From positions 1 through 64,000 of the forward strand of contig MU619353.1 of NCBI GenBank assembly GCA_025201805.1: a stretch of DNA of 64,000 bases. Reading direction: 5' to 3'. This stretch comes from Parasitella parasitica NRRL 2501. Taxonomy: Eukaryota > Fungi > Mucoromycota. This document shows, piece after piece, positions 1 through 64,000 of this stretch (the first letter of the stretch is position 1; each line of letters opens with the position of its first letter). The notes beneath the pieces were generated by a model, which made no database searches, was not told where the DNA came from, and worked only from the letters and a program-made list of their open reading frames with translations. A program made the translations under genes and the position numbers.

Positions 1-34
1 AAAAAAAAAAAAAAAAAAAAAAAAGAAACTCGAA

Positions 35-2239
35 TTAATGATCCTTGGAGTAGATATCAAATTGCTTGACAAGACCATCAATTTTATCAGAGGTGTAGCC
101 TCCATTAATGACATTCCTTGCTTCTTGAACCTTACCAAAGACATTGAACAAAACGAGGCCAACAACCTTTTGATCGCGAACATAAAATACAAGGCCCTTA
201 CCAAACTTCTCGTTTTGAATAGAGGTCATGTTGCTAGCCTTGACAGCCTCAGTAACACTGCCAGTAGCAGTTTCAGTTGGAGTAGCACGAGGACTGTCAG
301 CCTCAGAAGCAGCGGCAGCAGCAGGAGTATCTTGTGCAGTAGCTTTAGCCCATACGCTCACAGTAGATAGTTGTGAGTCGATCAAACCAACAGCCTCATA
401 GCCAATTTCAGGTCCCAAATCAGACCAAAACATGGATTGATGGTTGTACGCGCGGTTGTAACCCACCATATTCTCACCTGCATGACGACCACTTAATACG
501 GCATGGTCATGGTGTTCAATACGACGACGACCTAATTGAACGTCGTGGAAGGATACCATATCACCAGCAGCGTAAACATCACTACGAGCTTCAAGTTCAG
601 CATTAACAACAACACCTGATCGCTTTTCGTCAATCTCTAACCCAGCTTCACGAGCTAAATCAATGCGAGGTTCGATGCCGATGGCAACAAGGACATGATC
701 AACAGTGACAGAAGCACCGTCCATTAATCCAATTGTAATCTTTCCTGTCTCCTTATCAGTTGAGACAAACTTTACAGTGCTGTTTTCTTTGACATTCACA
801 CCCACTATTTAAAATTTTTAAATCGAGCTATTTCGAGTGCCAAGTTGCTAAAATCTACTTACATTTACGGACACGGCTGGTAGTCCATTTGGTCAAATAG
901 CCGGGGAAAACATTGGCCATGTTACCATCTGATAGAAATAGTGTTAATGTTTTCATTCCAAATGCTTGAATTGGATTACCTTCAGGGAAGATTTGTGTTA
1001 CTTTTAAGTTCTCTTTCCCAGCTGTAAATGTACGCAATGTTAACAATTAATGAATAGAACTTCTCTATACAGATCAATCAGCATATAAAAAAAACTCACA
1101 GCGATGGGCGAGAGCAACAGCAAGCTCAGAGCCGAGGAAGCCACCACCAACAACCGCGATATGAGCTCCATCCTTGGCAATCTTGTCCAATTTTTGGAAA
1201 TCGCGAATATCACGGAAAGTGGTAACATGATCACTTTCTTCTGTTTGAGTGGGCAGCTTTTTGGGTTGACCACCTGTAGCCAACAATACCTTGTTGTAAT
1301 AAATAACACTACCATCATCTAGAGTGACAGTGTGGTCTTCGACATTCAGTTTAGAGACAGACTTGTTGAGTAATAATTTAATCTTATTAGTCTCAATATC
1401 AGATCCAGAAGCATCCTCAATCAGCTCGTACTCTGATACATCCTTGTAAATAGTGCTATGAATCATGTTAGGTTGTACATAGTTAGCTTTATAGGATGTA
1501 TATTTCTTACTTCCTCTCGGTTCCTGACCACTATAAAAATAAAACAAAAGAGTTTAGCTACCATTCTTATTTTTGGCATTCATGTGTCTTACGTCCTTAA
1601 ATACCAATTTTTTTCCAACTTCAGGGTCTTCTGAGAACCAGAGTTCCTTGGACAAAGGAGGTCTATATAAATTACTTAAAAATTTGCCTTTAGACAGTTG
1701 ATTGAGGCTCAAACAATACCTCATATATGGTGCATAGCCCTCATCCCCAATGATGATAACCTAATCTAAAATTGAACAATATGTTGCTTGTACTTTAGTC
1801 ATTCACTTACATTAGCCTCAGGATTCTTTTCTTTGATAGCTTGAGCAGCAGCAAATGAAGCAGTACCAGCACCAACAAGGACATAGGGCTTTTGGACCTT
1901 TTTGACAGGTGCAGCAACCTCCTTCTCTTCTCCTGCTTGCTCTTTCTCAACAGTAGCGGCCGTAGTAGTGTTGGAAGTAGGTTGAATAGTGTGGACATGA
2001 GAAGGGGTGCGGTCCCCATCCTTCTTCTTGGGTGGAGGGGGAGACGTCAATTTGAATAAAATTGGGCCAAATACCAAAAAACTCCCAATTGCCCAGGGAA
2101 CATTACTGCTCTCTGCCTTTGCTGAACCATGAGAAACGACAGGAGTAGAATAAAAGCGAGTTGCCTTTTGAGTGTTGACCAAGCCTCTTCTTGACGTAAA
2201 ACGAATAGAATGACCTGCTGTAGCCTTTAAAAAGTTCAT
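35..2239 (-). CDS. AIFM1: Mitochondrial apoptosis-inducing factor (AIFM1-type FAD/NADH oxidoreductase), multi-exon
   Basis: Basic presequence and TM segment; FAD motif VLVGAGTAS, YMRPPLSK, LLATGG, NADH motif VVGGGFLGSELA, RRRIEHHDHA and HQSMFWSDLGPEIGYEAVG. GT-AG introns join ORFs 1799-2239, 1074-1547 and 35-805. Confidence 0.9.
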
Positions 2240-2811
2240 TGTTGTATTTCCGAGGCAAGAAAAAAGATTACAAGCTTGTTAAATGCTGCCATTTAAATAA
2301 GGTACAATACAAGCAGCGGGCAACAGCCGTAGACCCCAATGTTGTGCTATAGATGACGTCGAAGGTAGCACCACAATAGATCGTTTAGATAAACATGTTA
2401 ACAGATAGATGTCTAAAAATGCATTCTCTATGGATGAACTCAAATAGGTCGAATCTTTAGATAATTTCTGTTTAAAGAACACTCAAATTGTACATGTTCT
2501 TTCATAAATGATATTGTTCTTGGTTAATTTATTGAAGAGGGAATTACGTATAATTTAATTTGAAAAATAGTAAAGAAATAGAGAAATGTGAGAGTGTATA
2601 TGTGTTTATAAAAAGTGACAAAGAGGATCCTATAGTATTATCTTTTGCTTTTTTTTTCTTTTTTTTTCTNNNNNNNNNNNNNNNNNNNNNNNNNNNNNNN
2701 NNNNNNNNNNNNNNNNNNNAAGTTGTGTAGTTTATGATACAGGAGTTTTTATACATATATACACCCACTCCTGTGGGAGGTAAGCCAAGTTCAAAAATTA
2801 CTACATTCTCT

Positions 2812-5626
2812 CTAAGCAACGATTTCATGATTATCATCTTGTTGCTCCTGCTGTTGCTGGTTACCATAAACAATGGCTGCACCCTCATTCAAGGGACGCA
2901 GTTCTTGATCAAGATCAGGTTCTTGTAAGCCGTAAGTAACGCCCAACTTCTCCACCTCTAATGGTTGGAGTATTAGTGCACCATTTCATAAATCCAACGT
3001 TTAAAAACTTACTCTGAATGAGATGCTTTCCATAGGTATACTTCTTTAATGATTGCAAATGGGGTCTGATTTTGTTAACGAGAATCTCTCGTTGATCGTC
3101 ATCAACAACATCCAGCATCTTTTGTACAACATAGTTGGCATATTGATCTTTCATCATTGTGACAAGAGGATATGTTCTAGTTATATGTGTGTTAGTCGAT
3201 TACATCTCAAACGTTTTGTCGATGACTCACCCATCGGCGCGGTTTTGGATAACTTCCTCAATCAAGAGCTGTCTGTCACGTTTGCTGCCATAGTCCACAC
3301 ATTTCTCGACCACATTACTGGCAAATTTGTGCTTGCTCAAGGGCAAGATTTGTCCCAAAATCTTTTCGACAATTCTAGCTTTATCTTCTGGCCTGCCACG
3401 TTCCAAGATATGCTGAATTACGTAATTTCCATATTGATCTTGTACAAGTTGATTAGTGCAACGGTGTAGCTCGTCTAAAAGAGGTCCAGTCTGGGATTCT
3501 GTGCAATGCTCAAACATGCGCTGAATGACACGACAGCCATAAGGATGGGTAGCCAGGTTGTACACTTGACCGTGAAAAGCATCAATAATAAATTGGATAT
3601 GCTGGACAGGGACACGCTCAATGGCTTTTTGAATGACATGATTGCCGTTTTGATCCTTGATGCATTTTAAAACACATCCATCTAATTCACCAACAAGTGT
3701 AGCTTGCTGCTCTGTCAATACATGCTCCAATGCCTTTTGAACAACCCGACAACCATACATTTGCAGTGACAAGGATAAAACATGGCCTTCCATTTGCTTG
3801 GCTAAGATGGATTTTTGCATTTGATTGCCATGTTCAAAGAATTTTTGTAATACGTAATTGCCAAAAACATCTGTCATTAATTGAAGTGCATTAGGTAACA
3901 CCTCTTCGAACACCATTTGCTTTTCTTCGCTATTGGCAGTTTCAAGCTTTTGTTGAATAAACCGAGATCCGTGTTGATCACCACTGAATTCAACAATATG
4001 TCCAGCAATATCTTTTAGTTCATACTTCTTGTTCTTGGAATTTCTGAATTCTTCTAAAAGAGCAGATCGAATACTCAAGGCAAGATCCTGAGAAGAGGAT
4101 CTCGAACTTTGATCTTGGTGTTGCTGATGGTGTTGCTGTTGATGCTGTTGTTGGTGTTGCTGATGGTGTTGGTGTTGATGCTGTCGACCACGTGATTGGT
4201 TGCCATGATGCTGATTCATGCTTCCCATATTTCCATGGTTACCGCTTCCTGCATTGCCGACTCCATAACGTTGTTGTTGCAACAATAACTGTTGGTGAGC
4301 AGCTAATAGTTGCTGCTGCTGTTGTCTTAACAAAATTTGTTGCTGCTGTAATTGTAAGGCACGTAACTTCTTGTCGTTATTACCTAAACTGTCAGCCATA
4401 GGAAACCCTGTAGGGTCATACGGAGCGGGAGCAGTTAAAGGGCCTTGCTTATTGCGAAAATGATTAACGGCAGCAGTATCTTCGCTTGACCATTTTCCGT
4501 AAACGGACTCATATTCTTCATTTCCAGCTAAATCAAGAGCAGCATTGGATAGCGGACTAGTTTCATTGCTATAATAAGGATAAGGTTGATGGCGGATTTG
4601 ATTGTTGTCGCTGTAACGAATATAGTCATCTTCGTCACCAAGGCCAAAGCTACCGAATTGCTTCATCAACATGTCATCACCATTCTCGTAATACATATTA
4701 CCAGCGGAAACATTGCCGTGGCTAGTAGGAGGAGTAGAGTTGGAACGAGCAGGAGAAAACCGGGGCGATATAGAAGATCGCAAAGCATTGATACGAGAAG
4801 GGATAGGATTTTGCTGCCCACCAGAGGCTTGCTGTTGTTGCTGTTGTTGCTGTTGTTGCTGTAGCAAACTATCGTGGCTGTGGCTATTATTGATATACAT
4901 TCTATCGACAGCGTCTAAGTCAACACCATCGTTCTGAAAAGCAAACATGGGAGAAGTCGTGCGAGCGAAATCCTGCTAATTAATTTTAATATCCGATATA
5001 ACTTCATTAGAAACTATGTTTCACCTTTTGAATAAAGTCAACCAACTTTCCCTTGCGATTCAGCAAATCACCTTGTTGTTGGTGTTGTTGCTGATGTTGT
5101 TGCTGTTGTTGTTGTTGGTGATAAACTTGACGTTGTTGAGTACGAATACTATCATTCTTCTCTTGTCCAGGAATAATTTCTATGGTAATACATTTAGCAT
5201 CTTTTCAATATAACTTTCAATCTATACATGTATACCATTATCGGTACTTCCATTTTTCCACAAATTCCAAGCTTGCCCGGGATCATAAGCAGATGATTGA
5301 GAAGTAGAGGGGGAGCCATTACTGGATTTCATATCTCGAGAACCTCTAGACAAGCCTTGGATAGGAGGAGCACTACTCGAACGGTCATAGTTCGCTTCAT
5401 CATTTGGAAAAAGAGAGGACGCGCTTGTATGGCTAAACAGATCGTAGTCATACTCAGGCTGTAGCAAAGCAGCAAGCTATATTTGAGAACATCAATATAT
5501 TTCCCATGAAACACACTTTGAGAATATCCAAACCTGTTGCCCTTGAGGAGCATTTGTGGCCTGAGGTTGCTGTAAATTATTTGTCTTTTTCGGAGACAAT
5601 GAGTCATTCATTAAACTGGGCATCAT
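2812..5626 (-). CDS. Pumilio/PUF-family RNA-binding protein with Q/H-rich N-terminal region
   Basis: Eight PUF repeats ([89 protein letters not shown]). Start ATGATGCCC at 5626 and stop TAG at 2812 inferred by splicing. Confidence 0.92.
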
Positions 5627-7561
5627 TTTCACTTTTTTTTTTCTTCGTTTCAAAAATATGGAATATTTACAAATTTACAAATATACAAAGAAAAAAAAAA
5701 GAGAAAGAAATAGTTATTAGACTACAAACAAAAACAAAGAAGCAAGATGTAGATATGTCTTCTTCAAACGTTTGTTTGTTAGGTTAACCAATGAAAAAAG
5801 ATATATGTTTAAAGAAAGAAAAGAAAGAAGAAAAGCGTGAAAAAGAAGAAGGGAGGGAATTTATTTTTGTGATGTGGAAGGCCTTGTTCTTTGTTGTTGG
5901 TTGTTGCGGCAGTCAAATCTCTAAAAATATCATCACAAGATTTGGAAGGCTCAAAGGTTTTTTCTATTCCAAATACATGTGTTTTCTCATGATCATTATG
6001 CAATGTGTAATGGTATATGTTGTTAAGGCTTGATAATCCTAAATAAGGGCGCAACAGGATATTTTTTTTATTTTCAATACAGTTACAAAAATGGCTTTAT
6101 CGTTAAGTATATTGTGATATTCATATTAATGCTTTGATATTTATATACAAGCTAAATAAGTGAACATTTTATCGGCAGACTTAATTTAATGGAACAAGTC
6201 CATCTACTTCAAGGTCGCAGATAAAAAACACTTCTGTCGCTTCAAACATTGCCGTTCGTAATGAAATCAGTGGCGAAGCAAACCACACTGAATCCTGTGA
6301 TGGACATGATGGGCGAAGAACTGATAGTGTATATTTTTCAGCCCAAAAACGATGAATAATCTCCCACAGATCTAGACATTCAACTCAAGTTTAATCATCT
6401 TTGTGAGCCTTGTACTGTTCATTGCTGCTCTAATGTGTACGATGAGACGAAAGCCTCATTGGTCTTAAGCGTGTTCAACTTTGATGGAATCGTAGAGGAA
6501 TTATCCTTTGATAAAGCATTCAGGATAGGGGTTGAGCCCTACTACGCCTTATCATACCTAGGTCAAGTGTGTTGAGAATAAACGGTAATAATAGTGATTT
6601 AATCAGGGAGAACATAGTAGTGACTTCAGGGTCAACAAGCTTTACCATAATATCACAATTTGAAAAGTCAGGGCCAAATCATGCTTGTTTGATATCTTTC
6701 CACCAAGCATCGCCACTACTAGAGAGATACAATATAACCAAGTGCCTGTACTCTACTTTGGTCTGCACCACTTCGCGGTACCCAGCACGTGCCGCCGCAG
6801 GCCTGTTTCCTTTCAAGAATCCGTCCAAGCTTCTCACTCACAAAATCCCGCCACGCTTGTTGATAATGACGACCTCTTTAGCGAATAATTAATCATCAAT
6901 GGATAATATGCTGGTTCCAATACTACCTAGTTGTAAAACCTTCTTCACTTTTCCACTTCTCCACTTCTTCATTTTCATGGTATAGAGAAATAGCAATTTT
7001 GATCTGTTACTTGTGCTAATAAAGACATTCCTTCCTATTACTTATCTAAAATGACCAGACATACATGTCAAACTCTGGAGTCAGCCTTATCCAATACGTA
7101 CCTTGTTCCTACTGCATGCCTATACTAAACGTAAACAGTTGGCTGCAAAAGACACTAATTTTCATAACCAAAAGAATGCATACAAACACTTATATCTTAG
7201 AATAAAATACAAACTATGCCATGTTTAACATTCGTCTGGTACTATTACAATAAGTGCTATTTGATACATGTTTCACTTCCACTGAGCGACGCATAGATCG
7301 AAATGTTGCATTTTTTAAATTATGCCTAATATAATTACAATTTTCGTTACTGCAACCGAAAGTTGATTTTTATATCAATGAACCCCATAGGAAGCCCAAT
7401 GCACTAATTTATCAAAAAACTTTAAGAATACGGTTGGCAACATTTTGAAAAGCCAACAAATCCAGTTGGGCGGGTTGAAAGTATTGGTTTTTATTAGTAA
7501 ATTAGTATAAAAAGTAAAGGTCTAGTTGATCGAAGAGGGTATCCAAACATAATCAGAGCAA

Positions 7562-8914
7562 TTATTTTATGGGTGCTTTCACTTCCATTATTCTTCCACT
7601 TCGACGAGCCCACTCAGCACAAGCTTTATTTTGTTGATCGCATAAAGTCAACAAAACTTTTCTTTGTACCAGTTCGGCAACTGATGCCCAGTCATCCACC
7701 CAGTGACACTCTTTCATTTCAAAAACGGATAGATTTGGACAATAATCAACATAAGCTCGAATGGTTTTGTTGGTAATACGATAGCAATTGTTGACAGAGA
7801 TGCGTTCTAACCCACTTCCACGACATTTAGCTAACAAGATTAAACATTCATCAGTCATGTCACAACCAGCTAACCCTAGAACAGCGACTTTTGTCTGTTG
7901 GGCTATTAAATTGATAGATTTCATTGTAATCTTCTCTCTGTCACGGACACGACCCACGTTAAGATGCTTCAGGTTGGGGCAATGGTTGGCAATGGATTGA
8001 ATGGAGACGTCTGAAATGAGGCCACAAGCTCTTAGATCCAAATGCTCTAGTTTTGGACAATTCTTGGCTACGCTGAGCACTGCATAATCTGTAATTTTAT
8101 TGCATCCGGCTAATGAAAGGTAGGTTAATGACTGGTTGTTGTGTGCGATGAATCTGTAAATAGAGTTATCAGATAAATGGTCGCAGATGTAGATATCTAA
8201 TTTCTCTAGTTTATGCGTATATTGGCCCAATTGTTGCAATGGATCATTGATAGACTTTTCTTTGATCTTTTTTAACGTAATGGAGCGCACGGCAGATCTA
8301 TACTGATGATGGTGGATTGACATTGATGGCTGGGGCTGCTGCTGCTGGTGATAATGGGTTCCAGATCTGGTATTTCGTTGCTGTTGTGGCAAGTGGTCAT
8401 AATTTAAGAACATGGGATCTTCATTCATATCAGAGTCATGCGCAGCAAGGGTTGCAAAATGTGGAGTACTTTCTAAATTTGGCTTCAAAATACTTAATCG
8501 CTTGTCGGTAAGTAAAGACATCATTGATGATGATTTTGGTGCAGCAATAGCCAAACCAGCGGCTAATGAGTTTGGTGAGACTTCCACAGCCGACGAGGAT
8601 GTTTTCGAACGGCCAGATAACGTAGAAGCAAATTTCAAAAATGCTTCGTATTCTAATTTTGAATCGTGAAAGGTAACATTTCTCCAAATGAGTCTTGTTG
8701 CACAATCATGCCATAATATATTAACAAACAAGCAAGCGTGTATATGTCGATACACCATTGTCTTGTTGCTTTCATTGCTTTGATATGGATTTGTTAGGTA
8801 TGATAGGATATGATTGACAATTTCAGGTAATCTCAGAGCCAAATGAGCCCCAATTGCTCGCTGTTGTTGTTGTTGCTGTTGTTGGTTGTTGCGGCGCTGA
8901 AGTTGTAATGCCAT
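7562..8914 (-). CDS. F-box-like/LRR (RNI-like) protein, Amn1-like
   Basis: Single 450-aa ORF; LRLPEIVNHILSYL...CLFVNILWH F-box-like segment and Cys-containing LRRs (LSLAGCNKITD, LDLRACGLISD, LGLAGCDMTD). Confidence 0.8.
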   Translation of the reverse strand: MALQLQRRNNQQQQQQQQRAIGAHLALRLPEIVNHILSYLTNPYQSNESNKTMVYRHIHACLFVNILWHDCATRLIWRNVTFHDSKLEYEAFLKFASTLSGRSKTSSSAVEVSPNSLAAGLAIAAPKSSSMMSLLTDKRLSILKPNLESTPHFATLAAHDSDMNEDPMFLNYDHLPQQQRNTRSGTHYHQQQQPQPSMSIHHHQYRSAVRSITLKKIKEKSINDPLQQLGQYTHKLEKLDIYICDHLSDNSIYRFIAHNNQSLTYLSLAGCNKITDYAVLSVAKNCPKLEHLDLRACGLISDVSIQSIANHCPNLKHLNVGRVRDREKITMKSINLIAQQTKVAVLGLAGCDMTDECLILLAKCRGSGLERISVNNCYRITNKTIRAYVDYCPNLSVFEMKECHWVDDWASVAELVQRKVLLTLCDQQNKACAEWARRSGRIMEVKAPIK

Positions 8915-9062
8915 GATTTATACGAAATGGAGATATTGGAATGAAAAAGAGGACGAGAAGCATCGCTTACGGAAGTTTTCCATTTAAACACTTTGGTAAT
9001 AGCTATACTAACAAACAATCAATGATAAATCATAGTGAAGTTTATTTATCCGAAATTACAAT

Positions 9063-11045
9063 TTAAATCTTGGGTCTAAACAATTGACGCTCTTCAAAGC
9101 GAATAGGTACAATCATCAGGTCTTTAAGTCTTTGAATTTCAATTGAGGAGAGTTGACATTCTTGGCGAATGTAGCCTTCAATAGATCCGTATCTCGCTTT
9201 GACTTGACGAATAGTTTCTTTCATGGCGAGGTAGCTAATGACAGATATTAGTCGCTGTTAATAGGCCCAATATTTACACATTGGCAGAACTTACGGTGCA
9301 GACATCACCATTCGCATGTCTTTTACAGTAACACTTAGCATTTGAGCTTTTCTCTCCAATTCATGTTCAGGTTCTGTAACAGCATGTGATGTTAATAAAA
9401 AAACGATTTACATAATTAAAAAGCGGCTTACCCCAATAGCCCAGATTACTCAAAGCGTATTCATTCGCAATCACTTCGTCATCAACACCGCATAAGCCTA
9501 GTAGCAGCATGCCAAATACACCAGTTCTATCTTTACCAGCAGTGCAATGAACAATGATGGATTTGGTGGATGTAGTCGAGTGATTTTCAATCAAATGAAG
9601 GAAAATTTTACGATATTGAGGAGCTCCCTTTTCTAAAATGACTGCATATACTTTAGGGAAACCATAAGCTCCCTCAAAATAGCCTTTCCAACGAGTAGCT
9701 AGTGCTGCAGGAGAATAGTCAGCCTCTGTAAACATGGCAGATGGGTAACGAGTCAGTCCATTTACTTTTGGCATCACACCCTGTCTTTCTATCTCTGGAT
9801 CAGATCGAAAATCAAAAGCTGCAATGACATTTAATTTATTCAATGTCTCTATGCCTTGCGTTGTGATATCTACAAGATGCCCGCATCTAAACACAGTTCT
9901 TTCTCTGATATAACCGCTGCCATCCTTAAGTGGCCACCCTCCAATGTCTCTAAAATTCTTGACACCTGGAACGTCAATCCATCGAGGAATACAAACGCTC
10001 ACATGCTGGCCCATCAATAAAGCTTTTTGGTACGCATCTTTTGTATGCTTATTGAAATGCTCAATAATTGTGCTGATCAAGAGTTCATGCTGATTAGTAA
10101 ATTGGTGATCTGCATCAGGTACCAGAGTCAAAGTGTGATTGGATATTTGGTTGGAATACATGGCAGCATGATATGCAGGGACAACCTGGCGTTTCCGTTA
10201 GTAAATGAATAAGGTACATATAATATACCAACATATACCTCATCTTGTATCCCGTGAATGGTATGTACACAAGTTGCTTTGGGCATGCGGACCACTATAA
10301 CATATTAGTAGTGCAAAAGTGAGTGTTACAATGCAACATTTAAGCTGTAGTAATAAGAAATACCGTGTGAATTATCCCATTCACGAAAGCTTTGGATGTC
10401 ATTTTGATGGATCTTGATTGAAACCAATTCTCCTTTCTGGTACACTTTGTAGTCCTGTTTTGCCTCCAATCAATATTTGAAAACGATGCCTCTCGTCTAC
10501 AAAGACTCACCTCGGGAACTTCAATTTCCTTGATATCAAACGGTGCTGCAATGTTGATATAATGAGCCAAAGGTTTATCACAAGTGGTTGCATATTTTAA
10601 TCCACTCAAAGATCCTAAACCATAAGCAATAATTGCAAATATTTGATAACCAAGATTCTCAAAATGTCGAGCAACAGCATGAATATCAGCTGTATGTTTC
10701 TACAGCAAGAATATTGAATATGTATGACATTACTTATTTCTCGTACTCAATGGATACTTTACAGCAATGATACGGCCAAAATCGAATTCTCCTTCGCTTT
10801 CTCCATTACCGCTCAGATCAAAACGAAAAGAGGTGAATGGCAAACCTTCAGCTAGCTCTGCCTGATAAAGGCCATCTTTATGACCTGTATTGTTATGGAT
10901 GATTAAATGTCGCTCCGGGGAGTAAGGCTACATGAAACTAACCTTGTTCGCCATGAATAATAAGCACAACTCTATCGCTGGATTTTTCAATGAGATGACC
11001 AACAAGGGGTTCCCTACTTTCATTGGCAATACTTGTCAGTGTCAT
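9063..11045 (-). CDS. Fusion of an alpha/beta-hydrolase-fold domain (nucleophile Ser absent) and a tyrosine/lipid phosphatase-like (Y_phosphatase3) domain
   Basis: Spliced N-terminus VVLIIHGEQGHK, FRFDLSGNGESEG, TIHGIQDEVVP, PDADHQF. C-terminus VKNFRDIGG, DFRSDPE, P-loop HCTAGKDRTG, EYALS. The two domains meet inside one exon (ORF 9367-10161). Confidence 0.85.
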
Positions 11046-11927
11046 CTTTTTTTTTTTTTTTTTTATAAATGATGAGAAGAAAAAGAGAGATTGTGAAATT
11101 CGATAAAAAAAGAAAAGAAAAAAGATGCAGCAGCAAATTTCGAGTTTAATGAGCGGTCATGCCAGATTTCTGGGAAATGTGCAAATGGTAAATGTCATTT
11201 TGACTGGGAGATGTTTCTTGAAGCTCGGATGTCATGTGCTTGCAGATAAAGTTTGCCCTGAAGGAACTAAATAGCAAAATGATAGTTCCATCATCGTCCA
11301 AAAGCTACCTACTGTAATTGAAAGCTCTAGTAGTTGTCTCATTGGCATGAAGTGAAATTTTATTATTAGGAAGCTGCTGTAAATGATCATTGCACAATGT
11401 AGAATACCAGTAATTACTTACGTAACCCAGTTTAAGCAAGCCAAAGCATATTCGATTGAGACTACCGTGTATAAAGATGTAAAATTTCTGTGATGAAAGG
11501 AGTGAATTTAGAATAGCGTGTATTGTGTGCAGTGTCATTGCTTTTTGCAAGGAAAGTTGGATGCAGAAGTTGCTTTAAATGAGAACAATGTGTAACTCAA
11601 AATACAGTAGAAGATTTAATTAGCACTTTCCTCAGGTATGCACTAGTAATACATCGGTCTTTTTTATTCCTATGTCTATGTTGCCCTAGTATGGCTACTA
11701 ACTAAAAATACGGTGGCATCTTGTTACGGATGAACTAAATTTCACATACAAAGGAAAGAAAAAAAAAAAAAAAAATAGTCCGGCCAAGAAAGGGCATTTC
11801 AAAACATGGAAGAGAGGCGTGTGAAGATCTCTTTTCCCTTCTTTCGTTTTCTGTAAATATACTCCAAGAAGCAATTTCTCTGGCTTTGCTCTTTCTTTCT
11901 TGATTTTGAATTGCATTAGAATCGCTT

Positions 11928-14670
11928 ATGGACGGGTATTTTCAATCAGTAAGTTTCTTCTTGTCATTTTGCTTTGTCTTTGTTGCTTTTTTACTGAAAG
12001 AAATCCCTAATCATTGCACAATTAGACATTAGCAGCAAACACTTTGCAACAGAACATCAGCCGCAACAATGCAAATAATGCGACCGCTCAAGTTGCTAGA
12101 GTGGTGCCTCATTTTCCACCCACAAACAAAGACTTCAGTGCAACTGAATTACATACTCCCGATGGCATTTATCCCTTGTTACACGAAACGTTTTACGAAA
12201 CAATCGCACCTCAGTTCACGACAGGTACGCGTGCATCAGTCGTGAGCGTAAAGGACGAACATTTTCATTTAGCAAACAACGAATCTTCGGAAGACGAGGG
12301 TCTGATCATTGGTGGGCCCTCTTTTTCAATGACACCTGCCAAGTCTGCTGCTTTGCCAATCCCCAATGCTGCTTCTTCCAAAAGGAGCTTACGTAATACG
12401 ATCACCACTTCCTCGTCTACGTCGAGCATCCATGCAAACAACGGCAACGGCCTTCAAGTTTTAACGTCACCGCAAAAAATAATGACGGGCAATGGCAATG
12501 GCAATAATGCAAACCCGTACTCACCTTACTCAACTTCATTTTCTACCACCCCTACATCTCAGTTACCCCCTTCATCTCAACTACCATCAATCCAGCATCC
12601 ACAACAGCAACAGCAGCAGCAACAGCAATTTGCTTCAGGGTCTTATATGATGAGCTCATCACAGGATCTCGGCATGCCCGGTTTATCTGTCAGCAGTACA
12701 AACGATTATTCACTGCCGTCTAGTTTCAACAATTGCAATAACCCTAACAATACAGGTAGTGTTGGCTCTTTATCGAGTTTATTTGGAAAAAGTGCCAATC
12801 CTACAGGTGCAAGGGCAACACCACAATTATCATCGTCCATGGTCCGAAGTATGAGCGCCAGCTTTAATAGTAATAGTAGCAGTAAACCGAAAAATCACCT
12901 TTCTAAAACCAACTCTACTTTTGTCTTACGATTTCTGATTCATGAACATTTGCACAAAATGATATCCTCCAATGAATTGGGTGAGGAATTTTTATTTTTC
13001 AACATTGGATCCAGTTTTATTTGGGTCGATTCAAACAGTAGACCAAAGGTAGGAAGTGGCTTCAATAGATCGTACAGGACCCTTTAATGATATCTCCTTG
13101 TAGGAGCCACTATCAAGAATTGTATTTTCCAAATCGTATCCTATATGCCATGATATAAATGAAACAACTCGATGCGACGACCACTTGGATATCATTATCG
13201 GCTTCTCTACAGGCGACATTATCTGGTACGATCCATTGAGCTGTAAATATGTAAGGTTAAATAAAGGCGGTGCTATGGTCAATTCTGCCGTTCGCATGAT
13301 CAAATGGATTCCTGGCTCAGAGGAGCTCTTTGTCGCTATATTCAAGAATGGAACCGTCTTGATTATGGACAAAGAGCGTGACGATCAAACATTCAATATA
13401 CCTGAAGCAACTTCTTGGATGGAATCTCAGTAAGTTTGGGTTTGTTTGAAATACGTCAAGGCACTAAAAAAGTGGATGCAGATTCAATGCTTTTAGACCT
13501 CATAGGAGCAACAAGTACAACCCTGTATCAGTATGGAAAATTGGCGATAAAGGATTGACAGGTGAATCCGTAATTGTAGATCTGTAAATAAGAAATACTC
13601 ATTTTATATAAATGCAGATTTTGTTTTTGCTCCTGATGGTGTTCATTTAGCTATTACTAGCGTGGATGGGCAACTTTGTATCATTGATTATAGAAACGAA
13701 AAGCTGACTGATGTATTCTCGAGTTATTATGGCAAATTGACATGTGTTGATTGGAGTCCTGATGGACGTTATATTTTGGTATGTCATAGAACTATAAAAT
13801 TAACCAGAAACTTATACACCTTTTCCAATAGACCGGCGGCGAAGATGACCTTGTTACCCTGTGGTCGTTTTTAGAAAAGAGAATAATTGCTAGATGTCCT
13901 GGACATAAATCTTGGGTACTGAATAACTTGGCATGCCTATAAAATCACATTAATAATCTGAGTATAGGTGACAGGCGTTGCATTTGATCGTTGGAGATGT
14001 GATGATCAGACTTGTAGATTTGGTAGTGTAGGTGAGGACTGCAACTTAATTCTATGGGATTTTTCACTCAGTGCTCTTCAAAAACCCAAGCATGTAAGCA
14101 TTACGCAAAAAATCTTTCTTTGTTCTTACTAAAATTATTCAAATACTATATCAGCCTCGAACGATTGCATCCTCCCCGCCTTCCATGCTACCAAAGACGT
14201 GGGTACCTCCTGTCCCACCTGTTTCTTCAAATTCTGCAGCAGCATCATCACTACCTAGTAACCAACAAACAGCATTACCTATAAACATTGAACGAAAAAA
14301 ATCATTAAAATCGCATCGATTATTCAGGGGATTCTCATCTCCTGATACTGCTTCTCTTATAAGCACCAGCACTGGAAGTAGCAGCACTACCGGATCATTC
14401 AGCAGGTTTAGAAAACGATCTTCTAGATCAAACAATATTTTCGCTCCCAGTAGTGACTTTGTGGATGATGTTATTGTAGAAGATCAATTAAAGCAACACA
14501 TACCGGTGCTGCATCCTACTCTTAAAAAGAATCAGGCTGCTGTTTTGCAACCTACAACCATTAAAGCCATTCATGCAGACCCTTGTTTATCCCTCATGTT
14601 TAGAGAACAAACTCTAGTGACAACTGATAGAAGGGGTCGAATCCGCACTTGGGGCAGGCCTCGAGTTTAG
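11928..14670 (+). CDS. creC: WD40-repeat protein, CreC/WDR20-DMWD family
   Basis: [90 protein letters not shown]-terminal [10 protein letters not shown] short first exon (MDGYFQS) is inferred. Confidence 0.85.
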
Positions 14671-14970
14671 ATTATGGTGCTTTTACATTATATACATTGT
14701 AAAATAAAAAGTTTTGATATCATATTCATGTATTCAATTTCTTTCATATAGTTTATGGAAATGTCGTGAAAACACTTTTGCAGACATTCTATAATGTATT
14801 ATTATTACTATCTGGATATGATCAATTTATTGATGTGATGGATTGGTTGGTCGACTGCATGCGTTTGTAGCTACTCAGAATATAAGGTGTATTTGCTGCA
14901 AGAAACAAAAAAAAACTCAAAAATTGTAAGAGGACCATTTGGAATTTGAAAACGTGTTTTTAAAGCCTAA

Positions 14971-16286
14971 CTAGCTGACCTGCTCGCTTCGCTCACGACG
15001 GCCATCGTCGCCCTACCGGGAGCTCAATCTTTTGATAAGTGCTAATCAGATATTCAATGTTGTTTATCTATAACTTAACATATATTGTTAGACAGAAATA
15101 AAAATAAAGATGTAGTAACGCACAAGAGGAAAAAAACGTAAAAATCAGTAGAGTTATTTAAATACTTCATGGAATACAATATTATCGGTGTATGATCCAG
15201 TATAGTTTTTGGTAGTTGAGGTATTTCTATGCAGAAGAATTTTGATTGAAGATAGCTGCTTAATGCGCGAGAAGGCAGCATATAACTGGCCATGTGAGAA
15301 AAAGACCAAGAAAGTCGAGTGTTGAGCCTTGATGGTCATGGTGAATACCGGTCTAGCAGAAAATTAGCAATCAACTCAGGACAGTACAAAGAGAAATCGG
15401 GGTTTGCGTGCTTGACAATGGTGACAGATGCTGTTCCTTCCACCAAGAGCATGGCGTTTGGTGAAAGAGGGTGTACTTCTTCTAGCCATGTTATGAGTAT
15501 TTTTGTGTATTAATTTGGCACCCAATCTACTGGTAGATTGCAAATGAATTTCTTGTCCACAGCTTGAACAAATACGTCTGCTGGTTGTTGCATCATTAAC
15601 GCTGATTATTTCTGTTCACTGATCTACTTTCATAGTTTCAGATTGAGATCCCAGTTTATATAAAGAGTTCGAATATGATTGTAAAGTGAAAACAAATTTG
15701 AGTCATGCGATTAGCAATGTTGTCAGTGCAATGACGATAAGAAGATCGATGATGGCCTATAACACCACAGCTCCCGCAAGTGCTAGTATTAGCACGGGTG
15801 TTATTGAGGCAAAGCCTGCTTGCAGAACGCAAATGGCCTTCTTGACCACAGCTTGAGCAAATTCTAAAAGCAGGCACTTTGTATTTGTAGTAATAAAAAG
15901 TGTCAACATATTTGTATTAAATAAAATAGAGCGTTCGCTCGAATTTCGACATTATTCACTTTGTTAAGAGAGTTTTAATTTTAAATTAAATGTACATGAT
16001 CGTCTATTTCATGTTTTATTTCATATGCACATATTTTACTGACGTGTTAAAGTATTTTTAATTAGTTTCTGAAATTGAGGATGTGCTTGGCTCAACGCCG
16101 ACTTCTCAAAACTTAACAAACTGGAATGGAACTGAAAAAACCAACTAAAGCATTTGTTAACTCCATTTCTTCTTGGTTTAGGTTTGTTTTGCTTTATTCT
16201 TGAGCTTCAAGCGATTTTAATGCGGCTGTTTTTTTTACGAAGCGTGTAAAAAAAGTTAGCAGACTCCATTTTTTTAATTATATAGA
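14971..16286 (-). mobile_element. Internally deleted, non-autonomous Helitron with intact termini
   Basis: Minus strand begins A|TCTATATAAT and ends in GC-rich hairpins (CGACG-ATGGC-CGTCG; GCGAAGC) then CTAG|T. AT target, no TSD. Carries Zn-knuckle remnants (CSSCGQEGH, CGSCGVIGH), RHALGGRNSICHHCQA, and a PIF1-type helicase C-terminus (MTIKAQ...FSHGQLYAAFSR...TDNIVFHEVF). Confidence 0.9.
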
Positions 16287-16925
16287 TAACCTATATATTT
16301 TGATGCTGAATTCAAAGGCTGACAAAAAAAACTTTCAGCAAACATATCCAAGTTGCAATGGCAGCATCATATTTCTGAGTTTAAATTTACCACTGAGACT
16401 ACAGCCCCTTAGCAGTAAAGCATCTATTTCAATTGAGGAGCAAAGCATAAACTCCATAAACAATCTGGTTATGTCTTGATATGAATTAATAGCAAAAATG
16501 CTGTGAAATATGACCAGAAAAGCTATTAAGATGTAGCTATATGTTTTGGTTCAAATAAATGCCACCTAATCATGACCATCACCTTTTTCCCCGCTTAAAA
16601 GCATAATCTACAATCTCTAATATCTTTACAAACTATTAAGCAATAGAGACACAATCTTGAGCCAAAAACTTCTTTTCTTGCAGCATTTTACAACATATCC
16701 GAGTTTTATGCACGTCTAGCCATTTTTCAAATTTTGCTATGTTTGGACCCCAAACCTCATATTCAATTTTCAGTTTTCAACTTTGGGTCGATCTTCAGGG
16801 TCATTTTTAGGTACGGATTTGAGGTCCAAACCAAGTATACAGGCTAATACTAGTATGATAACTGTACGTCACTACGTCTTCCGATTCTCGATATCTATCT
16901 TTGCTGTCAAGATATCCCCAAAACC
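16287..16925. repeat. Diverged repeat copy A (also includes ~14948-14970, left of the Helitron)
   Basis: Shares blocks with 17683-18675, e.g. TATCTTTACAAACTATTAAG, ATTTTGCTAyGTTTGGACC, TCATTTTTAGGTAC, CGATATCTAT. Ends approximate. Confidence 0.7.
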
Positions 16926-17682
16926 AAATGCTGCAGATTTCCCAAATTTTACAGCGTATGTTCCTATAACAAGTACCATATTTTGCAACTAAACCAAGTT
17001 CAAGTTTCTAAGTAAAATAATAAAGCGCGCTTTGGTATACCTACTGGTATTAAAAATATAGTGTTTAAGCTCGAATGCGACAAGCTTGGGCCAATTTTGT
17101 CTTTTTACGCTAAACTTTGTTCCCCTGTTTCTCAAAAACCCACTATGACACTTGGGCTTAAGCGATTATTGAAATCTTTTTGAAACCTAATTCTCTACTA
17201 GATGTATTATTGTTTAGATAGATATATCGAAAAAAATATTTTTTCATATGTTTTTAGCAGAGGCTTGATTTATTTTCATAACTTTCAGAGCAATGATTGA
17301 TATATAAAGAGACATGATATAGCAATGCAAAAATAGAGTTACAAAATAGCTACCGAAAGGTTTTTGTTTGCTTAAAAAATACCAATTTCTGAGCGAAAAA
17401 ATCTCGAAAATCGGAATCGATTTTTACCCTTTTGAATGGCTTCATTTTGGCCCTCTAGACCTAGGACCGGAAAATTGTACATTCATTTTGGTCGAGACAA
17501 GATTTTGATTTTTGGCAGAAGAAATAAAGCCACAGTTGTGAACAAAATATTGATGTGTAGACATTGACAAGATGGTGTGTTTGATCAACTTTATAGAGCT
17601 GAATATGCTCAAAATATGATCGAATTTACTCAAAAACTATCAAAAAAGGCGCTTTTGGAATATTTGAGAATTGGTTATAAAA

Positions 17683-18675
17683 AAAAGTGTTTTTATATCC
17701 CTGTAATCTATATGGTTCGATGCAGAATTTATTAAATGTCATAAAACACTTATTACGCATATCCGATATACCTATTGCGTTTATGAGATATCTAGCAATG
17801 AACCATGCGAAAAAAGCTCGAAACTAGGTTGGGGCAAAAGGAAAAAAAAGGCCGAAAATCAAACCAAAGCCCCTTTTTTTCGCGCTAAAAAAGACCAAAA
17901 AACACAGTCAAAAGAAAAGAAAAAAGCATGATTCTAATAGGTACCTTGCGTATGTCTCAATGCGATTCGATAGCCGTGATACTGCATAATACGGACTCAA
18001 AAGCCATATTTAGGCACCTTTATTTTGGGATAAATTACATACCACCAAATCAAAGATACAACCCTTTCCATCACGCTTAAACGCATAATTTGTAATTACT
18101 GCTACTATCTTTACAAACTATTAAGTGATAAAAACACAACTTTCAGCCAAAATATTTTCCGCTTGAACTATTCTACAACAACTTATCCAATCTTCAAATA
18201 TCTCTGACCATTATTCAGATTTTGCTACGTTTGGACCTGACACTCCATTTTCGATATTCAATTTTCAAATTTGGGTCTGATTTATCAGAAAAGTTCAAAT
18301 AGAAATTAATCAGGTAAAGATTCGTTTATTACATTCAAAAATGGAGGGTTTATATACTTTCTATGAACTGAGGGAAGCGATGTGAGGATAAAGGTTTTAG
18401 TGATGAGATCCGGGAGATAGGGTAGATTGTATCTATCCCAAATGCCATGTCATATTACTTTATGATCTGATGTTCTACTCTTCAGTATGAGTTCATATTA
18501 TATTGACATCCGGTTTTAGAATTGATACATCAGGGTCAACCTTCAGAATCATTTTTAGGTACTACGGATTTGCGGTCCAAGAAAAGTATGCATCCTAATA
18601 CTACCAGTCTAACTGTATCTCACCACGCTTTTCGAATTCCGATATCTATTTTGATTGTCGAGATACTGCCAAAAT
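17683..18675. repeat. Diverged repeat copy B, interrupted by a solo LTR
   Basis: Colinear with copy A once 18278-18537 is removed. Ends approximate. Confidence 0.7.
18278..18532 (-). mobile_element. Solo LTR (255 bp) with 5-bp target-site duplication GGGTC
   Basis: Starts TGATTTATCA and ends TGATACATCA (TG...CA, 9/10 inverted match). Flanked by GGGTC at 18273-18277 and 18533-18537. Absent from repeat copy A. On the minus strand TATATAAA (~18350) precedes AATAAA (~18327). Confidence 0.85.
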
Positions 18676-21249
18676 AAGATTTTGCTGATTTTATAGCAGC
18701 TTATGTGGATAATGATTGATTAACAACATTTAGTTTTTTAGTATAAATAATAGAGCTATCTTGTCTTATGACTAAGCTATGAAAGTCTCCAGTTGTGTAT
18801 TCCGAGTTTATCCAAAAAGTCATTATCACGTTAAAATAACACCTTTGCACAACATTTTGCTGTGCGCTTTATATTGGGGAAACGGAGAAGATCTTCCATA
18901 TTTATAGAGAAAATATTCCAAATTATGCGGGAAAATATGTTCACTTAAAAAAGATTATATATAATTGCAGCGCTTGCTTTTTGTCAAACTCAAATTTAGG
19001 AACAACCCGATCTGTGTCAATAGGGATAGAAAGCGTTTGGTATGAAGTGGTTCACGCGACCTAAAAAAAAGTCTTCTTGTGATTATTACAGATATATTTT
19101 GTTTTCGCTTCACTGAATTAAAAAGAACTGAACAAATATTCACAGTTAGATTGTAAATACACTGTTAAAAAACCAAAGAATTCTGCACATTACCTATTAT
19201 TAGCTTTAAAAGTATGTCATCCTCAACCTTTATTCATACATTAAAGAACAAAAAAATCGGACGATTTGGCCTAAAAAAAATTTTAGTTTTTCTATTTAAT
19301 CCATTAAATTTTCAATACGGTTTAATTTAATCTTTGCATAGTAAAAAGATAGAGCACCAGTAGTTTTTGTATTAGCTTGTTGTATTATAATGTTCGTTTG
19401 TAGATTTTTGGCATAGAACAGGATTTGTACATTGGTTTACCCGCGGAATTGTACAACTTTAATGTCAATTTCGTGATATAAACTTTAATAAACATTTTAG
19501 TTACCTAAAGGTATATTGATAAAGATCTTGCCTATAAACAAGTCCATAAATTTTTTATATCTACAATACACCAATTAATGTTGTAGTTGTCAATTTCTAT
19601 CTTCATCAACATCTACTTTCAATCTTTCTATCAGGTTTATTGGTCAATCATACATCACACCATCATGGTATATTTCTTTATCTTTAAATTCCACATTTAG
19701 TATAAATAGCAATAGTTTATTCATAGCCATGAGAAGATCCTCATCCTAACATAAAATAAAACAACATCTTAAAAAGTATTTTATTTTAGTGTTTCTTCTG
19801 ATTTTCACAATTTTGTGATAAATTTGGTATCAAATATGCAATCAAAATGCTTACAAAATGATTTTTTTTGACAAATTGAACAATTTAGAACAAAAAATGC
19901 GCCAGTTTCTTTAAATTCAGCTGCGTGGGCAGTCAAAAGCTTTGGAAGTTAGCTTGTAACTACTGTATACCTGACATATCAGCATCGAATCATCTCTCTT
20001 TTCAGAAATCAGTACTAAAATATAAGATCATCAGAATCTCTATATTTTGAATACAATACCAATAAAAAGCACAACAACGTACCTTTAAACCATGATATTT
20101 TCAAAATGATACCGCTGTATGTCGCAGATTTCTCAATTTCGCTTGTTTGTATTGAGCAGTAGTGTAGAGACACTCACATGTCAATTATAACACACCATTC
20201 GAATTCTACAGTGGATTCAAACTTGTCTGTCATAATTAAAAGCCTAAAAAGAAACTATGAGACTTGACATAACTGTTTTTTGCATTTTGTCCTCATTTAA
20301 TCAAGACTTTAAATTGCGATAACTTTTCATCCAAGCAACCAATTTTCAAAACATAAAAAGTATCATATTCGACAACATCAAGTCTATCTTTTCGTCTAGG
20401 TTTGGTTCAGCAGATTATAGTTTTTCCTTTAGTTTTGCCACTTTATATTGTTTACTGGTTTGCATGCATTTACTGTTTACGCAAAAATAAGGTCACAGGC
20501 GTATTAAAAAATTGGCTACGCCTTTTTTTTTTTTTTTTTNNNNNNNNNNNNNNNNNNNNNNNNNNNNNNNNNNNNNNNNNNNNNNNNNNNNNNNNNNNNN
20601 NNNNNNNNNNNNNNNNNNNNNNNNNNNNNNNNNNNNNNNNNNNNNNNNNNNNNNNNNNNNNNNNNNNNNNNNNNNNNNNNNNNNNNNNNNNNNNNNNNNN
20701 NNNNNNNNNNNNNNNNNNNNNNNNTTTTTTTTAGTACCTAGTACAAGAAAACAATAAACAAGCTGGTGTGTTTCTGGTGCAGTGGCTCATTCAGGTATTA
20801 TCATTTATTATGTTTTTGCAAGAGCTTTTTTACTAACTGAAAAATCTTTTTTGTTCTACATTTGTAGGTTTGGTTCTCTGTTCATGTCAAGTGGATGGCC
20901 TATCATTGAAACTTGACATTAGCTCTTTATCCGGGTCATACAGGAACATGTAGGCTGTTTCTACTCATCGACTGTGCTTACCCTAACAGTTTTTGAGATG
21001 GGCCATTTTATCCGAAGCTGTGAAGTGTGGTAAGGCATTTTTCGGCTATTGAGGGGGGGTATTCATTGAAATTCTACCAATTTCTATTTTTGGTCGAATT
21101 TCAAGTTCCGCCTAACATCAAAACAGGGGGAAACCCTGTTTTTTTGTTTTTAGGATTTAGGGATTGACTTAGCCAAATTAATCGCGCGATCTATAATTTT
21201 TCTGTACTTTTTATTGTGTATCTTGATAAATTTTACGAGAAAAATAAAA

Positions 21250-22100
21250 ATAAAGAATACATCATAATCTTCCCAATTTTACTTGAACATAAACAATCAG
21301 CATACGAGTACTTACATTGAAACCTAAAAGTGGTTCACAGCGAATATAATATAATGTACTTTAGGTCCATGATTCAAGTAATTTGTTTCATTTATCCCAT
21401 CATCGTCCAATATTATCATTCTTTAATCAGTAGTAGTTTTTTTTAAATACCTGGTAACTTGTGCAGATAAGAAGGCCTAAAATCACGACCCAACTTGGAA
21501 AACTTAGCGTTGGCTTGGCGCTATCTGGCAACTGATATATACGCACTGTTACATCTTCGCTTTATCAATTCCTACAAGTACTACGCTTGCTGGTTTACTG
21601 CAAATATATTATATGATTATATCAGATACGAATCAGTATAATATTTCAACTGTCACTGGATATCATAATGTCTCGGCTGCCATGACATCAACAAGATGTG
21701 CGGACTTTCTCTCAAGGTTCAAACAAACTATTTGATATGTTATACATCAGCTCATCTTTTTGGATCAATCTCAACAATGAACCATATCAAACCAATTGAC
21801 AGTGCTAACACGGTGTATTTTCTATTCGTTCAACAACAGTGACAAGATACTATCACATTAATCTTTTGGTTCTTACAGCTACTATCTCACTCGTAGTAAA
21901 TAATTGAAGATATAAATACCCTGTATTTATATCATAATAATCGATATACTTCTTTTATTGTTCGGATACAGTTGAAAGCTGTGAATTAGTACAAGTCTCT
22001 TTTTTATTGTATTGAAATATCTGAAATATACATCAACAGCAACATTGACTTCCATGCTTCTATTGATATCTATAAAGTTATCAGATGGTATCACAAATTT
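21250..22100 (+). pseudogene. Possible heavily decayed F-box/LRR-type gene
   Basis: Stop-interrupted fragments LKSRPNLENLAL and LSIPTSTT..IYY resemble ILRRCANLEHI and LATIPANTT..FY of ORF 56939-58768. Weak and by eye only. Confidence 0.25.
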
Positions 22101-23254
22101 ACATATCAGAATTGCATATAATTAATGTTAGGCTTCGATAGAAAGCAAAATAAACGCTGTCTTATGCGCTATAAGGACATGCATGACCATCGCTATCTGA
22201 GCATTCTTGGGTTCCACTGGGCGATGTCCCAAAAAAAAGTAACGCGTTATTGGGAAGCAATGGTTAACGAAATTGCTATAAAACTATATACTTTCAACAC
22301 AGATAATAGTTTGAAGCAACAACATCCTCTCAGGTTCTCCTTTGTTTATGTGGATTAGATTCCGCACTATCACTAAGTATATGGAAGAGGATGATGTTGT
22401 TTTTATCCTCTTTTCAGCAATTTGGGTGCAAATGCAGAGTGTCTTCCACCCCAATAACGCCACACAACAAAAGCTAAGTACCAGCCATATGATTAATTTA
22501 AACTGTATTTTTTTCAGGCTTGAATAAAAATGATGTTTCCCTTAGTCTAGCAAGTGCGAAAGCGTTAAGATGGTATTCCTTTAGATACAACCGTTTTAGA
22601 GTTGCTCGGCTTTACCTTGTCGCTTTGTGGAATCTTCATTGGCGCTTTAAGATGACAATAAACTTTGAATCTCTCCTGGTCAATTCAACATTTATTGAAG
22701 ATGACAATTTACTCGTTTCTCTTTCTCCACAGCTAGGTGCCAAACGGCCTTGCTCAAAGCTCTACATGTTTGGCATTTAACTTGATTGATTTAATCAGTT
22801 GACTTCACCATTTTGAAATGAAAGAATTTTTTTTTGTACATTTTAACGTGTTAAGAGGGTTTAATCCTATTACATCTCTTCAAAATCACGCATTCTCTAT
22901 CGATTTCATACACATTCAAAGGATGCATATGTGACAAGGATACTGCGTTAATATACAGGTATTGTGTAGTATGAAGGTGATACACTCTGTTTTACAATTT
23001 GCAACATTTTAGTGTCGCTTATATTTGAATAATCAAATGGCAGCTTGTAATTAAGATGAAATTGATGCTTAAGCTTTAAATTTAGAGCTATATTAGGCCT
23101 ACCTTCATAATCATTTGGGCAGAAGTTGACAAAAATATTTGAAAAACAGTGGGCAGTTTATTCTCAAAAAGTTGGGCAAACCAGCTTCACTCAAAAAAGT
23201 AGGTGGGGACAATATGATTATAGTTTAAAAGGTAAAAATTATTGATTTGGAGCT

Positions 23255-23790
23255 TAGAATAGTTACAAAACGCATGGAGGCCACTAATGAAGTACATCGT
23301 TACAAGCCTCGCCAATTCTACTTGATGAGTTTTCTTCACTCTCAAGTCGATCACGCTTCATTTTCCTTGCAACTAGTGCCCAAAATTGTCCGATGGGGTT
23401 TAATTCAGGCCAATAACGGGACTTTATATCCTTTACTTTGATTTTTCGTAACATCATTTTGGTATTTATGGATAGAAGCATTATCCATAACAATGTTCGA
23501 ATCTCTCACCATTTTAGCAATCAGCCCATGCTCTGGGAAACTTTTAAGCATACGGCCCAATGAAAGATTTTCGGGTGAAATCGCTGTAAGTATTGTATTA
23601 CCTCCGTAGATCTATCATTTGCTTTCTAGAGAAAGTTTTTCAGGACGCTTAGTCTTCAAATAAGTTTCCCGACTAATTATTGTTTCAAGAGCTATGCTGG
23701 GATCATTGAATCGTAAACATTTTCGTCTTATTCATTAAAGATGTTTTCTTGTCCATCTTCATAAAAAAAATACCCCAATTATTTTTAAGA
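23255..23790 (-). mobile_element. Degenerate Tc1/mariner (IS630-Tc1, DDE_3) transposase remnant
   Basis: Frameshifted catalytic-core motifs IVMDNASIHK and YWPELNPIGQFWALVARKMKR (family consensus xMDNAxIH...PPYSPELNPIExxW). No convincing TIRs. Confidence 0.8.
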
Positions 23791-24282
23791 AGGTGCCAAA
23801 TTCAATAAGCCTGACTGTGGACAGTAGATCATACAAAACGTGAGCTAAAAACCATTGTAAAAAAAAAATTGACGTTTTGTATCAGAAAAGCATCTAGCAA
23901 TCAAAAGAATGGCTTTGGTATAATATTAAGCATTATGTATTGCTTTAGTAAATACATATATACTTATAATATTGGCTTGAAAGTGGTTTGGCATAATTTT
24001 AGATATGGTCAGAGCTGTTTGTGTTGTAACAATAAAGTATTGCACATAACAGTCTGAAAAATCAACTAATGGATTCGTAGTAAATCAAGAGTCTGAAAAA
24101 TTTACAAACTATCAGCCTGCTGATGAGAGCGTTTATTCACGTATGGAAAATTTGGTTTTGCTAAAAATGTCTTTAGATGTATGTATATATATATATTATA
24201 CATGGTTATTTTTTTTTTACTCCTCTTTGAATGTAAACTGCATATCTTGACGTTTATATTAAGGATTGTGTTGGCTGTGGGG

Positions 24283-27200
24283 CTAATGGCGATAAATATT
24301 TTCCATTTCAATAATCTTGGTATTATTCGAGTCATCGTATTCTGTGTCCATGTATGATGCTGCAGGAACCAGCGGACGTCTAGGCGAATACATGTCGCCT
24401 CTCGAGGATGTTGAGTAGTTGTTGTGCTGAAGCGAGAAGCTAATTCGATTTCCAAGTTTTCTGAAAGGATTCGTTGCAGATGTATTGCTGTTAATATTGT
24501 CGTGTGCAGAAAAACTGTTGCTGTAGTAGCTAGTTTTTGGTGGATCTACCAGATTTTGACTTTCCTCGTCTTCGTTGAATTTATACATTCCTCTAACACC
24601 TTCTGTAGAGTCGTCCAGTTCTAAATCTTTTTCCCCAATGCTCTGAAATTGCAATTCGCCTCCAGGACCTCCTGCATTGTTGTTTATGTGAATGACAGAT
24701 ACATGTCGTACACTCTTTTGTCTTGTCATCCGACTGATGAAGGCTTTCTTGTTGGCTTTATTGTTGGTGGTACCATAAAGTTTTGGCAGCAAATGACGGA
24801 CTCGTTCATGAACCATAGGCACTGGAAGCTCTGCAAAGAAGGCAGGATCGCCAAACCGATATCCAATCGAGTTTTTGGCTTTTCTAGTCAACCCATTGTT
24901 ATTATCCTCAAAGTCTGTTGTAGTTGTAGATGCAGGGCCCTCCATTCTTGGTGCGTAGTAATAGACGCGCTTATCAAAACGAAGATTGCAGACAACTTTG
25001 AACAAAATAGTCAATAGAGGCAATGGCAATATAGAAAAAGAGGGTGTACGAGCGCTCTTCAGGCTGAGGACACTAATCATGATGATCTGGAACAAAACTG
25101 TCGATACCAGCAGACGGTTGAACAGTAAACGCCATATTTGACCACCAGTCTCTACTTCCGTAACAAAGACATACATCAAGAGATACTTGAAGACCATTGT
25201 GGCCAGGAGAAAATAGATCATGGTAAATGGTAAAACGAGTGGTGCAATCACCGAGTAGACGAGACCAACTGTGAAGAAAAACAGCAGTATGTTGTAGAAC
25301 AGTGGGTAGTCAAATGGCGTGGGTCTCGTAAATTCTATGTGAAAAGTGAGTATGTTAAAGAATTGGGGCCTGAAAAAGATCATTTCCTTCTGTTATTACC
25401 TTGCAATTGACGTGGACTAGGTCTGGTAAAGAGCTTCCTAAACGCATGAATCGATATGGTGTTATCAATAATATATACATATATCATTGAGGTGGCATAA
25501 ATGCACTTACCTCAAAGTCACTGTCAACAGTACAGCAACTTGTGCTAAATCAACTATAACACCAAGCCCTTTCAATGATACATAATTAACCCAATAAGTC
25601 GAAACGTCTGTTGCAAAAGGTTGAGTGAGTGTTTCGTACATAGTATGTTTTGTGTAAGCATACCGCTCAAATTCTTTACGACTTGGGTTAGATTGCCACT
25701 CATTGACGAAAAGAACTCTTTCGCTGTCAAGGTAGTACCATTGACGACAACCTTCTGTATCTCTGCGTAGACGGCGATGAGAGTCGAAGACACGGTAAAG
25801 ACCAGCAGGTTGTTGATGATGAAAAAGATAAACAGCTTGGACAGCACTTGGCGATCTAGACTTGTACCTGTTATGTAGCCCTGCTGCTGCGACATGAATC
25901 GCAATATCTTGGGCAAAATAAAGAAAAAAATGGCCATGACAATAGGTGTAAACCACGAGCTAAGCAGAGACACAAACGTTCTATGCTCTTTCATAAACTG
26001 TGTTGATCCTGGAAACAAGCGCAAGAAGTTTTTGACATTGGAGGAAGCAGACAAGAAGCTGGAAGGAATAAACCAAAAAAACACAAAGCCGTAAAAGATG
26101 CAAGTAATAATCAGTCGTTTTGTTCGTTTGACATGCCCATTGAGAGACAAGTTGGACCAGATAATGTCTTTTGGCTGCGGTGCAAGCACAATTGAGGGAG
26201 TAGGGCCTTCACTGATACGTTTCGGCAAGGATAACAGTGGTGATGACGACGAAGCAAGATGTTTAGCATTTGCGTGAGCCCAGGCTACTTTGTCGTACGA
26301 AATCCATCCATAATTCATCTTTTTGCTTGTTGCTGTCTGCGACCGTGCCTCTGTAATCTTTTCTTGTAATTCCTGCACTTTCTCAGAGTAGTGGTTGATG
26401 GCGTCTACTTTGATGCCTCCAAAGCACCCTAGATATCCTCCAATACGTTTAAGGGGCCTTTTCTCACTCTTTACCATTTTACCGTCTAATACATGAACAA
26501 AGCTTTCATCAGATCATTATGTTATGCATGCATATATCCAAAATAAAGCCATGGGCAAATGCCTACCTCGTAGATGGTTTGATAAAATAATTTCAAGTTG
26601 CCTTACAGCTTCTTCGTGCTCTTCCACGTATTTTGCCAGTTCTGGATTGTGTGCACCTACACACACTTGCTGAGCAGGGTACTTGAGCCCTAATGAATTT
26701 ACCCATTTTGTCAATGCTTCGTCAGATCGCATCGACGACGGTATGTTGAATATCATTAACGAGCGAGCGTGCATTGATTTCTGGTATTCGTCGCTTTCAA
26801 AATACTGCTGTCTGAACAGTACGTTGTTTGTATAGAACCGCCACAGAAAATAAAATATGATGATTGAGAATATCCATGTTCCAGCAGCATGGCACCAGTA
26901 CCAGTTGAGATCGCCATTTGCACCATGGAATTTGCCGTCGTAATAGTTGATGGTTGATATAGACAAAAACTCGACCCCTGGGGCGGGTGGCCATTCACTA
27001 TTTCGGTATTATATATAAGTCTTTCCTTTTCCTGCAACTGATTTCATGTACATCTTTTTTTTTTTTTTTTACCCTGTATATGATGTGGCCACAATGTTGA
27101 TTGGGATAATAACACACACGCCAATAAACGTCATACAATAAAGCATCCTTCTAATCATCCGTATAAACTGGATGAAAAGGGTTGCGTCAAATCCAATTTT

Positions 27201-27631
27201 TTCTATTAGAACTTCATCGGGCGTATACATTACAGGCCTGAACCAAGCAAAGAAACCTAGGATTTTTTTGCATGTAAAGCTTTCAATATTGATATCTTTA
27301 TGTATACAAGTCATTCTATACCATGTCCAAGCTCAGGCGGCTGTTTTCTGCATTGTGCATGTTAGTAATTTTTGTCAACGCAATACGATACTTCAGCTTA
27401 CGTTTTGGTGGCGTATTTATACTTTGGTGCGTATACAACTATATATGTATGCAAGTCCGTATCAGCAGCAAATTCATTGTCGAACTACTAAACCTTACGT
27501 GAGTTATTGGGCCGCAATATGTTAAACACAACCAAAACTGCCACAGCAATTCCAATGTTGATCCCTAATTGCGTTGCCATGCCAGATAGTGATAGCTCAG
27601 ACTCCTCGTTTCTGTCAGCTTTAGTGCCCAT
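24283..27631 (-). CDS. OSCA/TMEM63 (Csc1/RSN1, DUF221) channel, multi-exon
   Basis: LRPNNSLVYAPK, KIGFDATLFIQF, ARSLMIFNIP, KVDAINHY, LAPQPKDIIWSNL, GLVYSVIAPLVLPF, FKYLLMYVF..ETGG; many TM helices. Confidence 0.9.
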
Positions 27632-28656
27632 TGTAATTGTATATTGTCAAAGAAAAAGAGGTAAAAGAACTGCATCCAAGAAAATTAATATATAGGGGGG
27701 GGGGGGAAACAGACAAAGAAATCAAGGCTTGCAATTTGCATGTGTGTAACATGTCGATTTTTTTTAGCTTTTTGATCCTCTCTCGTGGTGCATACAAAAT
27801 TACGGTGCAGAAATTACAATGCTGCCTCATTGTCATCATTGTAAACAATGGCTACGGTAATGTTTTTTAGTGTCAATTAGCGTGAAGAGCTATTTGCATA
27901 TGCAATTAAATTAGTGTATACATCCCAGGATTGCTCATTCATTACATATGTATATATGGAAAAGGATACAGAAGTTTACGTGGTTCTGTACTCTTTTGTA
28001 TTGCGTAAAACTCACTCCATTTTATACCCACATGTACATGAATTAATCGAGTTTGACCACTATTTGCAGTTATGATATCAATAAAGCTTTATGAAACTCG
28101 CAATGTCAAGAGTCTCTGGCTGTCTTGAGTCAAAGTGGTTATTGGAGATGCAGCAATAAGGCCAATGTCGCTTGAGAGCACTATGGTCTTAAAGTTGCGG
28201 TTTGCCATCTGATTATGCCGTTGATGGCTTTGGAACGTATCGGAAAAAGCCCAGCTACGCAGAGACCAGATATTCCTCATCACTGCAACACCTTAACCTT
28301 GGAAGTTTGCTGTTCCGAAGATATTATATAAAGAAAGAAGTTGTGAGAAATCGTGCTGTGAATGAAATGACATATCATTCATACTCGAATGTGCTGTCAA
28401 AAATTATCCCATGGGAGACGAGCCTTACACAAAAGAGTAAAATAGAACAACACGTAATAATGCTAGAAGTAGACAAAACTTCAAAGTACTCACAGATAAT
28501 CGTTTTTTGACCAGATAAGGAAAAAGAGACAGTAGTGTTGCGCTCCCCACATGTACACTGAGGTTCAAAAAAAACATCTTTAAATTTGATGAGCTTGAAG
28601 TAACATCGTTGTTCATTTCTTCACTTTTTTATAAAAAAAAATAAAAATATATATAA

Positions 28657-30586
28657 ATGTCTTTGGATAATCGTACATTACAAACTGTTGGCTTTGCAAG
28701 TGTAGCAGCATCAGCCATCATCGCTGCATTGACAGTCAAATACAATGATAGGCCGTTGTTTTATGAACACCCCAAGGGCATTGCTCATAAAGGCGGCTAT
28801 CCCATCGTTGGCAACCTTACCCGCTTGCTGGGCAACATTGACCGAATCTATGATTTTCAGACTGAGCAGTTTGAACAGGTGGGCGCATTGACTATGTAAG
28901 GAGCTATTTTGTTTTTGTTTTCATGTCCAATATCAAAGCAGTTGAGTAATAAATGTGTACATCAAGGACCATGCCAGTCGCAGGAAATCCAACTTCCGTC
29001 ATGACGATTGATCCTCAAAACATAGAATATTTTCTCAAAGGTATATAAAAATGCATGATTCTTGAATTAAAAACTAAAAAAAAACAAAAAAAAATGAACA
29101 AATGTATACATTTACATAACCCAGGCAACTTTAAAAACTATTTAAAGGGTCCTAAATTCGATAGTGCGCTTCATGAGCTTTTGGGTAATGGCATCTTCAA
29201 TGCAAATGGTGAGAAATGGAAGTACCAGCGTAAAGCAGCAAGTCATATCTTTAATGTCAAGAATTTTAGAGACGAATTTACAGAGTATGTTGATTTATAG
29301 CTGCCACCGAATTTCCTTTACTAAACTGGCTGCAGTGTATTTGTCAAAGAAATGCTTGTCATGTGCGACCAGATCTTGGATAAAGCTGCAGATGAGGGCT
29401 CAATCGTAGATTTCCATGAACTCATGTTCAAGTTTACGCTGGATTCGTTTGTCTAGTAAGTGGTTCTCTGCAAAGCATGTATATATATATATATATGTGC
29501 TAACATGTTGAAAATAGCCTTGGTTTTGGTGTTCAATTGGATTCGCTTCTCAAGGAAGAAAAGATGCCTTTTGCAGTATCCTTCGACCATTTACAGAGAC
29601 TTGGCGCACTCCGCTTCGTCAATCCATTCATGCCGCTGACAGAGTCTATTGGCAAGATTCTCACTCCATGGAAGATGAGCACTGCAGACCATGTGCAAGC
29701 AGTGGACAAATTTGCCGAGGATGTGATTACTCAAAGACGAACAGAAATTGCTGAGGGCGTTGAAGGACACAAAGACCTACTTTCACGTTTCATGAACACT
29801 CTCAACGAGAATGGTGAAAAGCTGAACGACACGGAACTGCGCGATACAGTATTAAACTTTATCATTGCTGGCAGAGACACCACAGCTCAAGCATTATCGT
29901 GGCTATTCTACAACCTGTCATTGCAACCACGTATTGAAAAGAAGATCCTCGAGGAAATTCAAGATAAAATATCTGATGACGCTGAAAAAGATTCGCCAGC
30001 TCTTTACGAGATTATCAATGGCTTGCCCTACCTCCACGCAGTGTAATTAATATTCCCTGTGTTTATATATCTACAAGTGTATTTAACCGACAGTTAATGC
30101 CAACTAGGTTCTTTGAAACTCTTCGTTTGCATCCTTCAGTGCCTTCAAATCAAAAATATGCTCTTGAAGACGACGTCTGGCCTGATGGTACTGTGATTAA
30201 AGCCGGCTACTATGTTAACTGGAGTCCATATGCTCAAGGCAGGAGCACACAGGTTTGGGGACCTAATGCAAAGGAATTCTACCCTGAAAGATGGATTGAC
30301 GAGGAAGGTAACCTTCGTCGTGAAAATGCTGGTAAATGGCCTGCATTCCATGCAGGACCTCGCATTTGCTTGGGTAAAGACTACAATGATAATGCGGAAA
30401 CAAACTTTTACTGAAATATCATTGTTTGTAGGACAAAATTTAGCTACTCTGGAAGCATTGGTTTGTGTTGCCATGTTGTTGAAACGCTACACGTTTAAAC
30501 TGGTTCCTGGTCAACATGTTACATATGAACTTTCCTTGACTTTACCAATGAAGAATGGCATGAAGGTTTCCGTTGAAAAGCGTTGA
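28657..30586 (+). CDS. Cytochrome P450, CYP86/CYP704-like fatty-acid hydroxylase type
   Basis: LLGNGIFNANGEKWKYQRK, I-helix AGRDTTA, ETLR, PERW, heme motif FHAGPRICLG. Confidence 0.92.
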
Positions 30587-30713
30587 TAGTTTTTTCTTTC
30601 TTTCTGTCTATTTAATATAATATATTACAATTATCCATCCCTGTGTGTATGTTGTTATTTGCTGTTTATTATTACAAAAATATTAGTGTATTAGACGGTT
30701 CAAGGCGATTCGG

Positions 30714-31253
30714 TTAAATTCCAACTACGTTAACTTCGCCATTGGCAACTGCCTCCATGGATTTCTTGTGGACGAGGTAAAAATTGAGGTAATACGTGAA
30801 CAAAGCTACTGCAGCGAGCCTAAGACAGATTGTTGAATATTGCAATAAATTATAAATTGAATGTGCACTTACATAGCACCGTTGTTGCCCATCGAATCTT
30901 TGGATTTTAATGTCTTTCTGGTATTTAAAGTAGCAACGATACCAAAATAAGCAGCAATCCAAGGGATGATTTTATAACGATTCTATAATACACAAGCCAA
31001 CATGTAAGCATCACGAATAGTATGAGTCGGTATTATGTATTACTCTTGTCATGATAGCGCCCATAGCTATAGATTAGCAGCACGAAATGTGAGTTAGATA
31101 GTCGACAAAATAATGTACGGCAAACTTACAGATTATAGTAGCCAACAAATGAGACCAGTCTTCCTCTTCGTCGCTTTTGCGGGGAAGGTGAAAAGGTACA
31201 ATAGCTTCCTCTCTGCGAGGATCCTGTTTGGATGACGATGATGATGAAGACAT
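30714..31253 (-). CDS. PAT complex subunit Asterix (WDR83OS/UPF0139) homologue, four exons
   Basis: Three GT-AG introns give MSSSSSSKQDPRREEAIVPF...DWSHLLATIISMGAIMTRNRYKIIPWIAAYFGIVATLN...AMLAAVALFTYYL. The DPRR motif and three short TM helices match Asterix. Confidence 0.82.
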
Positions 31254-31394
31254 GTTAATTCGTATGCAATGGAGAAAGGGTAAAACACGTTGATGTTGGA
31301 CTTGTTAAACATCCGTTTCCATGGTATTTATTGTGACTACATGGAGACCTATTTTCACTCTTTCTTCTCATCGCGTTTGATTTACCTGTTCGAA

Positions 31395-32712
31395 ATGGCT
31401 ACTAAAAAGTAAGTTTCTCTGGCGCAAAGCTTCATAGTAGTCATCTAACAGCTTTGAAAAAAAACAAAAAAAACAAAACAAAAGAGCACGCCAAGATTAC
31501 ATTTGTCGTGTAAGGTATCGTAATGTACTTCCACCAGTACCTTACGCTCCAAAAATGATTACGATTCCATCTCTGATTGAACGACATGTGCCGTATCAAT
31601 CAACAAGTCTAGTTGAACAAACACCCTATTCACTAACCATGGATCAAAGTGCAGCTATACCTTTTGATAAAGCTCTCGTCGACTATTTAGACGCTATGGA
31701 GAGTAACCCAGAAGAAGGTTTGTGCCAAAGTGTGCACCATATTCTTGTATTGATTGTTAAACATTGATAAAANNNNNNNNNNNNNNNAAAAAAAAAGCAT
31801 CCAGACCTATCGAAGAAGTTGCAGAAGAAGATAAAATCTTGTTGACAGCACCTAGAGATGGAGAAAGCAGCAATGGAATGTACACCAGAAAACCCAATGT
31901 TACCTGGTTACGTCGTTCAGAGTACATTGCTCAAGAAACTCGAGGCGTATCCAATAGAAAAGAAGGCGTTGAGAGTAAATTTGCAATGTCTGGTGCAGCA
32001 GCAAAGAAGCACAACTACTATACGCCTCAAGACCAAATCGCAGGTGTCGAGAATACGTTCAAGCGATTCGATCCCAACACACTTCGACATCCCCAAACTA
32101 AATCCAAAGCCAAAAAGATCACACCCTTATTACCAGATATGCAATGCTGGGATAACATTTATACAATTGGCCAATTCAGTGCTGAACCAGCAGATGAATC
32201 TAGATTACAAAAGAGAAAGAATGCAGAGTCATCGCCCGACCACGATGGGTCAAAACGACTTCGACCCTCTGAACTGGATGCCACTGATCGTGGCATTCTT
32301 AGACCCATGGTCAACCCTCACGATCCTGACGACACCTATCTGGTTTGGTTTTTGCCAGACAGCGACAGTACAAAGAGACTTGTGCATCAAAAGCAAAACC
32401 CAACGGACGGGCTATCCGAAAGCATTCTCACCTACAATGCTGTGTGCGACTACGAATATAAAAATGACGCTGGATCGAGTAGTAAATACCTGCTTATTTC
32501 GATTCATGATGACGATAATGGAGAGAGTGCTGTGTACTGTCCTATTAGAAGCAAGATGGTTGTTCGCAAGAAGAGGGCTCTGGTAATTTTCGTCATGCGT
32601 TTTTTTTTTAAAGATCATACTAATCTGTATTTCTTATTTTTAGAGCGCAAAATTCAGATACTTGGACGACTACGAAAAGCCAAATGTTTTGACTGTAACT
32701 TATACGAAATAA
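31395..32712 (+). CDS. PAF1: RNA polymerase II-associated factor Paf1
   Basis: DYICRVRYRNVLPPVPYAPK, EEDKILL, VTWLRRSEYI, QIAGVENTF, HPQTK..ITPLLPD. A 15-N gap lies in an intron. Confidence 0.85.
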
Positions 32713-32875
32713 AAGAAAGGGTAAAAGTGTCGCCGGATATATCACACTTGTCATCACATTAAAATGTGGGGAAAAAATCTAAAAACGTATATATAAATCC
32801 AATTAGTATAATTCGACCTTTGCGCATTCTTTTCTTATTTTTGTTACTATTTCATTTTGACTTTATTTTTTTACA

Positions 32876-35257
32876 ATGGCTGTGAGATTTCCAAAGCATT
32901 TGAAGCCACTAGAGCCTCAAGGAACCAGTTTATTACAACACGAACGTACCAATGCCACATTCAAGTCCAACGACCTAATGGAGTACATTTATGGCAAAGA
33001 GTATCTGCAAACCAGGGATCGAATTCTCCAGATCCTTCAAAATGACACTATTCTTGGTGACAAATCTCATCGTTACTACAATGGAAGGGATTTCCGTTTC
33101 AAGAAATCGTTGGCTGCTGCAAAAAGATTAGCAGAGTTAGTAAGGCAAGTGAATTTTGGCCACTTTAATGTGGGACAAGAGGGATGACTTATGCTGTTTG
33201 CCCTGTACAGAAAGCATCAATGGAGCGACGAAGAGTTTGGCATTGCAGAATTCCTGTTTGACGAGCCAAGTCCTGTAAGTGTAAAAGTGGGCATTTTGCT
33301 TTTTACGTAACAACTTGACTTACAGTCTGTAGTTCCGTCTTCATCGAAGTATGTTTATGCCTACCATCCTGAACCAAGGTACCGAGGAGCAAAAAAAGTT
33401 GTATCTCGAACCTGCCATGAGATATGAAATCATTGGCTGTTATGCTCAAACAGAAGTAAGTGCTTGGTTTCCTCAATTGATCGATGATGTGAGATTTTAA
33501 CGTGTTGGCTCAGCTCGGCCACGGATCAAACGTACGCGGTCTGGAAACAACAGCAACCTACCAGCCAGAAACTCAAACGTTTGTCTTCAATTCGCCTACA
33601 TTGACATCCTCTAAATGGTGGATTGGTGGTCTTGGCGTGGCTGCAAACCATGCTATTGTGATGGCTCGCCTCATCAGCAACGGCAAGGACCATGGCCCTC
33701 ATCCTTTTATTGTCCAAATAAGAAATTTGGAGAACCACGAACCTTTGGAAGGTGTTACAGTAGGAGACATTGGCCCCAAATTTGGATTTAATACTGTCGA
33801 TAATGGCTTTATCCTATTTAACAATATGCACGTACCACACATCGCCTTGTTGGCCCGTTACTCTAGCATCAACAAAGCTACTGGCGAATACATTACACCG
33901 CCCAACTCTAAATTAGCATATGGCACTATGGTTTTTGTTCGTGCAAACATTGTCCTAGGTAAGCTACTGGTATCTCTTGCGATTGCATTTCACTCATGCG
34001 TCTGTTAGAATCTCGCTATGTGCTTGCAAGAGCTGCTACTGTCGCTGTCCGTTATTCAGCTATTCGTAGTCAGGGCTCGGACGCTACCAATCCAAAGAAA
34101 ATCACTGCTAGCGATGGCACCATCAAGGCTGTTGAAACCCCAGTGCTGGACTACACTATGCAACAGTATAGATTGTTCCCTATCATTGCCCAGGCTTATG
34201 CATGCCATTTTACTGGCCAAGAAATGCATCGCATGTATTATGAAAATCAAGAAAAGATGGCTCAGGGTGATTTCTCTTACTTGGCTGACCTTCATGCTTC
34301 TTCCTCTGGATTGAAGAGCTTGACTACTACTTTGGCTGTATCTGCTATTGAAGATTGCCGTCGCGCTTGTGGTGGACACGGCTACTCTTTGTTCTCAGGG
34401 CTTGGCCAATTTTATCAAGATTACCTTCCTAAAGCTACTGTAAGTACCATGCGACGCTTTATAGGACTCTGCATCGTTAACTAATTGTTTACTAGTGGGA
34501 AGGTGACAATTACTTGCTGACCCAACAAACCACCCGCTACCTGCTCAAGACAATGAGGTCTGTTCGTGCTGGCAAAATTAGCGCCAAGAATGCAACATTT
34601 TCCTCTGAATATATCTCTGAATATCTCTCTAATCCTCAGGCTTCATGTCCATTCACCTCTGTCAATGACTTGAATAACCCTGAAGCTTTGCTATCTGCCT
34701 TCAAATTCCGTGCTGCTTTCTTGGTTGATAAGGCTGTGCATGCCATTGACGTCGAACAAGCCTCCTGGAACGACATGTTGGTGGAAATCTATAGAATCTC
34801 TCGTGCCCACTGTCAACTCTTGATGGTGTCTAACTTTGTCAAGGCTGTATTCAACGATAGTGTCATGGCCAAGTCAGATATCGGTAAGGCTCTTCAACGC
34901 GTAGCTATTCTTTTCTGCCTTTCGACATTGGAACAAGAGGCTGCTGATTTCTTGACCTCTGGCTATCTTTTACCGGATCAAGCTTTGATGATCAAGCAAC
35001 ACATTGTCGCAGTCTTGAAGTGGATTCGCCCAGATGTCGTTGCTCTTGTTGATGCTTTTGGTTTCCCTGATTACCTTTTGAATTCTGCTTTGGGTGAAAA
35101 TGACGGAAATGTCTATGAAAAGATGACATCCATGGCTGAAAAGGAGCCCCTCAATCAAACAAAGGTTGCCGATGGATATGAGGAATACATTCGTCCACTT
35201 GTTCATAGCGGAAAAAGCGCTTGGAAGATTGATCAAAACGGTGTTGCGAGACTCTAA
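32876..35257 (+). CDS. POX1: Peroxisomal acyl-CoA oxidase
   Basis: [59 protein letters not shown]; C-terminal PTS1-like ARL. Confidence 0.95.
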
Positions 35258-35321
35258 ATGTAAATAAATTATAGATATCATACTATTCTCTGGCCATATT
35301 CTTACACCTGCACTTGAACTG

Positions 35322-35352
<31 letters not shown>

Positions 35353-35615
35353 AACATTGGCCATTTATCATATAGGTGTGTGGCTACATGCGTTTTTATA
35401 TTCTTGATAAACGTAGTATATATATTTATATACGTATACCACCACAATCAAATAACCGAATGGGCCTTGGGTATAAAATATTGATCGCAGAATATACGTG
35501 GTTGACACCATTAAATTTAGACAAGAACAGTGATTCAGCAACAACCCACTTTGTATATTTATGTATATATATAGAGAGAGAGAGAGAGAAATTATATACA
35601 ACGATTTATTACTTA

Positions 35616-37777
35616 TTACTGCGAGTGGATCGGGCATTCCTTTCCTTTTGCAAACCAGGTACTAATGCAATGGCCATGGTACGAGCACATGCAATTTAAA
35701 CGAGTGATAGTGTCTCCTACGAGCATCATTAAACATATAAGAATTGTGCGAATAAACCAGCCAATGCAAATTTCAATTATCGACATTATTACCTGACGCA
35801 AACTCCTCAAAGCAAATTACGCATTCCTGTCCGATCAAGGTGGAGCTTGGTGTTATTTTATATACTGGCGTGATTTTACATTAGCAATGCATTGCTCGAC
35901 ATATAAACGTAGACATTAAACACTATACCAACATAGCGGATGCCACCCGCGTTGATTTTGCATGAATCCATTGAAAGACAGACTTGCACATGGTCTTCTT
36001 GTTCTTGCGTGCTCAAATTAGAAAGTCTTCTGCAACAAACTGGGCATTCTGACATGATGCTGTTTGCTCTTTTCTTGGTAGACATGCTGATTTCAGAGAC
36101 CACGGTATCAACGCAAGTGTCGCAGATTCGCTGAGGCTGCAGCGAGTTTTCTGCGTCTGGAGTGACGTTTGGAGGTTGGATTATCTGATTACTAGGAAGA
36201 AAGGCCCGATTTGCGGAACAACGATCGCAAATCACTTGTCCACATTTCCTGCAATGGTGTCTTCTCGTAAGAAAGTTGAACCAGCGGTGACATCTTCTGC
36301 AATCAAGAGCTTGGTCATTGCTTTCCCAAGACAGCAGAGTGCTGTTTGCCGGCTGTTGCTGCTGCCCCTCCTCTGCGACGACTGGTATAATTTGATGGGT
36401 ATTGTTTGCCGATATTTGCTCTTGCAATAACGGCTGCGGTAAAGTTGAACATCCAATAAATATAGATTGTGCTTTTGTCATTGTTGTGCTTACTGACGTA
36501 CAGGTTTTGCTTTCAAACGTGGAAACGGAATGTCGAGATAAGTCTATTTCGAATAGCGTATAAATGAGAAAAAAACATGGAAAGAAGAGAGAGAGGAGGA
36601 AATCACAGCAATTTTTTACCTAAACTATGGTTATCATCACTGTCACTGCTATCACTGTTACTGCTCATGCTCTGATCATGCATTGGGGTATCTTCTGTAG
36701 ATATTTCAACGACTTTTTTCATTATCCTTATCCACCGACGTTTTTTGATCCAGCAAGAATCCTGCCCTGAATTTTGGCCAGTGGACCAACCATCGTAGCT
36801 CAGGTCTGGGAAGGTGAAATCGATAGTCCAATCTGATAGCCAGAACCACGATGTATTAGGTAACGCTACTTTGGATCTGCTCGGTATGACTTGATCACGA
36901 TGGTACCATTTTGTTACTGGCTTGCCAAACAAGTTGATGTAGGATGAGTTGTCGGCAACAACCTCCAATAGCACCACTGGTATCGTCACGTGGAAGTCGA
37001 GTGGAAGCAACCCATATCGCATTTCGCATGTCTCAAGCACCTGACAGAGATAGGCTTCTCCTGCTGCTGCTGCTACATCATATGCCGTTTCGCCAAACTT
37101 GTTTTTTAAAATCGGATTTGCATGATACTTTTCCAATAGGCTCGTGACTATATTAACATGGCCCTTGGATGCCGCATTCACTACACATGGTTAAATTACA
37201 CACGGATCCACATTATTAGCCGTTCTTCTTACTTAATGGAGTATGCCCCTTTTTGCTAGCGATATTGACGTTGATAAGAGGCTGATTCAGCAGAAACTCA
37301 ATGATTGACAGGCTTCCAAAGGAACAAGCATTGTGCAAAGCAGTCCAGCCATCTCGATCCTGACGCAAGTAGTTGGCATTTGCCTTGTTGACTAGATACA
37401 TGACAACAGCCAGATGACCTGCATAGGCTGCTTTCAAAAGCGCAGTCTATAGTTTATGTACATTGAACATTAGCCATTGTGGATTTATCAAAAAGGGTTG
37501 CAGCATGATAGACACTTGCCTCTCCCTCCTTATCCGTAGCGTCTACTTGGCATTGACTTGTTTCCACCAAGTATTCGACTAGATCAACGTGTCCTCTTGA
37601 AGCAGCAAAATGAATTGGCCGGAGACCCGTTGTTGCATGAGGCAAATTTGGGTCGCAGCCGTTTGCTATCAGTCTTTGCACAAGCGTCAGTTGTCCGCTT
37701 GCAACCGAGCGATGTATGTTGGCACCGGTGAACGGTGTCTCATTTAAATTCAACGCAGATGCGGCAGCGGTTGTCAT
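35616..37777 (-). CDS. Ankyrin-repeat / DysF-like / FYVE / RING-H2 protein (Pib1-like C-terminus), putative PI3P-binding E3 ligase
   Basis: Ankyrin repeats (GLRPIHFAASRGH, GWTALHNAC, GHTPLMNAASKGH); WFWLSDWTID...DGW...KRRWIR; FYVE WESND...RRHHCRKCG; spliced RING CVICFEEF...LNCMCSYHGHCISTW...CPIH. Confidence 0.85.
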
Positions 37778-38387
37778 GATGGCGTTGTATAATTGGTGTG
37801 AAAATCAAAGCAGGAAAAAAAAAGAGATAGACAGAGAGATAAACAGAGAGAGAGAGAAGGAGGGAAAAAGGAGATATAAATTAAAAAAGGGAGTTTTTGT
37901 TTTGTTTTGTTTTTATACAAACATATGCAACATGCTAATGGCGGTTTGCCCCATTCGTGTCCGCTTGTTTGTTCGTTGGGTCTTTGTCTCCACTTTGCAA
38001 AAATAATGACGCTGGCGGCATAAATAACGTCTGCAGAAGCTTCTTTCCACGGAACCCATATATTCTGCTGGGCCTGATGACAATTTTCCAACCTTCATCA
38101 TCTGTCCAGCTTCATCAAAAAAAAAAAAAGCTGCACGGTTCATATTGATTTCTTTGAATTCGTGCCATTTTTTGTGATTTTATGAGCATGATGATCTGTT
38201 GACACAACAATAAAACTAAAACTTGGAAACGACCAACGATTTTTTTTTGTTTTTTTTTTTTTACATAAATAGTGCCTTTAACTGTTTTATTTGCTTTTGT
38301 GTGTATATGATTATGGCACTTGAGAGGGGGTGGGGGAATGTGTAAGGTTTTTTTTTTTTTTTGTTTAAAAAATATACATCATCCTCT

Positions 38388-41300
38388 CTACTTTTTCTTT
38401 CCACTGCTTGAGCCATATGTAGGAGATGTAGGACTGTAGCTAGGACTAGTAGGACTGTAACTAGGCGAAGTGGGGCTATAGCTAGGACTAGTAGGTGAGT
38501 AGCTAGGGCTCGTGGGCGAGTAGCTAGGACTAGTAGGACTGTAGCTAGGACTTGTCGGTGAATAGCTTGGACTGGTAGGGCTATAGCTAGGACTAGTAGG
38601 GCTGTAGCTTGGAGAAGTCGGGCTGTAGCTTGGACTAGTAGGACTATAACTAGGCGAAGTAGGGCTGTAGCTTGGGCTCGTTGGTGAATAACTAGGAGAC
38701 GTTGGACTATAGCTGGGACTAGTAGGTGAATAGCTGGGGGATGTAGGGCTGTAACTAGGACTGGTTGGGCTGTAGCTAGGCGATGTGGGGCTGTAGCTAG
38801 GCGACGTAGGACTGTAGCTAGGCGATGTAGGACTGTAACTGGGGCTAGTTGGGCTATAGCTAGGACTCGTAGGAGAGTAGCTGGGTGATGTGGGGCTATA
38901 ACTAGGAGAAGTTGGGCTGTAGCTTGGACTAGTAGGCGAGTAGTTGGGAGAAGCAGGAGAGTAACCAGGTGATGCGGCATAGGATGGGCTCGATGGCGAG
39001 TATCCCGGTGATGTGGGAGAATAGCCAGGACTTTGAGCATAAGGGCTAAGGTCACCGCGCCAAGGACTGGCAATGGAGGTTGCAGCTCCAGAGTTACCCA
39101 TAGGGGAGAACATTGGCTCTGATGGGGATGATGGCTGTGAGAAATCGACCCAATCGGGGGAACGAGTATCGTAGGGTGTGGCCATATTGGGAGTCATGTA
39201 ACCAGGCCCAGGAGTAGCAAAGCCAGCAACATCGCCAGCAACACCCATTTGCAAATTTTGTCTATGGTCTTGAGGAACAGACTGCAACATCTCTTCGTCC
39301 AACATGACATCAAACTCACCAGTGCCAAGAGGGGCCATCTGACCCAACATGATATTTTCAGCCACACCTCTGCAATCATCGAGCTCGCCAACAGCAGCGG
39401 CCTCCATTAAAATCTCTACAGTCTCCTCAAAGGAACATCTCATCAAAGCACCAGTTTCAGCTCTGTTGATACCATGACGAGTGATAGCCATCAAGTGGCC
39501 GCGGTTAGTCATCACATCACAAAGTAGAGCCAAATGACGGTAGTTGACATAAGAACCATCAAATTCAATGACATTACGCAGTTCTTTGAGAAGGGCCTTG
39601 CGAGTGGCTTCAATACCAAGCACCTCCATGATCTCAACCGTGTTGTTGGAATACGTACGAGTCTCATCCACACCATACTGGCACATGACTTCTTGAAGGT
39701 TGATACCATCAGTATCAAGACCCCATTCAGTGGTAGTTTCAAAATTGCCCTTTTCGTTAAGAATGGTATTCTTACGTTCAACAATGTAGACCTTTCTGAT
39801 ACCGGGTATACCACGGAGATTGATCGAACCGAGCATACTGGCTTCCAGTTTGCGGAGGAAAGTATCTTCTTCAGAGCGGGCATCTTCTTCGTCCATGTCC
39901 TTGTCTTCGTTCTCGTCCATCATCACTCTACAACGGATGACTAGCTTTTCAGAATTCTCATCACTGCCCATGACATGCAAATCGCTGCGGAACTCTTCAG
40001 AGATCTTTTGAACAACCTCTGTGATGTTCAGACGCTTATCAATCATCATGCCACGATTCAGCTCGATACGAAGCAACCAGGGCGACACACGGGTGACAAA
40101 GGCTGAATTGTCATCTTCCAATTGATAGTAGGTGTCGACGAAATCGGCATCCTCTTCGATAATAGTGTTTCGTGGATCAGGATCGTAGTAGATTTCTGTC
40201 ACTGAGGTTACCTTTTGCAGCGTAGTGTGTTCGAGATTGACTTGGACTTCTTTTGCCAACTCAATGTTACGGGATCTCTCTGCATCAAGCCAGACTTCAA
40301 GGCGAGGCGTCTTGATGTTCTTTGCAACGTTGATGATTTCCTTCAAACGAGGCACACCAAGAGTTACGTTCTTACTGGACACACCAGCATAATGGAAAGT
40401 GTTCAATGTCATCTGAGTAGCAGGCTCACCAATAGACTGTGCAGCAATCGTCCCCACCATTTCACCGGGAGCAACGATGGACGTCAAGAACCGAGATTCA
40501 ATTTCTCCAAGAATCCTACATGAAATATTAACACACGCAATCTAATTTTTCCATTGAGCCATTTTTTTTTTTTTTACCATTCGAATGCTTGAGAAGTCAA
40601 GTGGAATTCTTCCACTACACGCTTCACAGAAAAGGTAGAGCGAAGCAAGATTTGGAACAACAAGGTTGCGTTTTTCTGTGTTTCATTAGAGATCTTGTCA
40701 GAGCCACGAACAACTAGTAGACGCTGGGCAAGAGCGTTGACGCCATCCACAATTTGCAAGGGATGGATATCGGAGGGTTTGCGAGGATCAAGATGGAAAA
40801 TTTGTTGAGAATTAGTAATAAGACGAGAAAGGTTGACAGGCAACGGCCATTTGTCATCGCCGTTCTTGAAGATGTTAGTTCGCAACTTTTGACGGTCCTT
40901 AGACAACTGATGGAATTCATGATCCAGGTACGATTGGGCAGTTTCGCTGCCTTCGATGCTCTTGAGGACATTGTAATTGAGAGCACCCTTTTTGAAGCCC
41001 TTGTTCATGACATCCACTCTGTAACGCTTCTCAAAGTCCTGCTCGTTACATTTGAGAGAAAAGAACTTTTGACTCTCAACAGCCATGGCGTCCATGCCGT
41101 CTTCACCGTAGCAGAATTCAATAATATCGCCAAGTGAGTTGCGTACAGTGCCATCATACTTGACCATGACGTCTTCCAAGGCCTTGACCAGACGACGTTG
41201 GATATAACCAGTCTCAGCAGTTTTTACCGCAGTATCGATAAGACCTTCACGACCACCCATGGCGTGGAAAAAGAACTCTGTGGGAGTCAATCCTCTCAAG

Positions 41301-44060
41301 TATGAGTTCTCAACAAAACCACGACTCTCTGGACTATGATCGTCCTTTGAGAAATGGGGAAGCGTACGGAACTTGAAGCCGTAGGGAATACGTTTACCTT
41401 CAACGTTCTGTTGGCCGACACAAGCCGACATTTGAGAAATGTTGATGAAGGAACCCTTTGAACCAGAAATTACCATCTGCTTGACATTGTTGTCCTCCTT
41501 TAAACTGTTTTGAGCCATTTTACCAGCATCATCACGGGCCTTGTTCAAAGTTTGATTGACCTTGGCCTCAAAGGATTCACGCAACGTCATACCGGGTTGC
41601 ACTTCAAGCTTATCCTGCTGGGCAGTGATAATGACTTCTTGCACACGCTGCTTGGCTTGAGAAATAATGTTGGTGATTGTAGCCATGGAAACCTTGTCAG
41701 CAATAGTATCACCAATACCGATACTGAAGCCATTTTGCAGGAGCCAGTAATTTACAACTTGCTGCGTACCACCCAAAAAGTTTTTAGCAGCTTCCGGACC
41801 CAATTCATTCATGATGGTGTGGATAAGACCACCGCCAGCAGTACCAACCGTCTTTTTACACACAATACCACAGATCAGCTCGCCGTTTTCGATAATAACG
41901 CGAGTATCACCAGGGGAAATCAACGTAGTTTCGCCATCAGGATGAGTAGAGTGGAAGGTTTGACAATTGATGCCCTTGGGAATGACCATGGCAACGATCT
42001 GTTTACCCGTCCACATTGGCTTTGGCTTGAGAATCGCAGGAGGGGGAATATAGCCATCCCAAGAAGGGACCCACATGACAATGTTCATGACTAAATCTTT
42101 GTTCAGGAAGCAATCGCGCAAAGTGAATTTACGGATACCACAAAGAGTGTCTTGCACAATACCCATGACAGGCTTGTTGGACTGGGGAGACACAATTTGC
42201 TTTGGCACCATACAAATTTCAGTTACTTCCGCCCGTGTTTCCAATGACTGGGGGACGTGAAGATTCATTTCATCGCCATCGAAATCAGCATTGTAAGGAG
42301 ACGTTACAGACAGATTCAGACGGAAGGTAGAGTACGGCATCACACGCACACGATGGCCCATCATGGACATTTTATGGAGAGAAGGTTGACGGTTGAAGAT
42401 GACCACATCATCATCGTTGATGTGTCTTTCAACCCTGTACCCGTATTGAAGAGGGATCTCGCCAGCACGCTTGCGATAACGCAAATCAATACGCTCACCA
42501 TTGTCACGGATGACATATTTGGCGCCCGGATGCTCCAAGGGACCATTACGTACCAAGACTTGAAGCTTGTCAATGTTGTAGGGAGTGACGATTTCAGGGT
42601 AAGTCAAATTACGGGCTATGCTGCGAGGCACACCAACTTGATCTAGTGCAAGATTGGGATCACCGGTAATGACAGTACGAGCAGAGAAATCCACACGTTT
42701 ACCCATTAGATTACCACGAAGACGGCCTTCCTTACCTTTTAGACGCGCACGAATAGATTTGAGAGGTCTGCCAGACTTTTGTAAGGCTTGCGGTTGACCA
42801 GCAATATCATTGTCCATATAAGTGGCAATATGGAACTGTATGCGCGTTTAATAACAATGCTCCATGGTTACCATTCAATATCAACAAACCTGCAAAAGTT
42901 GCTCAAACTCTTGGACAACGTGAACTGGAGCACCTTCAGATTCACAACGCTTTACATTACCATTCGCCTTGAGAACATCAGACAATTTATGGGTCAAATC
43001 GTCTTCACCTCGGCTGGTGCCATCCATTTGAATAGAGGGACGAACTTGAGGGGGAGGCACAGGTAAAACAGTTGTAATCATCCATTCAGGTCTAGCGAAT
43101 TCTTCAGATAAACCCATATCACGAATGTCTTTGTCAGAGATGTTTTTGAGGATTTGTAAAACTTTAGCAGCAGTTAATTGCTGTCTTCCTTCGTTTCCAG
43201 AGTCCTGCATTTTTAGCAGTTAGCAATTAGAAGCTTAATTGCGCAGCATTTTTATGAACTTACATCTCCTGCGCTGGCACGAAACTGAGCGTACAACTTC
43301 AAGCCATCTTTACGGATGAGAGGCTGTTTGTAGCCGCAGCCACCATGGGTGCTTTTGCGTTTACCATTGTCAAATTCTTCCTTTTCTTCCAACCCATCTT
43401 CGGCTTCATCGCTGCCTTCACAGGTCATTTTAGCTTTGGCCAGATCCCAAACTGCGCGTAGTTTAGCTTTAGAATCGCTAATTTTCTTTGCTCTTTCGAA
43501 CCGAGGATTTGTCTAGACGAGATGGTCAGCACCTTCAAAAAAAAAAACACGTCAATCGATACATTGGCACGTACATCATCAACTTTGAGTTTGGAGCAAT
43601 GGAAGCACACACATTCAAGGATCTTTTTAACTTTGGTCAAGAAACCTACACAGCCGAGATAAATTGAATGCGTGTTTGATAAATAGCGTTTTTAGAGTCT
43701 TACCAATATGATAAACGGGTTTTGCAAGTTCGATATGGCCAAAATGTCCAGGACATTCAGCCATGCCTTCACCACAGGTTTGGCATTTGTAGTTACGATC
43801 AATTGTGCCCATGCGAGGATCCAAAAGACCACCAACTCTTGGCTTCTGAGTACCTTCATCATATAATTCAGGAAACTCAATCTTGGCTACAGACATTGCT
43901 TTCTACAAAATGAACAAAAAAAAAAAAAAAATGGATTAACAAGGCGTGCGATTTACGGATTTTCGACACGTACAATCTCATCTGGAGAGAGGATACCAAA
44001 CTGAACAGCATCAACACGTCGAAGAGGAGCTGATGAAAATGCAAAAGGATGTCCACTCAT
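38388..44060 (-). CDS. RPB1: DNA-directed RNA polymerase II largest subunit
   Basis: [24 protein letters not shown], catalytic [25 protein letters not shown] and a heptad CTD. Confidence 0.99.
38418..39030 (-). repeat. RPB1 CTD 21-bp coding repeats
   Basis: 24 consecutive perfect YSPTSPS heptads (38439-38942), a terminal YSPTSPT and about five degenerate proximal repeats; codons vary between repeats. Confidence 0.97.
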
Positions 44061-46754
44061 GTTGTTTTTGATTTTTTTAGAGATTTTTCAATGAAAATTT
44101 TTTCTGTTGTTTTTTTTGAGGTTTTTTTTTTTGTAAGTAAATCTACTAGTAGATGGTGCTTCACGAAATAAAAAGGCTGCTGGCTACTTTCAGTTGTTTA
44201 ATGAAAAGAGTCGATGCCTTTGTGTGTTTCTTTCTCTGCTGATGTCTTGTTATCCAAGTATACAACGAAAAAAGGGAGGCTACTGAACAAGCAAAAAGGT
44301 GATATGTTCTCTGCTCTCTGTGTCTTGTTTCTTTCGACACTAGATACAATAAATGAAATGTCGTTACTGTATCCAAGAGCTTTTGAGGGGAATCTTGTTG
44401 TTCGATACACAAATCAGAGAAATAAGAAAAATTTGGTTCGAACAAAAGGCTAATTCGCAGCAAGATGCGGAAAAAAAGAACATTTATACGTTTTTTTTCT
44501 AGTTGTCAATGACGTCCTCTCCCTAGCTAACCAATAAAGTACTCGATGGTTTAGTGGCTTCCAAGCAAAGACGATGCATCTCTCGTATTTAGCAAGCTTG
44601 CTGAAAACTTCTTTGTCATTCATCGATACAAAAGACCATAGATACGTGAAAAAAAATCCCCAATTTTCAACCTGTATTTCATCGAAAAGTAAACCTCAAG
44701 ATGTCGAATCAAGAAAATTAACTTTCTTTTTATTCATTGAGTGGGATGTTAACGTCTTCTTTTCATTGTTATTGGTTATAAGGGTGGCAAAAATAGTAAT
44801 TCATACAAAACCTTACATCTTGACCTATTCTATATTGAAAACAGATGAAATCAAAAATTGTATCCAAGGCATTGGGTTTTCAATAATTTACAATGTTAGG
44901 TGTTGCTAATACATACATCATAGTAGTTTCTCACTGAATGCAGTTTGATAATGCGCTAGGATGCTATTGAAATTAAAGTACTATGTATACGGTATATCAA
45001 TTAGTTTTCTGTTGGGTGGAAGATTCACCGACATGTTTAAAAATGTATATTATTGCCTTGATTATACCATGTGCTGTATCGCAAGTATATAACACCAGTA
45101 TAAACCCCAATTTCTGGGTCTGCTCTACACACTTTGCAAGACCTGCATGTATGAAAATTTGCTACAGAGCGCATTTCTTTGAACATATATACATCTGTCT
45201 GTACTAACAAACCATTTTCATTCCTGATTGAAGAATTAGGTCTGGCTACTTTTTGCTTTTGTTCATACTAGGGTTAGGGTTAGGCTTCGCTATTAAATCA
45301 AATAGTTTGGTTTCAGCTGATTGATGAAAATTATGTAAAGCGAGGCCATGTAAGATGCTCAAGCTTTATATGCACGACAGCGCCAATAGCTTGTCTTATT
45401 TTAAAAAAGAAAACAGTTGTTGGATAATTACATAATGATAAACAGTGAGATGAAAAATCTTATGTACACCATCACCATGAAATAACCAGCATCCTTTTTC
45501 TGTGATGCTTTGTCATTACATAATCCCCAACGACTACTACTTGATCCAAGGCTCAAGTTACTTTGTCAAGGCATGGTAATACATTGCTAGTCTACCAGTG
45601 TCAATCAAAAAAGTTAGAATGTTGAAGGTTGACAAATGTAAATGCAATAACATGCTTTGAAAACCTACTCTATTAGTGCTTATAACAGTGGAAAATTGTG
45701 TGGTATTTTATGAAAAAGTACCCAATGTGTCTACTGCGATCAGCCACAGCAAATAAATGTACAATTGGGTCAAACTCTAATAAAAGTAGACAGAATGCAA
45801 GAGTATCAAAAGAAATATGCACATACATATATATATATATATATACGAATTGAAGAAGAGGATTAGCCATTTTTCGATGCAAAATCTTAGCATTAAGATT
45901 AAATATTATACTATAGTTTTATCTCCTTTTTGCTTCGCCAGAAAAGCTGTTATAAATACATCAAAACTCGGCATTAATCTTGCACAATTTCTTATATAAG
46001 GAAATTGCTAATCAAGTAGTGTCAAGTTTGTGGCCTTTGAGACACAACAAAAAGAAACTGCCGATAAAAGGGTGATCCACAAAAGAACCAAATACGCTTT
46101 GTGTGCCTGGATCATGTCAGGGGCATTATCCGGACCAACATCGAATCCCAAAGCTTTCCTATTTTGATTTTGTTAATGCAGGCTGCAGGGAGCTGCTACT
46201 TGTTTTGTTGGTATTCTACAGAGATGCTAATCCCATATTTCAATGAAAATCATCAGTAGAAAATAGAAAATATCACCATATTTTTGATGTATGCCTATGA
46301 GGACACAAAGCCTTTCCATGAAGGGAGGGTAATACTTTTCTCAGCGAATGTTTATTAGCTTTAGCCTTTTTTAAACATGCCAGCCTGAGCGCGCAGATTT
46401 ACAGAACGTATATCCGAGATGGCGTTTCTTTGTTTTATTTTAGCAGTGTTTTAAGGCAAAGCAAAATTGAGTAATTCATTTTTCTAGACTTTTTTCTTGA
46501 CTTATTGCATTGAGCCATCATTTCGACTCTGTTTTTTTTTATTACATGTATTCCATGTTTTTGCTTCATATTATTAGTTATTGAAACCGTATTACAAGGA
46601 TGGGAACCTTGAATCATGATGTGTTACCACAGCTCCTTGTGCCACATGTCATAATTAATACAGTGCACATGTTTGCAATCATATTTTTGTTATTATTTAT
46701 TGACTTGGCTATCAATTGATTATATTACAAGAAGAAGAAAAAGTTATACAGCTA

Positions 46755-48380
46755 CTATAATCCGGTGAAAACAAGAGGCTCACGAGGGGGGAATCTAGTC
46801 ATTCCCAAAAGTACATTATCCCGGGCTCGTTTCCCAGTTTTAGTTGTTACATTGTAACGTACAAGTATTTCAGCAATTACATATTTGATTTCATTAGCGG
46901 CAAAATAGCGGCCGGGACAGGCGTGAGCACCAAATCCAAATGTCAGGTAGTCTAATCCCACAGCGGTTGATTTGATTTTCGTACCAACAAATCGATAGGC
47001 ATCAAACTCGTCGAGTGGTGAATTTCCCAAGAATGATTCTCCAGTCTCTTCGTCTACAGGCAGGAAATGCGAATCTTTGTGGACTTGATCAAGGGCACCA
47101 ACCACTAAGCTGCCTTTAGGAATGACCTGTCCGGTGGACAGTGCTGTATCTTGAAGAGCCAAATGGTGCATTCCCAAGTAATCTGTATCGCATCTGAGCA
47201 CTTCACGAAAGAAGGAGTCCATCAAGGGAAGCTTAGCAACAGACTCAGGAGTTCTGTTGGTCCCAAGGGTGGCAACTTCCTTTCTTAAATCGTGGACCAG
47301 AGAAGGACGACAGGCCAGCTCATGCAGCGCAAATGAAGTAAAATGAGAGGTTGTGTGGATACTTGCTAATGCGATATTGTTAAAGTAGTAAGCGGCATCT
47401 TGTACGCTTCTGGCAGATCCATCTTCCTTGGGTAAATTGAGGGCCATTGAAGTGAAGGTTACTTCATAATTATCACCGGCTTGTCCATTCCTGATCTTTT
47501 CCAGCTCAGGCACCAGGAGTGTCATGATGAGATCCATTTCACGTTCAACTGAAAAGAATCGACGCACTACAAAGTTGCCCAGCCACGTAGGAAGTACAGA
47601 CATAAAGATGCCAGCTTTGATAATCTTTTGAGTGAATTGTGCCATGCCGGCTATAAGTTCCTTATCGTTTCCGACTTTGCTGCCCGCGAAACAGGGACAT
47701 GATATGTGGGAGATGAGAATGGTCAAAACATCCCACACATTGACAATGCGCTCTTCTCCCTTGTCCAGATCGAGTTCTTTGTCGAGGGCAAATTTCAGTG
47801 CCGTTTGAATGCGTTCCGAGAATACGTCAATTTGGTCTACCTTGAAATTATGCTTGATGGGATACACAACTAGATGTGGAATGGTTGAATTGAATGTGTT
47901 TTACTGGGCTCTATTAAACTCACTCGGATGCTTCTCTCTTGGACTAATCTTTTCGGCAACAAATTTGTGTTTGTATGACGTCTGGACTACCTTTGCAGCG
48001 GGCACAATTGTTTCAATGCCTTTGGGGAAGCTAAAGCTTTTGGTTGCCTTCATGACTTCGGTAATGAGTGGGCCTGTGACAACAACCAACTTTCCTTGGC
48101 CAGGAATTGAGAGTCTGAAGCATGGACCGTAAGTGTTCTTTGCATCGTCTAGGTACTTTGAAGGGTTCTTTTGAAGGTCCAAAAGATTTCCTAGGATCGG
48201 GATTCCGCCCTTGACTTGAGGGGGTAACAGAGATTCATCAAGTTCCGATTTTTTGGCCTTGTTTTTATAGAGCCTGTACACTAGAAAAGTGACAGTAGCT
48301 GCAATTGACAATGGAAGGCACTGTTTTTTGATAATTTCGTCATTTTTAAGGTAGAAAATCCTTGCTGTTTCTGCAATCAT
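46755..48380 (-). CDS. Cytochrome P450 (CYP503/CYP512-like motif type), one intron at 47870-47923
   Basis: N-terminal anchor, PPQVKGGIPILGN, I-helix ALASIHTTS, EVLR, FDAYRF, heme motif FGFGAHACPGRYFA. Confidence 0.9.
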
Positions 48381-48617
48381 TTTTTTTTTTTCAATGAAAA
48401 AGAGAAAGAAAGAAGAAATGAGAAACAGGGCTTTTTTTTTTATTATTATTATTATTATTTTATGTGAGTAATCACAGGAGAAACAGGATCAGTAAAAGGT
48501 GGGGAAGGGGTGGTGTGTGGCCAACATCCCGATGGCAAATCCGTGTGAGTTGAGGATCGAAAATTGCAGTCGGATCAGCATGTCCGCGACACCATTGTTT
48601 TGGTATATAGTAGATTT

Positions 48618-48935
48618 TCATCTGCGCTTTCCACCGCCACTCTTTTTGCCACCAGCAGACTTTGATTTGCTGCCTTGACGCTTAATTCTCTCAATATCCG
48701 ACTTTTTGATGGTCAACGTCGCTCCCTTCATACGGCCAATGCCGTTAGTAATGCCAGGATCACGATTACGCTTCTTTTCCTTTGTCTTTACGTACAAATG
48801 CTTCAGGGATTTATCGTAGATGCCCATATCTTTGGCTTCCTGTAGTTTTTGGATTCCCGTCTGCTTTCTGGATTCATCCAAACTCAATTTCACTGATAAT
48901 GGCATCTTTTCTCCAGGCGAGCTCTGTTGTATATG

Positions 48936-48981
<46 letters not shown>

Positions 48982-49743
48982 GGTTGGATTAGCCCCTCCT
49001 GCGCACAAGCCGTAGATAGCCCGTTACTTACTTTAACACCCAAGCCCTCCAGCTTCTTCATAGTGTCCCGTCTTCTCTCCTTTGATGTCATTTCTTCTCG
49101 TTCTATGTACCAGCACATGTTAACAACCTGCAGCTGCTGAGATCGTCCTCTTTCTCTCTTTTACCTAGCTCCTCCAATAAATTGGATGTTGCCAAAAGCT
49201 GCTTCAATTCCATGTCATGCTTCTGATTTTCACTGCAACATGCAACACAATGTTAGTTGGTCGTCGTCACTATTCCACGTTGTCCAACGGAAAACCCTTA
49301 CGCTTCATCCTCCATGTCTTTCACTGTCGCCTTGCTCTTTTTTTCTGTGCTGTCAAGAGGATCTATTGTGGAAATTCGGGAATCCTACAGACTTTTTTCT
49401 AAGTGGTGATCTATGCAAGTCGATAAAATTCTACATACCAAAAACCTCTTTTTTGACGATTTGTCTTCTAATGTAGGCTTCTTTTGTAAAACAGATCCAT
49501 CAAAAACAACAACACTAGGGCCGGTACTCTTGCCGACAGTTTGTTTCTTTTCAGCAGTAAGCCTTTTGTTTCGTTGCTTCGATTCTTCTCTGTCAATTCA
49601 AATCAGATGAGCACGAGATCCAGGTATTGTTTTAGCATTTCTTACTTGGAGGTGGTAGCTTTTCGCTTTAAACCTTTACTGATGTGAGCATTGCTGGCTG
49701 TGTTTGCTTTAACACTGCTAATCAAGCTTGCCAGAGACGACAT
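48618..49743 (-). CDS. Basic, probably nucleolar protein, C1orf131/Faf1 (DUF4602)-like SSU processome factor
   Basis: Spliced, Lys-rich ORF with VVVFDGS, LEGLGVK..GEKMPL and GIGRMKGATLTIKKSDIERIK. The gene model is solid; the family call is less sure. Confidence 0.6.
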
Positions 49744-49928
49744 GATGGTAATGGAACAGAAAAAAAAAAAAAAAAAAAAAATATACCGGTAAAACATATA
49801 CAGAAAAGACAAAGCTGAATTGTCAAATAAGCCACTGCGTATACTACCATGCTTCAAATCAGTGACAAATGGCCTGTGCAATAGTAGTAGACGTTTATTT
49901 CCATATGATGAATACGATATGAGTAGAT

Positions 49929-51020
49929 TTACAGCCTAAACCTGAAGTCAAGACAATCACTTCCTTTGGATGTGGTCGCTTTCAAATAGTCTATCTTGTC
50001 ATTATTCGACACGGCATTCCATTTACCGGCTCGGATTTTGTTTGTCAATCTTTATATCTAGTTCTTTGAAACATGACAAGGGCATGTAAAGCATAGTTAT
50101 TGCAACGATCAGCACCCTTTGCAATGATAATTGAAATTACAGGCCCAATTAAGAAAGAAGGGACAGACAGTCAGCAGGTTACTAGTGGTAACATCAAAGC
50201 CATAACCCTTGCATAACCCTTGATCAAGGTGGTTAGGCAAGTGCTGACTGGTGTTTGAGGCATAATACTATAGGTACAATAGTTTGTTATCAATGTGGTC
50301 ATACTATAAACATAAGCATGTCCAACATACAAAAAAAAATGAGAACACGCTAGCTGTGTATCGCAAAACAAAATTGACGACTTTCAATGCAATTATACCA
50401 ACAATACGAGTGAAGATGCCGTCAACGATGAATAACCATTTCCAACCTCCCAGTCCAGCAAAAGTTCTGCAAATGGACATGATTTAGCATGCTAATCAGC
50501 GACTATATCATATATTGCACATTTGCATGAATCAATGCATGAGTCCAGGTTACAATGGCTTAAGAGGTCATCAGAATGGGGATCCAGATATGAGCACCAA
50601 TGCGTTTAACAACAGGATTCTTAAAGAGAGTGCCTACGGTAAAAACAATCGAGTCAACAAGAATCCCTCTGTTGACACCACTGAAACCAAAGCCAATGTC
50701 AGCCGAAAGGTTGTTAGATGTAGCATCAGCTGCAAAACGTTAGCAATGAGCTGTACTCGTGTATATTGTATTATGAGTGTCTCAGAGATATTAGTGCGGT
50801 CCATGTTCAGTACAAATGTCATTAGCAGTACAAAAGACGTTAGGCGAATGGCGATCTTCTTCACTACAGCTCACTCTTCTTCTTTTTCTATCTATTGCAG
50901 ACCATGCACATAGCCTTCGGCATAAATTTCACTGTTATCTGTACTGTAGATGGAGGTGCCGTCTTGTCAGCAATCTTGATGCCAATCACTTGCTTTGGGA
51001 CTTGCTAGTTTAAGAATAAC
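49929..51020 (-). pseudogene. Unprocessed pseudogene of the MFS permease family (paralogue of 53982-55911)
   Basis: EGYVHGLQ*IEKEE*, FVLLMTFVLNMDRTNI, VKRIGAHIWIPILMTS*AIVTW, GWKWLFIVDGI, SIMPQTP, LDFRFRL*. In-frame stops, deletions and retained intron positions. Confidence 0.88.
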
Positions 51021-51502
51021 ACGGAAGGAATATGCAATATAAAGTATTTCGTATATACTGTCAGAGTACCTTTTTTGGCTCGTAAACTTCTTGACATTCT
51101 CTATCCTCCTGACATTAAAGCAAAATCAGTCGAAACAAAGACACACTCTTTTTGTGCAACTGCACATTCAGTAATAGATGCTGGAAAATACATCATATTT
51201 CCTCTTTTATGATCATCTAGAAAAGCCTTGTATACTTCCTGCTCTTCTATTCAGCATTTGATTCTGAAGAATACGATAATGGCAATTTTTCGGACCTGTG
51301 TTACACACACGGTTATTCCATATCACGTCTACACACACACGGTTAAATGGCTTTCAAGTACGGCACATTACATATGGTGAAATAACGCCATTGCACAGGC
51401 TCAGTTACACATAATTCCATTTTGATGCATGTCGCCATGTTGGTTAAAACACTGAATATTCTAGTATAATCACGCAATTCAGTTTTATTTTTTACTTTTT
51501 TT

Positions 51503-52956
51503 TCAAACTGATAGCTTCTTTTTAATGGAGCTTAATTGACCCAAGACGGCCCTCTTCAAAAACATAGTGCTGGACTGGCAAATGTCTTCTATCAAACTGG
51601 TGCTGTCAAATTCAATGATAGCCTGTGCATATTTACTGGTAAGCAGCAGCAGTAGTTGCATCGAGCCTTTATCTTTTGGATTGGACTGTACTATGGTTTG
51701 AAGTGGTTGAATGAGATCAAACAAAAGCGTCTTGTCGAAATGCACCAGTGGCTGTGTGCTTAGAATGGTGCTCATTATTTGAAAAACAAGATCGCCCCAT
51801 GGGCGTAGATAGTTGCGGTCATTACTAGATACCAAGCTTGTATTCAGGGCAAAGTAAGATTCGCCGTCAGACAAGACGGTTCTTAATGAGGATAAGTAGG
51901 AGCTCTCTACAGCGGATGTTAGACTTACTGCAGTAGCATTAGTCGCTGCGATGGTGTCAATTCATTGATTGACTTATTAATAACTTCACATTGAGGCTTG
52001 CCGAGTTCTGATTGAAATAACAAGGGTACAAGCAAGCCATCGATGATACATTTTCCTTGTTCCTTGGCGAGTTGTTGTATGCTGCTCATTAAAATTCTCG
52101 GCACATTCGATTTCAATGCCACAATCTACAACGCCCCCTACTTTTTTAGTGAAAAGCGCACACTGTTGTATTGAGTCATACCTTTGGATATGTGGCAGAG
52201 TAGGCAAGATAGGCTGCATTTGGACCTGGCACATTTTCTGCTTTTGATATCAAGTTTAGCAGATCGGCAGTGATTTCATCTTCCCAAGATTGCATATCAA
52301 TAGACGCAACAGCGGCTTTTAGCTGGCCAATGTGAGCGTCATTTGTTAATACATCAGCTGTGTATGTGTGTATGTGTGTGTTTTTTTTCTTTTTTGCTTA
52401 CTTGTGTTCGAGGTAAATTAACAAGGTTTTCCAGTGATTCTAATTTCACTTGTGTCTGGATTTGTGAACTCGAGTTGGCGAATATAGACATGGATTCTAT
52501 CAGACGTGCTAGATCAGGCGAATCTTCCTGCATAGGATCGTCCTGTTTTTGAGCACTGATGTTTTGCATTGGTTCAGTTTCCTTGCTGCGTTTAGACATG
52601 ATGGGTTTTATCGTAGGATTATCGATGTATATACATGAAACGATGAGTTAACGATATTATATTGCATATATAGACGACAAGCATTCGGTTGGTCAATTGA
52701 AAAAAAAAAAAGGATATTATTATAGGCTCAAGGGGTTTTACTCCACTTGATTGCAACCAAACAGGGTCTACTACAACACAACACAAATAGGAAAGCTAGT
52801 CTCATAGCATAAACATGAGCATTATTTACCTGCTTGTCTCTGCCCTTTGGGATCAAATGTGGATTTTAAACTATCAGAAAACTGGAATCCTTGATGTTCA
52901 GTAAGCTTATTACGAATAGCATTCAGTTTTTCTTTATTGATATCAGCAACAGACAT
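51503..52956 (-). CDS. FANCE: Fanconi anaemia group E (FANCE)-like protein, six exons including one AT-AC intron
   Basis: C-terminal LLVPLL..ELGKPQCEVI, RPWGDLVFQIMSTIL, LLLLLTSKY and STMFLKRAV parallel the FANCE C-terminal domain as I recall it (PWKEETFLVLQSLL, LMLTVMTKY, NTTFLRKSL). The 5' exons join in frame through intron 52627-52717. Confidence 0.78.
52627..52717 (-). other. U12-type (minor spliceosome) AT-AC intron, 91 nt
   Basis: 5' end ATATCCTTTT, branch-like TCGTTAAC (52647-52654), 3' end TATAC. Phase-0 removal restores the reading frame. Confidence 0.82.
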
Positions 52957-53981
52957 TAGTGTAATGAACTTTTTTTTTTTTTTTTTTTCGCGCGGGTTCT
53001 TATTACTTTTACAGCTAAACACGGTGTCACATATTATTTGGTTTTACCGCATAATCCGTCCACACTCCCTGGAGACATGTACGCAGCTCAAATTTATCGT
53101 CGCACCGTTTAGCTAGGCAGTGTCTGCTATGTCAATTTAGATGCCTTAATGCCCAATTACATGCACTACTCTACTGTGCAATTGCTTTGCCAGCACGAAT
53201 CTCTCTATGGTTCCCGCTGGTGTTAATCGGGGCTCAGGGTATTGTTCTACTGCTTGTATCTATTGCATATGCTCGACATTAAATAGTAAAATATATTACG
53301 TGATAATTACTAAAGTTCCATTGAGATGTTATCCCCTTGATATAATAAAGAAGCAATCTTGCGTATATAATAGAATCTTATGGTAGAAAAAAGTCCACAT
53401 CTAACAGTGATTGGCAATCTTGAAATGCAATTGCATCTTTTTGTGAACATTACCATAAACGACTTGTGTGTGTAATGTGTTACGTTGATCCGAGATGTGT
53501 TTGTTTGTTATTTCACCGAGTTTTTTTTTTTTTGCAAGTAATATTTGCCATCAAGATTTGTTTATTCATCAATATTGTTCATAGTAACTGCTCGTTTTCG
53601 ATATTAATACATGAACTTTTAGAAAGTCGGTTCTACCAGATACTCATAAAAACTACGAAATCAATAATAGGCACAACCATACCAAACAATAACGAAAAAG
53701 CCAGAGATTATTATCCATGTCCAACTTAAGTGATTCATCAATAATTTTAGAGGCAATTATCATACTGAGTGGGAATAACCCATTTATAGTAAAATCAAGT
53801 ACCACTGACAATTCTATTCAGTGCAAGTATTATTGATGAACACCTAATTGCACAATCATTTGACAGTATGATTAATGTCTTCAATCTATAATATTATACA
53901 ATGTTGATTGTATATAAATACAGAATTTTTAACTAGTTTTTTTTTCTTCTTCTGTATACCTTACTTTCTGAATAATTCATA

Positions 53982-55911
53982 ATGGGCTTTCTTGAAGAAA
54001 AGGCTGATGCTACTTTAGATACTCACGCATTAGATATACCCAATGAAAAGGTCCAGGTAATTGATCTAGTGGGCGAAAAGCAAAAGCAATCGCCACCATC
54101 CGATTCTTCCTTTAGCAGTGCTTCTTCTGCCACAAGCGTGACATTAGGAGTCGAAGGCTATGTTTCTGACCTCCAATGGACTGACGAAGAAGAGAGAAAG
54201 GTCTTGTTCATCATAGATACGAGGCTTATGCCGTTCGTACTATTGATGACGTTTGTGCTGAACATGGATAGAACCAATATTTGTATGTCATTGCTATAGA
54301 GATTTGAAATGTCACTACTAATAATCAATTGTGTATATAGCTAATGCTATTTCGGATAACTTGCCCGCTAATTTGGGATTTGGCATCACTGGTGTGAATA
54401 CGGCTACTCTTCTTTATTCGATTGTCTTTACAGTAGTTACTCTTATTACTAGTCCAATTGTCAAGCGAATCGGCCCACATAAATGGATTCCTATTTTGAT
54501 GTCTTCCTGGGCTATTGTTACGTGGGCTCATGCTCTACTTCAGGTAAATGACCATAAATAGCCATGCTTTTCAAGTACTAAGCATTTCTTTGTTGCCCAT
54601 AGAACTATCGCGGTTTCCTTGCTGTTAGATTCTTTATTGCACTTACTGAGGCTGGTTTCATTCCGTCTAGTCTAATCTACTTGACGGGCTGGTACAAGAC
54701 AAATGAATTAGCTACTCGTCTGTCCTGGTTTTGGGGCATCCAAGCGTTTGCGTCTGCCTTCTCTGGGTTGATTTCGTTTGGTATCTTCAATATGTCTGGC
54801 ATTGGCGGCCTTTATGGGTGGAAATGGCTCTTTATTATTGACGGTATCATTACTCACATTATTGGCTTTATCGCAATGTAAGTACTATTTCTGCGTGTGA
54901 TACATTCTACCATGTTATCAAGCTAATCCTTTTGACAAGCTTTTACGTTCCCGCTAGTCCATTTCATACTGCAGGCTCGATTCGAGGCAAGCAGGGCTGG
55001 TTCACTGACCGCCAAAAACAAATTGCTGTTACCAGAGTCATTCGGGATGATCAGTCTAAAATTGCTCAAGAGGAAAGGGTGACATGGCACGACGTCAAGA
55101 TTTGTGTACTTGACACGAAACTATGGACACATCTGGTTATTACATTTCTAAGGTTTGTATATATTTAATATGATAATGAATGAATATAGCCTAAATCAAA
55201 TCACTAGCATCATGCCTCATACTCCTATTTCTACCTACCTGCCTACACTTATCAGGGGCTATGGATTTACCGTAACCATCAGCAACCTGTTAACCGTTCC
55301 TGCAGCAATCATCAATCTAGTCGTTTCAATATTAGTAGCTCGCAGTGCTGATAAGCGAGGCAATTATGCCTTTCATGCCATCTTTGGGGTCTTTTGGTCG
55401 TTAGCTGGATTCTTGGCCTTGGAGCTTTTACCTGGAGGCGCTGGACGCTGGAACTTTTATGCCGCTGCTTTGTTTCTGGCCTCATCTCCTACGTGGCATG
55501 GTATGCACATTGCTTGGATGTCATCTAACCTGGCACCGCTAGGAAAACGTAACATCGCTTTAGGCGCTGTTATTGGTGCTGCCAATATCTGTGGGGTGCC
55601 CGGCTCCCAAATATACCGTTAGTATAAATTGCATCGTTGCTGTGTGTGTAATTTGACATAAAATTGACACTTTTTGCAATGATTTAATAGAGGCCGATGA
55701 TGCTCCTCGCTTCTTTAGAGGCAACTGGATCAACTTTAGTATTACAACTGTTGCTGGTATCTTTCTGTTGGTCCAACATATTCGATACACATTGACAAAC
55801 AAACTTCGCGAGAAAAAATGGAGTTCTTTCTCTGATGAGGAAAAGAAAAAGTATCTTGACAGTACCAAAGATGAAGGCTCAAATCGCTTAGATTACAGAT
55901 TCAGGATTTAG
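53982..55911 (+). CDS. MFS transporter, anion:cation symporter (allantoate permease-like) family
   Basis: IDTRLMP...MDRTNIANA, VRFFIALTEAGFIP, WYKTNELATRL, GWKWLFIIDG, DDAPRF..G, C-terminal DYRFRI. Confidence 0.93.
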
Positions 55912-56938
55912 AGACTCCTCTATGTAAAAAAAAAAAAAAAATAATTAATAAACAATACTACTACATCACCAAATCAACTTTTACATTTGGAGTAAAATGC
56001 ACGCCTATTTGCTTATTAGATCCAAACACATTCATTTTTGGTTCAACAATCGACATCTTTTTAAATGAAAACTTCAAATAATATTGGTGTATTAATATTG
56101 AAATAGGTAATTAGATTATGTTTATTAACACGCAGTTATCTAGTAGTAAAATAGTAGAACGATGCACTATGTTAATGTCAAGCTGGGATTTCAAAATGCT
56201 AACATGGACCATTACTCATATATGATATGCGTGGATATTACTGGACAAATAGTAGTAATTTGACAGCAATTTGTGGTAATAAACTCCTTCCTTTTTATGC
56301 CAAATAGTGATTAGTAGTGACAGATCAATTGTAGCAGCAGCAGTAAAAATAACATTAGTAGGATTTTCAATCATAGTGGTGGTAATCAAGATAAGAATCA
56401 ATAATACGTATCAGAAAAACTGAAGCCTACTTATATTAACCTGAATGTTTCATATAAAATGAGTGAAGACATTATGTGCAATGTAAATCATTACAGTCTA
56501 TGTCGATGGTAATAAACCGCACAAAAATTATTAGCAAGGGCTTTACGATCTGCTGTATTTGTAGATCTGAACATTCTGGATAGAGACTTTATCTTTGCAC
56601 AAAACTATACGACGGAATAGAGGTAATGCAGACGGATACAGTAAAAGATTTTGGTGAGATATGCATTTGACTACATATAAGTTATTATGGAGGATAATGT
56701 CATATTTGATACTCAAAATCACTGCTATTATTTGCTATTTATAGTATCGTATTGTATATATAGGTAAATTGGTAGGATCACTTCACATTTGAAGATGGGT
56801 CTTGTGGTACATATTCCAAAAATGTGTCAACTCTTTCAAGTGTATACAGAATTCCTTTAATATTTAGTCATGTACACAAGAACTTAAAAAATAAATAAAT
56901 AATTTTTTACTATAAAATGCTATTTAAATGCATCTAAA

Positions 56939-58768
56939 CTACTTTCGCCATGAAAACTTTGTGTTGCCGTCATAGCGAAGTGAAAACGCTTCAATGCTAC
57001 GCAAGTCTATCGATAAATCGAAAATATCCGACTTGGTCGTAGTTTTTGGATCCCATTCTTCGACCATTTCTATAAATGAATTGCATGCATGGTGATGATA
57101 TCTAATATAAAGGTTCTTTTTTGCCGTTCGGAGTGAAATATTGTATGTCAAATGTCTTGTCTCTTGGTTATTGAATGTGGTTATACCCGGCAGAAGTTCT
57201 TCAGTCTGATCAATGATTTCGATGCATACTTCTCTTATATCAGTACCAGGCATATAGATCAACTTACGATTAGGCATAGAGGCGCAATGTATATTGAATT
57301 GCAAGGACAATTTTTCCAGGCCAGAAAAGTTGCTGCAAATATCCTGGGCTGCAAATCCAGCAGAAAAGTCAAAGTTCTTCAAACACAATTCACGAACGCT
57401 GGGAATAGAAAATTGGCCCTGGATAGGGACATTGTACTGACCACCAACGATAGTCAGTTTTTTTACAATCTTGAATGCTTGTAATAAAGGAATGATACAG
57501 CCAACATAGTGCGTACGAGCTAAATCGGTTTGGAAATCAATGTACAATGAGGTTGCGACGGCAGCAAACTTGTGTAGATAGCGATTAATTTGATGTTCTC
57601 TTGCAGGTGTTGGAAGAGCGCGTATTTGAACATGATGTTGCTTGGATTTTCTTGAAAATGAATAGGTTATCGCATCCCGTAAGTCACTATGTCCTTGTAA
57701 GCTGTTACTGTCTACCAAGAAGCTGACGTCTGTTGTCCAGTCAGCCGTCGAGCCAGGCTTTGGCTTTGACATCCAGTTGGAAATGCAGCTGAGATATACA
57801 AGGTCAATAGATTCAGCAATAGCTTCCTGATGCATATTGCCGCAGCGAGAAATAATCTTGGCTTCCTTCAAACTACATAAAAGTTTGATTGTTGATGATA
57901 AAGCTTCCATATTGCCTGCACCAGTCAGTAATCTTGAGGTTGCGTTGTTGATATTGATAGTCAAGGATTCTAGACAAGGAACATGGTGTAGGAATCTGTT
58001 CAAATCACTGAAGAAGAAAGCATAGTCGGTGGGAATGGTGATGGTAAGCGACTTCAAAGTGTGGTATTTTGGCATTTTGACGGGATCCTCAGTTTGTAAG
58101 TCTTTTAATGTCAACAGTTCTAGCGACAGATGTTTAAGACCAGTATACAAACTAAAGACTGACATGATACTGTTCATTGATGTGATCCTTTCCTTCAAAA
58201 TGAGAGTCTCAAGGTGAGGAAGCTCTATTGGATATCTAATGTCTCCAGTCATATGGTTCAGAAAGGATGCCGTACGAAATTCGGTTATTGATTGATGGTA
58301 CGTCTTGATGCACTCTCGGTAGAAATGGGTGGCTTCTGTGGTGTTTGCTGGTATTGTTGCAAGTTTCTTGAATTCAAGTACATGGCGTAAAATGAAAAGA
58401 GCTTTCAAAACAACAGCTGCCGTGTCGCTATTGCTTGAAATGTGCTCTAAATTCGCACAACGTCTAAGAATTCGATACATGGATTTTTGTTTGGCGACAA
58501 TGTCGGCAGCGTTGATCATCCGAGGCAGATCAAAGTGAATGTGCTGTACCAAGTGACCAAACAAGTTTAGGGCCTCCAACAGGAAATTCAAGTCTGTATG
58601 TTCTCTGATTGTGATTTTGTTGTAAAACCGTATAGTTGCTGGATAGTACCAAGCTTTGCAAACGCGCTTGCATTCTTTCATGTCGTCTGTCTCCAATAAA
58701 ATACATATGCCGGTCAATATTTCTGCTGGGAGTTTTTGATTATTATAAAAAGTTCTCGTCGTGTTCAT
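56939..58768 (-). CDS. F-box protein with degenerate LRR-like C-terminus
   Basis: Single 609-aa ORF; KLPAEILTGIC...CKRVCKAWY F-box, then LxxLxL repeats. Confidence 0.8.
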   Translation of the reverse strand: MNTTRTFYNNQKLPAEILTGICILLETDDMKECKRVCKAWYYPATIRFYNKITIREHTDLNFLLEALNLFGHLVQHIHFDLPRMINAADIVAKQKSMYRILRRCANLEHISSNSDTAAVVLKALFILRHVLEFKKLATIPANTTEATHFYRECIKTYHQSITEFRTASFLNHMTGDIRYPIELPHLETLILKERITSMNSIMSVFSLYTGLKHLSLELLTLKDLQTEDPVKMPKYHTLKSLTITIPTDYAFFFSDLNRFLHHVPCLESLTININNATSRLLTGAGNMEALSSTIKLLCSLKEAKIISRCGNMHQEAIAESIDLVYLSCISNWMSKPKPGSTADWTTDVSFLVDSNSLQGHSDLRDAITYSFSRKSKQHHVQIRALPTPAREHQINRYLHKFAAVATSLYIDFQTDLARTHYVGCIIPLLQAFKIVKKLTIVGGQYNVPIQGQFSIPSVRELCLKNFDFSAGFAAQDICSNFSGLEKLSLQFNIHCASMPNRKLIYMPGTDIREVCIEIIDQTEELLPGITTFNNQETRHLTYNISLRTAKKNLYIRYHHHACNSFIEMVEEWDPKTTTKSDIFDLSIDLRSIEAFSLRYDGNTKFSWRK

Positions 58769-59764
58769 TGCTTCCTTTTATCTGTAGTCAGGTACGTTCA
58801 TATTGAAATTTAGACGGCCTTATATACATATTTACAGGATTGTCTCATGACAATGAGCAAAAGACCGATGATAAAGACCATGTCGTTTCCAATTGGCAAC
58901 AACTATCATACCATCTTTTGAAATGAAGCAATAGCAGGCAATATATTTTATATAAATGTTATATTGTGTATAGCGTTCAATTTGGTAGATATTTTTATGA
59001 ATATTTATAGTATATGAACGAGGATGTTAAGTTAAGAGGGCACCTGTATAAATTTCCTTGGGGATTTACGTATTACCGTATAAAACTAAATACGGTTGGC
59101 CCTAAGGACATTCAAAAAAGGAAGACATGTCATGGGAATAGAGCCATTGTTGTATGACACTGCTTTTCGACACATGGCGTATATACTGATTTTGCAATGC
59201 CTATTGTTTCAAATGCTCTGGATCACCAATTTGTAGACTTGTATAAGCTATTGTCACTCTATTCCGCTATGCAAGTAGATAAATACAATAAATCTCTAGA
59301 GCACGTGAATTAGTATCATACAGGAGCGCTCAATGTATTGAAACTCTGATCATGAGACATCCTTTATAAGGCCACGCCAAATATCGTTTGAATTCGTCAT
59401 TATGGTACAACACACATTTAATGGATCGACATTGAACATGTGCGCAGTGTACCCTAGTAATTAATCTGGTTTCTGTCGATAAAGCTATTGATGAAAAGCA
59501 GAGATACATACACTACGGCATCATGTTCAAAGAACAGTGTTTACAAATCAGCGTATGTTGTAGTTAATAGTTGTAGCTTTTATCACAGAGCTAATTTTGA
59601 ATGAGCGTAATTTTTTTTATTATTATTAAGGAATGAATAAAAATGAAAGGCATGAGTCACTGAAGGTCATAAACGAGAGTTCAAAGTTCATATAAAAAGA
59701 GGACATAATATTTTGTGTGCATAGTGGGAGCGATTATCCCAACTTGATTAATTCATAGAGTTGC

Positions 59765-61465
59765 TCAAAAAGCTAAAAAATAGACAGCAGTAATAGCTGC
59801 TATCATCAAATTTATGATGATCGCAGCGCTCATTGATGCAAATGACGAGAGACCGCCATCGTTAGCTAATGCATTCATAACGTCCACATCCAAAAATCCA
59901 AAGCCTGAAAATGACGCATTCATGGTAGCAGCTACGTTATAGCCGGTAGTGTTAACAGGAAAGGTGATTAACAAGAGCTTTTTCTCTCGTGCAGAAGGTG
60001 CAATTGTTCCCCAAATCCAGTCGTCTGGACTGTAAGCGCCATCGACAGCGACTACTGTAGCGTTGACGCCAATTGAAACGGAAAGAGACACATCCGTAAT
60101 GTTGACAGAAGACTGATACTCTGAGCGGGCTTCCGTGTAATCACCGATAGATGCGCCGTAAGTAGTGTTGGTTTTGACTCGGTTCGCGACATCGAGGCTA
60201 GTTGTTGCGTTAACGTCAAAGCCGATTGGGGTCTCAGTTATGGCTGTTACTAGCTGAGTAACACCGAGACGGGCATTGGGGTGTGCGCGTGCTACGGCTG
60301 TAGGAAATCCCTCGACACTGAAATCATACTGGAGAGAATTTGGTTGCATAGGGATGGGTGCCGAGTTGTTCAGCTGCGAATTGCTGGTTCGATAGGTAAT
60401 GCGAACCTTAAAGTTGGGATTATCAATGATGTTGTTATAGGCCACATTTGCACTGGTGCTAGTGTGAAGATAGGATTGAGTAGTGTTGCTAGGAATAGTG
60501 ATATTCTGGACCTGGAATTGCTCCCACTGCAAATTCTTCAAGGAGGTCAAGGAATAAACAGACTCAAACTCGTCATATAAACCGTTTTGATTTGCATCAT
60601 CAAATTCAATGATATGAGAGAATTGCAAGCGATAGACGAAATCAGCATTGCGAGCATTCAAGTCTGAAGAAGAAAAGAAAGCATGGTCAGCCATGGGATA
60701 CTGATTGTTAGTGCTGATGTTGAAGGAATAGTGATAATTATCTCCGTCTCCAGAGTTCACTGTGCCATTGATGACAACATTGCTACTGTAACTACCCTGC
60801 ACAGTAAGCTGGGGTGCATAATAATAGCCATTATCTTGCTGGTAGCGATGATAAGTTGAGTCATATCCATAATGCCAGTACGGTGGCAATATCCAAAAAT
60901 AGGTTACGGATGGATTATAGTGTCCATTATAGCCATATCGTGAGCTTGAGCTATATCTGCCGGAATAAGCAGGAGCATAATTTTGGTAATTACCTAAATA
61001 GAGACGGTCTGGTTAGATGGCACAGAACAAATGTACTCTATGTTGCTATGAATGAAATATACCTCTTGTGCTAGCATAATAGGTTGGAGGTGGTATACCA
61101 AAGCCTCCATTTCCGCCTTTTGATGATACACTTTTGGGGGTTGATCCAGAGCCTTTATAGTAAGTGTCAATGGGTGTGCTGAATTCGTTGCTTTTGTTAA
61201 TCTACATACCTGCTACCATTCCGCCTTTTTTTCCACCAGACGACCCTCTTACAGAGGACCCTTTTCCACCGGATAAACTTTTTCCAGATGAACCACGTGT
61301 ACTTCCTCCTCTGCCTCCTCCAACTCCTTTAGCAACAACAACTACACATAGAATACTCAGTAGATGCACAATATAATCATTTTGTGGTTTAAATATCATG
61401 TAAGAAAAAAACTTACAAAGAGTGCAGTACGTTAACACGATGGATGTTGACAGAATAAATTTCAT
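59765..61465 (-). CDS. Secreted, probably GPI-anchored Gly/Tyr-rich glycoprotein of unknown function, four exons
   Basis: Spliced signal peptide MKFILSTSIVLTYCTLFVVA, G/S/K/R-rich tract, Tyr-rich tract, many NxS/T sequons, and a hydrophobic C-terminus with no cytosolic tail. Confidence 0.75.
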
Positions 61466-62593
61466 TTGACAAGCTTTCAATAAATATCTTGGACAGACAG
61501 CAATCAGGAAAAAAAGTTCGCACATTTATATACCATTTTGTCTAGCCAAATAGCAAGCTGATTTGTGTTCCTGAGCGTGTAGGTCCCAAGTCTTGTAAAG
61601 CCATCTCTTGTGATCAACATTGTGAATGCTTTTTGACAGGTGGGTACTACAGCGCCACAACCCTAATACATTATTTTAGCTTCAGCTTAGTAAGGGTTAC
61701 AGTATTTGGCTTAGCAAATGACGGTATTGTCCATGGTAAGAAACCCCAAGTTTGTGGTCATTGTGATCTACTGATTGTGGGTGTGTGGCTGGATTCATGG
61801 ATAAGGACGCACGAGACTCTCATCATTTTCCAAAAGTGGACAGTTGGAATGACTTGATTGTTCAGAGAAATACCTCTGAGCGCTAACAACGCATGTACAT
61901 TGGTTTGGCATGGATACTGTGTCATATGCCAGTGAATTGCTGCATCTTTCTTTTTGTTGTGATCATTACTGCTGCCAAGTACTCGGATTCTATTATTACA
62001 AATGGTCTGACTCTTACACCACAGAAAAGTGTAAAAATGAGAATGTTCCATACATGTGTCTGGCTGATGGATGGAACGACATTCACTGCAAAGTGGACAG
62101 AATGGCATGAAATTAGACTGTACACTGTAGGGCAGTGTAAGAGAAGAAAGATTGGCGGAAGCTGGTCGTTTAAGTCTTTTTTTTTTTCAACCAAGTGAAA
62201 TGATCAGAGGATATTTTGTAATATGGATTCTTTCAAACAAAGTTGGTTCAATTTTGACAGAGATGTAGCATGATTTAACCCTTTATTGGATCTGAATAGA
62301 CGAGTATTTACATGTGTTGGTAAGGTAAACGAAGACGGTGCTCCTGTAGCTTTTGTGATTATGCAAAGTATGATATTTGATTGTTGCAAATTGGAAAGGC
62401 TATCATCTATGACTATAATACCTTGATATCTTCACAAGAGCATTCCACATTCATTTTGACAACTGTCACTGGCCAATTGAAGCTTCCTGGCTGGTGAAAC
62501 CTTTTATGGAAATTTTTTGTCTAGTTATACCTACAACGCTAGGCTGCTCTCTTTTTTCCTTTTCTTTTTTCTTTCTTTACGCTTTGCAAGTTA

Positions 62594-63980
<1,387 letters not shown>

Positions 63981-64000
63981 AATACCCATTCTTGATTAAA

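Follow-up and report, generated by a model that had tools for sequence, protein, structure and literature searches.

Minor (U12-type) introns and the Fanconi-pathway gene FANCE have both already been reported from fungi of the Mucoromycota type (bioRxiv 10.1101/2022.09.24.509304; PMC2396436 for the snRNAs; PMC11061109). FANCE is present and expressed in early-diverging fungi including Mucorales, and the survey that describes this makes no mention of introns (PMC11061109). Among minor introns, phase 0 is reported to be the least common (bioRxiv 10.1101/2022.09.24.509304). A minor intron in FANCE was not found in the searchable literature. For human FANCE as a minor-intron gene, the single paper in which both terms occur deals with a FANCE knock-down that affects minor splicing and with no FANCE intron. 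The published number of minor introns in Mucorales amounts to about 4 to 20 per genome. Since they are so few, each verified case with RNA support is of use in calibrating intron classifiers and annotation pipelines for early-diverging fungi.

In animals, minor introns are often spliced slowly, and their retention is regulated there via unstable U6atac and stress-kinase control. For the fate of such introns in evolution, Burge, Padgett and Sharp are said to have proposed in 1998 a two-step U12-to-U2 model, in which AT-AC ends first become GT-AG and the U12 boxes are lost thereafter.

The gene described here is located on the minus strand (52956-51503) of the window, i.e. the whole stretch of 64,000 nt of DNA that was analysed. 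The element at 52717-52627 is very probably a constitutive U12-dependent AT-AC intron in phase 0 within the FANCE orthologue of a Mucoromycota-type fungus.

Gene structure and relationship to FANCE

The gene comprises six exons, and the U12-type intron separates exons 2 and 3 (Table 1). The letters and coordinates originally given for 52627-52717 are correct on the minus strand. Excision of 91 nt keeps phase 0 and joins the two upstream exons in frame to the remainder of the FANCE homologue, as had been proposed, so that a protein of about 373 aa results. Exon 1 encodes a conserved N-terminal helix and the motif QGF.FS..LK..F.

Table 1. Features of the FANCE gene in the window, homologous introns in related loci and candidate minor introns elsewhere in the genome
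Feature	Position or locus	Strand	Basis or remark
Exon 1	52830..52956	-	ATG 52956-52954; 127 nt, 42 codons + 1 base; contig covers 52942-52830
Intron 1, GT-AG, 59 nt	52771..52829	-	spliced joint 52770/52830 (run X1); also in orthologues
Exon 2, 53 nt, ends ...L-E-P-I-I	52718..52770	-	final codons GAG CCT ATA ATA
U12-type AT-AC intron, 91 nt, phase 0 (very probable)	52627..52717	-	RNA joint; intron shared by 13 loci at this position
5' splice site ATATCCTT, followed by T-run	52710..52717	-	exact match to U12 donor; predicted U11/U6atac pairing site
Branch-site box TCGTTAAC	52647..52654	-	one mismatch (7/8) from TCCTTAAC
Exon 3	52402..52626	-	starts ATC GAT AAT; nine codons (IDNPTIKPI), then inner ATG 52599-52597
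Premature TAA in retained form	52619..52621	-	reading frame
Intron 3, GT-AG, 79 nt	52323..52401	-	contig pieces 52404-52626 and 52182-52322 adjacent in one record; joint repeat-masked
Exon 4	52182..52322	-	sequence and contigs
Intron 4, GT-AG, 56 nt	52126..52181	-	spliced joint
Exon 5	51929..52125	-	sequence and contigs
Intron 5, GT-AG, 47 nt	51882..51928	-	spliced joint
Exon 6 and stop codon	51503..51881	-	best-conserved part of FANCE C-terminal helical-repeat domain
ATATCCTT...AC intron (eight loci)	window, L011, L020, L006, L008, L009, L017, L019
ATATCCTT...AA intron (one locus)	L013		only in-frame choice there
GTATCCTT...AG intron (one locus)	L014:1748-1844, GCA_002105175.1		TTCTTAAC box 31 nt from end; T-rich tract
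Ordinary GT-AG intron (three loci)	L015, L016, L018
Strict AT-AC elements, candidate minor introns	C1:536513, C23:305652, C28:174055, C36:225172, C69:69042
Further strict AT-AC elements, candidate minor introns	C73:73765, C77:38628, C78:129964, C108:15671

The family assignment is carried by profiles and by a predicted structure. The gene of the window was examined one exon at a time, and the data on full-length proteins derive from database orthologues. Scanned singly against Pfam, the exons of the window gave no match, and a profile of exon 6 retrieved nothing among PDB sequences. ESM Atlas features of exon 6 yielded generic helical-repeat look-alikes only, which were discarded. An exhaustive profile search of 1.84 billion proteins recovered only 29 representatives of the family, several of them full-length models, and exon 6 of the window shares 60-79% identity with family members. 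A profile built from 13 members (A2) matches human FANCE (2ILR) with E 2.2e-12 along chain residues 10-261 of 264 and chain E of 7KZP with E 1.1e-11. PF11510 (FA_FANCE) is the top Pfam family for 5 of these 13 members (best E 4e-6), mostly just below the cut-off; the orthologue P0015, for example, scores 21.5 bits at a gathering cut-off of 22.2. The AlphaFold model of P0015 (pLDDT 79, pTM 0.70) finds 2ILR and 7KZQ_E as top matches in Foldseek, with TM 0.79 over the target. Enp1/bystin has a fold similar to this model at only about 10% identity. Judged by family profile and predicted fold, both of which rank human FANCE first, the gene is a fungal FANCE orthologue.

With human FANCE (2ILR; chain E of the FA core complex in 7KZP and 7KZQ), the C-terminal helical-repeat domain can be aligned over its full length. 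At about 300-430 aa, the fungal proteins are shorter than the 7KZP chain with its 555 residues, and their N-terminal helix with QGF.FS..LK..F has no detectable counterpart in the human sequence. In the model of P0015, the N-terminal exons form a helix (residues 3-19), and the position of the U12-type intron falls into a disordered linker.

Several features were observed in the neighbourhood of the gene. On the minus strand, a CCGCGCGAAA box is located at 52986-52995, some 30 nt ahead of ATG 52956, and a run of 19 A comes after it. Three related loci (L008, L009 and L011) have TTCGCG or CGCGGAAA-like boxes at similar sites upstream of their ATGs. By their letters, these boxes resemble E2F sites or MluI cell-cycle boxes, as would be fitting for a DNA-repair gene of S phase. 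Judging by the position of the box, the 5' UTR may be very short. A tRNA-ligase gene (PF09511) is the immediate upstream neighbour of FANCE in at least seven related loci. Here, it is found on another contig (C12:139677-140348), and synteny is lost at slightly over 80 nt upstream of the FANCE start. Two ORFs on opposite strands, 50634-50864 (minus) and 53982-54299 (plus), flank FANCE and share the MFS-transporter-like peptide LLMTFVLNMDRTNI, suggesting paralogous transporter genes. An inverted duplication around the gene was considered and rejected, as the DNA contains only a 42-nt arm pair with 74% complementarity.

Splicing of the 91-nt intron and the minor spliceosome

RNA evidence comes from the public run X1, which is available as contigs only and whose kind was guessed as RNA. 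Its contigs were compared with positions 50900-53700 of the window. The run holds 60% of the sampled words from the gene region, which is approximately the exon share. In the intergenic flanks of the gene the depth is zero, which argues that the material, although its kind is a guess, is RNA and not genomic DNA. The contigs skip 59 nt at intron 1, 56 nt at intron 4 and 47 nt at intron 5, in each case with GT..AG on the gene strand. Likewise, 91 nt are skipped at 52624/52716, with two letters of placement ambiguity; in the contig comparison, the row of this joint carries the label 'between: not known'. The joint is compatible with the AT..AC placement 52627-52717, and this placement is the one that fits the consensus. 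In addition, one contig begins at exactly 52626 and another stops at the exon-2 boundary. A spliced joint that fits the junction 52718/52626 named in the original prediction is thus present among the contigs of this run.

The signals within the intron agree with U12-type splicing to different degrees. The donor is an exact match, and the branch box TCGTTAAC is located 20 nt from the AC end (...TATATAC), i.e. at the far, weak end of the usual range of roughly 10-20 nt. The stretch TCGTTAACTCAT, which consists of the branch box and the next four bases, can pair with AUGAGUAAGGA in the U12 candidate; 10 of 11 positions are complementary, and one A is bulged. The 91 nt contain neither a GT start nor a polypyrimidine tract nor a 3' AG. 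It had been stated originally that no consensus GT-AG solution was found. Formally, an exhaustive listing does contain frame-keeping GT-AG excisions, e.g. 52741-52582. They were rejected, since such excisions would remove conserved codons, and their sites are covered by continuous RNA contigs.

The components of the minor spliceosome were searched in the genome (32.8 Mb, 450 contigs) with Rfam cut-offs, and one full-length candidate was found for each of the four minor snRNAs that the original prediction had asked for. The candidates for U11 (68.7 bits, cut-off 39, 5' box AAAAAGGG) and U6atac (64.5 bits, cut-off 33, box AAGGAGAGA) lie above the thresholds. Those for U12 (49.1 bits) and U4atac (47.9 bits) are just under the gathering cut-off of 53. 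In the alignments, all four have the expected pairing boxes and Sm sites. Furthermore, a strict pattern (ATATCCTT, 30-130 nt, TCCTTAAC, 8-16 nt, AC) identified 9 other distinct elements in the genome (10 matches, two of them overlapping) compared to 0 for the reversed pattern used as control. This means that minor introns are a real class in this genome.

These data also bear on the question whether the U12-like signals are coincidental and the 91 nt are removed by the major spliceosome, either behind a chance motif or as a U2-type AT-AC intron. The donor alone is uninformative: the 8-mer RTATCCTT occurs 6 times in the window versus 4.5 times expected, which is not above chance, so that the site rests on the RNA joint and on conservation in 13 loci. 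The mismatch in the branch box and its distance from the 3' end would fit coincidence as well. However, the five other RTATCCTT sites in the window have no branch box, and a substrate of the major spliceosome would have to do without GT, polypyrimidine tract and 3' AG. In addition, the donor, the branch box and the 3' end are the only parts of the intron that are invariant across species (see below), and both the four snRNA candidates and the other strict AT-AC elements are found in the genome. Either variant is so improbable as to be nearly negligible.

To judge from these signals, it is probably the minor spliceosome that removes 52627-52717. U11 and subsequently U6atac would pair with the donor ATATCCTT, and U12 would pair with TCGTTAACTCAT, leaving the branch adenosine bulged. 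The 3' end, the AC about 21 nt downstream, would be picked by its distance from the branch site. Excision would then link the N-terminal segment encoded by exons 1 and 2 to the FANCE helical-repeat domain.

Conservation of the intron and of the N-terminal exons

A word search with exon 6 yielded exon-level ORFs in the assemblies of relatives, and exons were mapped one by one in 13 distinct homologous loci. In 13 of 13 loci an intron is located at the same position and in the same phase, directly after an exon-2 end of the P-(I/V)-I type. The position in orthologues, which had been named as a check, thus supports the intron. Its ends differ between loci (Table 1). The AT-AC form includes L019 from Funneliformis geosporum, a member of the Glomeromycotina (PMC11736945), and an ordinary GT-AG intron is found, among others, in L016 from Hesseltinella vesiculosa, Mucorales (PMC8070225). 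In the seven aligned species with AT-AC or AT-AA ends, only the donor, the core of the branch box and the last bases are invariant. In six aligned relatives, the box (T/A)CCTTAAC is present without mismatch at 11-16 nt from the 3' end, and in Funneliformis the branch box TCCTTAAT is located 9 nt from the intron end. Among the orthologues with a recognisable box, the species of the window has the weakest one, with a G in the box, and the longest distance from branch site to 3' end.

A tree of the last exon (MAFFT and FastTree, about 125 residues, rooted on Funneliformis as single outgroup, some supports weak) splits an AT-AC clade from a GT-AG clade. L014 belongs to the GT-AG clade and still has the U12 donor box. 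By comparison of these sequences, it looks as if the AT-AC state were ancestral to Mucorales-like fungi and Glomeromycotina and as if a conversion to GT-AG, U2-type splicing had occurred in one clade. The L014 intron looks like a frozen intermediate between minor and major types. The intron in the window would then be an inherited relic that was already AT-AC in this common ancestor.

Originally, the two upstream exons were regarded as orphans. Instead, they encode the conserved N-terminus of the family, as far as can be judged from comparison of the loci, with 52956 as the presumed start codon. In 12 sequences, the exon-1 peptide can be aligned beginning with its Met, and five annotated full-length models include the N-terminus. 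Exon 1 has 127 nt in the five close species examined, exon 2 has 53-56 nt in close relatives, the P-(I/V)-I end of exon 2 is conserved, and so are exon lengths and phases. The spacing of nine codons before the inner ATG is kept in close relatives. Differences to the two nearest relatives are enriched at third codon positions (32/61, p ~0.005), a rough value because both comparisons share the window, and by chance, 69 open codons would be expected with a probability of about 0.008.

This conservation has to be weighed against a possible 5' UTR intron. If transcription started downstream of ATG 52956, exons 1 and 2 would be a leader with a small upstream ORF, and the protein would be translated from ATG 52599. 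The contigs of run X1 reach up to 52942, where an Illumina adaptor follows; this point lies 14 nt within the ORF that begins with ATG 52956, so this run does not show transcription of the start codon. Moreover, P0013, the public model of a close relative (L020), has 309 aa and begins with the inner Met. On the 3' side, the same contig set breaks off 22 nt before the stop codon, which means that the end of a contig does not mark the end of a transcript. It is common for library protocols to miss a few tens of bases at the 5' end of an mRNA. The assembly from which P0013 originates, L020, has the same two exons and the AT-AC intron, both unannotated, just upstream of the model. Together with the conserved peptide, the conserved exon lengths and phases, the third-position enrichment and the full-length models, this renders a leader function of exons 1 and 2 very unlikely. 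A start only downstream of 52717, which would have spoken against the intron, is contradicted by the contigs that extend to 52942. Independently, a contig of low depth (5.4) was observed in run X1 over 53060-53334, upstream of the gene. It has no convincing ORF and could represent an unknown transcript or an occasional long leader.

The case of P0013 is not isolated: at least three public gene models, those of L020, L019 and L013, mishandle the intron. In the Funneliformis model (L019), the AT-AC element is buried in a 310-nt intron. In the L013 model the intron has the right length and is shifted by 3 nt onto TC..TT ends. The L017 model contains the AT-AC intron correctly. The expectation that gene callers would miss this intron is borne out by these models, and annotation-based intron surveys would overlook it in at least three assemblies, because it is unannotated or mis-annotated there. 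Compared to the 309 aa of the close relative's public model, the corrected model of about 373 aa gains a conserved N-terminal segment.

Retained transcripts and comparison with known systems

Besides the spliced contigs, run X1 contains a separate 149-nt contig (52597-52745) which retains the U12-type intron 52627-52717. For the other readable introns of the gene, no retained contig was found in this run; the region of intron 3 is masked as repeat. Depths are 43.6 for the spliced and 25.3 for the retained contig and 73-75 for the flanks, so the sums fit a bubble with two branches. However, contig depth is a poor measure of abundance, as the tool itself warns, and a sizeable retained minority is therefore only an inference from these values. 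The original prediction had assumed that retention stops translation within the intron and leaves an in-frame ATG at 52599. The ATG is indeed present downstream. The stop is not in the intron: the frame is open through its whole length, and the TAA at 52621-52619 is situated 6-8 nt into exon 3 (ORF 52619..52786). This stop is premature, with three exon junctions downstream, and precedes the in-frame inner ATG by 20 nt. Retention would therefore lead the reading frame to the premature stop and would reduce productive output.

Since the species of the window combines the weakest branch signal with a retained RNA form, this intron is probably spliced slowly or incompletely, at the expense of productive output. 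Two further-reaching proposals build on this. According to the first, the intron is a regulatory gate or an isoform switch: rate-limiting minor splicing would set the FANCE dosage, or it would decide whether the long protein (start at ATG 52956) or the short one (start at ATG 52599) is made. A retained contig for the U12-type intron only, the position of the branch signal at the weak end among the orthologues, and the premature stop shortly before an in-frame ATG are in accordance with this proposal. The slow splicing of many minor introns in animals would agree with it, too. By contrast, four related lineages have GT-AG ends at this position, three without U12 signals and one, L014, with a relic donor box only. 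This means that U12 dependence is dispensable for the gene. The inner Met is kept only in the nearest clade, while others have RPHL, QPRL and SRKR there, and its use in the retained form would require reinitiation after an ORF of about 97 codons. Furthermore, a pan-eukaryotic survey detected no regulated minor splicing in Rhizophagus (bioRxiv 10.1101/2022.09.24.509304). Altogether, a gate or switch is unlikely. Its two halves fare differently: a switch between long and short isoforms is improbable on account of the restricted inner ATG and the reinitiation needed. As to the gate, the GT-AG sister clade argues against a necessary, conserved function, and the retained contig leaves slow or partial splicing plausible.

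According to the second proposal, the intron has drifted to a weak branch signal in this species, so that a considerable fraction of the FANCE mRNA would remain unspliced and fall to the premature stop, and the minor spliceosome would act as a dosage limiter that responds to stress or to the cell cycle. This, too, is unlikely. If it were true, the dosage of the minimal fungal Fanconi pathway would in fact be limited by the activity of the minor spliceosome. The preferred reading is a constitutive minor intron.

The regulated retention of minor introns in animals provides one point of comparison. Likewise, retained RNA is found here for the minor intron only and carries a premature stop. In animals, however, retention depends on conditions, whereas here it is known from the contigs of a single run, and the test in Rhizophagus was negative. 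A second comparison concerns the conversion of U12-type to U2-type introns by subtype switching. At one homologous position, the forms AT-AC, AT-AA, GTATCCTT..AG (branch box displaced) and ordinary GT-AG are found, which provides a compact natural series for the change from minor to major introns. In comparison with the two-step model, the polarity of this series depends on a tree of about 125 residues with one outgroup. The closest known counterparts of the intron are the minor introns of Rhizopus, Phycomyces and Rhizophagus irregularis. These have the same donor and branch consensus and AT-AC ends, they are short, and they are rare in each genome. As with the catalogued minor introns of Mucoromycota and Glomeromycotina, the genome has the full set of four minor snRNAs, here as candidates. 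The FANCE intron is thus one more example of a known intron kind, with no new mechanism involved.
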